In this document: piece after piece, positions 1-64,000 of the stretch | Layout: the number at the start of each line of letters is the position of its first letter | Position numbering within the stretch: the stretch's first letter is position 1 | Source: Candidatus Bathyarchaeia archaeon | GTDB lineage: Archaea > Thermoproteota > Bathyarchaeia > Bathyarchaeales > Bathycorpusculaceae | Direction of reading: 5' to 3' | Assembly (NCBI GenBank): GCA_050010755.1 | Contig: JBEKKK010000001.1 | Span: 512,001-576,000 of the forward strand | DNA: 64,000 nt | Made by a program: the position numbers and the translations under genes | Notes under the pieces: model-generated | The model's database searches: none | What the model was told of the DNA's origin: nothing | What the model saw: only the letters and a program-made list of their open reading frames with translations

Positions 1-473
1 TCACCATCACCGAAGGCCTTGGCAACGTCCCGATGCATACTTGCAGCGATTGTGTAACCGCGACGCAGAATCTTTTCAGGCGGAAAACCCGATGGTTCCA
101 ACAAACACTGCAGAACAATGCTGGCATAATCCTCCTCAACTATCTCCAGCCCGACTAGATGACTAACAGTGTTTTTGACGATATCTCGCATCTCAACGCT
201 AATGCGATCCTTTCCTTCAACGCGGATGGCATCAAAACCAAGCAGGTAAGTTCCAATGATTTCACGACCCAAGTAAGGCCCAGGTTTCAACGTGGCAACA
301 CGCGGCGAAGGCTCAACACCGTGTCTTGCGTCTATGAGCATTTTCCCCTCACTCGTTTCGCTCAGAGCGAGTATCGAACCTTTCCTTAAGCCGTACTGTT
401 CAGCCCAAGGTTTCGGCAGGCACACAAAAAAGGTACCGCCCGGAGTGCGTTGCACCTTGCGCAGTTCACTCAT
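1..473 (-). CDS. PhoU-family phosphate uptake regulator with N-terminal AbrB-like domain (partial, runs off window)
   Basis: Not in ORF track; manual translation MSELRKVQRTPGGTFFVCLPKPWAEQYGLRKGS...EIIGTYLLGFDAIRV...LVGLEIVEED matches archaeal AbrB-PhoU pattern; GGTGA SD upstream. Confidence 0.85.
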   Translation of the reverse strand, partial: MSELRKVQRTPGGTFFVCLPKPWAEQYGLRKGSILALSETSEGKMLIDARHGVEPSPRVATLKPGPYLGREIIGTYLLGFDAIRVEGKDRISVEMRDIVKNTVSHLVGLEIVEEDYASIVLQCLLEPSGFPPEKILRRGYTIAASMHRDVAKAFGDG

Positions 474-875
474 CACATCACCAAGCATGTGACTATTGAT
501 AACGTCATACAACAAGAAACATCCCGTATAGATTAGCATATTGTTGTTAGAACCAATAGGTCGAAATATGATCAGCATATGTGCCGCTGAGAAACCAAGG
601 ACTAGAATCGGTCTAAGAAAACGAAGAGGCCAGCCATGCATTCAACGCTACGTACCATTGAGGCACCAAGCAAAGGTTTGTCAAGCGCTGCTGTGGACTA
701 AACACGTTAATAGAGGAAGAAGGATACAGAACAATAGAAGGGAGTTCCGCCTCGGCTAGAGTATGCTATCTCAATTGAGAGAGACTTCGGAATAGTTGAG
801 GGGGGATGTATTCCACGTCCGAACCAAGAAGAGGCTATCGGGAAAAGGGAGAAGCCTTCACAGTCGCCATGAAGG

Positions 876-2459
876 ATGAATGGAGAACTCGTGATGAGTG
901 ATGGAGAAAAACTGCAAAAAGCCGTAGAATTGACCCTTGCGGCAGGGTATCAGCTGGATAAGGGAGCTTTCGAGTTCTTGAACATAATAATGGCGACGGA
1001 AGACCCAGCGGAAGTCATGAGCAAGGCAATCAAACGGCTAGAAGAGCTCGGGCAGAGACCGTTCTTCATTGAAAGGAACTTCTTGGAACGAACTGTAGAA
1101 TTGGAGAAACCGGCAGAAGAAATTGTGAGCGAACCCCTTGAAGACCGGTCAATCCCACTGATAGAACCGCAAACGCCGCAGATTACAGAGAACAAGACGC
1201 CCTTCCACCCTTACGCAAAAGACGTTGAGGCAAGCATCGCCATAATCGACGATCCGAGCACCAAGCTCAGCTCGAGCGGAACTATCGAAGATTACCTGGA
1301 GTATTTTCAAGACCGATTCAAACAGACAGAGAGACTGCTCAGGCAAAGAATGGATGTGAAGAGCGCAGCGTCAGTTATGGACGCCTTGCGGTCCCAATCG
1401 GGGACGAGGCTCAAGATAATTGGTATGATAACCGAGAAGAGAGAGTCGAAACAGAAGACGATACTCACGGTCGAGGATTTGACAGCGAACATGACCGTGC
1501 TTGTGCCCCAGGGTGCATCGTCTGATCTTCAGAAGAAGGCGCGGTTCCTCATGCTCGATCAGGTTGTCTGTCTGGGCGTTGTGAAGACGAGAAGCAATCT
1601 GCTGATCGCAGAAGACATTGTCCTGCCAGACGTGCCTCAAAAGGCACCTCGCAAAGCTCCAGTTCCAGTCTATGCGGTACTCACCTCAGACATGCATGTC
1701 GGTAGCACCAAATTCACGCGAGAAGCCTTCGACCGCTTCATATTGTGGCTGAACGGCAAGTACGGCGATGATAAGTCACGGGAAATTGCAAGTCACGTCA
1801 AGTATGTCCTTGTGGCAGGCGACATAGTCGACGGCGTGGGAGTGTACCCTAACCAAGTGAGGGAACTAGCCATCAAAGACGTACACAAACAGTATAGACT
1901 CGCCGCAAAGTACCTCGAACAAATCCCAGATTACATAGAAGTTATAGTAACACCCGGAAACCACGATGCTCCCAGAAAAGCCCTGCCCCAGCCAGCTATA
2001 GCAGACACTTTCCTCGAAACTCTGCAGGACTCAAGAAAAGTCCGTTCGCTAGGCAGCCCATGCACTCTCAGCTTGCACGGTGTAGAGATACTGGTTTTCC
2101 ATGGACGAAGCTTGGACGATGTGATTTCAACAGTGCCAGACATGAGTCACAGTCACCCCGAAAAAGCGATGAGACTCTTGATGCAGAGCCGGCATTTGGC
2201 ACCTGTATATGGCGGAAAAACACCACTGTCCCCCGAGAACAGAGATCCGCTAGTCATTCAGCGAGTCCCAGACATTTTCCACGCCGGACACGTGCATGCG
2301 TTAGAATACGCTAACTACCGCGGGGTCTTAATCGTGAATTCGGGATGCTGGCAAGAACAAACGGACTACATGCGAAGAAACGGTTTCATGCCAACACCCG
2401 CCAAAGTCCCCGTTGTAAACCTTCAATCCACTGAAGTCACAGTCATTCCGTTCGCATGA
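876..2459 (+). CDS. polB: DNA polymerase II (PolD) small subunit DP1, proofreading exonuclease
   Basis: OB fold plus calcineurin-like phosphoesterase motifs SDMHVGS, GDIVDG, PGNHD, FHGRS, GHVH; next to cdc6; start may be 894. Confidence 0.95.
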   Translation: MNGELVMSDGEKLQKAVELTLAAGYQLDKGAFEFLNIIMATEDPAEVMSKAIKRLEELGQRPFFIERNFLERTVELEKPAEEIVSEPLEDRSIPLIEPQTPQITENKTPFHPYAKDVEASIAIIDDPSTKLSSSGTIEDYLEYFQDRFKQTERLLRQRMDVKSAASVMDALRSQSGTRLKIIGMITEKRESKQKTILTVEDLTANMTVLVPQGASSDLQKKARFLMLDQVVCLGVVKTRSNLLIAEDIVLPDVPQKAPRKAPVPVYAVLTSDMHVGSTKFTREAFDRFILWLNGKYGDDKSREIASHVKYVLVAGDIVDGVGVYPNQVRELAIKDVHKQYRLAAKYLEQIPDYIEVIVTPGNHDAPRKALPQPAIADTFLETLQDSRKVRSLGSPCTLSLHGVEILVFHGRSLDDVISTVPDMSHSHPEKAMRLLMQSRHLAPVYGGKTPLSPENRDPLVIQRVPDIFHAGHVHALEYANYRGVLIVNSGCWQEQTDYMRRNGFMPTPAKVPVVNLQSTEVTVIPFA

Positions 2460-2586
2460 CAAGCCAGACTCTTTGGCTCTCGCCTTGCCTGACGCATAGC
2501 AAGAGACTGCGTACGAAGAAGAAGCCTGCGTTCTAGGCGAAAGATTTTAGTCCTCAGCCATTCCAGAAGAAACCAGAGGTGACACA

Positions 2587-2775
2587 ATGCCAGTAGTAAT
2601 CGTGGAGATGTGGCAAGGAAGAAACGAGGAACAGAAGGCAAAGCTAATCAAAGGCGTCACAAAGGCTTTTGAGGACATCGGTGTCCCAGCCGATCGGCTG
2701 CACATAATAATCCACGACGTGCCAAAATGCAACTGGGGCACATGCGGAGAGCCAGCATCCAAGACAAACCCATAA
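2587..2775 (+). CDS. 4-oxalocrotonate tautomerase family protein
   Basis: 62 aa, catalytic Pro-1 (MPVVIVEM), GRNEEQK, NWG motif; GAGGTGA SD. Confidence 0.9.
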   Translation: MPVVIVEMWQGRNEEQKAKLIKGVTKAFEDIGVPADRLHIIIHDVPKCNWGTCGEPASKTNP

Positions 2776-2869
2776 ACATAGGCCAATATCCTCAGCTTTC
2801 CAGACATGAACACCCCCGTTTGCAACACGAATCGCGAAATATGTTTCCATTTCAGTTCGGTTTCGTGCT

Positions 2870-4111
2870 TCAGTTGGAGTGTTTCATGAGGCATCTGGGG
2901 CTATAATCGGTTAGACGACCGAGCCTGGTGTCGCCAGCGAACACGTCCTTGATGACGCTGCGTTGGATCTCCAAACGTATCTTTTTTGTGCGGCCATACC
3001 TTCCCATGCTTACAACCTTCGCATTGACCAATCCCATGGCATCAAGCTCGTTCACCAACGTACTCAAACGACGTTGAGTCAGAGGCGTTACACCCAGCTC
3101 AGCACAGAGTTCATCATATATTTCAGAAATCTCACCAGTAATCGCGCCCTTAGCGTTTATCCTAGTTAAGTGGTAAACGCTCAAAACGACCAGCTTAGAA
3201 TGCAGAGTAAGATTCTGAAGACCCTCGAAAACACGGTTATGTTCAATATGTTTCTCAGCGTCACGCACATGCTCCTCAACAACGATTCCCGCCCCCTTCC
3301 GTTCCGCAACTTCGCCAGCCACACGCAGGAGATCCAAGGCGCGCCTCGCATCTCCGTGTTCAGCAGCGGCCAACGCCGCGCAGAGACCCAGAGCAGCCTC
3401 AGACAGCGCGTTGTCGCAGAAAGCAGCCTTCGAACGTTCCGAAAGGATATTCCTCAGTTCGCTCGCGTCGTAAGGCCTGAAGACAATCTCCTCTTCACTC
3501 AGCGAGCTGAGAACACGTGGGTCGAGAAACTCCTTGAACCTAAGATCGTTCGAGATGCCAATGATGGTTACCTTGCTCTTGCTCAAGGTCTCATTTATTC
3601 TCGTCAGCTCATAGAGAAGGCGATCGCCGCGTGATTTCACGAGAGCATCGGCCTCATCTAGCACGATGATGAAGATTACCCTTGAAACGTCGAGCCCAGC
3701 CCTCAGTCTGTCAAAGACTTCCCCTACAGACAACCCCGTGAAAGGAATAGACACGCCCATGCTTTGACACAGACTGGCGAAGACGCGGTACTCGGACCCA
3801 GCCATGCGACAATTGACGTAGCAGAACTTTACAGGAGCGTTGAACTCCTTAGCCCTGAACTCAAGGTGACTTAGCACATACCTCGTCACGGCTGTCTTCC
3901 CCGTGCCGGTTTTTCCGTAAATAAAGAGGTTTGAACTCCTGGCACCTTTGAGCACGGGAGCTACAGTTTCGCCAAGTCGTTTGATCTGTTCGCCCCTGTG
4001 TGGTAGCCTGTCAGGAATATAGTCGTGGCGCAGCACTTCACGATCCTTGAAAATCCGTACGTTACTTACAAACCTCTCAAAAACATCGTCTAGTGCATCA
4101 ATATCACTCAT
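2870..4111 (-). CDS. cdc6: Orc1/Cdc6 replication initiator
   Basis: Walker A GKTGTGKT, Walker B IIVLDEAD, GDARRALDLL, C-terminal wHTH with GRYGRT; adjacent ORBs. Confidence 0.97.
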   Translation of the reverse strand: MSDIDALDDVFERFVSNVRIFKDREVLRHDYIPDRLPHRGEQIKRLGETVAPVLKGARSSNLFIYGKTGTGKTAVTRYVLSHLEFRAKEFNAPVKFCYVNCRMAGSEYRVFASLCQSMGVSIPFTGLSVGEVFDRLRAGLDVSRVIFIIVLDEADALVKSRGDRLLYELTRINETLSKSKVTIIGISNDLRFKEFLDPRVLSSLSEEEIVFRPYDASELRNILSERSKAAFCDNALSEAALGLCAALAAAEHGDARRALDLLRVAGEVAERKGAGIVVEEHVRDAEKHIEHNRVFEGLQNLTLHSKLVVLSVYHLTRINAKGAITGEISEIYDELCAELGVTPLTQRRLSTLVNELDAMGLVNAKVVSMGRYGRTKKIRLEIQRSVIKDVFAGDTRLGRLTDYSPRCLMKHSN

Positions 4112-4140
4112 TTCAACCCCCCCTCGAAATTCAAAGGCAA

Positions 4141-4725
4141 TACCCCCCTTTCCTGTGCAGAGGGATAAGCTATGCCGTACAGAAAACTAAATGGACAACA
4201 CCATAATCCTAAAAGAAGAGTAGGCTCACCATGACGTTACCCGTTTCAAACATACACAGGCCCCATGATTTCCGCTGGAACTCTGTATTAATTCACAAAA
4301 TAATGCTGATTCCTTCTTCTGTAAGGAATATACTCTGAACGGTAACTACCTCTGAACTATTATAATGATCACTGTTAAAGATTTTAGATACACAACTAGA
4401 AAAGTTGCTGAAACAAGCGCATGTAAAAAGCTAATACCTCATTCCAATGGAAACAAAGGGGTGCCTGTCACCTGAAACTCAATAAGATCGACCATTACTC
4501 CCCCTGAAGAACTAGTTTCGGTTTTAAAGATACGCTAAGGTCCTTCAGCAAAGACATGATCACGGTGACAACAGACATGCCTTTCCCATTACGCGCTTCA
4601 CTTTTTGTGAAGGTATTGTGAACTTGATTTGGCAATGTCTCTTTTCAAGCTTTATTGGCTAAGTTATTGATTCGTTTGTGGCCTTTTCTTGTGAATAAAC
4701 CACCCCACAGTTTCTACTGCAGAAC
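4141..4725. other. Replication origin oriC (ORB elements plus AT-rich DUE)
   Basis: ORB TTCCAATGGAAACAAAGGGGTG 4442-4463 (+); inverted ORB GTTCCAGCGGAAATCATGGGG 4281-4261 (-); ORB-like TGCAGTAGAAACTGTGGGGTG 4721-4701 (-); mini-ORB-like near 4143-4160; AT-rich 4283-4440 between the inverted pair; directly upstream of cdc6. Confidence 0.9.
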
Positions 4726-4897
4726 GGCATCAAAGCCAAGCCCGGCCAGTTCTAGCACTTCCACCACTCAGTGAAGTGTGTAATTCAAAAAGAACTGCAA
4801 ATAATACCCTATTTCCTTTTTCCTCCCCTGCTACTGATTCTCATTATTGTGAGCTTCACCGTAACACCTATAACTTGTGAACTGTAAAGTTGTGAAC
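4596..4897. repeat. Cluster of TTGTGA(AC) repeats
   Basis: TTGTGA at 4605, 4616, 4689, 4847, 4875, 4890 (TTGTGAAC at 4616, 4875, 4890); palindromes CTTCAC-N5-GTGAAG 4596-4612 and GTGA-N3-TCAC 4849-4859. Confidence 0.7.
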
Positions 4898-4921
4898 ACC
4901 ACCTAAAGGTACAGACTGCCC

Positions 4922-5350
4922 ATGCCGGCGAGAAAAGTACGCGTCGATTTATTCGATACCGAGGGCAACCGTTACTCGATAAGTTTCGAGGGACAAGTGA
5001 CAAGAGAGAAAGCTTTGCGCCTCTTGGATATGGTGGAACTGCTAGGTGGGATGCCCGGCGGCGGCAATCCAGGGACAGGGCCTATAACACCTGTGAGCCA
5101 GCTGTCGAAGTACGACAAGGTGCGGGGTCTCGTCCAGAGTAACTTTCCAGTTGTCTGGTTCTCCTCGCGGGAGGTTCAATCCGTGTATGAACAGGAGCTC
5201 AAAGAACCAATAAGTCTCAGCACAGTGGCCACATATCTTTCAAGAATGTCAGCCAAGGGCTTCGTTCAGAAAACGGGATCATCAAACAACCTGAGATACA
5301 AAGCGGTTCAAGGCGTTCCGCAAGCAACCCTAAAACAAAAAGTCGCCTGA
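4922..5350 (+). CDS. Uncharacterised protein with C-terminal winged-helix domain
   Basis: Small N-terminal beta/alpha domain, Gly/Pro linker, wHTH-like FSSREVQSVYEQELKEPISLSTVATYLSRMSAKGFVQK. Confidence 0.75.
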   Translation: MPARKVRVDLFDTEGNRYSISFEGQVTREKALRLLDMVELLGGMPGGGNPGTGPITPVSQLSKYDKVRGLVQSNFPVVWFSSREVQSVYEQELKEPISLSTVATYLSRMSAKGFVQKTGSSNNLRYKAVQGVPQATLKQKVA

Positions 5351-5391
5351 CTCGCCGTATCCAAAGAAATTGCTTCATAACGCATTGCCAA

Positions 5392-6105
5392 TCATGTTGG
5401 TTGGGTTTCGGTTTTCTTCAAGAGGCTCTCCATCTCTTTCTTGACGCTGTACTTGAAAGGAATCTTTCCTGTTTCTCTCTCCAAATATCCTTCTTCGTAA
5501 AGTTTTTTCATCAGTCTGGCAGTGTGTTCGCGACTGAGTTTGACTCTCTCCTTGATTTCGGGCGCAGTCTTGGCCCCCTCCGAAACTAGCAGTTCAAGCA
5601 CCCCAACTTCAGTGTCGGTCAGCTGAGCCATTGCCTTATCTCTCTTCAGTGGTATTACGCCTTCAAAATGTGTTTCAGGGGCGATTTTAAGCTGATTAGC
5701 CTGTTCCTCCAAGGTTGCAATCTTGGATGTAATCGTTTCTCGCGACGCAACTAAATCAGATGTTCTTTTATCAAGCTCGACGAGGCGCGTAGAAACACTT
5801 TTTCTGTCCTCTGAATCTACAGCAACCTTACTTTCGAGGGCTCTCATCATTCCGTCAAGTCCTTCTGCCTTCCGCGTAGCCCCATCGGTCCTCGACGCCG
5901 CTGCCTCGACCCTGTATCCAAGAGCTTCGATCTTGCTGGCTTCATGTTTGAGTTGCCTGTTAAAGCTCAATACTATGTCCTCAACTGCCCCCCTCGCCTT
6001 CTCGTACTCTCTTTGCGCCTTTCGAAGCTGTCTATAGTACTCGACGGCCGCAACGACGGTGGTGCCCAGCAATACTCCTAGCAAGGCGAGCAGTGGATCT
6101 AGCAA
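5392..6105 (-). CDS. Membrane-anchored coiled-coil protein with C-terminal wHTH (MarR-like)
   Basis: Probable TTG start at 6105 after GGAGG SD; N-terminal hydrophobic helix LLALLGVLLGTTVVAAV, long heptad region, wHTH LTDTEVGVLELLVSEGAKTAPEIKERVKLSREHTARLMKKLYEEGYL. Confidence 0.8.
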   Translation of the reverse strand: MLDPLLALLGVLLGTTVVAAVEYYRQLRKAQREYEKARGAVEDIVLSFNRQLKHEASKIEALGYRVEAAASRTDGATRKAEGLDGMMRALESKVAVDSEDRKSVSTRLVELDKRTSDLVASRETITSKIATLEEQANQLKIAPETHFEGVIPLKRDKAMAQLTDTEVGVLELLVSEGAKTAPEIKERVKLSREHTARLMKKLYEEGYLERETGKIPFKYSVKKEMESLLKKTETQPT

Positions 6106-6117
6106 ATAGCAGGCCTC

Positions 6118-6404
6118 CGTGATTCCTGTGTGATTACTCGTGATGCATACATGTTGCGTCACACATCACAAGTTTGCCATTCAGAATTTAAATATTATGG
6201 TAATCAACATCAGGAGAGTCGATATGACGTCACACGTCACAGTTTAGATGGAAAGCGTCGGAGAATGTTACTCTCAGATATGGGTGGAAATAGAAGCCGA
6301 TTTTGAAGTCCTTTTCGGATTTGCGAGCTTCTGTTGTTCCTGAGCTTATCTATTTTTGCTTGCTCTGCAGAACCGCGTTTGGAAGTGTGACTTGTGACGT
6401 CACA
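6118..6404. repeat. GTGAY/RTCACA repeat cluster including palindrome TGTGACGTCACA
   Basis: GTGAT at 6119, 6130, 6140; CGTCACA at 6157, 6228, 6235; ATCACAA at 6165; TGTGAC at 6386; perfect 12-bp palindrome 6393-6404. Confidence 0.75.
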
Positions 6405-6879
6405 GAGGCGTTTCTGATGGACTTGAGAGCTGTTTTAGGCTTGTTTCGAGCTGTTCCCTTATCATTTCTATGACTTTTAGATGGTTGCCTAACTCGTCAC
6501 CCTTGTTCGGGATGTCCTTGTAAGCGTCGAGGTACTGGTGCAGTTTGTTCGCGATTTCGAGATAGGGGTCGAGTGTTGTGCTTTCGAAGACTCCTAAGTA
6601 CCCTAGTAGTAGCACCGTGTAGATGGACTTTATGACGTTTTCTTTGGCCTGTCGTAGAGTCCTGTTAAAGGCGCCGCGGCTTATTTTGGCCTTTGTTAGC
6701 CTCAAGCTGGCCTTTTCGTCGTATTTCAACGGTTTGCCCGCGAGATTTTCGGACAAGATGTCTATTAGCAGGGTTTCGAGCTGGGTTCTCGTTAAATGGC
6801 TGTTCTTGGCGATTATTTTGACAATGGGGTCGTTTATGGAACCCGTTAGCCAAGATTGTACGCTATCTTTTAGCTTCAA
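6400..6879 (-). CDS. Uncharacterised HTH protein (HTH_10/sigma region 4-like)
   Basis: LTRTQLETL...ISRGAFNRTLRQAKENV resembles HTH_10-type DNA-binding helices; GAGGT SD before TTG. Confidence 0.65.
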   Translation of the reverse strand: MKLKDSVQSWLTGSINDPIVKIIAKNSHLTRTQLETLLIDILSENLAGKPLKYDEKASLRLTKAKISRGAFNRTLRQAKENVIKSIYTVLLLGYLGVFESTTLDPYLEIANKLHQYLDAYKDIPNKGDELGNHLKVIEMIREQLETSLKQLSSPSETPL

Positions 6880-7005
6880 AGTCTTACCTCTGGAACCTTG
6901 CGCAATGGATACGCTTTTGTATACTGGGTGCGCATTTAAATGTGCCGCTTTAGGCGAGTCTAGGGGGTCTTCCGAAGATGCAAGATTTTTATGCGGGTCG
7001 GCACA

Positions 7006-8196
7006 ATGAACATTGAGGAATGCGGATTGGTTTCACATGCGGAGCCGGCAGAGCGCTTGAAATTGATAAAACCCTCTGGAATACGGCGCTTTTTCGCTTT
7101 GGCCCAAGAAATGCCTGAATGCTTCAATTTGAGCGTAGGCGAGCCCGATTTTAGTGTCCCTCCACACGCATTGGATGGAGGCTGGCAAGCCGTCAAAGAA
7201 GGCAGAACCCACTATGCACCGACGAATGGAATTCCTGAATTGCGGGATGCCCTGGCGCAAAAAGCATTCCGAGACTACGGACTCAATTATGACCCAAACT
7301 GTGAGGTACTTGTCACAGTGGGTGGGACGCAAGCCATTTTCCTAGCTCTGATGGGATTGTTGAACCCCGGCGACGAGGTCCTGATTTCAGATCCCGGGTT
7401 TGTCACATATGAGCCAGGGGTCTTGTTGGCCGGAGGAGTTCCAGTTCACGTCCCCCTGCGTGAAGACAACGATTTCAGGCCTTCCATGAACGATGTGACG
7501 TCACTCATCACGGACAAGTCACGTGTGATGATACTGAATTACCCAAATAATCCAACAGGCTCCGTTCTTTCCTATGATGAAGTCGCTGCGCTATCAAAAG
7601 TTGCTGTCGACTGTGACATGGTTGTGATATCTGATGAAGTATACGAAAAAATGGTCTACGACGGGGCTAACCACTACTGCCTCGCAACATTTCCTGGAAT
7701 GCGTGAACGCACCTTGGTTATCAACTCTTTTTCAAAGACCTACGCCATGACTGGGCTTCGAGTTGGATGCGTGTACGGTCCCAAAGACCTTGTTTCGCCC
7801 CTTTGGCTGGTGAACCAGTATACCGTCGCCTGCGTGGACACTTTTTCGCAGTACGTTGCCTTGGCCGCTTTGAAGGGTCCACAGGATTGCGTCGAAGAAA
7901 TGGTGAGGGAATTCGACAGAAGACGTCACCTTATACATACGAGACTCAATGAGATTGAAGGTTTCAAATGCCAACTTCCGAAAGGTGCTTTCTACGCTTT
8001 TCCAAACATCAGAGATTCAGGCCTCTCCTCGGAGCGGCTAGCAGATCTGCTTGCGAGAGAAGCTAGTGTTCTAACGGTTCCAGGCTCCGCTTTCGGTGCT
8101 TACGGTGAAGGCTATCTTAGGTTGTCTTACGCCTCTGCCTATGAAAACTTGGAAGAAGCATTGAATAGGATGGAAATGGCCCTCAGAAAGCGCTGA
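7006..8196 (+). CDS. PLP-dependent aminotransferase class I/II (aspartate aminotransferase-like)
   Basis: GEPDF, NYPNNPTG, SDEVYE, SFSKTYAMTGLRVG; start 7006 or 6991. Confidence 0.93.
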   Translation: MNIEECGLVSHAEPAERLKLIKPSGIRRFFALAQEMPECFNLSVGEPDFSVPPHALDGGWQAVKEGRTHYAPTNGIPELRDALAQKAFRDYGLNYDPNCEVLVTVGGTQAIFLALMGLLNPGDEVLISDPGFVTYEPGVLLAGGVPVHVPLREDNDFRPSMNDVTSLITDKSRVMILNYPNNPTGSVLSYDEVAALSKVAVDCDMVVISDEVYEKMVYDGANHYCLATFPGMRERTLVINSFSKTYAMTGLRVGCVYGPKDLVSPLWLVNQYTVACVDTFSQYVALAALKGPQDCVEEMVREFDRRRHLIHTRLNEIEGFKCQLPKGAFYAFPNIRDSGLSSERLADLLAREASVLTVPGSAFGAYGEGYLRLSYASAYENLEEALNRMEMALRKR

Positions 8197-8206
8197 TAAG
8201 ATTCTG

Positions 8207-9040
8207 CTAGAGTTCTTCTGCCTTCTTCTTCAATTGCTCAAACAGTTCTGGCCTAAGGTCTCGTAGCGTAGGGACGAAGGCTTCGACGGATCTCATGTCA
8301 GGATAGTTAACTTCACCTATGACAAAGTCATCCTCGTCGTACTTGGCTTGAACAAGAATTCTACCGCTGGGTCCTATAAGCCGGCTCCCTCCCCAGAACT
8401 GCAGTCCGTCTTGAATTCCAGCTAGGTTCACGAAAGCTAAGAAGGCCGTGTTTTCAATTGCCCTGGCAACCGTGAGCACTTCGAAGAACGATCGTCTGAC
8501 CCCTGGTGAAGCAGAAATGCAGACAATCAACTCGGCCCCCTCGAGACGCGTCAGCCGAGTCACTTCTGGGAAATATATGTCATAGCAAATGATGAGGCCC
8601 AGTCGTCCAAGCTCAGTGTCAAACACTGCTGTTTGATAGCCTGGACGGAAGTATCTTTTCTCCTCAAAAATACTGTGTGTCGGAAGATACATCTTATTGT
8701 ATTTTCCGATGAAACCCTCTGGCCCTATGAGCACAGCACTGTTGCGGAGCGTGGCTTCTGTCTTGTCGCTTATCTCTGGCATTCCAAAAACAATGTGAAT
8801 TTGGTTCTTCTTCGCCATGTCTTCCATCATTTTTGTTGATTGTCCGGGTATTCTCTCTGCTAATTCGTAAATTTCATCTCTGACAACATAGCCCGTGAGT
8901 GAAAGCTCCGGGAAAATGACCAGTTCTGCTCCCAGCTTCTTGGCCTTTGCCACGATTTTGCTGATTTTCGTCAGGTTCTTTGCTTTGTCTGCTTGCTGGC
9001 AGCTTATCTGGGCAAGCGCTACGTTGAATACTTCCTTCAT
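8207..9040 (-). CDS. Carbon-nitrogen hydrolase (nitrilase family), possible glutaminase partner of NadE
   Basis: E-K-C triad in FPELSLTGY, YNKMYLP, ICYDIYFPE; co-oriented 14 bp downstream of nadE. Confidence 0.9.
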   Translation of the reverse strand: MKEVFNVALAQISCQQADKAKNLTKISKIVAKAKKLGAELVIFPELSLTGYVVRDEIYELAERIPGQSTKMMEDMAKKNQIHIVFGMPEISDKTEATLRNSAVLIGPEGFIGKYNKMYLPTHSIFEEKRYFRPGYQTAVFDTELGRLGLIICYDIYFPEVTRLTRLEGAELIVCISASPGVRRSFFEVLTVARAIENTAFLAFVNLAGIQDGLQFWGGSRLIGPSGRILVQAKYDEDDFVIGEVNYPDMRSVEAFVPTLRDLRPELFEQLKKKAEEL

Positions 9041-9054
9041 GTTATCCCCTTCAT

Positions 9055-9897
9055 CTAAAGCGGATTCCGCTGGAGCCTAAAGTCAGCCCCAATGGTTCGA
9101 TATTCAAGCTTAGCGGTTAATAACATTCGCCTCTTGTGCTCTGCGGACAGCCATCTATGTTTAACCTCGTCGATCAAATCCTTCTTCATACGAAGTTGAA
9201 CTGCTATCTCCTCGGTTCTCATGAAACGTTCTAGTCCAAAGAGGATGAGGTCGAGTTGCTCGTATTTTATGCCGAGCTCACTCTCTGCGAGTTGACCTGG
9301 CCACAAGGCTGGAGTCGATGGCTTTTCAACTATCTCCTCTGGAATGCCGATGTGTTGAGCCAGTTTTCGGACTTGTGTCTTGTACAAATCCATTATCGGC
9401 GAAATGTCTGCCGCAACATCTCCCCACTTGGTGAAGTAGCCCATCATCGTTTCCGACTTGTCCGAGCTCCCACACACGATCAAATGGCACCTGTTTGCGT
9501 AGTAATATACGTAAATCATTCGCGTTCTCGCCTTTACGTTGCCTTTGCTGAGTTTATCGCTCGGTTTGAAGATTGGCGCTGAGCCGTAAAAGGACTCCAA
9601 TGTAGGCGTGATGTCAACCGCTGCTGTTTTAAACGCGAACTCTTTAGCGACAAGCTCGGCATGTTTGACATCTTCGGTTCTGCGCGTCTCTTTCTCGAAA
9701 AGCATGAGCCCTAGAACGTTGTCGCCACCGAGGGCACGTGCGGAAAGGGCTGCTATGGTGCAACTGTCGACGCCGCCTGAAAGCCCTAAGACCACGCCTT
9801 TGGCTTTGGATCTTTCAACATAGTCTTTGATGAAACGGCAAATCCTCCTGTCAACTTCTGGCCAGTCTAGGTTCAGAGCCTGGGCGGTCAGCTTCAA
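9055..9897 (-). CDS. nadE: NAD+ synthetase
   Basis: GLSGGVDS PP-loop, NVKARTRM, GYFTKWGD, PSTPALWPGQ; start TTG 9897 or GTG 9906 (ORF-track extension to 10038 overlaps elf1). Confidence 0.93.
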   Translation of the reverse strand: MKLTAQALNLDWPEVDRRICRFIKDYVERSKAKGVVLGLSGGVDSCTIAALSARALGGDNVLGLMLFEKETRRTEDVKHAELVAKEFAFKTAAVDITPTLESFYGSAPIFKPSDKLSKGNVKARTRMIYVYYYANRCHLIVCGSSDKSETMMGYFTKWGDVAADISPIMDLYKTQVRKLAQHIGIPEEIVEKPSTPALWPGQLAESELGIKYEQLDLILFGLERFMRTEEIAVQLRMKKDLIDEVKHRWLSAEHKRRMLLTAKLEYRTIGADFRLQRNPL

Positions 9898-9993
9898 CCG
9901 TTGCACCTTCAACGTGTATGGTTGTAGGCAACTATTTAAGGACAAACGTAAATATGGGAGTGACTGCATCGGGCTGAGCAGAAGGATCTGATG

Positions 9994-10260
9994 ATGGGAA
10001 GAAGAAGGAAAAAGGTTGTTCGCATTCCCAAGAAGCATTTGCCGAAACTCTTCTCGTGTCCCAGATGCGGGAAGGAGTCAATCAGAGTGGAGATATCGCG
10101 GGACCAGGGGCGTGCATTGGTGGCCTGTGGCAGTTGCGGCCTGAAGGATGAGTTCCCGATCAAACCCGCGCAAGGCGAGATTGACGTTTACTGCATGTTT
10201 ACTGACAAGGTTTACGGTGGTTCCAGAACCTCTCCAACATCCGCGATTAAGAGTACTTGA
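9994..10260 (+). CDS. elf1: Transcription elongation factor Elf1
   Basis: MGRRRKK...LPKLFSCPRCG...CGSCG...IDVYCMFTD zinc-ribbon pattern. Confidence 0.9.
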   Translation: MGRRRKKVVRIPKKHLPKLFSCPRCGKESIRVEISRDQGRALVACGSCGLKDEFPIKPAQGEIDVYCMFTDKVYGGSRTSPTSAIKST

Positions 10261-10274
10261 TGAGGCCTTTTGGT

Positions 10275-11030
10275 ATGTTGTTTGGAAATGTTGAGAAATA
10301 CCTCCTTGACAAAATCGAGTCCGAAGGCTCAATCCACATAACCCTCATAGATCCTGAAGAAGTGACTCCTCCACAGGCTTCCAGAATCGTGAACAAGGCG
10401 AAACTGAGCGACACCTCAGCGATAATGATCGGTGGTTCAACGTTCGTTTCCTCGGCGCATCTTGATGACGTGGTCAAGGCTGTGAAGCGGACCGTGAAGA
10501 TTCCGATAATTCTCTTTCCGAACAACGTGACGGGGATAAGCCGTTACGCCGATGCCATTTGGTTCATGTCTCTCCTAAACTCTGTTGATCCATATTTTCT
10601 GATTGGGGCCCAGATTCTGGGGGCGCCTTTAGTCAAGAAGTTTGGTATAGAACCCATCCCCCTCGGCTACCTGATAGTCGGTGAAGGCGGCACAGCGGGT
10701 GTCGTGGGCAAGGCAATTCCAATCCCTTACAACAAGCCTGAACTCGCCGCGGCACATGCGCTCGCTGGGCAGTACCTCGGGATGCGCTTCATTTACTTGG
10801 AAGCAGGTTCAGGAGCGAAGAATCCGGTTCCCCCGGAAATGATTAGGGCTGTTAGGCACTACGTTGACGTTCCCATGATTGTGGGCGGCGGCATAAGATC
10901 ACGAGAGCAAGCTTTGGCAGCTGCCTCGGCAGGTGCGGATATCATAGTTACAGGAAACGTCGTGGAAGAATCTGGCATGAGACGCCGAGTTTCAGAGATT
11001 ATTGAGGGCATAAAGCGCGGCAGAGCGTGA
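10275..11030 (+). CDS. Geranylgeranylglyceryl phosphate synthase (GGGPS, group II-type)
   Basis: HITLIDP, IMIGGST, ILFP, YLEAGSGA, VGGGIR, TGN. Confidence 0.93.
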   Translation: MLFGNVEKYLLDKIESEGSIHITLIDPEEVTPPQASRIVNKAKLSDTSAIMIGGSTFVSSAHLDDVVKAVKRTVKIPIILFPNNVTGISRYADAIWFMSLLNSVDPYFLIGAQILGAPLVKKFGIEPIPLGYLIVGEGGTAGVVGKAIPIPYNKPELAAAHALAGQYLGMRFIYLEAGSGAKNPVPPEMIRAVRHYVDVPMIVGGGIRSREQALAAASAGADIIVTGNVVEESGMRRRVSEIIEGIKRGRA

Positions 11031-11136
11031 AAGTGCCCCTGTTTTTGTGTAGAATCCGCACGGAATAGATCTCCTTTGACGGCTGGCTTTTGTCTTTTTT
11101 CTGTGAGAAAGCAGAAATAAGCTCTCCTCTAACAGA

Positions 11137-14100
11137 ATGGATTGCGAGGGGGAGAATTTGAACGAGCAGATGAGCGAGGGTTACAAACAGTACGTGGAGT
11201 CATTGGAAGCCAGGCTTGAACAGCTTTATGCAATAAGCAATGAGGCTAGAGAGAAAGGACTCGATCCCTCGTTGAAGACTGAGTGCATAGTCGCCAAGGA
11301 CTTGGCCGATCTAGTGGAGGGACTCGTAGGGCCAGAAGGCGTTGCCACGAGCATTCGGGATCTGAGCTCCAAGCTTCCTCGAGAGGAACTCGCCTTCAAA
11401 GTAACTGAAGAGATAATCTACGGCAAATTCGGCCATTTGGAAGCCGAAGCCGCCGCTGAACAAGCCATACGAACGGCTTTGGCAATTTTCACGGAGGGAC
11501 TGACCGCTGCTCCAATTCAGGGAGTGGCAAAAGTCTGCATCAAAACGAACAGCGATCACACACGCTATCTTGCCATCTACTTTGCCGGGCCCATACGATC
11601 AGCGGGCGGGACCGATCAGGCCCTGACACTGGTTGTAGGAGACTTCATTCGAAAGCAGCTGGGGCTTGACCGCTACAAGCCGACTGAAGAGGAGATATCA
11701 CGATTCATTGAAGAACTGAGAGTCTACGAGCGATCCGTGACGGGTTTCCAATACCACATTCCCGACGACGAGCTACGGAAAGCGCTACAGTGGATTCCCG
11801 TAGAAGTAACCGGCACCGAATCTGACCCTATTGAAGTTTCTTCTTACCGAAACCTCCCGCGCATAGAGACGAATCGTGTCAGAGGAGGGGCTCTCAGAGT
11901 AGTGAACGACGGCATTGTGGGAAGAGCGCAGAAGGTTCTTAACATTATTGGAAAACTCGGTTTCCAAGGATGGGATTGGCTCACAGAGCTTCACGTTAAA
12001 TCTGAGAAGAAATCTGCAGGCTTCATGGACGACGTTATCGCTGGCAGGCCAGTGTTTTCGTTTCCCTCTAGACGCGGTGGTTTTCGCTTGAGGTATGGTA
12101 GGTCGCGTAACACCGGGCTAACTGCCGTTGGCATAAGCCCAACAACTATGCTTGTGCTGCAAGGTTTTCTTGCCGCAGGAACCCAGCTGAGGATGGAGCT
12201 TCCTGGAAAAGGAGGAATCGCCATCCCTGTCGACGCATTGGAGGGCCCAGTGGTTCGTGTGAACGACGGATCCGTCTATCGAGTCAGCAGTGAAAATTTT
12301 GGCGTGATAAAAGACAAGATTAAGAAGATTCTGTTCTTGGGGGACATCCTCATCAGCGTTGGAGACTTCCTATACAGTGGTAAACTGCTCGAGCCTTCGG
12401 GATACGTTGAAGAATGGTGGGCTGAAGATATCAACAAAAGTATTGTTGAGAAATACGCTGGAAACCTTGAAGATGCTGGCAAGGCCACCAAGATCCCCCC
12501 GGATAAACTGAAACTCTTCATAGAGAACCCCTTCATCAACAAGCCTAATTTCGCAGAAGCCGTGACCCTTGCACTCACTTTGAAAGTGCCTCTGCATCCC
12601 TCTTTCACCTTCTTCTGGGCGAATCTCACTTCGGTTGACGACATCACACTGTTAAGAAAATGGCTCCTCAACTCCGAGGCCCAGACTGAAAATGGCTTCG
12701 TGTGCAAGATAACTGGAGAGACAGACCCCAACGTCAAACATTCTTTAGAATTAATTTGCTTACCCCACAGAGTAACCGCCGGCAAGATAGTCATCGCTGA
12801 CGAAGATGCACAAGCACTCGCATTTTGCTTGGGCTACGCGTCTTCGTGCATGCCAGATCTGTCTTCGGCCAAATCCGTTCTTCAAGCTATTCACACGCTT
12901 TCAAGCGTCGAGATAAGGGATAAAGCTCCAACTTTCGTGGGCGCCCGAATGGGGAGACCGGAGAAGGCAAAGAGAAGGGAGATGAAACCGCTCGTTCACG
13001 TTCTATTTCCCGTGGGTCTGCAGGGGGGTTCCCAGCGAGACTTGGTTGATGCTGCAAAAAAGGCGCCAGCGTTCGTGGAAGTCGTCAGGCGAAAGTGTCC
13101 CAACTGTAAGACCTTCACCTTTCGCATCAAGTGTCCCATCTGCGGGGCGGAGACGGTATTCGAGAAGAGTTGTCCAAGATGTGGAAAAATCCTGAAGGAA
13201 AAGGAATGCCCAATCTGCAGGGTGCCTGCCAAGCAGTTTCAGAGGCAGGTTGTTAACTTCAAGGAATCGCTTGAAACTACGTGTGGTTGCTTAGGCGTTT
13301 CTATGCCGAAGATCCTTAAGGGGGTCAAGGGTCTTAGCAATGAGACGAAGACGCCTGAAATGCTCGAGAAGGGGGTGCTGCGTGCAAAACACGGTCTGTC
13401 TGTCTATAAAGATGGGACAATCAGGTTCGATGCCACTAATGCACCGCTGACGCATTTCAAGCCTCGCGAAATCGGGGTTTCAATTGAGAAGCTCAGGGTG
13501 ATGGGGTATAATTGTGATATTTCTGGCGCAAGTTTGACTGATGAGAATCAGATTTGCGAGTTGAAAATTCAGGACGTAGTTATTCCTGCGGCAGGTGCAG
13601 AATATTTTCTGGAGATAGCGAGCTTTACAGACGAACTTTTGGCAAAGGTCTACGGACTTTCGCCTTACTACAACGTCAAACGTGAAGAGGACCTTGTGGG
13701 GCACGTCATCGTCGGTCTAGCCCCTCACACCTGCGTCGGCATATTGGGGCGTATAGTGGGTTTCACAAGCCTGAGCATCTGCTATGCTCATCCGGTTTGG
13801 CATTCTGCCAAGCGTAGAGACTGTGACGGAGACGAAGATACTCTGATGCTCGCGATGGACACTCTGCTCAACTTTTCAAGAGAGTACTTACCCGCCCAAA
13901 TCGGCGGCATAATGGATGCTCCATTGCTCCTGATTCCGGTCGTCAAAACGAAAGATGTACAGAGACAGGCACACGACTTTGATGTTGCGCGCGCTTACCC
14001 CATCGAGTTTTACGAAAAGACATGGGAAGGAGTTGAGGCCAAACAGGCTGGTTCTTACGTAGATCTTATCGGACATCGCCTCGGCAGCGAAGCCCAGTTT

Positions 14101-14574
14101 GAAGGTTTCAACTTCACGACTCCAGTGTCAAACATCAACATGGGAAACTCCAGAAGTGCCTACAAACAGTTTAAAACGATGGTTGAAAAGCTGGACAGCC
14201 AGCTTGAACTAGCAGATAAAATTGAGGCTGTGGACGCGAGGAAAGTGGCCTTGAAGGTCCTGACCAAACACTTCATGCGAGACATTGCCGGAAACCTGCG
14301 GGCCTTCTCAACGCAAGCCTTCAGGTGCAAAGCCTGCAACAGGCACTTCCGACGGCTGCCGCTGCGTGGCAAGTGTCCCTCCTGCGGAGGACAATTGACC
14401 CTGACCGTCTATCGCGGCGGAATCGAGAAGTACTTGGAGGCGGCTCAAAGCTTGATTGACAGATACGATCTGCCAAAGTATTACACGCAGAGAATTTCTC
14501 TTATCAAAGAAGAGATCAAGGCCCTGTTCGATAGCAAGAAGCAAAAACAGATTTGTCTAACAGACTTTGCTTAA
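11137..14574 (+). CDS. polC: DNA polymerase II (PolD) large subunit DP2, no intein
   Basis: YFAGPIRSAGGT, FRLRYGRSR, RMGRPEKA, KRRDCDGDED catalytic motif, CxxC zinc fingers, C-terminal PIP-like QICLTDF. Confidence 0.97.
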   Translation: MDCEGENLNEQMSEGYKQYVESLEARLEQLYAISNEAREKGLDPSLKTECIVAKDLADLVEGLVGPEGVATSIRDLSSKLPREELAFKVTEEIIYGKFGHLEAEAAAEQAIRTALAIFTEGLTAAPIQGVAKVCIKTNSDHTRYLAIYFAGPIRSAGGTDQALTLVVGDFIRKQLGLDRYKPTEEEISRFIEELRVYERSVTGFQYHIPDDELRKALQWIPVEVTGTESDPIEVSSYRNLPRIETNRVRGGALRVVNDGIVGRAQKVLNIIGKLGFQGWDWLTELHVKSEKKSAGFMDDVIAGRPVFSFPSRRGGFRLRYGRSRNTGLTAVGISPTTMLVLQGFLAAGTQLRMELPGKGGIAIPVDALEGPVVRVNDGSVYRVSSENFGVIKDKIKKILFLGDILISVGDFLYSGKLLEPSGYVEEWWAEDINKSIVEKYAGNLEDAGKATKIPPDKLKLFIENPFINKPNFAEAVTLALTLKVPLHPSFTFFWANLTSVDDITLLRKWLLNSEAQTENGFVCKITGETDPNVKHSLELICLPHRVTAGKIVIADEDAQALAFCLGYASSCMPDLSSAKSVLQAIHTLSSVEIRDKAPTFVGARMGRPEKAKRREMKPLVHVLFPVGLQGGSQRDLVDAAKKAPAFVEVVRRKCPNCKTFTFRIKCPICGAETVFEKSCPRCGKILKEKECPICRVPAKQFQRQVVNFKESLETTCGCLGVSMPKILKGVKGLSNETKTPEMLEKGVLRAKHGLSVYKDGTIRFDATNAPLTHFKPREIGVSIEKLRVMGYNCDISGASLTDENQICELKIQDVVIPAAGAEYFLEIASFTDELLAKVYGLSPYYNVKREEDLVGHVIVGLAPHTCVGILGRIVGFTSLSICYAHPVWHSAKRRDCDGDEDTLMLAMDTLLNFSREYLPAQIGGIMDAPLLLIPVVKTKDVQRQAHDFDVARAYPIEFYEKTWEGVEAKQAGSYVDLIGHRLGSEAQFEGFNFTTPVSNINMGNSRSAYKQFKTMVEKLDSQLELADKIEAVDARKVALKVLTKHFMRDIAGNLRAFSTQAFRCKACNRHFRRLPLRGKCPSCGGQLTLTVYRGGIEKYLEAAQSLIDRYDLPKYYTQRISLIKEEIKALFDSKKQKQICLTDFA

Positions 14575-14617
14575 CAAGGCTTTTCTACGCAGAGTTATAC
14601 AATATCTATGAGCATGC

Positions 14618-14890
14618 ATGTTGAAGGAGACTTACCATCCGAACGCTTACTTGACAAACGTGAGGAATGTTCGCCTCGGGCTCAGGGCTCGAACCAAGAT
14701 ATTGAACGCCCTAGAAAGAGGCTCTGGCAACACAAGAGAAATTGCAAATGAAGCTGCGATTCACTACGGTGTTGCCATGCACCATTTGAAGCTTCTTCAA
14801 TCCGAAGGCATAGTGCGGCGCGCAGGTGGAAAAAACGCTGTTTGGACGATTACGGGAACTGGACAGAAACGCCTCGCAAACGCGGCCTAG
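14618..14890 (+). CDS. Small winged-helix (ArsR-like) protein
   Basis: RTKILNAL...TREIANEAAIHYGVAMHHLKLLQSEGIV. Confidence 0.75.
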   Translation: MLKETYHPNAYLTNVRNVRLGLRARTKILNALERGSGNTREIANEAAIHYGVAMHHLKLLQSEGIVRRAGGKNAVWTITGTGQKRLANAA

Positions 14891-15174
14891 AAAGTGCACT
14901 TGCATGGTGAGTATCCACATTTTGGACATTTATGGTTGTATTTTGCGAGGGCTGCAATCTCAAGGTTCACCCCAGTGATATTTGCCAAAGAAGCCAGCCA
15001 TGCAATAACATCAGCAAACTCCTTCTGTAACTCTTCCTTGTCGTTTCCGTTCAATGCTTCGCCGAGTTCCTCAACTTCATCCACGAGCCATTCGTAGGTT
15101 CCAGCCACTCCGCGCTCTGAGTCTCGGTGCAGGTACAATTGTTTCATCATTTCCTGGAATTCCCTAATGTGCAA
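14887..15174 (-). CDS. MazG-like nucleotide pyrophosphohydrolase
   Basis: WLVDEVEEL...EFADVIAWLASLAN, C-terminal CPKCGYSPCKC. Confidence 0.88.
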   Translation of the reverse strand: MHIREFQEMMKQLYLHRDSERGVAGTYEWLVDEVEELGEALNGNDKEELQKEFADVIAWLASLANITGVNLEIAALAKYNHKCPKCGYSPCKCTF

Positions 15175-15285
15175 GTTTCCATTTCCTCCTCTTTGTTTGA
15201 GAAGAGAGGGCCAAAATCAAAGATAACCGCTTCGGCCGGCAGACAGCTGAGCGATTCTGTGCTTCTTTGAAAGGTTCGTTTATGC

Positions 15286-16602
15286 TTACCGGATTTTGAT
15301 GTACTTGTAGGCTTCTGTGGCGTTCTCGAAACAGTAGCGTACTTTCTGGTATTCTTTTCTGAATTCAGCAACGTCCGCGCGCACTTTCTCCAAGGGCTCT
15401 TTGTTGATTATCACACGTTTGACGAACTCCGCGATTTCCACCATCTCGCTCTCTTTCATTCCGAGCCTCGTAACTTCTGAAACGCCCATTCTTATGCCGC
15501 CTGGGTGCATGAAGTGTCTTCCTTCCTTGATGTCGTATGGCAGCAGGTTTCTGTTTATGATTACGTTCGCCTTTTCCAGAGTCTCTTCGATTGTGCCACC
15601 GTCACCGTGTTTAACTATGTCAATTAGAATGACGTGAGACTGCGTGAACCCCTTGTGCTCAGCGAGAACGTTGAAGCCCCTTTCGTAGAGCGCTTGTGCC
15701 AAGGCCTTGGCGTTCTTGACCACCTGGGCTGCATATTCGTTTCCGAATTCAATCATTTCTGCGCATGCAACTGTCAGCCCTGCGACTGCATGCAAATGAT
15801 GATTGCTCACCATTCCTGGAAACGTTGCTTTCTTTATCTTCTCGGCATTCTTCTCCCAGGACAGTATTCCCCCGTGCTGGGGTCCGAAGAATGTCTTGTG
15901 TGTGCTTAAGCTCACAACGTCGGCGCCCTCTCTTAGAGGGTCTTGGAATTTGCCGCCCGCAATCAACCCTGCCACGTGTGCTGCGTCGTAGCCCGCCGTG
16001 GCGCCTGCTGCATGGACGGTTTCGGCCAGTTCTTTGACTGGGTGCGGAAATGGAAAGACGCTCGCGCCGAACATGACGAACTTGGGCGGCTTGCCTTTTG
16101 CCGTGAGCTCCTTAATCTTCTCCTTGGCCTTGTCAACATCTATGTTCAACTCCTTATAGTCCAATGGAAGGTATTCGACGATTAAGCCTTTAACTGCGCC
16201 TGCTGTGCCTCCAAGCTCCTTCTTGCCTGAAGTTATGTGACCGCCGCTTGGAATGGACAAGGCAAGCAGCGTGTCTCCAGGTTCGGTGAAGGCCGTGTAA
16301 ACGGCCAAATTCGCTACAACACCTGAAACAGGCCTGACGTCCACAAATTCGGCGGTGAAAAGCTTTTTCATGAGTTCGATGCACTTGAACTCCACTTGGT
16401 CGATGAAGCGGCATCCTGCGTAAACTCTTTCTCCCGGCCAGCCTTCGGCGTAACGGTTTCCAAAATCCGTCATCAGAGTCTCCCGCACGGCAGGACTCGG
16501 GATATTTTCGCTTGCTATCAGTGGAATGCTCTCTTGAAACCACTTGTGATGCTGCTGAAGTAGGTCAAAAACGTGGTCGTATTCATCTCTAGGAGACGGC
16601 AT
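15286..16602 (-). CDS. glyA: Serine hydroxymethyltransferase
   Basis: LIASEN, YAEGWPGERVYAG, DAAHVAGLIAG, STHKTFFGPQHG. Confidence 0.96.
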   Translation of the reverse strand: MPSPRDEYDHVFDLLQQHHKWFQESIPLIASENIPSPAVRETLMTDFGNRYAEGWPGERVYAGCRFIDQVEFKCIELMKKLFTAEFVDVRPVSGVVANLAVYTAFTEPGDTLLALSIPSGGHITSGKKELGGTAGAVKGLIVEYLPLDYKELNIDVDKAKEKIKELTAKGKPPKFVMFGASVFPFPHPVKELAETVHAAGATAGYDAAHVAGLIAGGKFQDPLREGADVVSLSTHKTFFGPQHGGILSWEKNAEKIKKATFPGMVSNHHLHAVAGLTVACAEMIEFGNEYAAQVVKNAKALAQALYERGFNVLAEHKGFTQSHVILIDIVKHGDGGTIEETLEKANVIINRNLLPYDIKEGRHFMHPGGIRMGVSEVTRLGMKESEMVEIAEFVKRVIINKEPLEKVRADVAEFRKEYQKVRYCFENATEAYKYIKIR

Positions 16603-16719
16603 CTTAACACCTTGTTGCAGTTGATTATCCGCTCCTCAGAAATAAAAAGTCTTTGAAGCGACACAACGTTAATAATGGAGAAACAACACAAATTAACCAA
16701 AGAATATTGAGGATTGATC

Positions 16720-16890
16720 ATGAGCGGCAAGAAGAAGAAAGACAAAAAGAAGGCGCCAATGCCCGCTGCTAGCGCTGGGCTGCTCAGGTTTTTTGAAGAG
16801 GAAACTGAGGGCATAAAGGTCAGACCAGAACTCCTGATCGTGATGACAATCTCTTTGATAGTTGTCGTAGCCTTAGCGCACTCGATCTAG
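16720..16890 (+). CDS. secG: Preprotein translocase Sec61beta/SecG subunit
   Basis: Not in ORF track; 56 aa MSGKKKK...AGLLRFFEEETEGIKVRPE followed by one TM helix. Confidence 0.9.
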   Translation: MSGKKKKDKKKAPMPAASAGLLRFFEEETEGIKVRPELLIVMTISLIVVVALAHSI

Positions 16891-16899
16891 ATGCACTTC

Positions 16900-17187
16900 T
16901 TATCGGTGAGAAGGTCCGTGTATTACTTCTATCCGCTGCACTGAATTGAGGTGCACGAATATCTCGCTTCTCTCTTCTCTGCTTGCGACCTGCGGTATAG
17001 GCTGAGCGATGGTTGCGCGCATGATGACTGCCTCCGCGTCTGAGAGCCATATTCCAGCAGGTTCACGGGTCACGGCGGCCAAGGTGCCCTCAAAACCGTA
17101 GGATGCATCCAATATCACCCGTATCTGTTTTCCTACGTTCTTCTCGAGCATGTGAAATATCGTTAAGGGCAAGTCTTGATCCGTCAT
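16900..17187 (-). CDS. Divergent Sm/Lsm-like protein
   Basis: LEKNVGKQIRVIL..YGFEGTL..IWLSDAE..IFVHLNSVQRI follows Sm1/Sm2 layout but lacks canonical RNA-binding residues. Confidence 0.6.
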   Translation of the reverse strand: MTDQDLPLTIFHMLEKNVGKQIRVILDASYGFEGTLAAVTREPAGIWLSDAEAVIMRATIAQPIPQVASREERSEIFVHLNSVQRIEVIHGPSHR

Positions 17188-17430
17188 TGTTTTCACAAAA
17201 CCCTGAGATACGCTTAAACACTAAAGCTGTTCCTCTATAAATATACGCTGTTCAGGTAACACTCTCAATTACCCTAGAAATGCTCAGCTCCAAAGTTCAC
17301 TTCAAATCCAGCTCATAACACTGCCAATTGTTCTTGAACGGCGCTTGAATAGTGATTTGGAACCGCGGTTTCGCTACAGTTTAATATCCTTCGGATATTC
17401 TCTTAGGAACGTCACCGCAGAGGCATTTGA

Positions 17431-19275
17431 GTGGAAGCTGAGGATTCGCTGAAACAGTCCATGGATGTTGCCGTTGAACGCTATTCGTCACTGTTCAAGC
17501 TACCCTCAGCGCGAAAAGTGCCACTACTACTCTTGCTTCTGTGTGTTGGAGGTGGTCTACTTTCAACAGCGATTCTCTCCTCCCTTCTCAAGGGTCTGGA
17601 AAACGGCTTGGAGGACGGTCTGTTCCTAGGCCTAAGTATTTTCTTCGCAAGTCTTTTTGCTGATTACATCATCAGCGCGCTGCTCCTGAAGAAGGACGCA
17701 GTCTTTGATCTGAGGAGAACCATGGCGCTTTCGATTTTCTGCTGGGCCGTGTGGCTTTTGTTCCTGTTTATCGGCGCTGCAATTAGTGCGGCAACGTCTG
17801 ATTTGAGATGGTGGATGCGACTCAGTCTCTTAGGGTTCTCGGCGGCGCTGATTCTTCGTTTCATAGTTTTCAATGCAGTTTCTTCAGCGAGTCGCAAGAG
17901 GCAGTTCGCGGCTTCTTTTCTTCAACCTTTTCTGAGCGTGGTTCCGTTTCTTGTTTTCTGGACGAGAATAGGTCCTCCCGTCGCTGTCACCGTCAACATG
18001 GTTGCCTTCCTGTGTTCTTCTGTCGTCATCGGTTTTGCGGCGAGTTTCAGCTTTCTCTTTCTTCTGAACCAAGTAAGTAAGCAAGCCGTTGGGCTTCAAT
18101 CTTTAGCGCTTTTCAGAGCGTTCATGCTTAGCTGGGTGTCGAACCTGAACCCACCGTTCGAAGAACTCCTTGAGGAGCTGGGCGAAGAACGGGAAGTTGA
18201 GGTTTCTCTGATGAAGTTTAGTTCTTCCCGACCAAAGGCAATAATGGTCGTTCCTTTAGTGCACCCGGGACCCTTCAAGAACATTGGAAGCAGCCTCATG
18301 CCGGCTATGCTCAAGACTTGCTTGGAAAAGGAACTCGGATGCGTGGCATGCGTCCCTCACGGGTTGTTTGGTCATGAATACGATTTGGCCTCGCAAGTTC
18401 AAAACATGAAGGTCATTTCCGATGTCGTAGCATCCGCGAAAAGCTTGGAAACTCAATACAAGAGTGCCTCTGCGTTTCTGACGGTCAGCAACGGTCTGGC
18501 CACTTCTTGCTGCCAAGTCTTCGGAAAATCCGCGTTCATATCTTTCACGCTTGCACCAAAAACCATCGAGGACCTGCCAGGGGAGTTGGAGAAATTTGTG
18601 CGCGAAGAAGCTGAGAAGCGCGGTCTGGGTCTCTGCGCGGTCGTAAACGCGCACAACAGCATCGATGGAACAGAGGAAGTGCAGGAATCTTTAGCTTCAT
18701 TAAAGGATGTGGCAACCAGATGCTTGGACAGCGCACTGTTGCTTAAGCAATCGCCGTTCGAAGTCGGCGCGGCCTCTGTGTTGCCCAAGGAGTTCAGTCT
18801 TGAAGACGGGATGGGATCCGGCGGGATCACCGTTACCGTGCTAAAGACTGATCAGCAAAAGGCTGCGTTCGTCGTCATCGACGGTAACAACATGGTCTCT
18901 GGGCTGCGCGAACGAATTCTTTCATCGCTACGTTCGATGGGAATCGATGAGGGCGAGGTATTCACGACCGATACGCACGAGGTGAACGCTTTGGTATTGA
19001 CTTCACACGGTTATCACCCTGTCGGCGAGGCCATAGAAAACGAAAAACTCATAGCTTACATCAGAGACGCGACCAGCTCCGCATTGGCCAACCTGGAGTT
19101 TGTGGGGGTCTCATTTTGCAACGTTAAGATTCCTAACGTGAAGGTCGTCGGAGCAAAACAGCTTGAGACGTTGTGCCTTTTGATAGATAAAACGCTTCGA
19201 AGAGCTAAGAGAGCAGCTGTCCCAATCTTCGGTATCAGCGGGCTGCTTCTTATGTTGCTTTTGTTGTTTGTTTGA
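17431..19275 (+). CDS. DUF2070-family membrane protein
   Basis: N-terminal TM bundle then VHPGPF, HG..GHE.D, NAHN, DGNNM, TTDTH motifs. Confidence 0.8.
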   Translation: MEAEDSLKQSMDVAVERYSSLFKLPSARKVPLLLLLLCVGGGLLSTAILSSLLKGLENGLEDGLFLGLSIFFASLFADYIISALLLKKDAVFDLRRTMALSIFCWAVWLLFLFIGAAISAATSDLRWWMRLSLLGFSAALILRFIVFNAVSSASRKRQFAASFLQPFLSVVPFLVFWTRIGPPVAVTVNMVAFLCSSVVIGFAASFSFLFLLNQVSKQAVGLQSLALFRAFMLSWVSNLNPPFEELLEELGEEREVEVSLMKFSSSRPKAIMVVPLVHPGPFKNIGSSLMPAMLKTCLEKELGCVACVPHGLFGHEYDLASQVQNMKVISDVVASAKSLETQYKSASAFLTVSNGLATSCCQVFGKSAFISFTLAPKTIEDLPGELEKFVREEAEKRGLGLCAVVNAHNSIDGTEEVQESLASLKDVATRCLDSALLLKQSPFEVGAASVLPKEFSLEDGMGSGGITVTVLKTDQQKAAFVVIDGNNMVSGLRERILSSLRSMGIDEGEVFTTDTHEVNALVLTSHGYHPVGEAIENEKLIAYIRDATSSALANLEFVGVSFCNVKIPNVKVVGAKQLETLCLLIDKTLRRAKRAAVPIFGISGLLLMLLLLFV

Positions 19276-19333
19276 GCCAAGGCTAATAAGGTTGAAGTTT
19301 TTCATGTTTAATTTCTCACCGGAGGGGTAAGCA

Positions 19334-19903
19334 GTGATTAAAGAAGTGAGAATACATGGCCGTGGTGGACAAGGAAGCGTCACTGCCGCTGAGGTTTTGG
19401 CTCATGCCGCTTTTTTCGAGGGCAAGTGTGTTCAGGCTTTTCCGTATTTTGGGGCGGAGCGGCGAGGGGCGCCTGTTAAGGCCTTCGCGCGGATAAGTGA
19501 TGGACGGATGCTTGTGCACAGTCAGGTTTACACTCCGGACTATGTAATAGTGCTTGACCCTTACATCTACAAGGTCGTAGACGTTACAGAAGGCTTGAAG
19601 GAGAACGGGATTATCGTTATCAACACCAAGAAGAAGCCTGAAGAGATCGGGTTGAAGGGTTGGCGGGTTGCCACTGTCGATGCGACTGGCATCGCCTTGG
19701 AGCTAGGTCTGCTCGTCGCTGGTCTGCCCGTCGTTAACACCTCGATTCTTGGGGCTTTCGCCAAGGCTACCGACGAGGTGAAACTCGAGAGTGTTTTGAA
19801 AGCCGTAAGAGAAACGTGGTCCGGCGTTGCAGGAGAAAAGAACTCGAGGGCGACGGAACTAGCTTATGAACGGCTGACCAAATGGTGGGATGGTGAAGCC
19901 TGA
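19334..19903 (+). CDS. porG: Pyruvate/2-oxoacid:ferredoxin oxidoreductase gamma subunit
   Basis: RIHGRGGQG, FPYFGAERRGAPV. Confidence 0.93.
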   Translation: MIKEVRIHGRGGQGSVTAAEVLAHAAFFEGKCVQAFPYFGAERRGAPVKAFARISDGRMLVHSQVYTPDYVIVLDPYIYKVVDVTEGLKENGIIVINTKKKPEEIGLKGWRVATVDATGIALELGLLVAGLPVVNTSILGAFAKATDEVKLESVLKAVRETWSGVAGEKNSRATELAYERLTKWWDGEA

Positions 19904-20187
19904 TGAGCAAAGTCCCGAAGAAACGCAAAGAGCTTCCAATTACTCCGCTATCTCTGCCAACAGTTGGAAGCATGGGAAAGACAGGGTCTTGGAGAACTTT
20001 TCGCCCTGAAATTAACTTTTCTAAATGTACACGGTGTACCTTGTGCTGGGTTTACTGTCCAGACGCGGCAATTACGAGAGGGGAGGATGACTCTCCGAAA
20101 ATAGATTACGATTACTGCAAAGGCTGCGGGATATGTGCTAACGAGTGCCCGACCAAGGCCATTACGATGAAGAGGGAGGAAGAATAG
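19903..20187 (+). CDS. porD: 2-oxoacid:ferredoxin oxidoreductase delta subunit
   Basis: TGSWRTFRP, two [4Fe-4S] motifs, DYDYCKGCGICANECP. Confidence 0.93.
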   Translation: MSKVPKKRKELPITPLSLPTVGSMGKTGSWRTFRPEINFSKCTRCTLCWVYCPDAAITRGEDDSPKIDYDYCKGCGICANECPTKAITMKREEE

Positions 20188-21366
20188 TTGGTACAAACAG
20201 TTATTGATACGGCAAACCACATCGCCGGCTACGCGGCGAGAGCAGCCCGGGTTAAAGTCGTAGCGGCATATCCGATTACTCCTCAGACAACTATAGTTGA
20301 GAAGATCGCCGAGTTTGTTGAAAATCATGAGATGGACGCGGAGTACATCCGCGTGGAATCTGAGCACAGCGCTATGGTGGCTTGCATAGGCGCCGCCGCA
20401 ACCGGGGTCAGAACGTTCACGGCAACGTCTGCGCACGGTTTGGCTCTTATGCATGAGGCTTTGCACTGGGCGTCCGGCTCACGTCTGCCGATAGTGATGC
20501 CTGTTGTCAACCGCGCGATGGGGGCGCCTTGGAGCATATGGCCGGATCTGAGCGATTCGCTTTCTCAGCGGGACACCGGTTGGATCCAGTTCTACTGTGC
20601 TGACAACCAAGAAGTGTTCGACACGATAATTCAAGCTTACAAACTCTGTGAAGATGAGCGTGTTTTTCTCCCTGCGATGGTGTGCCTCGAAGGTTTCATT
20701 CTTTCACACACTTACACCGCTGCAAATATTCCGGATCAGGAAAAAATCGATGCCTACCTGCCACCTTACAAATCCGGCTGGACCCTCGACATTGACAATC
20801 CCTGCTCTCACGCAAACCTGGTCTCGCCTGAATGGTACATGGAGTTTCGCTACATGATTCAAGAAGCGATGGACAACGCGAAGAAACTCATTCCACAAAT
20901 CGACAAAGAGTATGGAAAACGCTTCGGCTTCGAGTACGGAGGTCTCGTTGAGAAATACCGTTGCGAGGATGCAGACTTGGTGATGGTGACGATGGGAACC
21001 ATCGGGAGCGAGGCCAAACTCGCCGTGGACAAGTTGCGCAGAGAGGGGCTGAAGGTCGGGTCGGCAAGAGTCCGCGTTTACCGTCCATTCCCTGAAGAAG
21101 AAATGGTGAAGCTTGCAGAAAACGTGCCCATGATCGCCACGATAGACCGGCACATATCCTTCGGCATGGAAGGGTTTCTAGCCTCAGAAACCAAAGCCTC
21201 CCTGTTCAACCAGAAAGATCGTCCCATGCTCGCGGGCTTTATCGCTGGCTTGGGAGGAAGAGACGTAACGTCTGAAACAGTCGAAAAGATAGCTAAGAAA
21301 TCGCTGAAGTCGCTGAAGGACGGCAAGGTGGAAAACGAAACCGAATGGATAGACTTGAGGGAGTGA
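20188..21366 (+). CDS. porA: 2-oxoacid:ferredoxin oxidoreductase alpha subunit
   Basis: AYPITPQT, ESEHSA, GLGGRD; TTG start. Confidence 0.93.
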   Translation: MVQTVIDTANHIAGYAARAARVKVVAAYPITPQTTIVEKIAEFVENHEMDAEYIRVESEHSAMVACIGAAATGVRTFTATSAHGLALMHEALHWASGSRLPIVMPVVNRAMGAPWSIWPDLSDSLSQRDTGWIQFYCADNQEVFDTIIQAYKLCEDERVFLPAMVCLEGFILSHTYTAANIPDQEKIDAYLPPYKSGWTLDIDNPCSHANLVSPEWYMEFRYMIQEAMDNAKKLIPQIDKEYGKRFGFEYGGLVEKYRCEDADLVMVTMGTIGSEAKLAVDKLRREGLKVGSARVRVYRPFPEEEMVKLAENVPMIATIDRHISFGMEGFLASETKASLFNQKDRPMLAGFIAGLGGRDVTSETVEKIAKKSLKSLKDGKVENETEWIDLRE

Positions 21367-21371
21367 ACAAG

Positions 21372-22298
21372 ATGGTGACCGTGAAAGAACTTCCGAGAGA
21401 GGAATACTTGCTCAAGGGACACGCTGCCTGCGCAGGCTGCGGCCCAGCCATTTCGCTTCGACTGCTTTTCAAGGCGTTGGGCAACAAGATAATTCTGGTC
21501 GTACCCGCGTGCTGCACTACTGTGATACAGGGGCCGTACCCGTACACTTCATCGGCTGTTCCGCTTCAGAACATCTTGTTCGAGGCCACAGGTGCCGCGG
21601 CCTCTGGGATCGCCGCTGCCCTTCGCATGAGAAAACTCGAGGACATAACAGTCGTCGGCTGGGCAGGAGACGGCGGAACCGCTGACATCGGGATCCAAGC
21701 GCTGTCAGGAGCGGCTGAAAGAGAAACCAACTTCATATACATCTGCTACGACAACGAAGCTTACGGAAACACTGGAATGCAGCGTAGCGGAGCGACACCT
21801 TACGGTGCATGGACAACCACGACGCCGTTTGGCAAAAAGGAACGCAAGAAAGACATGCCCTTTATCATGGCGGCACACAGGATACCCTACGTTGCCACAG
21901 CCTGCACATCCTATCCGGTAGACTTTGTGAGCAAGCTCAGAAAGGCCAGGGGCATCAAGGGTACGAAGTATATTCATCTTCTTGCGCCGTGCCCGACTGG
22001 CTGGCGGTACGATACGAGCAAGACCGTTGAAATGGGTCGACTTGCGGTGCAGACTGGCTTGTGGGTTCTTTACGAAATCGAAGACGGAAAGTTCATGCTT
22101 AACCCCCCGAGTGACCGCCTCGTTGACAAGTCTAGGCGTAAGCCCCTTAAGGAATATTTTGTCTCGCAGGGGCGCTTTCGTGGTCTAGGCGAGGATGATT
22201 TGGGGAAGATTCAGAAGTGGGTCGACGAAGACTGGGAGAAGTACGGTAAGCTCGCCTCAAACTGTGTGTCTGATCCAGCTTTGTACGGAAAAATATAA
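21372..22298 (+). CDS. porB: 2-oxoacid:ferredoxin oxidoreductase beta subunit
   Basis: GHAACAGCG, TPP motif GDGGTADIG...YDNEAYGNTG, PCPTGW. Confidence 0.93.
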   Translation: MVTVKELPREEYLLKGHAACAGCGPAISLRLLFKALGNKIILVVPACCTTVIQGPYPYTSSAVPLQNILFEATGAAASGIAAALRMRKLEDITVVGWAGDGGTADIGIQALSGAAERETNFIYICYDNEAYGNTGMQRSGATPYGAWTTTTPFGKKERKKDMPFIMAAHRIPYVATACTSYPVDFVSKLRKARGIKGTKYIHLLAPCPTGWRYDTSKTVEMGRLAVQTGLWVLYEIEDGKFMLNPPSDRLVDKSRRKPLKEYFVSQGRFRGLGEDDLGKIQKWVDEDWEKYGKLASNCVSDPALYGKI

Positions 22299-22368
22299 GG
22301 CAGGGCCCACGATATAGGCTTCCTTGCGACATGAACCGCTGAGAATCAATGGAGAAGAGTGATTGAAA

Positions 22369-22728
22369 ATGACGGAACAAAAGCCTAACAGCACCGAGAG
22401 AAAAGAGAGGGCAAAAAGAGCCCCGCGAACTGCTTCGCCGAGTAACCCGCAGATCGACGTCGAAAGCGTCGTGTTCGTCGGAAACAAACCTGTGATGAAC
22501 TACGTGCTTGCCTGCATGATGCACCTCAACTCTGGCTCAAAAAAGATCGTCGTTAAAGCCAGGGGGCGTGCAATTCCGAGGGCTGTGGACACCGTGGAAG
22601 TGCTAAGGCGCTCGTTTGCAAAAGGCGTGGAACTGGAGGGCATAAACCTGTCCACTGAAGAAGTCGACAGGGAGCAGGGTCGAAAGTCAAAGGTTTCAGC
22701 CATTGAAATATCGGTAAGCAAGCAATAG
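22369..22728 (+). CDS. albA: DNA/RNA-binding protein Alba with basic N-terminal extension
   Basis: VFVGNKPVMNYVLA, KARGRAI.RAVD, SKVSAIEI. Confidence 0.92.
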   Translation: MTEQKPNSTERKERAKRAPRTASPSNPQIDVESVVFVGNKPVMNYVLACMMHLNSGSKKIVVKARGRAIPRAVDTVEVLRRSFAKGVELEGINLSTEEVDREQGRKSKVSAIEISVSKQ

Positions 22729-22871
22729 GCGGCTTCCCTTTCCTGCAGAACTAACGGGCATCTAGAAGTCAGTGTTGGCTGTTGATAAGAAACGTTTCTT
22801 TTCTCTGCGGGAGTATAGATAGCTATATAAAACCTCTTTTCTAACTTTTAGTTCCAAACTGGTGGTTTGCA

Positions 22872-24209
22872 ATGGCCGATTATCCGAAGATAGTTGTTAG
22901 TCCTCCTGGTCCGAAGGCGAGAGAACTCGTCAAGAAAGATGAGAAGTTCATTTCGCCTTCGTACGGCAGGTTTTATCCTCTTGTCGTTGAATCCGGCAAG
23001 GGCTGTATCGTGAAGGATGTTGACGGAAACGAGTTCATAGACTTCAACTCGGGCTTGGTGTGTATGGCCGTTGGCCACAATCATCCCAAGGTCGTTGCGG
23101 CCATAAAGAACCAGTGTGACCGTTTCCTGCACTATTCGAACACGGACTTCTTTTATCGAGAGGTTGTTGACCTGGCTGAGAAGCTGGCCCAAATCACGCC
23201 TGGAGGTCCTGAGAAGAAGGTCTACTTTGGCAACAGCGGTGCCGAGGCAATTGAAGCAGCCGTTAAGCTTGCGAAGTGGCACAGCCGAAGACAATTGTTC
23301 ATTGCGTTCACGAGCGCTTTTCACGGACGCACGATAGGAGCGTTGTCCTTTACGGCGAGCAAGCCGACTCAAAAGCGTTACTTCTTTCCGCTCATGCCTG
23401 GAGTAACTCACGTTCCGTACGCGTACTGTTACCGTTGTGCTTACAAACTGACGTATCCTGATTGTCACTACTGGTGCGTGGACTTTATCGATGAGCAGGT
23501 CCTGCAGAAGTACGTCCCTCCCGAAGACACTGCGGCGATTGTCTTCGAGTCCATTCAGGGTGAGGGCGGATACGTAGTTCCTCCCCCAGAGTATTTCCAG
23601 CGGATAAAGAAGCTGGCCGACAAGTATGGTCTGCTACTCATCGACGATGAAGTGCAGTCAGGCATGGGTAGGACGGGAAAATGGTTTGCAATCGAACACT
23701 GGGGGATAGAGCCTGACATAGTGTGCACTGCGAAGGCCTTAGCATCAGGCTTGCCATTGGGAGCAACGATTGCCAAGGCGAAAATCATGGACTGGGTTCC
23801 AGGCTCGCACGCGAGCACGTTCGGCGGTAACCCCTTGTCGTGTGTTGCCGCGAGCGCGGTCATCGACGTTGTGAAGGATGAGAAGCTTCTGGAGAACGCG
23901 AACAAGCAGGGTACATACATTATGAAGAGGCTTGAGGATTTGAAAGAGAACTGCGAAATCGTCGGCGACGTGAGAGGCAAGGGATTGATGATAGGCATGG
24001 AAATCGTCGAGGACAAGGAAAGCAGGAAACCAGCCCCTGAGAAAGTTACGGAGATCATGATGCGTTCATGGAAGCGCGGCATCAACGTCATCAGCTGCGG
24101 AGCCTCAACCATCAGGATTGCACCGCCGCTAATCATAACGAGAGACCTCGTTGACTCAGCGTTGGACATAATTGAAGATGTAACAAAAGAAGTCGAAAAA
24201 GAAAAGTGA
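22872..24209 (+). CDS. Class III aminotransferase (4-aminobutyrate/ornithine aminotransferase-like)
   Basis: NSGAEAIE, FHGRT, IQGEGG, DEVQSGMGRTG, TAKAL, STFGGNP. Confidence 0.92.
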   Translation: MADYPKIVVSPPGPKARELVKKDEKFISPSYGRFYPLVVESGKGCIVKDVDGNEFIDFNSGLVCMAVGHNHPKVVAAIKNQCDRFLHYSNTDFFYREVVDLAEKLAQITPGGPEKKVYFGNSGAEAIEAAVKLAKWHSRRQLFIAFTSAFHGRTIGALSFTASKPTQKRYFFPLMPGVTHVPYAYCYRCAYKLTYPDCHYWCVDFIDEQVLQKYVPPEDTAAIVFESIQGEGGYVVPPPEYFQRIKKLADKYGLLLIDDEVQSGMGRTGKWFAIEHWGIEPDIVCTAKALASGLPLGATIAKAKIMDWVPGSHASTFGGNPLSCVAASAVIDVVKDEKLLENANKQGTYIMKRLEDLKENCEIVGDVRGKGLMIGMEIVEDKESRKPAPEKVTEIMMRSWKRGINVISCGASTIRIAPPLIITRDLVDSALDIIEDVTKEVEKEK

Positions 24210-24261
24210 TGTCCGTTTACGCCGACATCTTCTGCTTCACCAAGCGCGACAGTGAAGCAAT

Positions 24262-25098
24262 CTAGCCTTGTTTTTTGCCGACGAGAAGGAAGTGTTCAGC
24301 GCTTCCCACGACTGACGGGTGAGCGCATGTGTCAAGCAATATTTCTACCCACATGCTCCATTTTTCCCGATCCTTGTAAAGCCTGTTGGTCTCCTTCTGT
24401 AGATGAGAGGAGAGCCCTTCTAAACCCGCCATCTCCAAAACTTGTACATCTCGCCGTTCGAAAAGCTCACGTAGCTCTTCAGGCAAGAACCAGTGCGCCG
24501 CAGTGAAGCCTTCCCCCTGCAGGCCTGGCACGTAGTCTCCGACTTCCAAGTGATGCTTCGCATACCGCATCTCGTGGGGGAAATTGGCCAGAATGGTTTT
24601 CAGCAGTCCAATGCGGCTTATGACTGAGACAAAAATCGGGGCATTCTTCTTTGCGACGCGTACGAGTTCTTCTGCGGCCTTTTCTCTCTGTTTGGCCTCG
24701 AGCAGATGGTTCAGGGGCGCACCCAAACATAAAACGGCATCGAACGATCCGTTGGAAAACGCTGAGAGATCCTCTACGGAGCCCTGCACGAACTGTCTGA
24801 CTTTTCGCAGGACTCCTGCTCGTCTCATTTTCTTTCTTGCTGTTTCCAGCATTTCAGGAACAAGATCCTGGAGAACGATGCTGTAGCCCTGCCTCGCCAG
24901 TTCAATGGAGTATCTGCCAGGCCCTCCGCCTGCGTCCAAGATTGTGCCGCGCTTTGGCAGGTATTTTTTGAGGAAGTGATTGGTGATGATGAACTCTATT
25001 CGGTGGTATGGATCCTTCTGGAGACGGTGCCACTCAGCGCTGGCGTGGCTTGAGTACCAGTCTTTAACGATTTTATCGTGTTTACCAGTGTCTTTCAT
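24262..25098 (-). CDS. Class I SAM-dependent methyltransferase
   Basis: ILDAGGGPGRY motif I, FDAVLCLG. Confidence 0.88.
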   Translation of the reverse strand: MKDTGKHDKIVKDWYSSHASAEWHRLQKDPYHRIEFIITNHFLKKYLPKRGTILDAGGGPGRYSIELARQGYSIVLQDLVPEMLETARKKMRRAGVLRKVRQFVQGSVEDLSAFSNGSFDAVLCLGAPLNHLLEAKQREKAAEELVRVAKKNAPIFVSVISRIGLLKTILANFPHEMRYAKHHLEVGDYVPGLQGEGFTAAHWFLPEELRELFERRDVQVLEMAGLEGLSSHLQKETNRLYKDREKWSMWVEILLDTCAHPSVVGSAEHFLLVGKKQG

Positions 25099-25108
25099 GA
25101 CGTTTTCT

Positions 25109-25645
25109 TCAGCCCTTTTTCAATGGTTTCCTCTTCAATGCTGTTCCGCAGATTTGACAGTCTCTTGATTTGTAGTTTGCTGGGTATTTTTTGTGGCAGG
25201 CTGGGCAGTATCTCATCCACTGCAGTCTGCGGCGAATTCCAAATGTTGTGAGGGGAGCGAATTCGAATTTCATTTCGGTTGCGACGTTCTGGATGGAGTA
25301 GTCGTCCGTGGCGATTAATGGAGAATAGCCTTCTGTCTTGAGTTCCAGAGCTAAGGCCAGTACTTGAAGGTCGGTTTCTGAAAGAAAGAATGAGTCTCCC
25401 ATGCTGGAGGCGAAGGCTTTGGCCCTCTCTAAGAAGGTTTTCTGTGGGTTCTTGACTGTGACTCTTCCGTTTTCTATGGCGGTTCTGAATCTTTGGCCGG
25501 GCATGGTGTCTTCGGTTGTTTCTTCTCTGACTTTTGGGGTGGTGTACTGTTCCTCCTTGATTGTGAAAGGGTCGAAGCCGGCGACGATAGCGGACGTGTC
25601 TATGATTATTGCCCTTTTGCCTATTTTGTCCGAAGCGGTTTTCAC
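25109..25645 (-). CDS. nob1: Nob1 rRNA-maturation endonuclease (PIN plus zinc ribbon)
   Basis: IIDTSA, LSETD, TDDYSIQNVA, CPAC...CQICG; GTG start overlaps nadK stop (GTGA). Confidence 0.9.
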   Translation of the reverse strand: MKTASDKIGKRAIIIDTSAIVAGFDPFTIKEEQYTTPKVREETTEDTMPGQRFRTAIENGRVTVKNPQKTFLERAKAFASSMGDSFFLSETDLQVLALALELKTEGYSPLIATDDYSIQNVATEMKFEFAPLTTFGIRRRLQWMRYCPACHKKYPANYKSRDCQICGTALKRKPLKKG

Positions 25646-26481
25646 TGCATCCCTCTGAAGAGCAGCCTGCTCCTCAATCGGTGGTAAAAGTTTTCTCCGA
25701 GTCTTATGAAGGATGTTTGGTTGTTGGAGCGCGTGATCGTTAGGCTGGGTTGTTTGCGGCTTATGAGTTGGCGGCTGCGGCCGTCGATGAGTATGTGGGT
25801 TTTCTCTGGCTTGACAACTTCGATGGTTAGTATTGAATCTGCTGGGAAGACGATGGGGCGGAAGATGCTGAGTGGGCAGATGGGTGTTAGCACGAAGGCG
25901 TCTACGTCGGGGTCGAGGACGGGTCCGCCAGCTGAGAGTGAGTAGCCTGTGGAGCCGGTTTGTGTGGCTACTATGAGGCCGTCTGATTGGCAGTTTATGA
26001 TGGGTTCTTTGTTTCTGAGGATGCGTGTGTAAAGGAGTTTTGCGGGTTCGTCTGTTGTTACAACGACTTCGTTGAGGGCGTCGGGGAGCTTCGTCCCGTC
26101 TGCTGTTGTGGCGAGTTTCATGCATTTTTCGATTTTATATTCGCCGGCTAGGATTTTGTCGACGGCTGTGAGGGCGTGTTTAGGGTCGACTTCGGTGAGG
26201 AAGCCTCGGACTCCCATGTTTACTGCGAGTATTGGCGGTTCAGGTTTGGGGATGGAGAGGCATGTTCTGAGGATGGTTCCGTCGCCGCCGATGGTGATTA
26301 TAAAGTCGGTCTTCATTTTTTCTAGGGGAACCGTTTCTTGTCTTGTGCTGAGCCTTCCGGCCAGCGTATCTTCGACGACTATTGCTAGGCCGTTTGTTTT
26401 CAGATGGTGGGCTAGGTCGTCGGCGAGTTTCAAGGCGTTTTTCTTGTCATAACGCACTACCAAGCCTACGGTTTTGAACAG
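25642..26481 (-). CDS. nadK: NAD kinase
   Basis: GGDGT, GFLTE, LNE, DGLIVATQTGSTGYSLSAGGP; probable CTG start at 26481 (alternative TTG 26463). Confidence 0.93.
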   Translation of the reverse strand: MFKTVGLVVRYDKKNALKLADDLAHHLKTNGLAIVVEDTLAGRLSTRQETVPLEKMKTDFIITIGGDGTILRTCLSIPKPEPPILAVNMGVRGFLTEVDPKHALTAVDKILAGEYKIEKCMKLATTADGTKLPDALNEVVVTTDEPAKLLYTRILRNKEPIINCQSDGLIVATQTGSTGYSLSAGGPVLDPDVDAFVLTPICPLSIFRPIVFPADSILTIEVVKPEKTHILIDGRSRQLISRKQPSLTITRSNNQTSFIRLGENFYHRLRSRLLFRGMQ

Positions 26482-26690
26482 GTTGCTTCACCTTCAAGCT
26501 GCTGTCGACAATTTGCGCGGGGTCAAGAGAGACTTTTCCAGTTTAGACCTCGCTTGCATGAGTTGGACCGCGTCTAGTTAACTCAGAATCGTGTATTTGA
26601 ATCTATTTCCATTGCCGCCCTGTTAGAACGTCTTGGCTAATTTATTGCTTAATGTACGCATCGTTGTGGTTACCCCTCCCCTTTTTTTCT

Positions 26691-26731
26691 TTACATCAGA
26701 TGTAATGTTGCTTTGTAATGTTGCAATGTAA
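26691..26731. repeat. Palindrome plus 13-bp tandem repeat
   Basis: TTACATC-A-GATGTAA 26691-26705; TGTAATGTTGC at 26701 and 26714, TGTAA at 26727. Confidence 0.55.
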
Positions 26732-26921
26732 GTCTCTATGTTGGCGAGCAGACTGTGTTCCGAAAGGTCAGGAATGGTTGCGAACGTGCAATAATGGCCT
26801 ATTTCTTAGCGGGTCTATGGGCGTAAAAAACAATGTTCCCAAACATGCCTTTAACACGCGATTCAGAGAGAGGGTCAGACAAGGCCAGTGCGTTGAATAG
26901 AGAAAGAAGGGGGATTGGTGG

Positions 26922-28247
26922 CTACCAGCTGTGTTGCCACTCGTAGTATATTGTTGCGGTGCCGTTGACGTCCACGTTTGTGATCCATGAGAGTGTGGAG
27001 CCGACTATGGTGGCCTGAGGCGTGGTTGATACTAGGTCGTAGCCGTTGGTGTCTTGTTGGATTAGGATTTGGATGCTTGTGGGTTTGTAGTTTTGGATTG
27101 TTATGTTTATTCCTTGATCCTGGTAGTTGTTCTGGTTTATCGACTTCGTCACTGTTGAGATCACTTTGATGTCGTAGGCGTAGTTGACTACTGCGATGCT
27201 TTCCGCGTTGACGGGTGTGTATCCGATGCTGTCTTCGCCCACCCATGTGGTGCCTCGGTAGAATTCTACTGTTCCGGATGCTAGGGGCTGGTCTAAGGTG
27301 TTGTTGATGTGGTACCGGTTCTGCACTTCGCCGCCGTTCCAGAAGTATTCCTGCCGAAGACTGACAGTGCCGTTAAGCAGGGGCACCTTGACCGTGGTGC
27401 CTTCTTGGAACGACAACTTGGAGTCATAAGTGTATTCGTGATATTCGTCCGTCGTGCTTGGTGTAAAGTCTACTGAGACAGAATAGGCCTGCGCGACTAG
27501 TGGGTTAACAACGGCGAAAGGCTGCAAGATTGGGCCGTTATAGACTATGTGGGGGCCTCCGCTTACGAGGACTAGTGTGAAGTTGTTCCAGCTTTCCACG
27601 TTTTGTATCGTTGCCCAGCATTGAAGTTGGGATGTGTCAAGATCGATGAAGTATGTGGGTGTCCATTGTGGGCCTCGCATCAGATAGGAGACGTTGAGCT
27701 GGTAGTCTCCTGGCGGCGAATCCGTCGTGATCTGCACGAGTATTTTGGGTCCTTGCACCTGGACTACCTGGTTTAGAACGATTCGGGTGATGCTTGTTTC
27801 TGGGATCATTATGGTTCCGTTGTCGGCATCAAGAAGCAGCATCGTGTCCCAGCTGATGAATTTGCCCGTGTAGCTGCCATCGGTCGTATAGACGGTTATC
27901 ATGTCGCCGCTCTCGATTATCGGTTGGCTTTCTTCGCTTGTTGCGATTGTGGCAACGTCGATTCCTGAAACCGTGAGCGTGTCGGTTAACGCGCCAGATG
28001 GAAGATAAAACTGAACGGTGTTGGTGCCGTTCTCAAGCGTAATCGCTTCTTGATACTCTACGAAAGTGACACCGTTTCCGTAAACCATGACCTTGTCCGC
28101 CCTTGTTTCATCGCTCTGACTCAGGGAGTTGTCCGTGAGTGCATTATTCGTGAACTTCATAGCAAACGCGACGCCTACCGTGCAGACCGCTACGATTAGC
28201 AGGAGAGCCACCAATTTCTTTGATGAAAAACGCATAGAATTCCTCAT
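26922..28247 (-). CDS. Secreted DUF4139/DUF4140-like protein
   Basis: Signal peptide; VMVYGNG, VSYLMRGPQWTPTY, IQN.ESW, LTLVSG-like patterns; start 28247 inferred from TATA position. Confidence 0.7.
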   Translation of the reverse strand: MRNSMRFSSKKLVALLLIVAVCTVGVAFAMKFTNNALTDNSLSQSDETRADKVMVYGNGVTFVEYQEAITLENGTNTVQFYLPSGALTDTLTVSGIDVATIATSEESQPIIESGDMITVYTTDGSYTGKFISWDTMLLLDADNGTIMIPETSITRIVLNQVVQVQGPKILVQITTDSPPGDYQLNVSYLMRGPQWTPTYFIDLDTSQLQCWATIQNVESWNNFTLVLVSGGPHIVYNGPILQPFAVVNPLVAQAYSVSVDFTPSTTDEYHEYTYDSKLSFQEGTTVKVPLLNGTVSLRQEYFWNGGEVQNRYHINNTLDQPLASGTVEFYRGTTWVGEDSIGYTPVNAESIAVVNYAYDIKVISTVTKSINQNNYQDQGINITIQNYKPTSIQILIQQDTNGYDLVSTTPQATIVGSTLSWITNVDVNGTATIYYEWQHSW

Positions 28248-28293
28248 TTTCGAATCCTTCCTGATTCCTCTATGCACAATGAATGAGCGTTCT

Positions 28294-28344
28294 ATTTTAT
28301 CCTAATCTCTAGTACAGCTCAGTCTAGAAACTGGAACGGTTCCA
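28294..28344 (-). promoter_or_regulatory. Promoter (TAGGATAAAAT) with upstream TRGAAC-N5-GTACYA-like operator
   Basis: ATTTTATCCTA 28294-28304 identical to 52077-52087, then TAGTAC-N5-AGTCTA 28310-28326; extra half-sites TGGAAC and GTTCCA 28332-28344. Confidence 0.55.
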
Positions 28345-28390
28345 AAAGTTACGGACGCGCGATTGTTCTGCCTCGTTCGCGCCACGATTG

Positions 28391-31300
28391 TCAGCGAAGT
28401 TTCTTTCTCTGTTTGACAGCTGCGATGGCTATGGCGATTAAAGGTATCGCGAAGGCTATCGGTAGGATGTTAGGTTGAAACTCTGGAAGGAGCTGGGTGC
28501 CTTTGATAATTATCTGATGTTCTGAATGCGTGTAATTCAGGTAGATGAACACGTACTGGGCATTTTCTGTTATGCTGAATTCTCCCTGACTCAAAGTTCT
28601 TCCATCAAAGATGACGGTCCAATCGCTGAGTGCGCCAGCGTTGAGAAGGCTTCTAGGAACGGTCACGTTGCAGAACCCTGTGCTGCTGGTTGGCCCTCCG
28701 ACGTTGAAGGCTACTTGCAGGGCGTTGGGATCGAAGGCGAAGTTGGTCACGGTTGAGTTTGTCAGTATGGGCACGTTGTACGTTCCTCCTTGATAGCTGA
28801 CTTGTTGGTTGAAGGCCGTTAGAAACGTCAAGTCCTGGAGGCTGCTCAGAGACATGTTGTTCCACGTCATGGTTGTGCTGTCCAAGGATGTTTGGTCTGG
28901 AGCAGGTACGTCGGATGGTGCCGAGAGGAGAACGGTCTGGTTGCTGCTTGATTCTCCTGTGACTGTGACAGTGAATTTCTCAAAGTCAGTTGGCGGCGTA
29001 AGATCCGATGTTGTGCTCAGCCAACTCTTCAGTTTGAACGTTATCGAGTCAACATTGTCCGCTTGGGGTTTAAGAATCAACCCGCTGAAGTTCGCGTATG
29101 CCCAATCCTGGCCGAGTTCGAATTGAGCTTGGAAGTTGTCAATGTTTATATCAGTCTCGTTGAGCAATCGCAGTTCCCACGGTAACGTGGCACCCGGTGG
29201 CAAGCGTGCCGTGGCGTTGATCTCATCTATATAGATGCTCTTCTCTCGGTTGAGTTCGGCTTCGAAGTCACCTTGAATAGTCTCTGTGGAAGCGAACGTC
29301 ATCCTCCCGTTGACCAAGTCGAACGTCGTTGTCGAAGAGTTGACGGTCGTATAAGTCGTGTTGAGGTAGGACTCGTAAAGGTATTGCAAATAGCTGGAAT
29401 TTTGGGGCGCCAAGTCTGGCAGGATAGAAACTAGGTCGTTTTGTAGTTGACTGTCATTGCTTACGAGCCACGCGTTATAAGACGTTTCACCGTTCGCGCT
29501 AGAATAGGAAGCGTTTAATCCCGCGTCCTTCACGGCGTACGATGTCGCGTTGACGATCTTGAGCAACGCTGCCATCTGGGTTTCTGTCAAGACTGACGAC
29601 CAAGAAGTAGGCGTCGTGGGCGGCACTAACGTGATGAGGTTGTCATACAGTGTCTGTGAATCGCAGGTCAGATGCAAATTCACTTGGGCAATCTGCGACT
29701 CGTAATAATAGCTGAGTACTAGAGAAGCGTTTCTTACCGAAGCATCGGCAGATTCCAGCGTGGCGTGGACGAGTTGCTGCAGATAATCGTCTGTGTATCC
29801 TGACGGAAGCATTAGCGCGGCTAGGGCTCCCGTAAAATCGCCAGTGATCGTGCCGTTGTACATGACGTCTTGACCGAGCGTTGGGTCAGACCACGGGATC
29901 TGTGTTAGGTTCAAATAGTTGCATGTTGAGTAGCCTGAGGTTTCATTATAGAGCGAGTTAGGTCCTTGTCCTGTGAAGTTGGCATTCAGGTTAGCGACGA
30001 ACTGGTTGACGTTGGTCTCATTTACCTGTAGGTCATCGAAGCTTGAATACGTGACGTTCACGTTGCCGTTGAATTGGAGGCTGGTTCGGTTGCCGCTGAA
30101 GTTCACGGTCACGTCGCCAAACGGGAATCCTGCGATAGTGTGGAAGGTGATGTTTCCCTCCACCGTTGTTTCGTCGAAATTTGCGATAATCGTGGCGTCC
30201 GACATGTTGAACGGAAAAACTGTGTTTAGAGCGGTTGTCGGCAGGGTCGTTTGGCCGGTGATGTCTACGTTAAACAGTCCTCCTGAGTACGCGGCGTCAA
30301 GATTGAAGTCCGTGGTGTTGTAGGGGTAAACCGAAGCTTCTTCCTGGGGCAATGTTGTTGAGGCGCTTATTGTGTCGTCCTGGATTCCGTTCTCGTAAAC
30401 CTCGCTTGCATGAATCTCGGTTGCGTTTAGGCTCGAATAGGGGCTTCCTGAGAAAACAACAGTGCCGTTAGAAGTTTCGGTCGTCGTGTTTCCTGTCGTT
30501 TCGAAACCTATACTAGCGTTCATTGGGGGCACGTACGTGTTTTCCGGGTACATGTTCGTGAAATTGAGTGCTCCGTCCACAGCGACGGTGGCGTCGGGAT
30601 AGACTTTGAAGTTGACCTGTATCTTGTTCGAAGGAGCGTCGAAAAGCGTGTAGTTATATTGCATTGAGAGAGGCAGGTTGTCCAGCTCGTTTATGTTGCC
30701 ACCAGGGTAAGACAGGAGTATGGAGCTCACGTTCGTGGGATTAAAGTGGTAATAAGCAATTTCAGGGCCTGAAAAATTCAAGTAAGCCCAACAAATGCCT
30801 ATGCTAAAGTTTTCCTGCTCATACTCATAATCATCTACGATGTTTCCCCAGATTGTTTGTCCCTCTCCCAGCAAACCCATAGCGCTCACCCGGAACTGTC
30901 CAGCTACGGTTACATTGAATTCTATTCCGACTTCAAGATAATTGAAAAGACCGTCGTTGTCAGTGTCGACGCCTCGGTCCGAGATGCGCCCGGTCAGGAA
31001 TGCGTAAACATCGAATTCGGTGTAACGGTAGACCCTTGACAGGGCGACCCAAGATTTGACGTCCAAATACATACCGTTGTCGAGAGAGTAAAGAGAGATC
31101 TCGCCGATGTGTTGGATATTTACGCCAGAGCTAAAAATGGTGGGGCCGCTGAAGGTTACGTTCAGATACTGAATGCCCGTGTCGAGAAAGCCTTGTTGGT
31201 AACCGACGGGGCTTAGCGGGATGCTTTCGTTGATATATGCGCCAAAGAGGTTGGAAGCTAAGACTTCAAAGTTTCCGGCGACTGTCACGTTGATTTGAAC

Positions 31301-31477
31301 GTCGATTTCCAAGTAATCGTACAAACCGTTGCCGTTAGTGTCAACACCATGATCGAGAATGTTGCCCAGAGTTGCCTCAGGATACTGAGCAACAGCAGAT
31401 AACCTGTATGACATCGACAACGTTGAGATTAAAAGAAGAATAACTGCCACCATAGTCAAAAACTTTCGGCCTTCCAT
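28391..31477 (-). CDS. Large secreted surface (S-layer-like) glycoprotein with PEF-CTERM-like anchor
   Basis: Signal peptide, duplicated GVDT(N/D)xxGL(Y/F)xYLE..NVTVAG Ca-binding-like repeat, many NxS/T sequons, C-terminal PEF, TM and basic tail. Confidence 0.8.
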   Translation of the reverse strand: MEGRKFLTMVAVILLLISTLSMSYRLSAVAQYPEATLGNILDHGVDTNGNGLYDYLEIDVQINVTVAGNFEVLASNLFGAYINESIPLSPVGYQQGFLDTGIQYLNVTFSGPTIFSSGVNIQHIGEISLYSLDNGMYLDVKSWVALSRVYRYTEFDVYAFLTGRISDRGVDTDNDGLFNYLEVGIEFNVTVAGQFRVSAMGLLGEGQTIWGNIVDDYEYEQENFSIGICWAYLNFSGPEIAYYHFNPTNVSSILLSYPGGNINELDNLPLSMQYNYTLFDAPSNKIQVNFKVYPDATVAVDGALNFTNMYPENTYVPPMNASIGFETTGNTTTETSNGTVVFSGSPYSSLNATEIHASEVYENGIQDDTISASTTLPQEEASVYPYNTTDFNLDAAYSGGLFNVDITGQTTLPTTALNTVFPFNMSDATIIANFDETTVEGNITFHTIAGFPFGDVTVNFSGNRTSLQFNGNVNVTYSSFDDLQVNETNVNQFVANLNANFTGQGPNSLYNETSGYSTCNYLNLTQIPWSDPTLGQDVMYNGTITGDFTGALAALMLPSGYTDDYLQQLVHATLESADASVRNASLVLSYYYESQIAQVNLHLTCDSQTLYDNLITLVPPTTPTSWSSVLTETQMAALLKIVNATSYAVKDAGLNASYSSANGETSYNAWLVSNDSQLQNDLVSILPDLAPQNSSYLQYLYESYLNTTYTTVNSSTTTFDLVNGRMTFASTETIQGDFEAELNREKSIYIDEINATARLPPGATLPWELRLLNETDINIDNFQAQFELGQDWAYANFSGLILKPQADNVDSITFKLKSWLSTTSDLTPPTDFEKFTVTVTGESSSNQTVLLSAPSDVPAPDQTSLDSTTMTWNNMSLSSLQDLTFLTAFNQQVSYQGGTYNVPILTNSTVTNFAFDPNALQVAFNVGGPTSSTGFCNVTVPRSLLNAGALSDWTVIFDGRTLSQGEFSITENAQYVFIYLNYTHSEHQIIIKGTQLLPEFQPNILPIAFAIPLIAIAIAAVKQRKKLR

Positions 31478-31568
31478 CTTTCCCCGCCCTCTTCAATGCA
31501 ACTAGCTGTTATACTAACATGTTGTCAAGGCTTAAATAGTTTTCACGCAAGAACAACCGATTGGGGAA

Positions 31569-32753
31569 TTGCTGACGAGGCTACTCACGTTCTGTTTCAG
31601 AAATCTTCTTCGTAGGAGGATGAGAACGTTCCTTTGCATTCTGGGAGTGGCTATCGCGGCGACCTTTGTCGTTGCCATAGGCGCCACCAGCATGAGGTAC
31701 ACGACAGTCGTGCGACAGGTGAACGTGCTCTTCAATGGACAAGTGACCGTGGTGAGCAAGGACGCGATTGTAATCCAAGCTATTCCGGTAGGTGGCGGTA
31801 TGCTGCCGGAAGGTTCGACGGTGGAAAAAATATTTGCAGTTCCAGGTGTCAGTTCAGTCACTCCTATTCTTTTTCTCCTGCCAGTGGGCCCCCAAGGCGT
31901 TGTCCAAGCTCTGCCAGTAAATTTTACGATGGGCTTGCCTGTTGAGGATTGGTGGTCTATCCTTGGACCTGTGTCCATGAGGAAAAATGGGCAGCTTCCG
32001 GCTAATGATTCAAGCAGTGAAATCTGGGCTGGCGGCTCTATAGCAGATCAGTACGGATGGACCGTCGGCACGCTGATAGAGGTGAACGGTTACACTTTAC
32101 GCGTCTCGGGCGTTTTTGACACTAGCATGGCGCTGCTGGATCGTTGTCTGATTATGCCTCTTACGCTGATGCAAACTGTTTACAACTATCCTCAGTCTGT
32201 CAACATAATCGCAGTTAGACCAACGCCAGGCGTGCCGGAGCAAAACTTGACAACGGCCATAACGCAAAAGATAAGCTACGTTAATGCTTTGACAGAAACT
32301 GAGAGGAACGATATTGTTCAACCGGTCTTGGACCAGGTGCAAACTTGGACTGTAGGTATAGAAACTGTGGTTTTTGTCATAAGCCTAATCCTGGTGATGA
32401 CGGTCACCGTCATGAACGTGTCGGAGAGGCGACGCGACTTCGCGACTCTGGATGCGATGGGAGCTCCGACAAGCTACATGTTTCGAGTGGTCTTGATAGA
32501 AACGTTTTTCATCGGAGTCTTGGGCGGCATAATCGGAACAGCCTGCGGCTCCTTGACGGCAATAGTCTTGGCGAGTCTATACACAAGCATTCCTCTCGCC
32601 ATGTTCTTTCCAAGTATACTGAGTATCGTTCCGCCCTTTTACATGCTGGAGACGTTTTTGGCAATCGTGGCGGTCTGCTGCCTCGGCGGGATAGTGCCGG
32701 CTATAAACGCGACTAGAATGCACATAGCTGAAGCGTTGAGGGCGGAGTACTGA
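31569..32753 (+). CDS. ABC transporter permease, MacB/FtsX/LolE family
   Basis: RNLLRRRMRTFL..LGVAI, large extracellular domain, VSERRRDFATL.AMGA, EALRAE. Confidence 0.9.
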   Translation: MLTRLLTFCFRNLLRRRMRTFLCILGVAIAATFVVAIGATSMRYTTVVRQVNVLFNGQVTVVSKDAIVIQAIPVGGGMLPEGSTVEKIFAVPGVSSVTPILFLLPVGPQGVVQALPVNFTMGLPVEDWWSILGPVSMRKNGQLPANDSSSEIWAGGSIADQYGWTVGTLIEVNGYTLRVSGVFDTSMALLDRCLIMPLTLMQTVYNYPQSVNIIAVRPTPGVPEQNLTTAITQKISYVNALTETERNDIVQPVLDQVQTWTVGIETVVFVISLILVMTVTVMNVSERRRDFATLDAMGAPTSYMFRVVLIETFFIGVLGGIIGTACGSLTAIVLASLYTSIPLAMFFPSILSIVPPFYMLETFLAIVAVCCLGGIVPAINATRMHIAEALRAEY

Positions 32754-33427
32754 TGAGAATCAGAACAGTGAATCTTTCAAGATCGTTCCAGGTCGGCTCA
32801 TCTCAGATAGCGGCCGTGAGAGCGGTCAACCTCGAAATCAGCGACCCGAAACTCGTTGCGATAGTAGGTCCTTCGGGTTCAGGCAAATCGACACTGCTCA
32901 ACCTCATCGGCCTGAATGATTATCCAACGTCAGGACAGATTTTTGTCGACGACGTTGATGCTTCCCGGTTGAGCAATCGTGAACGTAGAAGGATCCGGAA
33001 TATGAACATGGGGTTTGTCTTTCAAACTTTTAACCTCTTTCCCACTCTCAGCGCCTTGGAGAACGTTGAATTACCCATGTCTCTAGCAAAGAGACCTCAA
33101 GGAGAGCAATCGGAAAGAGCGCTCAGGCTTCTTGAGACAATGGGGCTGGCGCAGAGAAGCAATCACAGGCCGAAACAGTTGAGCATGGGCGAGATGCAAC
33201 GTGTGGCCATCGCGAGGGCCCTTGCAAACAGTCCGGAAATAATCATGGCCGACGAACCTACTGGAGAGCTCGATTCAAAAACGGCTAAGGAAATAATCAG
33301 CCTACTAGTAGACGTAAACAAACGAGACAAGACCACAGTCGTCGTAGCAACGCATGACGAAAAAATAGTGGAAGCAGCAGAAGTTGTGTACACCATGCAA
33401 GATGGCGAGCTCAAGACAGAGGGTTAG
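32753..33427 (+). CDS. ABC transporter ATP-binding protein (LolD/MacB-like)
   Basis: GPSGSGKS, LSMGEMQRVAIARAL, ADEPTG, ATHD. Confidence 0.93.
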   Translation: MRIRTVNLSRSFQVGSSQIAAVRAVNLEISDPKLVAIVGPSGSGKSTLLNLIGLNDYPTSGQIFVDDVDASRLSNRERRRIRNMNMGFVFQTFNLFPTLSALENVELPMSLAKRPQGEQSERALRLLETMGLAQRSNHRPKQLSMGEMQRVAIARALANSPEIIMADEPTGELDSKTAKEIISLLVDVNKRDKTTVVVATHDEKIVEAAEVVYTMQDGELKTEG

Positions 33428-33817
33428 CGCCTAGCGTTTCTGAACTCTTTCTCTGGTCGTAATACGGCGCTAATTCGCGTTTTGATTTTTGCTAAGGGCA
33501 AGTCGGGGTTCTAGTGTGCGCTAACGGCCCCTCCACTCGGTCTACGATATGATCCAAATATGATTTTGGAGAAGAATACGAGATTTTAGATAGGCTTCTC
33601 GAAGGCTCACCTCGATTTCGCTATGTTCAAGCAGGACAAATTGAAAATAGAATTGGGCATTAGTTTTTTCTTGGCGACATTGTCCCTAACCCGTCTAGCG
33701 CAAGAGGGTTCTCTGAGGCTATTTGGGGGCAAAAAAGGTGTCCGAAGAGCCCTAAATCTATATATTAGTGAAGCTCAAGAATGGCTCTGTAGTAGTCGGG
33801 TTTAGGTTGGCTTGTAC

Positions 33818-34210
33818 ATGACTAAACCAGTTCATGTTGGTGAGTTGAGAGTCGGCGGGTACATGGTTATCGATGGCGAACCATGTCATATTGTTGATAT
33901 TGACAAGTCGAAGCCTGGGAAGCATGGGTCTGCAAAGGCTAGGATAACGGCTGTAGGTGTTTGGGATGGAGTTAAGAGGAGTTTCGTGAAGCCTGTTGAT
34001 CTCGGCGCGGAAGTGCCGATAATCGATAAGCGTAGTGGCCAGGTGTTTGCGGTGAACCCGAATGGCGTTCAAATCATGGACTTGGAGACTTACGAGTACT
34101 TTGATGCTCCTTTCCCGCAAGAAGAGGATTTGAAGGCAAAGATGGTGCCTGGCGTGGAAATAGAGTATTGGCGGATACTCGGAAAAATGAAGATTATGAG
34201 AGCAAAATAG
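33818..34210 (+). CDS. eif5a: Translation factor aIF5A
   Basis: SKPGKHGSAK hypusination motif. Confidence 0.95.
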   Translation: MTKPVHVGELRVGGYMVIDGEPCHIVDIDKSKPGKHGSAKARITAVGVWDGVKRSFVKPVDLGAEVPIIDKRSGQVFAVNPNGVQIMDLETYEYFDAPFPQEEDLKAKMVPGVEIEYWRILGKMKIMRAK

Positions 34211-34312
34211 ACTCAACCACTGAACCTATCAAGCGGCTTTGTTGGGATTCTGGTCCTCTCATGTGCGAAAGGCTCAAATGTGCGCTTTGCTTGTTGCAAG
34301 AGATGCTAAAAC

Positions 34313-35434
34313 ATGTCAAGTGGCAAGAGAATTTTTTCAGACTTTAAAGTGTTCAGTCGAGGATACTTGAGAAACAAATTCGGATTATTCTTCGGACTAG
34401 TTTTCCCAGTAATCTTAATCTTGATTTTCGGCGCAATCTTCTCAGGAAACAGCTCTGGAACAATCAACGTCTACGCCCAAAATCAAGACACGGGCCCATT
34501 CCCATCACCACAAATGAACATTGGGCTACAGTTTTTGAATTATGTCAACACTTCGAAGACGGTGAGGATCATTATGGTAGATGCTTCCGAGAACTTTTCT
34601 CAATACCTAGCGGCGCACTCGACCTCTGATGGCATTGTTATTCCTGCAAACTTCTCAGCCAGCTACTTGGCTGGGAACCAAATAAACGTGACAGTCTATG
34701 GCAATCCTACTTCAACCTCTAGCCAGATCGTGAGCGGGACGGTTGCTGGTATCATAAACTTTTTCAATTTGAACTATTACAAGCAGAACGCCTTGCCGAT
34801 TATTGGCATTGAACCTGCGACGGTGAACGCGCAGCAAACACAGTATATTGATTTCTTGATACCGGGCTTGATTGGTTTTTCGATACTTGTGAACCCAATG
34901 TTCTCGCTAGTTAACATTTCCTCAGAATACAAGAAAACAAAACTGTTCAAACAACTTTCGCTCACACCTCTGACCAAAATGGAATGGCTCGCCTCTAAGA
35001 TAATGTGGTATTTCGTCCTAACCGTAGCAAGCTTTCTGCTCATGGTTGCTGTAGGAGTCTTTGCGTTTGGCGCACACGTCACCCTCACGTTTGGACTTCT
35101 GCCCTTCCTAATTGTCGGTCCAACACTTTTCGCATCGCTAGGCATGCTCGTTGGAACAGTAACGAAGGACCCTGAAACCGCCGGCGTAATAGGCAACATA
35201 GTAACTTTCCCGATGATGTTCCTCTCAGGCACCTTCTTCCCTATCAGCATCATGCCCACATATCTTCAGAACATAGCACACGTTTTGCCACTGTTCTACG
35301 TTGTCGAGGGTTTAAACAACGTCATGGTCTATGGAAACTACACGGGAGCATTAATTGACATAGCCGTCGTCGCCATAATAGCAGTCGTCATCTTCGCGTT
35401 GGCAGTTAGATTCTTCAGGTGGAGAGAAGACTAA
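34313..35434 (+). CDS. ABC-2 type transporter permease
   Basis: FLIPGLIG, FPMMFLSGTFFP, LPLFY; no adjacent ATPase. Confidence 0.88.
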   Translation: MSSGKRIFSDFKVFSRGYLRNKFGLFFGLVFPVILILIFGAIFSGNSSGTINVYAQNQDTGPFPSPQMNIGLQFLNYVNTSKTVRIIMVDASENFSQYLAAHSTSDGIVIPANFSASYLAGNQINVTVYGNPTSTSSQIVSGTVAGIINFFNLNYYKQNALPIIGIEPATVNAQQTQYIDFLIPGLIGFSILVNPMFSLVNISSEYKKTKLFKQLSLTPLTKMEWLASKIMWYFVLTVASFLLMVAVGVFAFGAHVTLTFGLLPFLIVGPTLFASLGMLVGTVTKDPETAGVIGNIVTFPMMFLSGTFFPISIMPTYLQNIAHVLPLFYVVEGLNNVMVYGNYTGALIDIAVVAIIAVVIFALAVRFFRWRED

Positions 35435-35500
35435 GCTGCTTTTTCCTTTTTCAATGTGGAAATGATGTGACATTTTATAGGCCTGATTTTGGCCGAGCTT

Positions 35501-36697
35501 TTAAAGGAGAGATGTGAGTCCGAGTATTCCACCCGCAACTATGATGAGTGCGGCAGCCCAGAAAGCTGCTTTCTCATATTTCTTGTAATGATATCCATTC
35601 ATGACGTCATGATTTGTGACAAGCTTGCCCAGAAAATACAATGAGGGTATTAGGACTAAGGGAAAGATGAACATCATGTTAAGCATCAGTTGGATGTAAC
35701 CGGCTACGGTGGCTACGAGGATGAGGGCTGGAAGACTTTCGAAGGCGTATATTGTTAGAAAAGAAGCTCTTGACTTAGGTCCGGTTGCGCGTCCTGTGGC
35801 TTCAAGAACACCCCATGCTGAACCGAGGGAAACTACTACCAGGGCGAGAAAACCCGCAAAAAGGAAACCCATTCCGATCGTAGGCACAGCAAAGCTACCA
35901 AATACGGGCAGCGCCCTCGGCAAATCGCCAATGTCAATCAGACTTTTTCCGCTGAACACGTTTAACCCCACGATGACGAGTATGACCATAAGAATTTCCG
36001 AGACTATTGCCCCAATCAAAGTTTCCAGACGCTCATTTTTGAGGTCTTTAACTTGTTTCTTTCTGCGAGAATCTGCCCCCGAGTGAAAGTACAGCATCCA
36101 AGGCATTATGACCGCGCCCACGCTTGCGGCGAGGAGATAATCGAAGGACGGGGTGCCATACGGCTGCAATGGAGAAAGCCCTGTGAAAACGAACAAGTTC
36201 AGGTTGATATGAAAGACAAATGTTGAGCCTAAGATAGCTATCAACAGCAAGAAGCTCACTGGAATGAGCACTTTCTCTGCTTGGCCATACTGTCGGCCCG
36301 CCACGATCAACGTGTGTAAAATGAACACGATTATGAGGCCCAGGATGACAGGAAACCCTATCAAACTGAAACCGATAGCGATGCCGGCGTACTGGGCAAC
36401 GTACTCCAGAAAATCGCTTAGACCCATCGGGATTGCAGCCGTTATGGCTGCTCTGTTTCCAAAGTTCTTCCTTATTTGTTCTCCAAGTCCGCCGCCCGAA
36501 GCGATTCCCAAACGTCCTGCCGCATCTTGGATTATGAAAAGTGGAAATATCAGTACGAGCAGTACAAAGATCATTCGGTAACCCCAAGTGGCGCCGGCTT
36601 GAAGACCCGTTATAATGGAGGCCACGTCAACGTCGGCTATCATTACAATCCAAGCGGGTCCGAAATTCTTGAGCCAATCGCTAGCCCTTTGGTTCAC
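35501..36697 (-). CDS. Nramp-family divalent metal transporter
   Basis: GPAWIVMIADVD, AGATWGY, RLGIASGGGL, VGAVIMPW; multiple TMs; divergent from a DtxR gene. Confidence 0.85.
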   Translation of the reverse strand: MNQRASDWLKNFGPAWIVMIADVDVASIITGLQAGATWGYRMIFVLLVLIFPLFIIQDAAGRLGIASGGGLGEQIRKNFGNRAAITAAIPMGLSDFLEYVAQYAGIAIGFSLIGFPVILGLIIVFILHTLIVAGRQYGQAEKVLIPVSFLLLIAILGSTFVFHINLNLFVFTGLSPLQPYGTPSFDYLLAASVGAVIMPWMLYFHSGADSRRKKQVKDLKNERLETLIGAIVSEILMVILVIVGLNVFSGKSLIDIGDLPRALPVFGSFAVPTIGMGFLFAGFLALVVVSLGSAWGVLEATGRATGPKSRASFLTIYAFESLPALILVATVAGYIQLMLNMMFIFPLVLIPSLYFLGKLVTNHDVMNGYHYKKYEKAAFWAAALIIVAGGILGLTSLL

Positions 36698-36725
36698 GGT
36701 TTACGCCTCCTTGAAGCGAATACAC

Positions 36726-36775
36726 TTAGGCATACCTAACTCGGTTGCGGCATATAAACATTTAGGCAAGCCTAA
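36726..36775. promoter_or_regulatory. Two DtxR/MntR-type operators flanking the Nramp TATA box
   Basis: TTAGGCATACCTAA 36726-36739 and TTAGGCAAGCCTAA 36762-36775, either side of TTTATATG (-) 36751-36758. Confidence 0.85.
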
Positions 36776-36854
36776 GTAGGTTGTTCCAAGAAAGCCTATA
36801 AAGCCGTCAAGAGTTATATGAAATTCAGTAACTCACTGTTTGTGACCGATGTTA

Positions 36855-37268
36855 ATGGGCATCTCTGAGAGCATCGAGGAATACCTGGAGACACTCTGGG
36901 TGTCAGAGGAACGCGGGGAAAAACTGGCACACGTTACTTGGGTAGCGGACCATCTGGGAATATCTGCTCCAAGCGCGGTTGAAATGCTGAGAAAGCTGGA
37001 GAAAGAAGGCCTCGTAATTTACAAGGCAAGACGAGGAATCGAACTCACCGACAAGGGAAGAAAAATAGCTAAGAGAATTATCCGCGCTCATAGGCTGATT
37101 GAGGTATTGATGAAGGAAGCTCTCAAAACAGATATTCGAGAAGAAACCGTCTGTGGCATGGAGCACCACATGGACGAAGTGTTCATGGACGCGTTATGTA
37201 CGCTGTTAAACCACCCTAGAAAATGTCCCCATGGAGATAATATCCCCAAAGGCAAATGTTGCCCATAA
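36855..37268 (+). CDS. DtxR/MntR-family metal-dependent repressor
   Basis: EEYLETL, PSAVEML, HRLIE, CGMEHH, CPHG; no FeoA domain. Confidence 0.92.
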   Translation: MGISESIEEYLETLWVSEERGEKLAHVTWVADHLGISAPSAVEMLRKLEKEGLVIYKARRGIELTDKGRKIAKRIIRAHRLIEVLMKEALKTDIREETVCGMEHHMDEVFMDALCTLLNHPRKCPHGDNIPKGKCCP

Positions 37269-37357
37269 CAGTCATTCTGTAAAAGCAGAGCCAACGTCGG
37301 CTTCACAACGTTCAACACTAGACTAGACAAGAGATCCTTGGCGCAAGGCAGCGGCTT

Positions 37358-37564
37358 CTATTCCCACCATTTCCATTTGAGTGCGTTGAATATAGTGTAG
37401 AGAGCTAGCAGGATTATTCCCCAGCTCAGCGCGATTCCAGCGATTATCAGCAAACCGTTTGTTGTGCTGGCGTATATGATCCATCCGCTTATTCCGCACA
37501 GACCGACTAAAAGAAGAATGAAAATCCCGATGTGAATGGCTGTTTCTCCTGCCAGATTTCCCAC
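37358..37564 (-). CDS. Small two-TM membrane protein
   Basis: 68 aa, two hydrophobic segments. Confidence 0.55.
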   Translation of the reverse strand: MGNLAGETAIHIGIFILLLVGLCGISGWIIYASTTNGLLIIAGIALSWGIILLALYTIFNALKWKWWE

Positions 37565-37650
37565 CTGCCAGACTGTTCTAGTGCCTATCGTCTTTTGTTG
37601 TTAAAAGACTTTCGTCAATGTTTATTTCAACGGCTCACATTGCATAGTTT

Positions 37651-37711
37651 GAGGCCGATGATGCATGAAGAGCCGTCTGATTTGTGACGATATTTTAGGT
37701 GCTGAGGCTTC
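37651..37711 (+). ncRNA. Candidate box C/D 2'-O-methylation guide sRNA
   Basis: Terminal stem GAGGCC/GGCTTC; C ATGATGC 37658, D' CTGA 37677, C' GTGACGA 37684, D CTGA 37702; guides 12 and 11 nt; TATA-like TTTATTT at 37621. Confidence 0.6.
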
Positions 37712-37715
37712 ATTG

Positions 37716-38162
37716 TTATTTCTTGCGGCGAGTGCGCGTCAACATCTTGCGGGGCAACTTGATTTCCAGGATCCCTTTCTTGTGTTCAATTTTCATTTTG
37801 TCCATGTTGACGGCAACTGGAACGTGGATCCACGCATGGAATCTCTGGATGACGCCCTGCCTGTGAGTTATGCCCAGTTCTTTGAGGCGGATCTTCTTCT
37901 TCATTTCTGCGGATATTTCTAGGGAAGAGGTATCGACCGCTTCGACTTTGACGGTTTTCTTGTCTGCGTAGGGCAAGTCGACTGTTACTATTACCTCAGT
38001 GGGTTTTACCGTTATTTCGCGCAGGGGTTCTATCGCGCAGGTCTTCAGGTCCCAGCACGGTTTTTCGCTTAGAGTTTCTTTGATCTGGTCGGCCCATTTT
38101 TCCATTTCCTGGAAGTATTCGTCTATCATGTCAGAGACTGAGGCTCTCTTTCTGATGGACAG
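37716..38162 (-). CDS. Hsp20/alpha-crystallin small heat shock protein
   Basis: IEPL, VTVDLP, KGILEIKLP; start CTG 38162 (probable) or ATG 38129. Confidence 0.85.
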   Translation of the reverse strand: MSIRKRASVSDMIDEYFQEMEKWADQIKETLSEKPCWDLKTCAIEPLREITVKPTEVIVTVDLPYADKKTVKVEAVDTSSLEISAEMKKKIRLKELGITHRQGVIQRFHAWIHVPVAVNMDKMKIEHKKGILEIKLPRKMLTRTRRKK

Positions 38163-38176
38163 TTTTCATCTCCTCC

Positions 38177-38935
38177 TTATGAAACGTACATTGGAATGTC
38201 GTATTCTTGGCCCTTCTTCATCTTCGACATTTCCTCTTGGGTTCGTTTCATCACGTCTCGGGCCCTCAGTCGGATTTCCTCGCCTTTCTCCAACAGTTTT
38301 GCGACGTTCACTTTCAATCCGGTTATCTTCGCCAGCTCCTTCAAGACTTCTGCCGCCGCTTCAGGGTCCGGATAGTTGTAGAAGCACTGGGCAAGCAGCG
38401 TTATTGCTGGCGTTCCAGCTTGCGCGGCGCGTTGAAGCAGGACCGCTTGGGGACCAACCATGTATCCTTCTGCGAGAATTTCCAGTCCCTTTTCCTGAGC
38501 TGTCTTCAAAGCCTCGGGAGTCGATGCGGCAGCGAAAGATTTTAGCTCCGTGACGTCTTGTCTGTCTTGGATTGGCATTCCGCTGAGTGAAATCATCATC
38601 TTGACGTTCTTGTTTTTCGCCCAGTCAATCAGCGCGTCCATTATCGGATAGATCATGTCCGTGGGTATCGGCACTTCTGAAATCGCTAAGAGAATGTCCT
38701 GACCTCCGAAGATCCTAATCGAGGAGTGTGGCAATCCTTCGTGCAGAATGATGAGCGGGGGAAGTAGATTGCTGCTCAAGTGAGCTACTTCGGTCAAGCC
38801 CAGCTCGTCGACCAAGTGCGAAGCGGCAATTACTCCTACCAGCCCAACGTCTGGAAAAGCAAAGAGCAACGTAGCTCCAGTCGGTACTTTCTTTGTCTCG
38901 ACAATCTCGACTTCTTCACTCAAATTTACCACCAA
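38177..38935 (-). CDS. Proteasome assembly chaperone PAC2 family
   Basis: FPDVGLVGVIAA, YPDPEAAA, C-terminal MYVS. Confidence 0.88.
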   Translation of the reverse strand: MVVNLSEEVEIVETKKVPTGATLLFAFPDVGLVGVIAASHLVDELGLTEVAHLSSNLLPPLIILHEGLPHSSIRIFGGQDILLAISEVPIPTDMIYPIMDALIDWAKNKNVKMMISLSGMPIQDRQDVTELKSFAAASTPEALKTAQEKGLEILAEGYMVGPQAVLLQRAAQAGTPAITLLAQCFYNYPDPEAAAEVLKELAKITGLKVNVAKLLEKGEEIRLRARDVMKRTQEEMSKMKKGQEYDIPMYVS

Positions 38936-39068
38936 AACTCTCCAGAAGAAGGATGAAGTCTAAAAAGCTTTTCGGAAACAGGTTCTGTTAACTCTTCGGC
39001 GCTTGAAAAAGTTTGTTAACCCTCGGGGCTTTTCATGGTTGTCCTTGTTTTGGGGACGTTTTAGGCGA

Positions 39069-39085
39069 TAGAACATAACGTACTA
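39069..39085 (+). promoter_or_regulatory. TAGAAC-N5-GTACTA operator-like palindrome
   Basis: Same motif as 52093-52109 and 28310-28326. Confidence 0.5.
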
Positions 39086-39193
39086 AGGCGATACTGTTAC
39101 GCTATTTGTGGTAGTTTTGTAGAGCGCACTATGACAAAGGTTACAGTCAGAAACGCTAATACAGCCTGCTTGATACTTCTAACGTGAGGGACG

Positions 39194-39955
39194 ATGAGCG
39201 TCGATATTTCCAAGTTGCACAATGTGCTAAGAGATAGCACCCGAGCAAGGATAATTGAATTGCTCAATGAAAAAGGTTCCTTAAGCTACGTAGAACTTCA
39301 GGAACTGCTCCAAATAGGTCACACGGGCAAACTGAACTACCATCTGAAGGTGCTTGGAGACCTTCTCGTGAAAGATGAACACACAGGACGGTATAGTCTC
39401 GGGGAGAAAGGTACGCTTGCGGTGGCACTGCTGTCCAAGTTTCAAACCGTGACTTCTGTCAAGAATGGCAAAAGTCGAGTGGCAAGATTAACGTCGGTTG
39501 CGCTCACAGCGGCAGTTGTCATTTTGGTTGTGGCTCTCATCGTGGTTATCGCCCCAAAACCAGTTACTCCCACACTTCAAGTGAGTCAAGTCTCTCTAAG
39601 TCCCAGCACGATAAGCCAAAACGGATCAGCGACTCTAAGCTTCACGATTAAGAATAATGACGCAACAAACCCACATCGAGTAAGCGTGTTTTTCGACAAT
39701 TTGTGGAACTTGACTGTGTATCTTGGCAACACGAGTCTGACTACAGCGTCTGGAATCTCATATGGCGATGGCTGTTCAAAAATTCAATTCTATCATATAC
39801 CTCAGCAGCTTCAACCATCTCAGAGTCTAACACAAGATTTCAGAGTGACAGTTACTCTTGTAACTCCAACCACCTATTCAATACCTTTCTACTTCGCTGA
39901 CGAAAACTCGACAAGATTTGTCAACGAGACCGTAACTCTAACTGTGATTAATTAG
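39194..39955 (+). CDS. ArsR-type wHTH - TM - extracellular Ig-like membrane-tethered regulator
   Basis: LRDSTRARIIELL...LNYHLKVL, single TM, Thr/Ser-rich beta-sandwich C-terminus. Confidence 0.8.
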   Translation: MSVDISKLHNVLRDSTRARIIELLNEKGSLSYVELQELLQIGHTGKLNYHLKVLGDLLVKDEHTGRYSLGEKGTLAVALLSKFQTVTSVKNGKSRVARLTSVALTAAVVILVVALIVVIAPKPVTPTLQVSQVSLSPSTISQNGSATLSFTIKNNDATNPHRVSVFFDNLWNLTVYLGNTSLTTASGISYGDGCSKIQFYHIPQQLQPSQSLTQDFRVTVTLVTPTTYSIPFYFADENSTRFVNETVTLTVIN

Positions 39956-40191
39956 AGGAACGTCTCAAACCTCTGTTGTTGACTTGCCTTCTTAATCAGA
40001 GACATCCATTCTGCCTTATCAGTTTCGACGTTGGCTTTTTGTGCAGGAGTCTTTCCTTCAAGTGCGCTGTGTGGCCTGATGAAGTTATAGTAAATTCTTA
40101 GCCCATCCAGCATCGTCTGTGCAGTCTCCATATCATCAAATCCTCGCATGACTTTGTTTCGCTGGCGAATCGTCCCATGTTGTCTTTCCAT
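39952..40191 (-). pseudogene. C-terminal fragment of IS6-like DDE transposase
   Basis: ERQHGTIRQRNKVMRGF...YYNFIRPHSALEGKTPA; 5' part missing, begins right at the IR. Confidence 0.8.
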
Positions 40192-40279
40192 GAAAGCGCC
40201 GAAGAGTTAACAGAAACAACAAGCTTCTGGAAGGGAATAGCTATTAATGGCATGAAGCGATGTAAATCTGGAGAAAAAC

Positions 40280-41614
40280 ATGTCTCTTGAACGTCTTGGT
40301 TCCTCGCTTTACGATGCGATCAGGAAGGTTTTCAGAGCGTCTGTTGTAGATGAGGCTACGGTTAAGGAGCTTGTGCATGATGTTCAGAAGGCTCTGCTTC
40401 AGTCGGATGTTAACGTCAAGCTCGTGCTTGAAATCTCGAAGCGCATTGAAGATAGGGCTCTGAAGGAAAAAGTTCCGCCGGGGATTTCAAGACGTGAGCA
40501 CGTGATAAAAGTCGTGTATGAGGAGCTGACGCGTTTCTTGGGAGAGAAACCGGCTCTGATAAAGATGGAGCCGGGTAAGAGAAAAATAATAATGCTCGTC
40601 GGCATCCAGGGCTCCGGAAAGACGACCGCGGCTGCCAAACTCTCCAGATACTTTCAGAAGAGGGGCATGAAGCCCGCCTTGATTTGTGCTGACACTTTTC
40701 GCCCTGGTGCCTACGCTCAGCTTCAGCAACTCGCTGCCAGAATCAACGTACCCCTGTTTGGAGATCCGAAGGCGAAAGATCCCGTCAAGGTTGTTGCCGA
40801 AGGGTTGAAACAGTTCGGCGACAAGGACTTGATCATCGTCGACACTTCCGGTCGGCACAAAGAGGAGCAGGAACTCATCAAAGAGATGAAGACGCTTGAG
40901 AGAAACATCAAGCCCGACGAGGTCATGCTCGTTATCGATGGAACGATCGGCCAGCAAGCGTTTGTTCAGGCTAAAGCCTTCAACGAGGCCACGCCCATTG
41001 GGTCGATACTCGTCACTAAACTCGACGGGTCGGCGAGGGGGGGCGGCGCTCTCTCCGCGGTGGCGGGCACGGGTGCGCCCATAAAGTTCATCGGCACCGG
41101 AGAAAAAACCGAGGACGTGGAGGCTTTTGTTCCCTCGCGTTTCGTAGGCCGCCTGCTGGGAATGGGCGATCTGGAAACCCTGCTGGACAAGGTGCGTGAG
41201 GCCGAGGTAACAGTTCCGGAAAAGAAGGCCAAGGCTATCATGAGCGGCAAATTCACGCTGACAGACATGTACGAACAGTTCGAAGCAATGAAGGGAATGG
41301 GCACCTTCAAGAAACTTATGAACCTGATCCCCGGAATGTCTTACAAAATTCCCGACGAGATGATGAACACGGCCGAAGGTCGCATGGAGAAGTGGCGGAC
41401 GATGATTCAATCCATGACGGTTAGTGAGAAGGAGAACCCGAAAATCTTCAACTCTTCAAGGATGAAACGCGTAGCCAGGGGTTCCGGCACGAGCGAGAAA
41501 GAAGTGAAGGAGCTTCTCAAACAGTACGTGACGATGCGACGCATGCTGAAGACGATGCGTAGGCAAAAGAAATTTCCCTTCTTCGGAAAAAATCTGCCCA
41601 CAGATCTCAAGTGA
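40280..41614 (+). CDS. ffh: Signal recognition particle protein SRP54
   Basis: GIQGSGKTT, DTSGRH, TKLDGSARGG, Met-rich M domain. Confidence 0.97.
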   Translation: MSLERLGSSLYDAIRKVFRASVVDEATVKELVHDVQKALLQSDVNVKLVLEISKRIEDRALKEKVPPGISRREHVIKVVYEELTRFLGEKPALIKMEPGKRKIIMLVGIQGSGKTTAAAKLSRYFQKRGMKPALICADTFRPGAYAQLQQLAARINVPLFGDPKAKDPVKVVAEGLKQFGDKDLIIVDTSGRHKEEQELIKEMKTLERNIKPDEVMLVIDGTIGQQAFVQAKAFNEATPIGSILVTKLDGSARGGGALSAVAGTGAPIKFIGTGEKTEDVEAFVPSRFVGRLLGMGDLETLLDKVREAEVTVPEKKAKAIMSGKFTLTDMYEQFEAMKGMGTFKKLMNLIPGMSYKIPDEMMNTAEGRMEKWRTMIQSMTVSEKENPKIFNSSRMKRVARGSGTSEKEVKELLKQYVTMRRMLKTMRRQKKFPFFGKNLPTDLK

Positions 41615-41643
41615 CAGCGCTAGACTCTCGGAAGGCGTGCTGA

Positions 41644-42978
41644 ATGACCATTTTGCAAGAAGCCCAGAGAATGCTTGGAAAATACCCCCTCTGTGACAGT
41701 TGTCTGGGTCGCCAATTCGCCCTGTTGGGCCACGGCGTTGAGAACGAGGAGAGGGGAAGGGCGATAAAACTGGCTTTGACGCTTGAGGCTCATGCTTCGG
41801 CGCTTTCAGAAAGCAAACAGGGCGTTAAAACCCTCAAAGTCTTGGCGACAAACGGCTTTTCAAAAGTTGCAAGTGAAATACTCAACAGATTGGGAGAGCA
41901 CGTTAAGGGGGAAGATTACCCGGAAACCTGCTTCTTGTGCGAGGGGAAGCTTGATGCTCGCAGTGATTTGGCGAATAAGGCACTTGCGCTTTTCAGCGAG
42001 TTCGAGTACAGCAATTTCCTCGTGGGGGTGGAACTGCCGCTTGCCGTTGGCGAACGTGAAGATGAGTTTAGGGCGGAGTTCGGAGTTAGCCAAGGTGAGA
42101 GTCTTCGAAAAGAGTTCGCGAGGACTGTCGGGAAGAGAGTTGCAGAGCGAAGCGGGAAAGAGGTGGACTTCAAAAAGCCGGATATAGTCGCGGTCATCAA
42201 GCCCTTCTCTGGTCTTGTGAGACTTCAGGTCAATCCTCTCTTCATAGCAGGAAGGTACAGAAAACTCGTCCGGAGCATTCCACAATCGAAGTGGTTCTGT
42301 TCCGAGTGCTGGGGGAAAGGATGCAAGAAGTGTAACTATACTGGGAAAATGTACCCAGAGTCGGTGCAGGAAATAGTTGAGAAGCCACTCTTGGAAGCAA
42401 CGGGCGGCTCGGACGGTTCGTTTCACGCCTCAGGAAGAGAGGACATCGACGCTCGTATGCTGGGTAATGGCAGGCCTTTCGTGATTGAAATCGCGGCTCC
42501 GAAGAAGCGTTTCCTGGACCTTGGAAAGATAGAAGAAGCGGTGAACGCGAATGGTGCAAACAAGGTCGAAGTTTCCGGTCTGAGGTTTGCGAACAGGGAT
42601 GTCGTCAGGAAGCTGAAGGCTGGTGAGTCTAAGCAGAAAGAGTATCGTGTGTTCATCGAATTTGAAAATAAAATCACGGCCAAGGACATGCGCTTCTTGG
42701 AGGAGAACCTTACAAACATTATGATTAAACAGAATACTCCTGTTCGTGTTTTGCACAGACGCGCCGATCTGACGCGGGAAAAGTACATATACGACGTGGG
42801 CGTTAAGAAACTGTCGCCAAAAAAGGCCGAAATGAGATTACGATGCCAAGGAGGGCTTTACGTTAAAGAGCTGGTTACTGGAGATGAGGGACGAACGGTT
42901 CCCAGTGTTTCAGAACTTCTCAAGAACAAAGCGAAGCCCATGGACCTTGATGTTTTAAACATAATTATGGAAGACTAG
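41644..42978 (+). CDS. pus10: tRNA pseudouridine(54/55) synthase Pus10
   Basis: LCDSCLGRQF, GRYRKL, FHASGREDIDARMLGNGRPF, GGLYVKEL. Confidence 0.95.
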   Translation: MTILQEAQRMLGKYPLCDSCLGRQFALLGHGVENEERGRAIKLALTLEAHASALSESKQGVKTLKVLATNGFSKVASEILNRLGEHVKGEDYPETCFLCEGKLDARSDLANKALALFSEFEYSNFLVGVELPLAVGEREDEFRAEFGVSQGESLRKEFARTVGKRVAERSGKEVDFKKPDIVAVIKPFSGLVRLQVNPLFIAGRYRKLVRSIPQSKWFCSECWGKGCKKCNYTGKMYPESVQEIVEKPLLEATGGSDGSFHASGREDIDARMLGNGRPFVIEIAAPKKRFLDLGKIEEAVNANGANKVEVSGLRFANRDVVRKLKAGESKQKEYRVFIEFENKITAKDMRFLEENLTNIMIKQNTPVRVLHRRADLTREKYIYDVGVKKLSPKKAEMRLRCQGGLYVKELVTGDEGRTVPSVSELLKNKAKPMDLDVLNIIMED

Positions 42979-42991
42979 GAGAAGTGTAAGA

Positions 42992-43288
42992 ATGAGAAAG
43001 TCGAAGGGTTATCGTTCAAGTGCACGCCGCCTCTTGACAAAGGGAACCAGAGAGCATGGGAAACTGAGGCTGAGCAAGCTGCTTCAACAGTATCAGCCTG
43101 GAGCAAATGTTGTCGTCAAGATAGATTCCAGCGTTCACAAAGGCATGCCCCATAGGCGTTACCACGGCAAGGTTGGCATTGTTCTCAACAAGCGGGGACG
43201 CAGTTATGTGGTAAGTGTTACCCAAGGAGATGCCATCAGAGAGATCATCGTCAGACCTGAACATTTGGAACCTTGGAAGAGTGATTAG
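42992..43288 (+). CDS. rpl21e: 50S ribosomal protein L21e
   Basis: SKGYR, KGMPHRRYHGKVG, RPEHL. Confidence 0.96.
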   Translation: MRKSKGYRSSARRLLTKGTREHGKLRLSKLLQQYQPGANVVVKIDSSVHKGMPHRRYHGKVGIVLNKRGRSYVVSVTQGDAIREIIVRPEHLEPWKSD

Positions 43289-43289
43289 A

Positions 43290-43628
43290 ATGTCAGAGAA
43301 GAGCACGACCGAAAAGAAGCTGAGTCTCCCCCAGGTTAAGAGTCTGATGGATTCTATAGGTGAAGCAAACCTTGATCAGCTACAGCGCCGCACGTTCGAT
43401 TACGTGTCGAAGTTTTCAAAGACCGACCCAGAGTCTGCAGAAAAAATGATTGGAAAACTAGTTGCAGATTACGGACTGGACGAGGTAGAGGCAGTGCAGG
43501 TAATCAACTGCATGCCGAAAAGCGTCGAAGAGTTAAGAGTGTTCCTGGCCGGCGGGCGAAAGATCATCGAAACGGCTAAACTGGAATCAATAGTAAACAT
43601 GCTGGATGAAAATAGAAAATTGAAATAG
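43290..43628 (+). CDS. rpo4: RNA polymerase subunit Rpo4 (RpoF)
   Basis: YVSKFSK, INCMPKSVEELR; conserved position after rpl21e. Confidence 0.9.
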   Translation: MSEKSTTEKKLSLPQVKSLMDSIGEANLDQLQRRTFDYVSKFSKTDPESAEKMIGKLVADYGLDEVEAVQVINCMPKSVEELRVFLAGGRKIIETAKLESIVNMLDENRKLK

Positions 43629-43679
43629 GCAGGGCGATGCCAACTATTTTAAGCAATAAGAGACTAAATAGAGGAAATT

Positions 43680-44255
43680 ATGACGATGATGGAGAAGCGG
43701 TACGAAGAGTACGCTCGTATCCTGGACTTTCTGCAGCACGGCCGACCAGGAGTTCACGTCTCAGGACGAGCCGGCTACCGAGCGGGAGCTCTCGTTCAGC
43801 TGCTGGGTGAAGAATTCTTCACTCTCCTGGAGGCATTGGTCAAAGAAGGCGTGATACTCAAGCCTCATGATCGTGTTTTCGTCGGCAAAGAGGCCCGCGA
43901 AGAAATAACGTACATCATCGGCCGAATAAGTTACGAAGAGTTGACGGCAGCGGCCAAGACGGAGCTTCCAACGGTTATCAACGAGGTCGTGCTGAACCGT
44001 GAAAAGTGGTTCGTCCAATTCTTCAACACCGCACGGGCTATCACGCCTAGGATGCACGCTCTGGAGCTGATTCCGGGAATTGGAAAAAAATACATGTGGC
44101 AGGTAATCAATGAGCGCGAGAAGAAACCCTTCGTGAGTTTTGAAGACTTACAGAAACGCACGGAACTGCCTAATCCGGTCAAACTGATTACGAAGAGAGT
44201 CATGGAAGAGCTGGGCGGCGACAGCAAGTATCGGTTATTCACGAGGGCACAATAG
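43680..44255 (+). CDS. DUF655 family putative RNA-binding protein
   Basis: GEEFFTLLE, FFNTARAITPRMHALELIPGIGKK. Confidence 0.9.
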   Translation: MTMMEKRYEEYARILDFLQHGRPGVHVSGRAGYRAGALVQLLGEEFFTLLEALVKEGVILKPHDRVFVGKEAREEITYIIGRISYEELTAAAKTELPTVINEVVLNREKWFVQFFNTARAITPRMHALELIPGIGKKYMWQVINEREKKPFVSFEDLQKRTELPNPVKLITKRVMEELGGDSKYRLFTRAQ

Positions 44256-44280
44256 CCAATCCAAAGTTCAAGCGGGTAGA

Positions 44281-45099
44281 ATGAGCCTCCTAGAAGAAAC
44301 GAAGTCTCAGCTTCGAAGCCATCGAATCGGGCCGAACAAGAGTCTGGGCCAAAACTTCATGGTTGAATCGCAAGTTTTTCAAAAAATGGCTCATTATGCG
44401 CAAGTTGGTTGTGAAGACACGGTGCTGGAGATAGGCGCCGGGCTCGGTTTCTTGACCCGTTTCCTGAGCGAAAAATGCAAGATGGTTCTTGCAGTTGAAT
44501 TCGACCCGAGGCTTGTCAGCATTTTGCGTGAACAACTTAGCAGCGCAACCAACGTGAACATAATCGAAGGCAACGTCCTGAAGGTCAACGTTCCAGCATT
44601 CAACAAAATCGTTTCAATCCCTCCGTATCAAATCTCGTCCCGTCTGCTCACTTGGCTATTCAAAAAGGACTTCGACCGCGCAGTCTTGATTTTTCAAAAG
44701 GAATTTGCGGATCGTCTCACGGCAACCGTTGGAAGCGAAGACTACGGATGGCTGACGGTTTTCACGCATTACAATGCAAAGGTTGAACTCCTAGACGAGA
44801 TTCCAAAATCCATGTTCTACCCACGTCCGAAAATAGACTCAAGGATAATGTGCCTGAAGCCGAAGAAGCCAAAGGTCGCCCTGACAGGCGATGCATCCTT
44901 TCAACGCCTTCTCCAAGTTCTTTTCACGCGCCGCAATAGAACAATTAGAAATGCGGCTGTGACATACCTGAAACACAAACGCGGTATAACAAAACAGGAC
45001 GTAGCCAAAATTGCTGATTCACTACCTCTAGGAGACAAGCGCGTGCGAGAACTTGCGCCAGAAGATTTCGGAGCAATTGCCAATGCGATTCTCAAGTAG
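44281..45099 (+). CDS. ksgA: 16S rRNA dimethyladenosine transferase KsgA/Dim1
   Basis: LGQNF, LEIGAGLG, SIPPYQIS, FYPRPKIDS. Confidence 0.93.
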   Translation: MSLLEETKSQLRSHRIGPNKSLGQNFMVESQVFQKMAHYAQVGCEDTVLEIGAGLGFLTRFLSEKCKMVLAVEFDPRLVSILREQLSSATNVNIIEGNVLKVNVPAFNKIVSIPPYQISSRLLTWLFKKDFDRAVLIFQKEFADRLTATVGSEDYGWLTVFTHYNAKVELLDEIPKSMFYPRPKIDSRIMCLKPKKPKVALTGDASFQRLLQVLFTRRNRTIRNAAVTYLKHKRGITKQDVAKIADSLPLGDKRVRELAPEDFGAIANAILK

Positions 45100-45697
45100 G
45101 GTGGTCTTCGCTGATCATGTTTTCGACATCTCGGAAAATGTCTATGAACCAGCGGAAGACTCTTTTCTCTTCGCTGAAAACCTCAACGTCAGACGTGGCT
45201 GCAAGGTCCTTGACATGGGAACTGGCTGCGGCATTTTGGCCGTGATCGCGGCGAAAAAGGCAGGCCAGGTTGTGGCGACAGATGTAAATCCCTATGCTGT
45301 CAAATGTGCAAAAAACAACGCGGAGATTAACAGTGTTGGCGACCGCATTTTTCTGGTCCAAGGAGATCTGTTTGCGCCACTTAGAATCATAAAGGAATTC
45401 GATCTTATCGTGTTCAACGCTCCCTACCTTCCCTCGCAAAAGAATGAAAAGGACTCTTGGATAGGGTGGGCTTGGGCTGGCGGCTCTTCTGGAAGAAACG
45501 TGATTGACAGGTTCATCTGTGAGGCTCCAAAACATCTTAGGTCCAACGGAGAAATCTTGTTGATGCAATCAACGCTCTCTGACGTGAAGCAGACCCTTCG
45601 CAACCTCGAGTATAGCGGGCTGGAGGCAAACGTTATTGCAAAGCAGGATCTTCCATTCTTTGAGTCAATAGCCCTCATCAGAGGAGTGACCAGATAG
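45083..45697 (+). CDS. HemK2/PrmC-like methyltransferase
   Basis: VYEPAEDS, LDMGTGCG, FNAPY (NPPY variant), WAGG. Confidence 0.9.
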   Translation: MRFSSRVVFADHVFDISENVYEPAEDSFLFAENLNVRRGCKVLDMGTGCGILAVIAAKKAGQVVATDVNPYAVKCAKNNAEINSVGDRIFLVQGDLFAPLRIIKEFDLIVFNAPYLPSQKNEKDSWIGWAWAGGSSGRNVIDRFICEAPKHLRSNGEILLMQSTLSDVKQTLRNLEYSGLEANVIAKQDLPFFESIALIRGVTR

Positions 45698-45967
45698 TAG
45701 CCTGTGTGCTCCTGAAGCCGTGGCGACGATAGTAACCGTAGCACTCGATGTTGGTATACGCCCCAAGGTCAATCCATCGTTCGACGTTGCCGCCGCTTAA
45801 TCGCTTGACTTGGCGTTTGCATTACTGTTCACGTCGATAACCTTTGATTAACTGAAGACTGCAAAGTGGATAACAACCAAGAGACGCAAAAAACAGGTTA
45901 GAAAGACTTAAATTTGAAACAAGGTGAAAAGACCGTCTATCTCTGAAGATTAAAGGGTTGAAGAGAA

Positions 45968-46546
45968 ATGAGCGAAAAACTGGCAAATCCTGCATCGCTT
46001 GGACTGATCGCTTTCGGACTGACAACAGTTCTGCTGAATATTAGTAACGCTGGTTACTTCGGCATAAACAGTATGATCGTGGCAATTGGTTTGGCATACG
46101 GTGGGCTCGCACAGATCATAGTGGGCGCAATGGAGTTCAAGAGAGGCAACACGTTTGGCTTGGTCGCATTCTCATCCTATGGTTTCTTCTGGTGGTCTTT
46201 CGTCGGTTTGTTAGTGTTGCCCCATCTGACAGGGATTGGTTCCGCTCTCATTGAACCTCAATCAGTCGCAGCGTATCTGTTCATGTGGGGAGTGTTCACC
46301 TTCCTCATGTTCTTTGGAACTCTGAAAACAAACCGGGTGTTACAATTTGTGTTCATGAGCTTGGCGATACTCTTCTTCCTCTTGACCGCATATTGGCAGA
46401 GCGGGGCTACGAATGCAGACTTCATCAAGATAACGGGCTATGAAGGAATAATCTGCGGGATGAGTGCGGCTTATCTCGGCTTGGCTGAAGTGATAAACGA
46501 AGCTAACGGGAAAACCATCCTCCCAATATGGCCAATCACAAAATAG
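45968..46546 (+). CDS. Acetate uptake transporter SatP/GPR1/FUN34/YaaH family
   Basis: [26 protein letters not shown]; upstream of acs. Confidence 0.93.
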
Positions 46547-46633
46547 AAGCCCTCACTCCTTTTTTGTTTTCCACCTAAAAACGTTTATATTTTTGAAAGG
46601 ACGTTTGTCCACAAACTTACGGATGGATAGAAA

Positions 46634-48589
46634 ATGTCAGAATCAAGTTTACCTTTCAATGACAGAGTGGTTCCAGCAAACGTGATTCCATCGAACAGGT
46701 TGAAAGAAGAATGGGAGAAATCGATAAAGAACCCGCAGGAGTTTTGGGCTGAAAAGGCAAAGGCAATAGATTGGTTCAAGACTTGGGACAAGGTTCTTGA
46801 CGATTCCAACAGACCCTTCTACAAGTGGTTTTCGGGCGGCCTTCTGAACATATGTTATAACGCGCTTGACAGGCACCTGAACACGCCCAAAAAGAACATG
46901 CTGGCCTATATTTGGGAAGGAGAAAACGGAGAAGTCCGAACCTACACGTTCTATCAACTTTACCGCGAGGTAAACAAACTCGCAAAAATCATGAAAGACC
47001 TGGGGCTCAATAAGGGTGACAGAGTTGCCGTTTATCTTCCCATGATTCCGGAGCTTCCAATCACCCTGCTTGCGTGTTCACGAATAGGCGCAGTTCACAC
47101 GGTGGTCTTCTCCGGCTTCAGCGCAGAGGCTCTCGCGGACAGGATAAACGATTCTGGAGCGAAGTTGGTCGTGACCGCCGACGGTGCCTACCGACGTGGA
47201 AAAACTGTGATGCTGAAAGACACTGCTGACCGCGCTTTGCAGAGCACACCGAACGTTGAGAAAGTAATAATAGTCAAGAGAACTGGGCAGGAAGTTTCGA
47301 TGAAAGAAGGGCGCGACGTCTGGTATTCTGAAGCGATGGACAAAGTGGAACCAAATATCTACGTTGCCCCTGAACAAATGGAATCGACGGAACCCCTTTT
47401 CATACTCTACACTTCTGGAACAACAGGCAAACCAAAGGGAATCCAGCACGGTACGGGCGGCTACCTAGTCTGGGCTTACTGGACGCTCAAGTGGGGTTTC
47501 AACCCGGACGAAAGGGACATATGGTGGTGCACCGCCGACGTAGGCTGGATCACTGGTCACACCTACAACGTTTATGCTCCCTTAGCTTTGGGAGTGACAT
47601 CATTGATTTTTGAGGGCACGCCCGATTATCCTGCTCAGGATCGCTGGTGGAGTATGATCGAAAGACATGGAGTGACAATACTATACACCACGCCGACGGC
47701 GATCAGAATGTTCATGAAGTTCGGCGAACAATGGATAACAAAACATGATCTGAGCTCGCTCAGGCTCTTAGGAACAGTCGGTGAACCCATAAACCCTGAG
47801 GCTTGGCGATGGTACTACCGCGTCATGGGCAAGGAGAAACTTCCAATCATAGACACCTGGTGGCAGACTGAAACTGGAGGTTTCATGATAGCTCCATTGT
47901 CAGGTCTGGAACTCGTGCCGCTGAAACCAGGATCAGCGACGAAACCCCTGCCGAGCATTGACGCAGAAGTCTACGATGAAAAAGGAAATCCCACGCCGAC
48001 GGGAACCAAGGGTTTCCTAGTTGTTAAAACTCCGTGGCCTGGGATGCTGGAAACAATATGGAAAGACCCTGACAGGTATCAGCAAACATACTTCGGAAGA
48101 TGGCCAAACATCTACTACACCGGAGACTATGCAGTAAAGGATCCTGACGGCTACTTCTGGCTACTCGGAAGAGCAGACGAAGTGTTGAAAGTGGCCGGAC
48201 ACAGAATAGGCACGGTGGAGCTTGAAAGCGCGCTAGTATCGCACCCAGCCGTTTCAGAAGCGGCGGTCATGGGTAAAGAAGATGCACTCAAAGGCGAGGT
48301 TCCTGTCGCCTTCGTCACCCTGAGAAGCGGGTTCTCACCCTCGGATGAGCTGCGCGCAGATCTCGTGAAACACATAAGAAACACAATAGGCCCAATCGCA
48401 ACGCCAGACGCAATCGTAATCGTAAGCAGACTTCCCAAAACACGCAGCGGAAAAATAATGAGAAGACTCTTGAAAGCAGTGCTAGCCGGCCAAGCCCTAG
48501 GCGACGTCTCAACACTAGAAGACGAGGCTTCAATCGACGAGATCAAAGCAACCTACGACGAAATGCAAAAACAGCTCGAAAAGAAGTAG
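46634..48589 (+). CDS. acs: Acetyl-CoA synthetase (AMP-forming)
   Basis: YTSGTTGKPKG, DTWWQTETGG, PKTRSGKIMRR. Confidence 0.96.
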   Translation: MSESSLPFNDRVVPANVIPSNRLKEEWEKSIKNPQEFWAEKAKAIDWFKTWDKVLDDSNRPFYKWFSGGLLNICYNALDRHLNTPKKNMLAYIWEGENGEVRTYTFYQLYREVNKLAKIMKDLGLNKGDRVAVYLPMIPELPITLLACSRIGAVHTVVFSGFSAEALADRINDSGAKLVVTADGAYRRGKTVMLKDTADRALQSTPNVEKVIIVKRTGQEVSMKEGRDVWYSEAMDKVEPNIYVAPEQMESTEPLFILYTSGTTGKPKGIQHGTGGYLVWAYWTLKWGFNPDERDIWWCTADVGWITGHTYNVYAPLALGVTSLIFEGTPDYPAQDRWWSMIERHGVTILYTTPTAIRMFMKFGEQWITKHDLSSLRLLGTVGEPINPEAWRWYYRVMGKEKLPIIDTWWQTETGGFMIAPLSGLELVPLKPGSATKPLPSIDAEVYDEKGNPTPTGTKGFLVVKTPWPGMLETIWKDPDRYQQTYFGRWPNIYYTGDYAVKDPDGYFWLLGRADEVLKVAGHRIGTVELESALVSHPAVSEAAVMGKEDALKGEVPVAFVTLRSGFSPSDELRADLVKHIRNTIGPIATPDAIVIVSRLPKTRSGKIMRRLLKAVLAGQALGDVSTLEDEASIDEIKATYDEMQKQLEKK

Positions 48590-48684
48590 AATCAACCCCA
48601 CTTCTTCTTCATTCGGCGCGATGCCCGTGCAGCTTTTCAAAATAGGGGCGAAGTCAGTCCGTCGATCGCACTTATTGTAAGGCC

Positions 48685-49968
48685 CTAGGGGTAGAATCTT
48701 CTGGTTGTCCTTGGGAAGGGTATGGCGTCTATGATATTGTCCAGGTCAAGCATCCATGTTAACAGTCTCTCAAGTCCCATTCCGAACCCGACGTGCGGGA
48801 CGGTTCCATATCGCCGCAAATCGATGTACCAGTCATAGTCTTCTTCTTTCAACCCGAGTTCGTTCAGTCTCGCAACGAGCCTTTCTTTATCGTCTTCTCT
48901 CGCGCCGCCCGTGGAGATTTCGCCTATTCTTGGAACGAGCATGTCGGTTGACATGGCCAGGTCCGGTTTGTCCCTGTGAATCTTGCAGTAGAAGGCCTTG
49001 ATCTGTTTGGGATAATCGTATATGAAGAAGGGTTTGCCGAAGTCGTCCGCGAGGGCTTTCTCTTCTTCGTACCCGAGATCGTCCCCCCATTTTGTCGCGA
49101 AATTCTTTGTGTTCAACCTGTCGATTGCTTCCGTATAGGTTATCTTCGGGAACGGTGTTTTTACCGAGGCGAGTTTTGAAAGGTCCGCGCCTAATTCTTG
49201 AAACTCTGGTTTGCAGGTCTCAACGGCTCGCTGGCAGATGTGGGCCACGAGCTCCTCTTCGAGCCGTGTCAAGTCGTTCATGTCTGCGAACGCCTGTTCG
49301 GCTTCGATGTGCCAATACTCGGTCAGGTGTCTGATGGTTCGGCTCTTCTCCGCCCTGAAGGAAGGAGCTATGCAGTACACTTTTTCCAGAGAATAGATCA
49401 AGATTTCAAGGTAGAGCTGGGCGCTTTGGGTCATGTACATGTTCTGGTCGAAATACTTCAAGCTGAACAGCGTTGAGCCTCCCTCGCAAGCACTCGTTAT
49501 GAACATTGGCGGAGAGACTTCCGTGAAATTCTGACTCTCAAAGAATTCACGAGTGAACCTTTGCACTCGACTCCGAACTTTCATCACCAGGTTCATCTTG
49601 CGGCTTCGAAGCCACAGATGGCGCACGTCACGCAGAAACTCTTCGCTCTTGTCCTTCGTTATAGGAAAGAGATCGGCCAAGCCTATTATCGACATTTTCT
49701 CCGTAACGATCTCATACCCGCCTGGAGCACGCGTATCCTTCCTCACGGTTCCATCTAGCGTCAGAGAAGATTCAATCGTGATTTTCTCCGCATCTGCCCA
49801 AGCTGGGCTTTCCTTCTTCACTGGGCATTGGACAATTCCAGTCGAGTCTCGTATGAGCAGAAATATATTCTGTTTCCCCTCCCTCTTTCGGTAGATCCAA
49901 CCTCGTATCGAGACTTTCTGGTCCTCAAATCCTCCAGCCAGAACCTGTTGAATCGGAACGAAGCTCAT
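48685..49968 (-). CDS. asnS: Asparagine--tRNA ligase
   Basis: OB anticodon domain, EGGSTLF, FRAEKSRTIRHLTEYW, WYIDLRRYGTVPH.GFGMGLER. Confidence 0.9.
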   Translation of the reverse strand: MSFVPIQQVLAGGFEDQKVSIRGWIYRKREGKQNIFLLIRDSTGIVQCPVKKESPAWADAEKITIESSLTLDGTVRKDTRAPGGYEIVTEKMSIIGLADLFPITKDKSEEFLRDVRHLWLRSRKMNLVMKVRSRVQRFTREFFESQNFTEVSPPMFITSACEGGSTLFSLKYFDQNMYMTQSAQLYLEILIYSLEKVYCIAPSFRAEKSRTIRHLTEYWHIEAEQAFADMNDLTRLEEELVAHICQRAVETCKPEFQELGADLSKLASVKTPFPKITYTEAIDRLNTKNFATKWGDDLGYEEEKALADDFGKPFFIYDYPKQIKAFYCKIHRDKPDLAMSTDMLVPRIGEISTGGAREDDKERLVARLNELGLKEEDYDWYIDLRRYGTVPHVGFGMGLERLLTWMLDLDNIIDAIPFPRTTRRFYP

Positions 49969-50103
49969 ACGTGCCAACCTTCTCTTCCAATACTGCTTGC
50001 AGACCTAAAAATCTATCCTGAACTTCAAACTCCTTTAGCACGCGCAGATTCTTGATATGGCTCTTTAAGGTAATAGCACGGGTAGACTAAATTTGGAGTT
50101 GAT

Positions 50104-51039
50104 GTGATGGCGCTTGTGGGTTCAGAGCGTGGTCTCAAAGGAATCCCGAATGAAACCATGAGACTGCTTTTTGAGAGGTCGAGTTGCCGAAGTTTCTTGG
50201 ATAAGAAGATTCCAGAAAATGTTCTGAGTCTTGTTCTTGAGGCGGGGACTCACGCTCCGACAGCGGGAAACCTGCAGCCCTATTCCATCATAAGAATAGA
50301 GAACGAAGAAATGAAGCAGAAACTGGCTGAAATGTGTGAACAGAGTTCCATAGGCAAGTCTCCAGTGCTCCTGCTGTTCTGCCTCGACTTGCACCGCAAC
50401 GAGAGATGGGCAAAACTGGAGACTGCTCCCTACACTGCAACCAGTTCCTTCCGCCACTTCTGGGTGTCATTCCAAGACACTATCATATGCGCGCAGAACA
50501 TCTGCACGGCTGCAGACTCGATGGGGCTGGGCTCGGTATACATCGGCACGGTAATCGACAAACCTTCTGAAATTCAGGCGATGTTCAAGCTGCCGAAAGG
50601 AGTGTTTCCAGTCGTCCTCGTCTGCATGGGATACCCAACGAAGAGAATGAAACCGCGAAACAAACTAGGAGCCAAAGTTGTCGTCCATCCGGAATGCTAC
50701 CGGGAAATAAAAGACCAGGAAATCATAGAAGCCTACGACCAGAAGTACAGCGACGAGAAGCATCAAAGTGCGAAACTCGGCATTTCCGAAGAAAGATTGA
50801 AGACAATAATGAAAGTGTGCCGCACAGTCAACGGAGAAAAGTTCGCTAAGAAATGCGCCGACCGAATCAAGGCCAATGGATACATAAACATAGCACAACA
50901 CTATTTCGGACTCCATTACCGCGCTGATGAAATGCCCAAAGGAAATGATGACTACCTCAGACTGATGGAAAAATCCGGCTTCAAATGGTTCAAGAAATAC
51001 CAAGCTCCATTCTCAGTTAAAAGAACACAAAGAGAATGA
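50104..51039 (+). CDS. Nitroreductase family protein
   Basis: RSSCRSF, APTAGNLQP, GLGSVYIG, MGYP. Confidence 0.9.
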   Translation: MMALVGSERGLKGIPNETMRLLFERSSCRSFLDKKIPENVLSLVLEAGTHAPTAGNLQPYSIIRIENEEMKQKLAEMCEQSSIGKSPVLLLFCLDLHRNERWAKLETAPYTATSSFRHFWVSFQDTIICAQNICTAADSMGLGSVYIGTVIDKPSEIQAMFKLPKGVFPVVLVCMGYPTKRMKPRNKLGAKVVVHPECYREIKDQEIIEAYDQKYSDEKHQSAKLGISEERLKTIMKVCRTVNGEKFAKKCADRIKANGYINIAQHYFGLHYRADEMPKGNDDYLRLMEKSGFKWFKKYQAPFSVKRTQRE

Positions 51040-51420
51040 AACAACCGTCGGTTCCGTCCGATTGCAGTCTCAACCATTGCAAGAAAGAAGAGGCATTGGA
51101 CCGGTTGAGATATCCAAGGAGTTGTAGATAGCTCTGTTTGTCTTTGTCATATAGCGACAGTCTCTCCAATCATTTCTAACGTTAATGCAGCAAATCCGAA
51201 CTGCAGATCGTAAGGGTCATTGCTCAATCCGAAGGCTATGAAACCCAGATTTGAATACAAGACTATGATGCCTCTCCAGAGCAGGCGGTTGCGAGAATCC
51301 CAACACAGGAATACTGCTACGAGAAGATCCTCAATCTCCTCACGATTGTCAAAAACCATATAGAAGGCGTACGGTAATATTACAGAAACCATTTAGGTGC
51401 AGGAGTGCTTTGGGACTTAT

Positions 51421-52041
51421 TTATTGAACATTTATGGTCACAGCGTACACTTCTCCGAGTCCCTGCATCTCATTGATGCCCGCGGCACGCGTGCTTGCTG
51501 GAACCTCGTCGCCTTGAAGGATTGGCAAGAAACTGATGTGGATTGTGTAAGTTCCGGCTGGGACGGTGCTTGCCGTGTTTATCGTGTATTGGAACGTGGT
51601 TTCTCCCAAAGTGGTGGGTATCAGTGGAACCGTACTGAGCGGCAAAGCAGTGGCATTATCTAATGCCACTTGATTTATTTGTGGCACGTCGTAAAGGTTG
51701 CCGTACATGTTTAGCGAAACTGACAATCCCGCTGGCAATGCAGTGGCGGACTGATTGAACCCTCCACCCGCGTAATCGTATATTAGCAATGGATCAGCTT
51801 CGGTAACATTCACTTGTATGGTTCCCTTCCCTGCTGAACCTGAAGCAACCGTCAACTCTGAAGCATTGCCCCCGCTAAACTGAAAAGATATTGGACCCAC
51901 GTATGTTATGTCGTTGGGTGCAGTAGGCTTCAGCTTTGTGCCCGTGAAACCTAGGTTGTAACATAGTACACCGAGAATCAGGGCCAGAAGAACGGCTGCA
52001 ACGCCGTAGGTTCGAGTTTTCCTCTTGATTTCTTTTTGCAT
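51421..52041 (-). CDS. Membrane-anchored or secreted Ig-like hypothetical protein
   Basis: Basic N-terminus, TM, Thr/Ser-rich beta strands with PAGTYTI. Confidence 0.7.
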   Translation of the reverse strand: MQKEIKRKTRTYGVAAVLLALILGVLCYNLGFTGTKLKPTAPNDITYVGPISFQFSGGNASELTVASGSAGKGTIQVNVTEADPLLIYDYAGGGFNQSATALPAGLSVSLNMYGNLYDVPQINQVALDNATALPLSTVPLIPTTLGETTFQYTINTASTVPAGTYTIHISFLPILQGDEVPASTRAAGINEMQGLGEVYAVTINVQ

Positions 52042-52076
52042 CTTGAATTACCACTATTACGTATTGTCTTCATCGG

Positions 52077-52109
52077 ATTTTATCCTACGCTTTGGTACAT
52101 CGTGTTCCA
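52077..52109 (-). promoter_or_regulatory. Promoter TAGGATAAAAT with operator TGGAAC-N5-GTACCA
   Basis: Same 11-bp core and same spacing to the operator as 28294-28326. Confidence 0.6.
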
Positions 52110-52113
52110 GAAG

Positions 52114-52560
52114 TTAGTACGGTTTCAGGGACCATATGCGGAAGGCTTCAAACCAGAAGATTGCCGTGACGATGGCTCCGAAAGTGAGGATGAACAGGTT
52201 TTCGCGCGTGAACCCCTGCATCAACACGAATATGTAGAAAAGATAGAAGCTGGTGGAGAAGATAGCGTAGAAGAAGTACCTCGGAAACAGGAGCCTGCCC
52301 AGCTTGACAAAATGTCGAAGCACTCCAATCTTTACTTCGCTGGTTAAAGAGTAGGTGCCACCGACCTCCTCCTTCTTGACCAGTCCCAGCTGTCGAAGCT
52401 GCTCAAGATGATGCTGCGCCACGCTCGGGCTGCTGAAACGCAGAGTTTTCTGAACTTCGCGAACGCTCATAGGCCGACCATTCTTAAGAAGAAGCCAATA
52501 AACATTCCAATCCTTGCCGCGAAGTGCATACTCAAAAACCGCTTCATCTTCAGTGCTCAA
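52114..52560 (-). CDS. wHTH transcription regulator with two C-terminal TM helices
   Basis: VYWLLLKNGRPMSVREVQKTLRFSSPSVAQHHLEQL followed by two hydrophobic segments. Confidence 0.82.
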   Translation of the reverse strand: MSTEDEAVFEYALRGKDWNVYWLLLKNGRPMSVREVQKTLRFSSPSVAQHHLEQLRQLGLVKKEEVGGTYSLTSEVKIGVLRHFVKLGRLLFPRYFFYAIFSTSFYLFYIFVLMQGFTRENLFILTFGAIVTAIFWFEAFRIWSLKPY

Positions 52561-52712
52561 TTACAGCATGCCTCTCCATAGATACAAGTCAGAGTCACTT
52601 ATAATTCCAGTTATTAGAACGGTAGATGTAATATGCACCGTTCTGGCCATCGCCTAGGCGTTTTAGAGTGACAATAGAACAACATTTTGAAAAGACTTTG
52701 AGCGTCAACTTT

Positions 52713-53567
52713 TCACTTTACAGCGCCCGCGATGAATGCCAAGAGTCCGATGACGAACCACAGGAGCACGTTCTTCTTAATTTTTCTAGCGTTTTCCCTC
52801 GAATAGTCCTTGAGGAGCAAGAAGGATGAGGCGCCAAGCCCAACATCGGTCACGAGCACGAGAGGAATGAACCAGAAGGATACGAGTCCAAGAAGCCAAG
52901 GTATCGGACTCAACAGAACCGCCGAGACATAGAATGAGGCGGCTGCTATTGCGGCGCCTCTTTCGCCGTAGCGCACAGCCAGGGTCTTAACGTTCGCAGC
53001 CATGTCTCCCTTCACATCCACAATCCCCTTAGTTACTTCTCTTCCAGTGTTCGAAAGAAAAGCCATGGAGGCAAAGAGCAGAACATTCAACCTCACGGCA
53101 GCCACTATCGCTAAGCTTCCGTAAATGAACGGTATCGCCACGCATAAGCTGACCAGAAAGTTGCCCGGTAAGCCGCTTCTCTTTCCAAAAGTGGTGTAAG
53201 TTGCCAAAGCCATCCAAGCGATTACAGCGGTGACGAGACAGTAAGGGTTTGTCAAGAGGGCAAAGACAAAGCCCAAGATTGAAAGAATCGCCGCGAATAT
53301 TAGAGCATTCTTGGGTTTGATGAGACCGCTGGGGATGGGACGTTTCGGTTCGTTTATGGCGTCAATCTGCCGGTCGTAGTAATCGTTTATGACCATTGAA
53401 GCAGCGGTCAGCGTGAAACCGGTGACGAAACCGTAGACAAGGTTTGGCCAAGAACTGGTGCTTATGCTTGGGTTGGCGAGTGCTGCGCCGACGATCACGG
53501 CGATGCCCATCATCAGGCAGTTCACAGGACGGGTCAGGCGCCCGAAGCCGCCGATTTTGCTCATCAT
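52713..53567 (-). CDS. Digeranylgeranylglyceryl phosphate synthase (UbiA family)
   Basis: RPVNC, NDYYDRQIDAINEPKRPIPSG, REVTKGIVDVKGD. Confidence 0.88.
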   Translation of the reverse strand: MMSKIGGFGRLTRPVNCLMMGIAVIVGAALANPSISTSSWPNLVYGFVTGFTLTAASMVINDYYDRQIDAINEPKRPIPSGLIKPKNALIFAAILSILGFVFALLTNPYCLVTAVIAWMALATYTTFGKRSGLPGNFLVSLCVAIPFIYGSLAIVAAVRLNVLLFASMAFLSNTGREVTKGIVDVKGDMAANVKTLAVRYGERGAAIAAASFYVSAVLLSPIPWLLGLVSFWFIPLVLVTDVGLGASSFLLLKDYSRENARKIKKNVLLWFVIGLLAFIAGAVK

Positions 53568-53694
53568 CGTTTAGACCTTGCCTCGATTCTATGGATTTTC
53601 AGCAGGAGCTAGTTATAAGATTTCTCGGATGAATTCGAAAGTTTAATACGTTTTCACGCCAAATAATCCATTAAAGCTCGTTGGTGACGAAATC

Positions 53695-54966
53695 TTGAGC
53701 AACAATTACTCGTTAGACAGGTTGAGGGTGATAATCCCAGTTGGGGGAAAGGCCACTCGTCTCCTGCCACTCACAGCCGAGACCAGCAAGGCGTGTCTGC
53801 GACTGCTGAACAGGCCGATGATAGATTTTTCGTTGCTGCCTCTTGCCCGTCAGGGCATCAAGAACTTCATTTTCGGTGTCAAAGGCTACACTAACTACCG
53901 GGATTTGCATGATTATTTTGAATCAGGCTACGGGTTTTCCGCCAGATATGACATAAAGCCGCGCGTTCACATCAAGTATCAGCCTAACGTGGACGATTTC
54001 GGAAGCGCAAGCTCCGCAATGATAAACATGGACTACTACGACGTCAAGGATCCGGTTTTCGCAGTGCAGGGCGACAACATTTTCGACGTCGACGTGAACA
54101 AACTCGTAAAGTTCCACGAAAAAAAAGGCGCTGTCATGACGATTGCGCTGAGAAGGGTTGAGAACGTCGAAGGCTACGGAATAGCTGACATAAACAAGGA
54201 AATGAGGATTTCAAGGTTTGTTGAAAAGCCCACGCCGAAGGAAGCGCCTTCGGATCTTGCCAACACGGGTCTGTACATGTTCTCTCCCGAGATAAGGAAG
54301 ATATTCAAAGAAAAAGGAGTCGCGCAAATAATCAAAGAGCGACACCGCCTCGACTTTGGCTTCGACTTCATCCCCTACTTGATTAGCACCGGCAGACCTG
54401 TCTACGGTTTCACCTTGGAGGGAAGCTGGTACGACGTGGGAACACCTCGACGCTACTTGGAAGCAATGCACGACATGCTCGACGGACGCTTCTCATCCCT
54501 GACCGACTTCGGAGGAAGAATAGACGAGAAAAAACGGATATGGGTCCAGGGAGAAAGCACGGAGTCAATGAAGAGAAGAAAGGAAATCCTCAGAAAAATC
54601 AACCTGAAGAAAATAGAGATTGAAGGCTCCGTCCTCATCGGAAGACACTGCAAGATAGCCGACGGAGTGAAAATAGTCGACTCTTGCATAGACAACTACA
54701 CACAAATCGGCGAGAACGTCGAAATAAACAACTCCGCGGTCATGGACAGGGTCATAATCGGCGAAAACGCCGAGGTCAAAGAAAGCATCGTTGGACGACA
54801 TGTCACCGTCCAGTCAACCGCCAAAAAACCCACCAAAATAAACTCTACCACAGTCATCGCCGACGACGTAATAATATCCGAGGGCTGCGTACTAGAGGGA
54901 ACCAAAATCTATCCACACCAATACGTCAGAGGACAGTTCACAAACCAAACACTCATGCCAGGCTAA
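53695..54966 (+). CDS. NDP-sugar pyrophosphorylase (GlgC/mannose-1-P guanylyltransferase-like)
   Basis: GGKATRLLPLT...K, FVEKP, DFG, WYDVG, C-terminal hexapeptide beta-helix. Confidence 0.88.
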   Translation: MSNNYSLDRLRVIIPVGGKATRLLPLTAETSKACLRLLNRPMIDFSLLPLARQGIKNFIFGVKGYTNYRDLHDYFESGYGFSARYDIKPRVHIKYQPNVDDFGSASSAMINMDYYDVKDPVFAVQGDNIFDVDVNKLVKFHEKKGAVMTIALRRVENVEGYGIADINKEMRISRFVEKPTPKEAPSDLANTGLYMFSPEIRKIFKEKGVAQIIKERHRLDFGFDFIPYLISTGRPVYGFTLEGSWYDVGTPRRYLEAMHDMLDGRFSSLTDFGGRIDEKKRIWVQGESTESMKRRKEILRKINLKKIEIEGSVLIGRHCKIADGVKIVDSCIDNYTQIGENVEINNSAVMDRVIIGENAEVKESIVGRHVTVQSTAKKPTKINSTTVIADDVIISEGCVLEGTKIYPHQYVRGQFTNQTLMPG

Positions 54967-55063
54967 ACCCAACCCATGTGCCAGGTCAACCCCGACGCAC
55001 AATCCAACGCCCACATCTGCCTTTCCCAAACAGAATAGACCTTCTTGAAATCGGAGATAGAAC

Positions 55064-55537
55064 ATGCCTCTCAACTTGAACGAAATCAGAACGAGAACCG
55101 TTTCAGCAAACGATTACATCAACAATCTGGAAGAGCCCTTCAAGGAAAAATTCCTGACAAGGAAACAAACGTACCAGCTTAACCCAGAAGCCATCAACCA
55201 ACTCAAAGCGTTTGCAGGCAAATACGTCATCATCGCCTTTTCAGCAACATGGTGCAAAGACTGCGCACTAAACATTCCTGTTCTAGCCATGATAAACGAA
55301 ACAGCAGCAGTGGAGGTCAGAGTCTTCGGTGGGCTAAAGAAAGATCCGCTGGATCAAGTGCACAAATGGCGAATCCCGCCTTCCCCGCAAGAAGTGGAAA
55401 CACTGAACGTTGAGAAGATCCCACTCATCATAGTCGCCGATGCAGAGGGGAACGAAATAGGCAGAATAATAGAAAACCCCTCGCACCAACCCACTCTGGA
55501 ACAAGAAATCAGCGAAATCATCAGGTCCAAACAATAG
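55064..55537 (+). CDS. Thioredoxin-like protein
   Basis: WCKDC, cis-Pro KIP, GRIIE. Confidence 0.85.
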   Translation: MPLNLNEIRTRTVSANDYINNLEEPFKEKFLTRKQTYQLNPEAINQLKAFAGKYVIIAFSATWCKDCALNIPVLAMINETAAVEVRVFGGLKKDPLDQVHKWRIPPSPQEVETLNVEKIPLIIVADAEGNEIGRIIENPSHQPTLEQEISEIIRSKQ

Positions 55538-55579
55538 CCCTGTTCTGCAACTCTGCGCTTCTCTGATGCTGTCGTGTGT

Positions 55580-56137
55580 TCAGGCTTTGAACCATTTGAA
55601 TATCAGATACTCTACCTTGCCCTTTTCACTGCCAGGCACAGCTATTATGAATCTCTTTCTGACAGTGGTTGCGAGTCTTCCGGCCTTGACAATTTCTGTG
55701 GCCGTCATCTCGGAGTCGGCCTGCTTCACTGAGACCATGTATGGCGCGTGTTCCACCCCTGGTCCATGCTTGTACACTGCGAAGTCGCACCCAAATTTTA
55801 TTCCCGGTGTCACAACGAGGCCATTGTCGCGGAGGTCCTTGTAAACAGTATATTTTTCTTCGAATTCGCTGTACAGCTGCTTGGCCATTTGACGGAGTTT
55901 TTTCAGGCTTACCTTCTTTTTGGCGGTGCCTTCGTATACTGTTATGTTTCCTTTTTCTGTGAGGTACAGGCCCTCCATCAGATCTAGAATGAGAGGCACG
56001 TTGAACTCTGGGATTTTAGGTTTGGCGATTCCGAGGGGTTTTCCGTAGAAGCCTTTCTTGTAGAGTTCTGAGCCTTCTTCCGGTTTCCAAACTACTAGGA
56101 AATTTTCGATTAGCTCCACGCCGATTTTCTTGGGCAC
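55580..56137 (-). CDS. endA: tRNA-splicing endonuclease catalytic subunit
   Basis: GIKFGCDFAVY, H and K catalytic residues (EHAPY, VRKR). Confidence 0.92.
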   Translation of the reverse strand: MPKKIGVELIENFLVVWKPEEGSELYKKGFYGKPLGIAKPKIPEFNVPLILDLMEGLYLTEKGNITVYEGTAKKKVSLKKLRQMAKQLYSEFEEKYTVYKDLRDNGLVVTPGIKFGCDFAVYKHGPGVEHAPYMVSVKQADSEMTATEIVKAGRLATTVRKRFIIAVPGSEKGKVEYLIFKWFKA

Positions 56138-56152
56138 CTTTTTTCTCGTCCT

Positions 56153-56812
56153 TTACATCATAAAAGAGAGAATTCGAGCGGCGTCGGAAGCATCTTCTGC
56201 TTTGTCCGCTGAGTCCTCGAGTAGCTGCAGAACATCTCTCATCAGGATCAATGCTGGAAACTCCACTTTGCTGCCGAGCAGTTTAATCTCGAGGTCTCTG
56301 TACAGCAGGTCGACGTTCTGTTCGGCTAACTCCACGTCTCTGGCCTTTTCCATCGTCTTTGTCGAGCCGTAGTTGAGGGCCATAACCATCTCTCTGAGCT
56401 TGAGCACCGTCTCGAAAACAGCCTCTGAAAGCCCTAGCAAATCCTTCTTTATGTCCATCGGCACGTTCCAGTTGTGCTGCATTATCTCGACAAGTCGGAA
56501 AGCTATGCCTTCAGAAAAATCTGCGATTTCGCTGGTCAAATTCGTGAACCTTAGGAAATCCTCTCTGCTGAGCAGGATTGCGCCTATCTCGGCGAGTTCC
56601 TGCGAAACTAATCGTCTCGCCTTGTCCACTTCAGCTTCGCCGCCTGTGACTTCGTTAAAAAGCTGTGTCGCCTTCTCCTTGTCGTTCTTCATGAAGTAAT
56701 CTATCATTTGAGGAACTTTTCTAGTCAGATCCAAGACCTTCCGTACGTGGTCTTGGCAAACGTTCAACGCTCTGCGCTTTACGCGTTCCTCAGTTTCTGC
56801 TGGAAGCACCAA
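56153..56812 (-). CDS. DUF47/PhoU-like helical protein
   Basis: REDFLR, E..VD, LEDSADKAED pattern. Confidence 0.8.
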   Translation of the reverse strand: MVLPAETEERVKRRALNVCQDHVRKVLDLTRKVPQMIDYFMKNDKEKATQLFNEVTGGEAEVDKARRLVSQELAEIGAILLSREDFLRFTNLTSEIADFSEGIAFRLVEIMQHNWNVPMDIKKDLLGLSEAVFETVLKLREMVMALNYGSTKTMEKARDVELAEQNVDLLYRDLEIKLLGSKVEFPALILMRDVLQLLEDSADKAEDASDAARILSFMM

Positions 56813-56896
56813 AGATTTTCCCGCCCGCAAAAAGGGCTGTCTTTACCTGCCCTTACATATGACTAATCGTTAAAAAAGGTAACGAAAGCCGCGCGT

Positions 56897-58654
56897 TCAA
56901 ATTGGCGTGCCTAACCCTTCAAAGTTGATTTTGAAACGGAAATATTTCCGCAGGAGTTCGGGCAACTCCGCGATTCTGCTTCGCACCTGCCTCCAACTGT
57001 CTCGATCTCGGATCGTGATGGTACCATCTTTGAGGGTTTCGTAATCAACCGTGATGCCTAGGGGAACGCCGGCCTCGTCTGCGCGGGCGTACCGTCTGCC
57101 AATAGAGCCTGCATCGTCATACTCGGCGATGAAACCCTCTTTGAGCAGCATTTTGTGCAGTTCTAAAGACTTTTCGGGCAGTCCGTCCTTGCTCATGAGA
57201 GGATATACTCCGACTTGCAAGGGGGCAATGTCTCTCGGAAAACTCAGCAGGGCTCTGTCCTCCTTGGTTTGATATGCGTATTCAAAGGCCACGTAGAAGA
57301 GTCGGTCGGAGCCGAAGGTCGGTTCAATGACGAACGGTATGAAACGTCTTCCCCGTTCAAGCGTTTTCTCACGTTTAATGTCCACGTGCTCCCGCAAAAT
57401 TCTGTGTTCGCCAAGTGCAAAGTAGCCGTCCCTCTTCAAGGCCTCTTCCAACTCTTTTGCATCCGTCTTGGAAAGCATTTCAGCGACTTTTCCGGCTTCC
57501 TTCTTGAATGCGGGCCCCAGCTTGGCCATGACAGGCTTAATGACTGTCTGTTCTCTCTCGATGGGCTTTTCATACTCCTTGAAGACGTACATGTCCTGGC
57601 CGCTGAATTCAGCGTGCCGTTTCAAGTCGTAGTCTGTTCGACAGGCGCAGGCGTTCACTTCGAGCCAGCACCATCTTTCAACGAAAACCTCTTGATCGAA
57701 TGTCTCGGAAGAATAGTGAGCTCTCTCCCACGGATGTTTTTCGATGAAACGCTGTTTTTCAGCAGGCACTCCTAGGGCGACCAGCAGCTTCTTCTGCAGT
57801 GCCATGAAAACCGCTTGCCACTCGGCTTTGATGTACTTCTTTTCCAGCGCTTCTTTCACGCTCACCTCTGTGATTTGTTCCGAGCCTTCTAGTCTGTCCT
57901 TCGCCAGGAGAAGCCGTAACGATTCATTTTCTACGTCTTTAAGCATGTGGCAGTCTGGCTCTTCAGGATCGTAGAAGAATTCCAGGTCGGCGATAGTGAA
58001 TTCTCTCAACCGAACCAAGCCTTGACGCGGCGAAATCTCATTCCTCAGGGCTCGGCCTATCTGCATCGCGCCGAAGGGAAGCGTTTCACGTGCAATTTCA
58101 AAAAGCCGCTTGAACTCTACAAAAATGCCCTGCGCGGCTTCAGGCCTCCCGTAGCCCACAGCGTCCGAATAGGGACCTATGCTCGTCTTAAACATGGTCA
58201 GAAACAATCTGGGCTCGTTGAAGACTCCGTCACATTCTGGACAGCGAATCTTCCGCTTTTCAATAGTCTCCTTCAGCTCGGCCAGGCTCATCTTTTCAGC
58301 TTCTGACTCGCTTATCTTTGCAACGTCACGAAGCAGATGATCGGCACGAAACCACTTCTTGCACTTCGAACACTCAACCATGGGCTCCTTGAAATGGTCA
58401 ATGTGACCTGAAGCCTCGAAAACCTTTTCAGGAGTGATAACGGGCGACTCGATCTCCATGATTCCGAGTTCATAAACGAAGAGCTCTCTGAGCTTTCTCT
58501 CAATGTTCTGCTTCACCCTCGCGCCCAAATAGCCGTAGGTCGCAAAGCCGCTTGCGCCGCCATAGATTTCGTAGGATTGCCAAAAAAAACCTCTCCTACG
58601 TGCCAACTCGTTTACGGCCGTGAACTTGTCAACCGTCTTCGTTTCATCCGCCAT
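56897..58654 (-). CDS. glyS: Glycine--tRNA ligase (alpha2 type)
   Basis: RRGFFW, RPEAAQGIF, RNEISPRQGLVRLREF, VIEPTFG, SIGRRYARADE. Confidence 0.95.
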   Translation of the reverse strand: MADETKTVDKFTAVNELARRRGFFWQSYEIYGGASGFATYGYLGARVKQNIERKLRELFVYELGIMEIESPVITPEKVFEASGHIDHFKEPMVECSKCKKWFRADHLLRDVAKISESEAEKMSLAELKETIEKRKIRCPECDGVFNEPRLFLTMFKTSIGPYSDAVGYGRPEAAQGIFVEFKRLFEIARETLPFGAMQIGRALRNEISPRQGLVRLREFTIADLEFFYDPEEPDCHMLKDVENESLRLLLAKDRLEGSEQITEVSVKEALEKKYIKAEWQAVFMALQKKLLVALGVPAEKQRFIEKHPWERAHYSSETFDQEVFVERWCWLEVNACACRTDYDLKRHAEFSGQDMYVFKEYEKPIEREQTVIKPVMAKLGPAFKKEAGKVAEMLSKTDAKELEEALKRDGYFALGEHRILREHVDIKREKTLERGRRFIPFVIEPTFGSDRLFYVAFEYAYQTKEDRALLSFPRDIAPLQVGVYPLMSKDGLPEKSLELHKMLLKEGFIAEYDDAGSIGRRYARADEAGVPLGITVDYETLKDGTITIRDRDSWRQVRSRIAELPELLRKYFRFKINFEGLGTPI

Positions 58655-58821
58655 TTTGTTCAGCCTCTTCTAGACTAAACATTTCAGAGACTTTAAGCTT
58701 ACTAGAACGAAGCACAGGCTCCCGAAGAGCTTCCACGTTTGAGTCTTGATCGCTTTCAATACGCGTTGGGGGCAGCGCAGCATTTTTTAAGCCACGTGCC
58801 GATTAAGAACTGCAAAACAAG

Positions 58822-59886
58822 GTGTCACCCTTGCCAAAGATTAAAGTTGCACTCGTCGGTGTTGGAAACTGTGCTTCAGCACTAGTCCAGGGCTTGCAGT
58901 ACTATGGTTCCAGTAGCGTTGAACGGATCGGCCTGCGGAACCCCGTGCTCGGAGGTTTTAGTCCGAAGGATATAGAAATCGTCGCGGCGTTCGACATAGA
59001 CGGCCGGAAGGTGGGTAAAGACCTGTCTGAAGCCATCTTTGCAGAACCCAACAACGTGTCAAAACTGGACGACGTGCCCTCATACGGCGTGCTCGTGCAC
59101 AAGGGTCCTGTCCTCGACGGATTAGGCGAGTATACCAAGCATCTCGTTCATATAAGCCCTCATCCAGAGGCAAACGTTGCAAAGGTTTTGAAGGAAAGCA
59201 AAGCGGAGATCATGGTTGACCTGCTTCCCAGCGGAGCTGTGAAAGCTTCGCAATGGTACGCTCAGCAAGCCTTGACTGCGGGCTGTGCCTTCGTAAACGC
59301 GACGCCGAGTTTCATCGCCAGCGACGCTGCATGGGCCAAGAAGTTCGAGGCGGCTGGTTTGCCGGTTGTGGGGGACGATCTGGTTGATCAGGTTGGCTCG
59401 ACCACGTTGCACAAGACCTTATTGCAGCTCTTGTCCATGAACGGCGTTCATATTACGGAAACTTACCAGCTTGACGTTGGTGGAGGCACAGAGTCCCTGG
59501 ACACCTTGGATCGGACGAGAGACGTCAAACGCTCTGTAAAGACTCAATCCGTTGAAGCCTCGCTGCCTTATCCGGCTGCCGTAGTTGCCGGTTCCACTGA
59601 CTACGTGGATTTCTTGAAGAACAGGCGTGACAGTTACTTCTGGATCAGGGGCGTGCACTTCTGCAACGTGCCGGTTCAGATAGATCTGAAGCTTTCAACC
59701 GTTGACGCGCCGAACGCCGGCTCTGTTCTGCTCGACGTTGTTCGAGCTGTTAAAATGGCCTTGGAAAGAAAGCTGAAGGGGGCTCTCATGCCCGTGTGCG
59801 CTTATTGCTTCAAACATCCGCCTCAGCAGACAACGCTTGAGATGGCTGAAAGAATGTTCACGCAATTTGTGGCTGGGAAACAGTGA
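58822..59886 (+). CDS. ino1: myo-inositol-1-phosphate synthase
   Basis: GVGNCASALVQG, AFDID, GDD, DAPNAG, FKHPP. Confidence 0.9.
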   Translation: MSPLPKIKVALVGVGNCASALVQGLQYYGSSSVERIGLRNPVLGGFSPKDIEIVAAFDIDGRKVGKDLSEAIFAEPNNVSKLDDVPSYGVLVHKGPVLDGLGEYTKHLVHISPHPEANVAKVLKESKAEIMVDLLPSGAVKASQWYAQQALTAGCAFVNATPSFIASDAAWAKKFEAAGLPVVGDDLVDQVGSTTLHKTLLQLLSMNGVHITETYQLDVGGGTESLDTLDRTRDVKRSVKTQSVEASLPYPAAVVAGSTDYVDFLKNRRDSYFWIRGVHFCNVPVQIDLKLSTVDAPNAGSVLLDVVRAVKMALERKLKGALMPVCAYCFKHPPQQTTLEMAERMFTQFVAGKQ

Positions 59887-59895
59887 AAGGGTTCG

Positions 59896-61008
59896 CTATT
59901 TCAGGGCAAGCCTTTGCAGTTCGCGCAAGACTTTTTCTTTCACGCCGGTCTGTTCTAGCTTTTGTTTCAGCAGCGTTATCGTCTTCACGGGCGTAGGGTC
60001 TATGCCGCGCAGGACGGCCAAGTAAACGCTCGTGAAATCTCCCGCGCAAATGACGGATGCCATCTTTGCTAGACGGCTCTCTCCTCGGCTGTGAACTTCG
60101 AACAGCTTCTTTATCTGTCTGCTCATCAATTCTTTTGTTACCTCGATTCTCTGGCGTATTTCAGGCGGTTCTTCACTGTCGCGAACAAAAATTGCGGAAA
60201 AACACTTCTTGAATTGTTCTGCTTCTTCCCACCCAACGATCTCGTTGTGGCAGAGTTCGGGAAAGAATTCCCATTTTGCAGGGTTCTTGCTGTTCTCGTT
60301 AAACTGAGTCTTCAGCCGCTGCGCAACTGTTCGATAAGACCCGAAGCCGTAAACGGCCGGAACGGTGCCATTCACGTTAACCGCCAGCTGCTTCGAGAAG
60401 TTGCGTTCCGACGGTACTCTAGGAGAATTGTCCGCGCTGACCTGCTCCAACACTCTGATGGTTTCCGACATCTCATCATTAAAGCCGGAAATCAAGCCGA
60501 TTTTTTCAATCGTAGCAATCAAGGGCAGGAAAAGGTACGGAAGAGTGGCGCGAGGCGCCATTCCTGAGGGCACGAGCAAATGGGAAAAACCCAGTTTTTC
60601 AGAGAACTCGTGCAGCTTTCCACCAGAACTCAAGCAGACAATCATGCACTTTCTCTTGATGGCGTCGCGGAAGACGCTGAGGGTTTCCTCTGTTTCCCCA
60701 GAGTAACTGACGACGAGCACTAGCGTGTGCTTGCTAGCGTACGCAGGCAGTGAGTATTCCTTACACACTTCTAGGGGAACAGCGATTCGATCTCTTGTCC
60801 AGTCTTTCAGCAGCTCGCCGCCTATGCCCGAACCGCCCATGCCCGCAACGACTATAGCGTCGGGTTTCGGGTAATCGACCAAAAGGGTTTTGGCCAATTT
60901 TGCGGCCCGCGCATAATGCAGGGGAGCTTCAACACAGAAGGAAAGCATATCGCTCTTGTCGATTCTTCTGATACCCTCCGAATCACCTAAAGTTTCCAGC
61001 TTTGTCAT
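59896..61008 (-). CDS. Bifunctional phosphoglucose/phosphomannose isomerase
   Basis: GMGGSG, SYSGETEET, APRA, NENSK, PELCHNEI. Confidence 0.93.
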   Translation of the reverse strand: MTKLETLGDSEGIRRIDKSDMLSFCVEAPLHYARAAKLAKTLLVDYPKPDAIVVAGMGGSGIGGELLKDWTRDRIAVPLEVCKEYSLPAYASKHTLVLVVSYSGETEETLSVFRDAIKRKCMIVCLSSGGKLHEFSEKLGFSHLLVPSGMAPRATLPYLFLPLIATIEKIGLISGFNDEMSETIRVLEQVSADNSPRVPSERNFSKQLAVNVNGTVPAVYGFGSYRTVAQRLKTQFNENSKNPAKWEFFPELCHNEIVGWEEAEQFKKCFSAIFVRDSEEPPEIRQRIEVTKELMSRQIKKLFEVHSRGESRLAKMASVICAGDFTSVYLAVLRGIDPTPVKTITLLKQKLEQTGVKEKVLRELQRLALK

Positions 61009-61096
61009 CTATTTCGTTCTCCAACCCCTGTTTTGAAAACAATGTGACGCTTTGAGTTTTTAAACAAATTGCCCAATAATAGTCTTCACCAAGAGC

Positions 61097-61975
61097 ATGA
61101 GGGAAACCGCGTTGGCCAAAAAAAGACTTTCGATAGCAATTCCGGCCTCCGTTGTGTCTGACACGCCGCACTTGCGTGAAAAAACTGCCAAAATAGGCCT
61201 AATAGGCAGAGCGGCTGCGATCTTCAGAGTTGACGAAATCATAATCTTTCCGGACGCTCCAGGCAGCAGTCAGAATACTGAGGCAAATTTGGTTTCGACG
61301 TTGCTGAGCTATCTGGAGACCCCGCAGTACCTTCGGAAGAGATTGTTCAAACTGAGCCCAGATCTGCAGTACGCAGGCATACTGCCGCCCCTTCGAACAC
61401 CGCACCATCCACTCAACCGTCAGATTAAGGAGCTTCGGGTCGGCGAATTCCGTGAGGCCGTCACATTGCCGGGAACAGAGAAGCAGACTCTCGTGGACAT
61501 CGGTGTAGAACAACCAGCTTTAATTCGAGACAAGGATCTAGCCGTCGGCAAACGAGTCACTGTCAAAGTTGTAAAATGGGATGGGAAGGTTGTCGAGGTT
61601 GAGCTGGCGGATCGGGATGAAGCACCCTTCTATTGGGGCTATGCTGTCATTGTGGAAAGCCATCCATTCAGCAACATTCTGAGGAAGAGGGGTTTCGATC
61701 TGGCAGTTGCCACTTCTAGGTACGGCTCACCTTTTGCCAATATAGCTGGAGAATTCGTTGAGCGATGGAAAGCTGCAAACAATGTTCTCGTAGCTTTCGG
61801 GGCTCCCAGCCAGGGTTTGGGCGACATAGTCAAGCGTGAGGGTCGCAGATTGAGCGAACTCGTGGACTTTGTGGTCAACACGGTTCCAATGCAGGGAACA
61901 GAGACCGTACGATCCGAAGAAGCACTTTTCGCTTCTTTGGCCATCTTCAACATTGTCCTCGAGTTAAAAAAATGA
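61097..61975 (+). CDS. SPOUT RNA methyltransferase (DUF171 family)
   Basis: GRAAAIFRVDEI, YLETPQYLRK, GILPPLRTPHH, QGTETVRSEEA. Confidence 0.9.
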   Translation: MRETALAKKRLSIAIPASVVSDTPHLREKTAKIGLIGRAAAIFRVDEIIIFPDAPGSSQNTEANLVSTLLSYLETPQYLRKRLFKLSPDLQYAGILPPLRTPHHPLNRQIKELRVGEFREAVTLPGTEKQTLVDIGVEQPALIRDKDLAVGKRVTVKVVKWDGKVVEVELADRDEAPFYWGYAVIVESHPFSNILRKRGFDLAVATSRYGSPFANIAGEFVERWKAANNVLVAFGAPSQGLGDIVKREGRRLSELVDFVVNTVPMQGTETVRSEEALFASLAIFNIVLELKK

Positions 61976-62238
61976 GTCCGTTTTGAGCTCTTCTGAACGG
62001 CACTGCGTTCCAGCGGAACATTAAATAGGAAAACAGAGGAAGGCCCCATGCGTTTACGAAGTTTTTGTGATAGGAAGTCTAAAAATGCCATTTTCCTGTA
62101 GGATGCGCGGAATGTGCAATGCTTTGTTCTTTTCATAAAGAGATAAATGTGCGTTGTACGTATGTGCCCGTATGTGTTTCGTATCTAATGGCGATTCTGC
62201 CGGTGCAGGTCTTCGTCTGTTGAATGAGGGCTGATCAA

Positions 62239-63636
62239 ATGGTGAAGGATAAGAGACTTGCATTTCTTGCAATGATGTTGCTGTTGGCTGCTGTGTTCTT
62301 GGCGGTGTCAATTGTCAAGCCTGCTTTTGCATCTGGTGATAGCAGCACGTCATCAAACCAGGTACAGGTGTTTGTTCAGCCTTTGGTCATACTGAACTAC
62401 TCTGCAGTTTCTGGGCAAATGTTTGAAGTGAACATCAACGTCACAGCAACGGGGACGCTTGACCTTCACGGTTTCACGATGAGGTTGAGTTACGATTCGA
62501 CTCTCGTCAGCTGCACGAATGCTGAAGCGGGCGACATCTTCACAGGCAGCGCGTATCTCAACACGACCATCATCGACAACTCTGCCGGCAACGTCTATGC
62601 TTCTGCCAATCTCACGTCTCAAAGCGCTGAGGTCAACAACAATGGGACTCTTCTAACGCTCCAGTTTCAGGTGGTAGGGACCGGCGCGACGAGCCTTCAT
62701 TTTTACGACGTTGCTCTTTATAGTCCTGGAGGCGCGGAAATCCAGTTTACGTCGTATGACGGGTATTTTAACAACGAGTTCAAGTTTGACTTAACGATGC
62801 CGCTGACTCTTCTCACAGTCACTTTTGCCAGCATGTTTCTTTACCCCAAGATCGAGAACAAGCTCAAAGGAGCATTTGAAGAGACCGAGTTTCGAGTTCG
62901 CGACGCTGTTTTGCTCGTTGGAGCCATGGCCGTCATGATCACGCTGATAGTTGTCGTTCGGCAGCTCAGCATCGTTTTGATTATACTGTTTCTTTTCGCC
63001 TACTCTCTGCTGCTCTACACGTTCGGTTATCTGCTGGCAAAGAAGCGCTGGTACATAGGAGTAATAGCGCCGGCGGCTTTCATTCTACTATACGCGTTCC
63101 TGAGAAACAGCTTCATCTGGACTCAATACCTGTCTAACGTCTACGGTCTTATCTTCGCCATATTGATCACTCTCTATCTGGCAGGCCTGTTCAACTGGAA
63201 AACCACGGCGGTTTTCGGCGTCCTCATAACAGCCATGGACATAATCCTCGTCTTGGTGACCAAAACAACGGTGCAGGCCGCAAATGCGGCGGTGAGTCTG
63301 AGTCTTCCGGTGCTGGTTCAACTACCTCTGTTTCCGTTGATTTCCACTGGGGCTGGATTATTGATACTGGGTCTGGGTCTAGGGGACTTTTTCTTCGCCG
63401 GCTTGCTTGCCGTTCAAACGTACAAGAAATACGGGAAAGGCTTGGCCATCGCCTCAGTCGTGGGAATGACCATATCTTTCTTCATCTTCGAAGCGTTAAT
63501 TCTCACTTACAACGTTGGGGCGTTTCCAGGCACGCTTATGATTATCTGTGGATGGGCACCCTTCGTGCTAGCTCAAACATTGAGAGACCGACGAAAAACC
63601 AAGGGCCCGAAACTAGAACAAGTGGTTCCCAATTAA
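62239..63636 (+). CDS. Cohesin-domain-fused presenilin/signal-peptide-peptidase-like intramembrane aspartyl protease
   Basis: Signal peptide, cohesin-like domain (LSYDSTLV...GTLLTLQFQV), multi-TM with AMDIILV, GLGLGDF and PAL-like FPGT. Confidence 0.75.
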   Translation: MVKDKRLAFLAMMLLLAAVFLAVSIVKPAFASGDSSTSSNQVQVFVQPLVILNYSAVSGQMFEVNINVTATGTLDLHGFTMRLSYDSTLVSCTNAEAGDIFTGSAYLNTTIIDNSAGNVYASANLTSQSAEVNNNGTLLTLQFQVVGTGATSLHFYDVALYSPGGAEIQFTSYDGYFNNEFKFDLTMPLTLLTVTFASMFLYPKIENKLKGAFEETEFRVRDAVLLVGAMAVMITLIVVVRQLSIVLIILFLFAYSLLLYTFGYLLAKKRWYIGVIAPAAFILLYAFLRNSFIWTQYLSNVYGLIFAILITLYLAGLFNWKTTAVFGVLITAMDIILVLVTKTTVQAANAAVSLSLPVLVQLPLFPLISTGAGLLILGLGLGDFFFAGLLAVQTYKKYGKGLAIASVVGMTISFFIFEALILTYNVGAFPGTLMIICGWAPFVLAQTLRDRRKTKGPKLEQVVPN

Positions 63637-64000
63637 GAATGGTTTTTCGCCGACATTGCTCAACTGCACGTTCTTGAAGCCTATCTCATTGAACCTTTCA
63701 GCTATTCTCCCGGCATTCTTCTTGTAAGTGTTTACGAAAACTGATGGACCAGTGTCCATCGAATACCACGCCTGCAATCCTTCTTCTCTCATTCGAATAA
63801 CCTCTTTTATTACGCGAACCGTGTCTGGCTCCCACAGCACCATATGAGACTTCCCGGTCATGGTGATTGCATGAAGATTCAAAGTGTCTTCCTCAGCGAG
63901 CGTGCCAATCTTGGGCGTGTCTCCAAGAGAGATGGCTTTTTTCATTCTTTTCAGCAGGTCGTTAATGTTTTCCAATCTTGCTTTGAATAGGCATGAGCTG
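63613..64000 (-). CDS. mvaD: (Di)phosphomevalonate decarboxylase C-terminal part (partial)
   Basis: AEEDTLNLHA, YSMDTGPSV GHMP motif; continues beyond window. Confidence 0.8.
   Translation of the reverse strand, partial: SSCLFKARLENINDLLKRMKKAISLGDTPKIGTLAEEDTLNLHAITMTGKSHMVLWEPDTVRVIKEVIRMREEGLQAWYSMDTGPSVFVNTYKKNAGRIAERFNEIGFKNVQLSNVGEKPFLIGNHLF

Follow-up and report, generated by a model that had tools for sequence, protein, structure and literature searches.

The window that we analysed, a 64,000-nt stretch of a Bathyarchaeia genome, contains an Orc1/Cdc6 initiator gene (2870..4111, minus strand). Its Pfam matches (Cdc6_C, E = 4e-27, together with Cdc6_lid and AAA) make this assignment certain, and orthologues in related genomes are 57-96% identical. 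We will refer to it as the Orc1-1 orthologue. The predicted origin (oriC) lies directly after this gene, where origin recognition boxes (ORBs) flank an AT-rich stretch. ORB1 (4261..4279, minus strand) and ORB2 (4443..4461, plus strand) match an ORB-type regular expression and are conserved blocks in an alignment of 31 loci (ORB2 as TCCA.tGGAAA...AGGGGTG). The expression has just 4 matches in the 2.19 Mb genome, and these are 2 of them. Between them lies the presumed unwinding element (4287..4442), with a GC content of 0.38-0.39 as compared to about 0.48 for the genome. An initiator gene beside an AT-rich stretch that is bounded by inverted ORBs is how an archaeal oriC with ORB elements is recognised, and this locus has that layout. 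A third box, ORB3 (4701..4724, minus strand), was read by eye; it does not match the strict regular expression and is part of a conserved block, cACCCCt..gtTTCtAcTGGA.A.

A sequence-only reading of this DNA had proposed that three uncharacterised genes sit beside the origin. We found their open reading frames at 4922..5350, 5392..6105 and 6400..6879, and we will term them g1, g2 and g3. In the sources that name them, members of these families are always hypothetical or uncharacterised, apart from one truncated member that is called a predicted transcriptional regulator.

The first gene, g1 (plus strand), encodes 142 amino acids: an N-terminal beta-hairpin and helix, a disordered linker, and a C-terminal winged helix similar to that of BlaI and MecI. 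The winged-helix part alone is above the Pfam cut-off for Penicillinase_R (PF03965; 26.9 bits, cut-off 22.6), with residues 83-136 on model positions 18-72 of 115. (The CopY_TcrY model gave 13 bits, against a cut-off of 122.) The structure model also has a C-terminal winged helix that resembles BlaI, MecI and Fur, and MecI and BlaI are among its best fold matches (Foldseek E of 6e-3 to 1e-2). So, the reading of g1 as a winged-helix protein was correct.

The same holds for g2 (minus strand, 237 amino acids), which had been described as a transmembrane, coiled-coil and winged-helix protein. Its C-terminal winged helix is nearly invariant and is above the cut-offs for TrmB (33.6 vs. 25.6 bits) and MarR (26.8 vs. 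24.6 bits). (The scan used a 256-amino-acid reading frame that starts at 6162, so the matching residues, 181-240, are about 162-221 of the 237-amino-acid protein.) The middle part, a variable coiled coil, matches coiled-coil proteins, and the N-terminal 19-residue window has a mean Kyte-Doolittle hydropathy of 2.0. A hydrophobic N-terminus (mean of at least 1.6) is found in 28 of 29 order-level copies and in 29 of 36 more distant ones. This is not the usual build of a MarR or TrmB protein, which is soluble and has dimerisation or ligand-binding parts beside the winged helix: in g2 about 60 residues match those families, and the remainder is the hydrophobic N-terminal helix and about 120 coiled-coil residues. 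There is no ParB or RacA model among the Pfam and NCBIfam matches of g2, and SMC models score 15-18 bits against cut-offs of 567-729, from the coiled coil only.

In contrast, g3 (minus strand, 159 amino acids) does not match HTH_10, which it had been likened to: this model (PF04967) has no match anywhere in the genome at E ≤ 0.01. The protein is all-helical and basic, with invariant motifs RGxFNRxLxQ and LLGYxG, and it has no assignable family. At E ≤ 1, Pfam gave nothing beyond one chance-level match; there was no NCBIfam match and no PDB sequence match, and Foldseek found nothing better than E = 0.13. Among 92 homologues, a few distant ones gave sub-threshold matches: to DUF134 in 5 (best E = 6e-4), to HTH_10 in 2, and to Sigma70_r4 in 2. 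In one distant copy (L093), PF04967, PF04545 and PF02001 all match residues 30-82, with E of 0.04-0.08; g3 fails the curated cut-offs of all three. The family has 307 clusters at 50% identity among 1.84 billion proteins. Within the class, this helical protein is near-core, and it possibly carries a helix-turn-helix like that of sigma region 4.

The non-coding DNA around these genes had been said to hold about 15 TGTGA cores, and we counted 7 in 4112-4921 and 8 in 6106-6404, or 15 in total. They had been taken for one array, but they are two, each around a TATA box, with different extended motifs, and each is the only cluster of its own kind in the genome. Across the whole window, neither motif is more frequent than in shuffled sequence (TTGTGAA, 16 vs. 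13.7 expected; TGTGAC, 36 vs. 31 expected). It is the clustering that is unique: at least 4 TTGTGAA per 300 bp occur at one place in the 2.19 Mb genome, this locus, and so do at least 5 TGTGAC per 250 bp. In 31 of 31 loci, the spacer between g2 and g3 holds 14-32 TGTGA per kb, compared to 0.8-3.4 in the remainder of the locus. Thus, the repeats do stand out, with a density about 10 times that of the DNA around them. They also keep their positions, which vary by a few bases across the order-level loci.

The first array consists of TTGTGAAC direct repeats, which cover the g1 promoter and also occur between ORB2 and ORB3. The promoter-proximal pair (4875..4896, plus strand) has TTGTGAA at −46 from the g1 start and again 15 bp later, at −31. 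It lies between the start codon and the presumed TATA box (CTATAA, 4868..4873, plus strand; conserved block CTATAActTGTGAA.TGtAAA.TTGTGAAcac). TGTGAAN9TGTGAA occurs once in the genome, here. Farther upstream, at about −152, −232, −305 and −316, sites of the same type lie between and against ORB2 and ORB3. The site at −232 (TTGTGAA, 4689..4695, plus strand) abuts the G-string end of ORB3, and the 31-locus consensus at this junction is TGTGAA.a.g.cACCCCt. The distal pair (4605..4622, plus strand) has TTGTGAA at −316 and again at −305, with starts 11 bp apart, and it keeps its positions in most of 30 related loci. An extra core at −74 (TTGTGAG, with TGTGA at 4848..4852, plus strand) is found near this position in the window and one close relative only. 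An isolated TTGTGAA inside the AT-rich stretch (4292..4298, minus strand) had been listed as a core within the unwinding element. It exists, but it is probably there by chance, because it is kept in 0 of 30 related loci. It is the predicted g1 sites, and not the g2 sites, that are interleaved with the ORBs, and a Nitrosopumilus-type locus has them interleaved in this way too.

The second array surrounds the g2 promoter and is made up of GTGAYRTCAC palindromes and TGTGAY sites in 7-bp tandem. Block A (6386..6404, plus strand) is TGTGACT-TGTGACGTCACA, whose perfect 12-bp palindrome (6393-6404) overlaps the stop codon of g3; this is the sole copy of TGTGACGTCACA in the genome. Block B (6224..6241, minus strand) is a half-site and a palindrome, TGTGACG-TGTGACGTCA, and corresponds to repeat family D1 and inverted repeat I1. 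It lies upstream of the presumed TATA box (6187..6193, minus strand), which belongs to an ACCATAA...TTTAAAT block that is conserved in the 31-locus alignment. Just downstream of the TATA box is block C (6158..6170, minus strand), a TGTGATG-TGTGAC tandem with a 7-bp step. Finally, block D (6119..6134, minus strand) lies in the presumed 5' leader, shortly before GAGG and the start codon, and consists of two ATCAC cores with an 11-bp spacing. It is conserved as aATCAC.....aaTCACa and is present in a Nitrosopumilus-type locus as well. There are 7 other 7-bp tandem TGTGA pairs in the genome, compared to 2 when the reversed genome is used as a control, which would allow for a small regulon. Against the sequence-only reading, the g2-type sites are outside the origin, at the promoter of g2 and 1.7-2.1 kb away from the unwinding region.

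The order Orc1(−), a spacer of 674-815 bp, g1(+), g2(−), g3(−) is found in 30 of 30 order-level loci (a set defined as loci with all four genes on one contig), and most Bathyarchaeia share both this gene order and the positions of the sites. So do 7 Nitrosopumilus-type loci (family f39); an eighth (L088) ends after g1 at the end of its contig. The Nitrosopumilus-type loci retain the g2 helix (SREHTSRLMKKL) and arrays of ATCACA. In the 7 tabulated loci, the Orc1-g1 spacer carries 6-12 copies of TGTTAA, and in loci of this type the recognition helix of g1 is LSI/V-ISTYL instead of LSTVSTYL. (As this is one lineage, the G-to-T change in the motif and the change in the helix amount to one event.) As a control for background synteny, we used the aminotransferase gene beside g3, which is retained in 20 of 30 order-level, 0 of 33 class-level, and 0 of 20 phylum-level loci. 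The linkage of g1-g3 to Orc1 and oriC reaches far past this loss, so that neither the linkage nor the repeats refute the sequence-only reading. In the phylum sample, 198 of 301 genomes have g1. Outside the class, 8 of 20 loci have g1 without Orc1 within 6 kb. Of the loci outside the class where g1 adjoins Orc1, 11 of 11 have TGTGAA or TGTTAA as one of their top hexamers, with 4-12 copies; where it does not, this is so in 0 of 8.

The three genes had also been considered to be one system, but they are not an obligate machine. In a sample of 251 genomes from the class, g1 is in 146, g2 in 179, and g3 in 204, where related genomes are not independent counts. What g1 tracks is the Orc1 orthologue and the ORBs: by family, it occurs only where the Orc1 orthologue does (the exception is one fragmented genome), and ORB matches stay by g1 when Orc1 is at a distance of 3 kb (L064, L082) or did not turn up in the stretch covered (L054, L067, L080). 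In family f24, by contrast, g2 (52/59 genomes) and g3 (48/59) are retained while the Orc1 orthologue and g1 are each in 1/59, and there were no ORB matches in 6 loci. Families f24, f18 and f33 jointly lack Orc1-1, g1 and the ORBs and share the order PolD small subunit, g2, g3; because of this common order, the joint absence may be a single contiguous deletion. Conversely, g1 is missing from genomes with the Orc1 orthologue (0/3 vs. 3/3 in f30, and 5/14 vs. 11/14 in f17), and therefore it cannot be essential to this origin. As for g2, it was not found in families f14, f20, f22, f23, f25, f26 and f27, which retain the origin and g1.

Each array tracks its own adjacent gene where the other gene is absent. 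TGTGA clusters upstream of g2 remain in loci without g1 (L052, L055), and in loci that lack g2 (L063, L064, L084), TGTGAA is one of the top hexamers in front of g1. Among class-level loci with g2, these clusters are found upstream of it in 12 of 24, and the other 12 do not reach the cluster threshold; there are none in 9 class-level loci without g2.

We propose that the locus is an old, conserved neighbourhood that flanks the Orc1-dependent origin of Thermoproteota, that it encodes two autoregulated, site-specific winged-helix binders, and that the g1 array is part of the origin. We think that this proposal could equally well be right or wrong. In particular, g1 probably binds the direct TTGTGAAC repeats, and it likely binds over its own promoter. 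It should repress itself, because two repeats sit between the TATA box and the start codon. It would also occupy origin DNA beside Orc1, because the remaining sites lie between and against ORB2 and ORB3, and there it could help or hinder Orc1, or couple g1 expression to origin status. As for g2, it probably dimerises via its coiled coil, and its N-terminal helix probably holds it in the membrane. Its probable targets are the GTGAYRTCAC palindromes and the 7-bp tandem TGTGAY half-sites, which are placed across the core promoter of g2 and on both sides of it. It would thus be autoregulated, and, as a side effect or as the purpose, DNA 1.7-2.1 kb from the unwinding region would be held at the membrane. 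From its predicted architecture, such tethering by g2 is possible.

The repressors BlaI, MecI and CopY share the winged helix with g1, and their sites are TACA/TGTA dyads. The predicted sites of g1 are instead direct repeats. Also, the winged helix of g1 is C-terminal, behind a new beta-hairpin domain, whereas in this family it is N-terminal and a dimerisation domain follows at the C-terminus, and g1 has Orc1 and g2 as neighbours rather than a sensor protease of the BlaR1/MecR1 type.

A second possibility is that g1 and g2 are ordinary autoregulated transcription factors, each a repressor of its own promoter and perhaps of a few scattered genes, whose position at oriC was inherited or serves gene dosage or timing, with no role in replication or in positioning. 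This would account for the placement of both arrays around TATA boxes, which is typical of archaeal repressors and resembles the operators of autoregulated genes. It would also fit the persistence of g2 and g3 in f24 without Orc1, g1 or ORBs, the dispensability of g1 and of g2 in several families that keep the origin, and the possible small regulon. However, 4 or 5 of the g1-type sites are 150-320 bp upstream of the promoter, between or against ORBs, at conserved positions; outside the class, arrays with multiple copies are limited to loci with g1 next to Orc1; the linkage widely outlasts background synteny; and the ORBs remain with g1 when Orc1 is displaced. We consider this explanation to be somewhat unlikely.

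A precedent for it is the haloarchaeal oapABC. These three genes form a highly conserved cluster next to the main origin, with the conserved Orc paralogue on the opposite side, according to the portions of PMC7002104 and PMC7921747 available to us. OapA is a small GTPase, now ArvA, which drives vesicle formation, and OapB is a DUF2073 protein (available portion of PMC10927574). As with g1-g3, the position beside the origin is conserved and the function is not evident from the sequence. Because an origin-flanking gene proved to encode a vesicle factor, with a function unrelated to the origin (PMC10927574, same portion), we are cautious in inferring function from position. On the other hand, the available portions of PMC7002104, PMC7921747 and PMC10927574 do not report repeated target sites for oapABC, and our locus has arrays. 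Also, g1-g3 have no GTPase or DUF2073 match in Pfam or NCBIfam, and only g1 is divergent from orc1.

A stronger form of our proposal is that g1 is an unrecognised accessory binder of Orc1-dependent origins across Thermoproteota, from Bathyarchaeia to Nitrosopumilus, with an array that is a structural part of oriC and that sets the time or the side of helicase loading by Orc1, and that g2 is a membrane tether by which the chromosome near the origin is positioned. We regard this as doubtful. If it were true, archaea would have in g1 and g2 a first equivalent of the origin regulators and origin anchors that bacteria have. To our knowledge, no sequence-specific protein besides Orc1/Cdc6 and WhiP is established as a component of archaeal origins. 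In bacteria, CtrA, Spo0A and SeqA are accessory origin-binding regulators with sites interspersed with those of the initiator. In archaea, WhiP/Cdt1 is a winged-helix initiator encoded beside the origin that it binds (PMC4010727, in the portion available to us). The predicted g1 sites are likewise interspersed with initiator sites inside the origin, but these proteins have no homology to g1, and some lineages with the Orc1 orthologue lack g1.

Third, as the sequence-only reading suggested, the three genes could act as one system for segregation, in which the coiled-coil protein sits in the membrane, recognises centromere-like repeats and thereby tethers the origin there. Bacterial RacA and RocS combine a DNA-binding domain, a coiled coil and attachment to the cell envelope, and they act on origin-proximal DNA. 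RocS has an N-terminal helix-turn-helix, a central coiled coil and a C-terminal amphipathic membrane helix, and it partners with ParB. RicO is another bacterial origin tether (bioRxiv 10.64898/2026.03.06.710092, in the portion available to us). Like these proteins, g2 combines a winged helix, a coiled coil and a predicted membrane anchor, and it has almost no extracellular part, hence no obvious role as a sensor. The only dense g2-type array in the genome is 1.7-2.1 kb from the unwinding region, and both architecture and array are kept from Bathyarchaeia to Nitrosopumilus-type genomes. But the order of the parts is reversed in g2 as compared to RocS (anchor N-terminal, winged helix C-terminal), the anchor is predicted to be a true hydrophobic helix rather than an amphipathic helix or a partner protein, and there is no NCBIfam match to such proteins at E ≤ 0.1. 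Furthermore, the sites are a single 290-bp cluster at the promoter of g2 itself, not dispersed near the origin; g2 and its array are still there in loci where the Orc1 orthologue and ORBs have been lost; g2 was not found in the seven families named above; g1-g3 are not inherited as one unit; and no motor or partner is conserved with g2. A three-gene tether thus seems improbable to us.

The sequence-only reading was right that the module includes no ParA, SegA or SMC gene, yet 12 of 30 related loci hold a HerA-family ATPase. In those order-level loci, two genes on the strand of g1 come between it and g2: a NurA-sized gene (333-351 amino acids) and then the ATPase (516-532 amino acids). The 519-amino-acid ATPase matches DUF87 (44.1 vs. 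23.2 bits, E = 3e-11), while the HerA and CedD equivalog models give 62-65 bits against cut-offs of 600-970. Its partner of 351 amino acids has no Pfam, NCBIfam or PADLOC match and is NurA-like by size and position only. Among 41 order-level genomes, the pair was found in 14, at this locus in each case; it was found in 0 of 33 class-level and 0 of 20 phylum-level loci. A fused remnant (L025) and a copy broken by stop codons (G032) were also found; the ATPase is confined to one order and frequently lost. As g1-g3 are class- to phylum-wide and the pair is absent beyond the order, the pair is an insertion into an older locus. That g1-g3 are the regulatory remains of a HerA/NurA-type cassette for DNA repair, transfer or defence, with g1 as the first gene of its operon and the ATPase and nuclease lost, is very improbable given this distribution, despite the pair's place behind g1 and its remnants, and no defence model matches g1 or g3, or g2 other than through its winged helix.

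We know of nothing reported on how origins are positioned in archaea that lack ParA-type systems. As their arrangement beside the origin recurs as far away as Nitrosopumilus, g1-g3 are good candidates for origin-associated factors, which may have a role in origin control or positioning. The locus offers two that can be tested: a small winged-helix protein with predicted sites interleaved with ORBs, and an adjoining coiled-coil DNA binder with a predicted membrane anchor, both of them kept from uncultured Bathyarchaeia to Nitrosopumilus-type genomes. The genus Nitrosopumilus includes cultured strains. Even if g1 and g2 are plain autoregulators, the two motifs, and the apparent joint change of a motif base and the recognition helix, would still be useful. 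Finally, the replacement of the Orc1-1 origin in one large family of Bathyarchaeia bears on the annotation and turnover of origins.

The gene for the small subunit of DNA polymerase D (PolD; 876-2459, + strand) lies within the first 15 kb of the window and is followed by a small tautomerase-like ORF and by the gene for Orc1/Cdc6 (2870-4111, − strand). Then come an 810-bp non-coding stretch and three genes, here called g1 (4922-5350, +), g2 (5392-6105, −), and g3 (6400-6879, −). (An aminotransferase gene is next after g3, and the gene for the large subunit of PolD is further along.) By the usual sequence criteria, the non-coding stretch is a predicted replication origin. Its GC content dips to 0.38-0.39, and two of the four matches to the origin recognition box (ORB) pattern in the whole 2.19 Mb genome, ORB1 (4261, −) and ORB2 (4443, +), face away from the AT-rich 4287-4442. 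ORB3 (4701-4724, −) is kept in relatives and does not match the strict pattern. Rfam gave only one match over 4000-7100, at chance level (SNORD15, 18 bits vs. a gathering score of 75), and scans for bacterial-type promoters and terminators, a type of scan that does not apply to archaea, were at the level of shuffles. The window's genome has a single Orc1/Cdc6 match; most relatives have a second paralogue (28-34% identity), which may simply be unassembled in this genome (93% complete).

The arrangement is strongly conserved within the order. Among 41 order genomes, including the window's own, we found Orc1 in 41, g3 in 37, g1 in 36, and g2 in 35. All 30 relatives with the four genes on one contig have the gene order and strands of the window, with an Orc1-g1 spacer of 674-815 bp. 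In six further genomes, the contig ends in between or the set was only partly found, and in no order-level genome did we see the genes apart on one contig. (In several relatives, a match reads across one in-frame TAA or TAG: G040 and G132 for Orc1; G178, G190, and G232 for g3; and G059, G205, G211, and G267 for g2. An alignment that overruns the end of the gene, a sequencing error, or a broken gene could explain each case.)

The sequence-only reading had counted about 15 TGTGA cores around these genes, and we recover them as 7 before g1 and 8 between g2 and g3. Over the whole window, the repeat words are no commoner than in shuffles. Each TGTGA cluster is the sole one of its kind in the genome, so the signal is clustering and not word frequency. 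Among the order-level loci, the arrays are denser than their surroundings: the g2-g3 stretch has 14-32 TGTGA per kb in all 31 loci versus 0.8-3.4 per kb elsewhere in each locus, the Orc1-g1 spacer has 2.6-11.8 per kb (31 loci), and site positions are constant to within a few bases.

The two arrays are built differently. The array before g1 consists of direct repeats of TTGTGAA(C) (TTGTGAAC), all on the g1 strand: a pair at −316/−305, 11 bp apart; a site at −232, directly against ORB3 at its G-string end; one degenerate copy near −152; and a pair at −46/−31, downstream of a conserved CTATAA box and ahead of the Shine-Dalgarno sequence and the start codon. The array between g2 and g3 has four blocks. 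Block A lies at the stop codon of g3 and consists of a perfect palindrome (TGTGACGTCACA) plus a third core, 7 bp away. A conserved ACCATAA...TTTAAAT box separates block B, the mirror image of block A, on its upstream side from block C, a 7-bp tandem pair directly downstream; block D, in the leader, has two inverted cores 11 bp apart. A longer, imperfect inverted repeat (6208-6244 and 6383-6419; 37 nt, 76% complementary, 138 nt apart) has blocks B and A as its cores and could bring both palindromes together or form structure in the 3' end of g3. The aminotransferase gene contains a second copy of the palindrome core (GTGACGTCAC) at 7494-7504, some 1.1 kb from block A; the whole genome has just 5 GTGAYRTCAC sites. 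Far from the locus, there is an abutting TGTGAC-TGTGAC direct pair at 28958-28969. The core at 4292 that had been placed inside the unwinding element is present. It has no counterpart in relatives, and we rejected it as a binding mark.

The protein g1 (142 aa, pI 9.8) has a C-terminal winged helix that scores above the Pfam cut-off for Penicillinase_R, and its structural model (pLDDT 71, moderate confidence) contains a winged helix like those of BlaI, MecI, and Fur. N-terminal to the winged helix are a conserved region of some 40 residues, made up of a beta-hairpin and a helix, and then a linker that is disordered. For g2 (237 aa), the TTG start at 6105 chosen in the sequence-only reading is correct: GAGG precedes it, and the orthologues align there. 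An N-terminal hydrophobic helix (KD 2.0) is followed by basic residues, a conserved segment, and about 90 residues of low conservation with matches to tropomyosin, chemoreceptor, and other coiled coils. The C-terminal winged helix (LSREHTARLMKKLYEEGYLER) is nearly invariant and scores above the cut-offs for TrmB and MarR.

The third protein, g3 (159 aa, pI 9.0), is very well conserved and all-helical (model pLDDT 80), and searches of Pfam, NCBIfam, the PDB, the protein atlas, and the full profile library found no family, fold match, or named relative. Its best Foldseek match in the PDB had only E 0.13 and TM 0.26, and no PDB sequence matched in a profile search at E ≤ 10. The atlas returned hypothetical Bathyarchaeota clusters, besides one lead (score 0.78) with Sigma70_r4 on 14% of cluster members. 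The full-library profile search returned 307 clusters; the 10 distant members that we scanned against Pfam had no match better than E 0.02, the 6 clusters that we looked up carry, if any name, "hypothetical protein," and the named sources of close homologues are Bathyarchaeota or Bathyarchaeia. The earlier label "HTH_10-like" rests on a pattern that family models do not confirm for the window's g3. A few distant homologues have sub-threshold matches to DUF134, HTH_10, and Sigma70_r4, all over one region, so a sigma-region-4-type helix-turn-helix is a weak lead for g3.

Beyond the order, we examined 251 genomes of the class Bathyarchaeia and found g3 in 204, g2 in 179 (E ≤ 1e-12), the Orc1 orthologue in 160 (E ≤ 1e-90), and g1 in 146. 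Among 33 usable loci from other orders, taken around g3, the Orc1 orthologue was inside the stretch in 22, g2 was absent from 9, Orc1 and g2 occurred without g1 in 4, and 6 had the PolD small subunit, g2, and g3 without Orc1 and g1. Outside the class, g1 is present in 198 of 301 phylum genomes, and Orc1 is directly upstream of g1 in 11 of 20 loci. In 7 of the 8 Nitrosopumilus-type loci (family f39), the PolD small subunit or Orc1 is followed by a spacer and then by g1, g2, and g3 in the window's order; in the eighth (L088), the contig ends after g1. One f39 copy of g1 is identical to a protein that public sources call a "hypothetical protein" of a Nitrosopumilus species; the same sources place a g1 copy from family f47 in Caldarchaeum. 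The origin of Nitrosopumilus maritimus is said to have been mapped by Pelve et al. in 2013. The linkage to cdc6 and ORBs that the sequence-only reading proposed to check recurs in other orders and outside the class, where the g3-adjacent aminotransferase, our control, is not syntenic (20/30 order loci, 0/33 class loci, and 0/20 phylum loci).

The three genes had been proposed to form one system. As g1, g2, g3, and the Orc1 orthologue differ in their distribution across families, the three do not make up a single obligate machine: g1 goes with the origin, and g2 and g3 persist without it. By family, g1 occurs only where the Orc1 orthologue does, with the exception of one fragmented f1 genome. 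In family f24, the Orc1 orthologue and g1 are each found in 1 of 59 genomes, which is the same genome, and neither was found in f21, f18, f33, or f13. ORB matches adjoin g1 even if Orc1 is 3 kb off (L064 and L082) or was not found in the fetched stretch (L054, L067, and L080). The six loci with the PolD small subunit, g2, and g3 had no ORB matches; in five genomes with this arrangement, the sole Orc1 is a paralogue (30-33% identity), and g1 is absent. The origin-less loci share one gene order, so Orc1, g1, and the ORBs may have been lost in a single deletion, and their joint loss counts as weak evidence. In a large share of Bathyarchaeia, to judge from the whole genomes of f24, f21, f18, f33, and f13, the main origin has apparently been replaced: 58 of 59 sampled f24 genomes are without the orthologue, g1, and ORBs and keep only an Orc1 paralogue of about 30% identity. 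Also, no member of the set is indispensable to the Orc1 origin: g1 is in none of the three f30 genomes although all three have the Orc1 orthologue, it is in 5 of 14 f17 genomes versus 11 of 14 for the orthologue, and g2 was not found in f14, f20, f22, f23, f25, f26, or f27, which keep Orc1 and g1.

The assignment of proteins to arrays is a correlation across loci. Upstream of g2, 12 of 24 class-level loci with g2 have at least 6 TGTGA per 300 bp, and these 12 include loci without g1 (L052 and L055) and loci without the origin (L058, L065, and L066). None of the nine class-level loci without g2 has a cluster of this density anywhere. In loci without g2, the commonest hexamers in front of g1 include TGTGAA in L063, L064, and L084 and GTGAAC in L082; in four other such loci, they do not include TGTGAA. 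Outside the class, TGTGAA or TGTTAA is among the top hexamers in all 11 loci where g1 adjoins Orc1 and forms an array in none of the 8 where it does not. In the seven tabulated f39 loci, the Orc1-g1 spacer has TGTTAA 6-12 times in place of TGTGAA, interleaved with ORB-like elements, and the recognition helix of g1 starts with LSI or LSV versus LST. Upstream of g2 in the same loci, ATCACA/TGTGAT arrays remain (4-10 TGTGA per 250 bp), and g2 has kept its helix as it was. This apparent joint change of motif base and g1 helix is as expected if g1 reads that base, although it is one event in one lineage.

Overall, the evidence supports two putative site-specific binders, g1 and g2, each with an array that surrounds the presumed core promoter of its own gene, a layout usual for autoregulation. 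An origin-related role is probably part of the putative function of g1 as well, because its array reaches into origin DNA and occurs only where g1 is origin-adjacent. Origin-proximal tethering by g2 is possible, given its predicted membrane helix and a compact array near the origin; the persistence of g2 without the Orc1 origin and its patchy distribution count against a dedicated origin tether. A single protein for both arrays was rejected because each array outlasts the absence of the other gene. Finally, a role in defence was set aside, as PADLOC was blank for g1 and g3 and matched g2 at the winged-helix level only.

Among conserved gene sets that flank an origin, haloarchaeal oapABC, reportedly studied by Wolters et al. 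in 2019, is the nearest precedent. The GTPase of that set was later found to drive vesicle formation (PMC10927574), which is a warning about deducing function from an origin-flanking position. The literature that we covered, with few subscription papers, held no description of the g1-g3 families or of TGTGAA/TGTTAA arrays in archaeal origins.

Two extra genes, on the same strand as g1, separate g1 from g2 in 12 of 30 order loci (L031:3554-6137 and the corresponding stretch in the 11 others). One encodes 333-351 aa of no family, and the other a HerA-family ATPase of 516-532 aa. The window's equivalent of this slot is 41 bp (5351-5391), and a search of its own genome did not find the ATPase. The ATPase is present in 14 of 41 order genomes, with every copy at this locus, and the pair has been lost from most genomes. 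One of the 14 copies was the query, 9 are at 68-86% identity to it, and 4 are unrated or are broken or split by stop codons, which interrupt the copy in G032. In L025, the pair has shrunk to a fused remnant of 181 aa.
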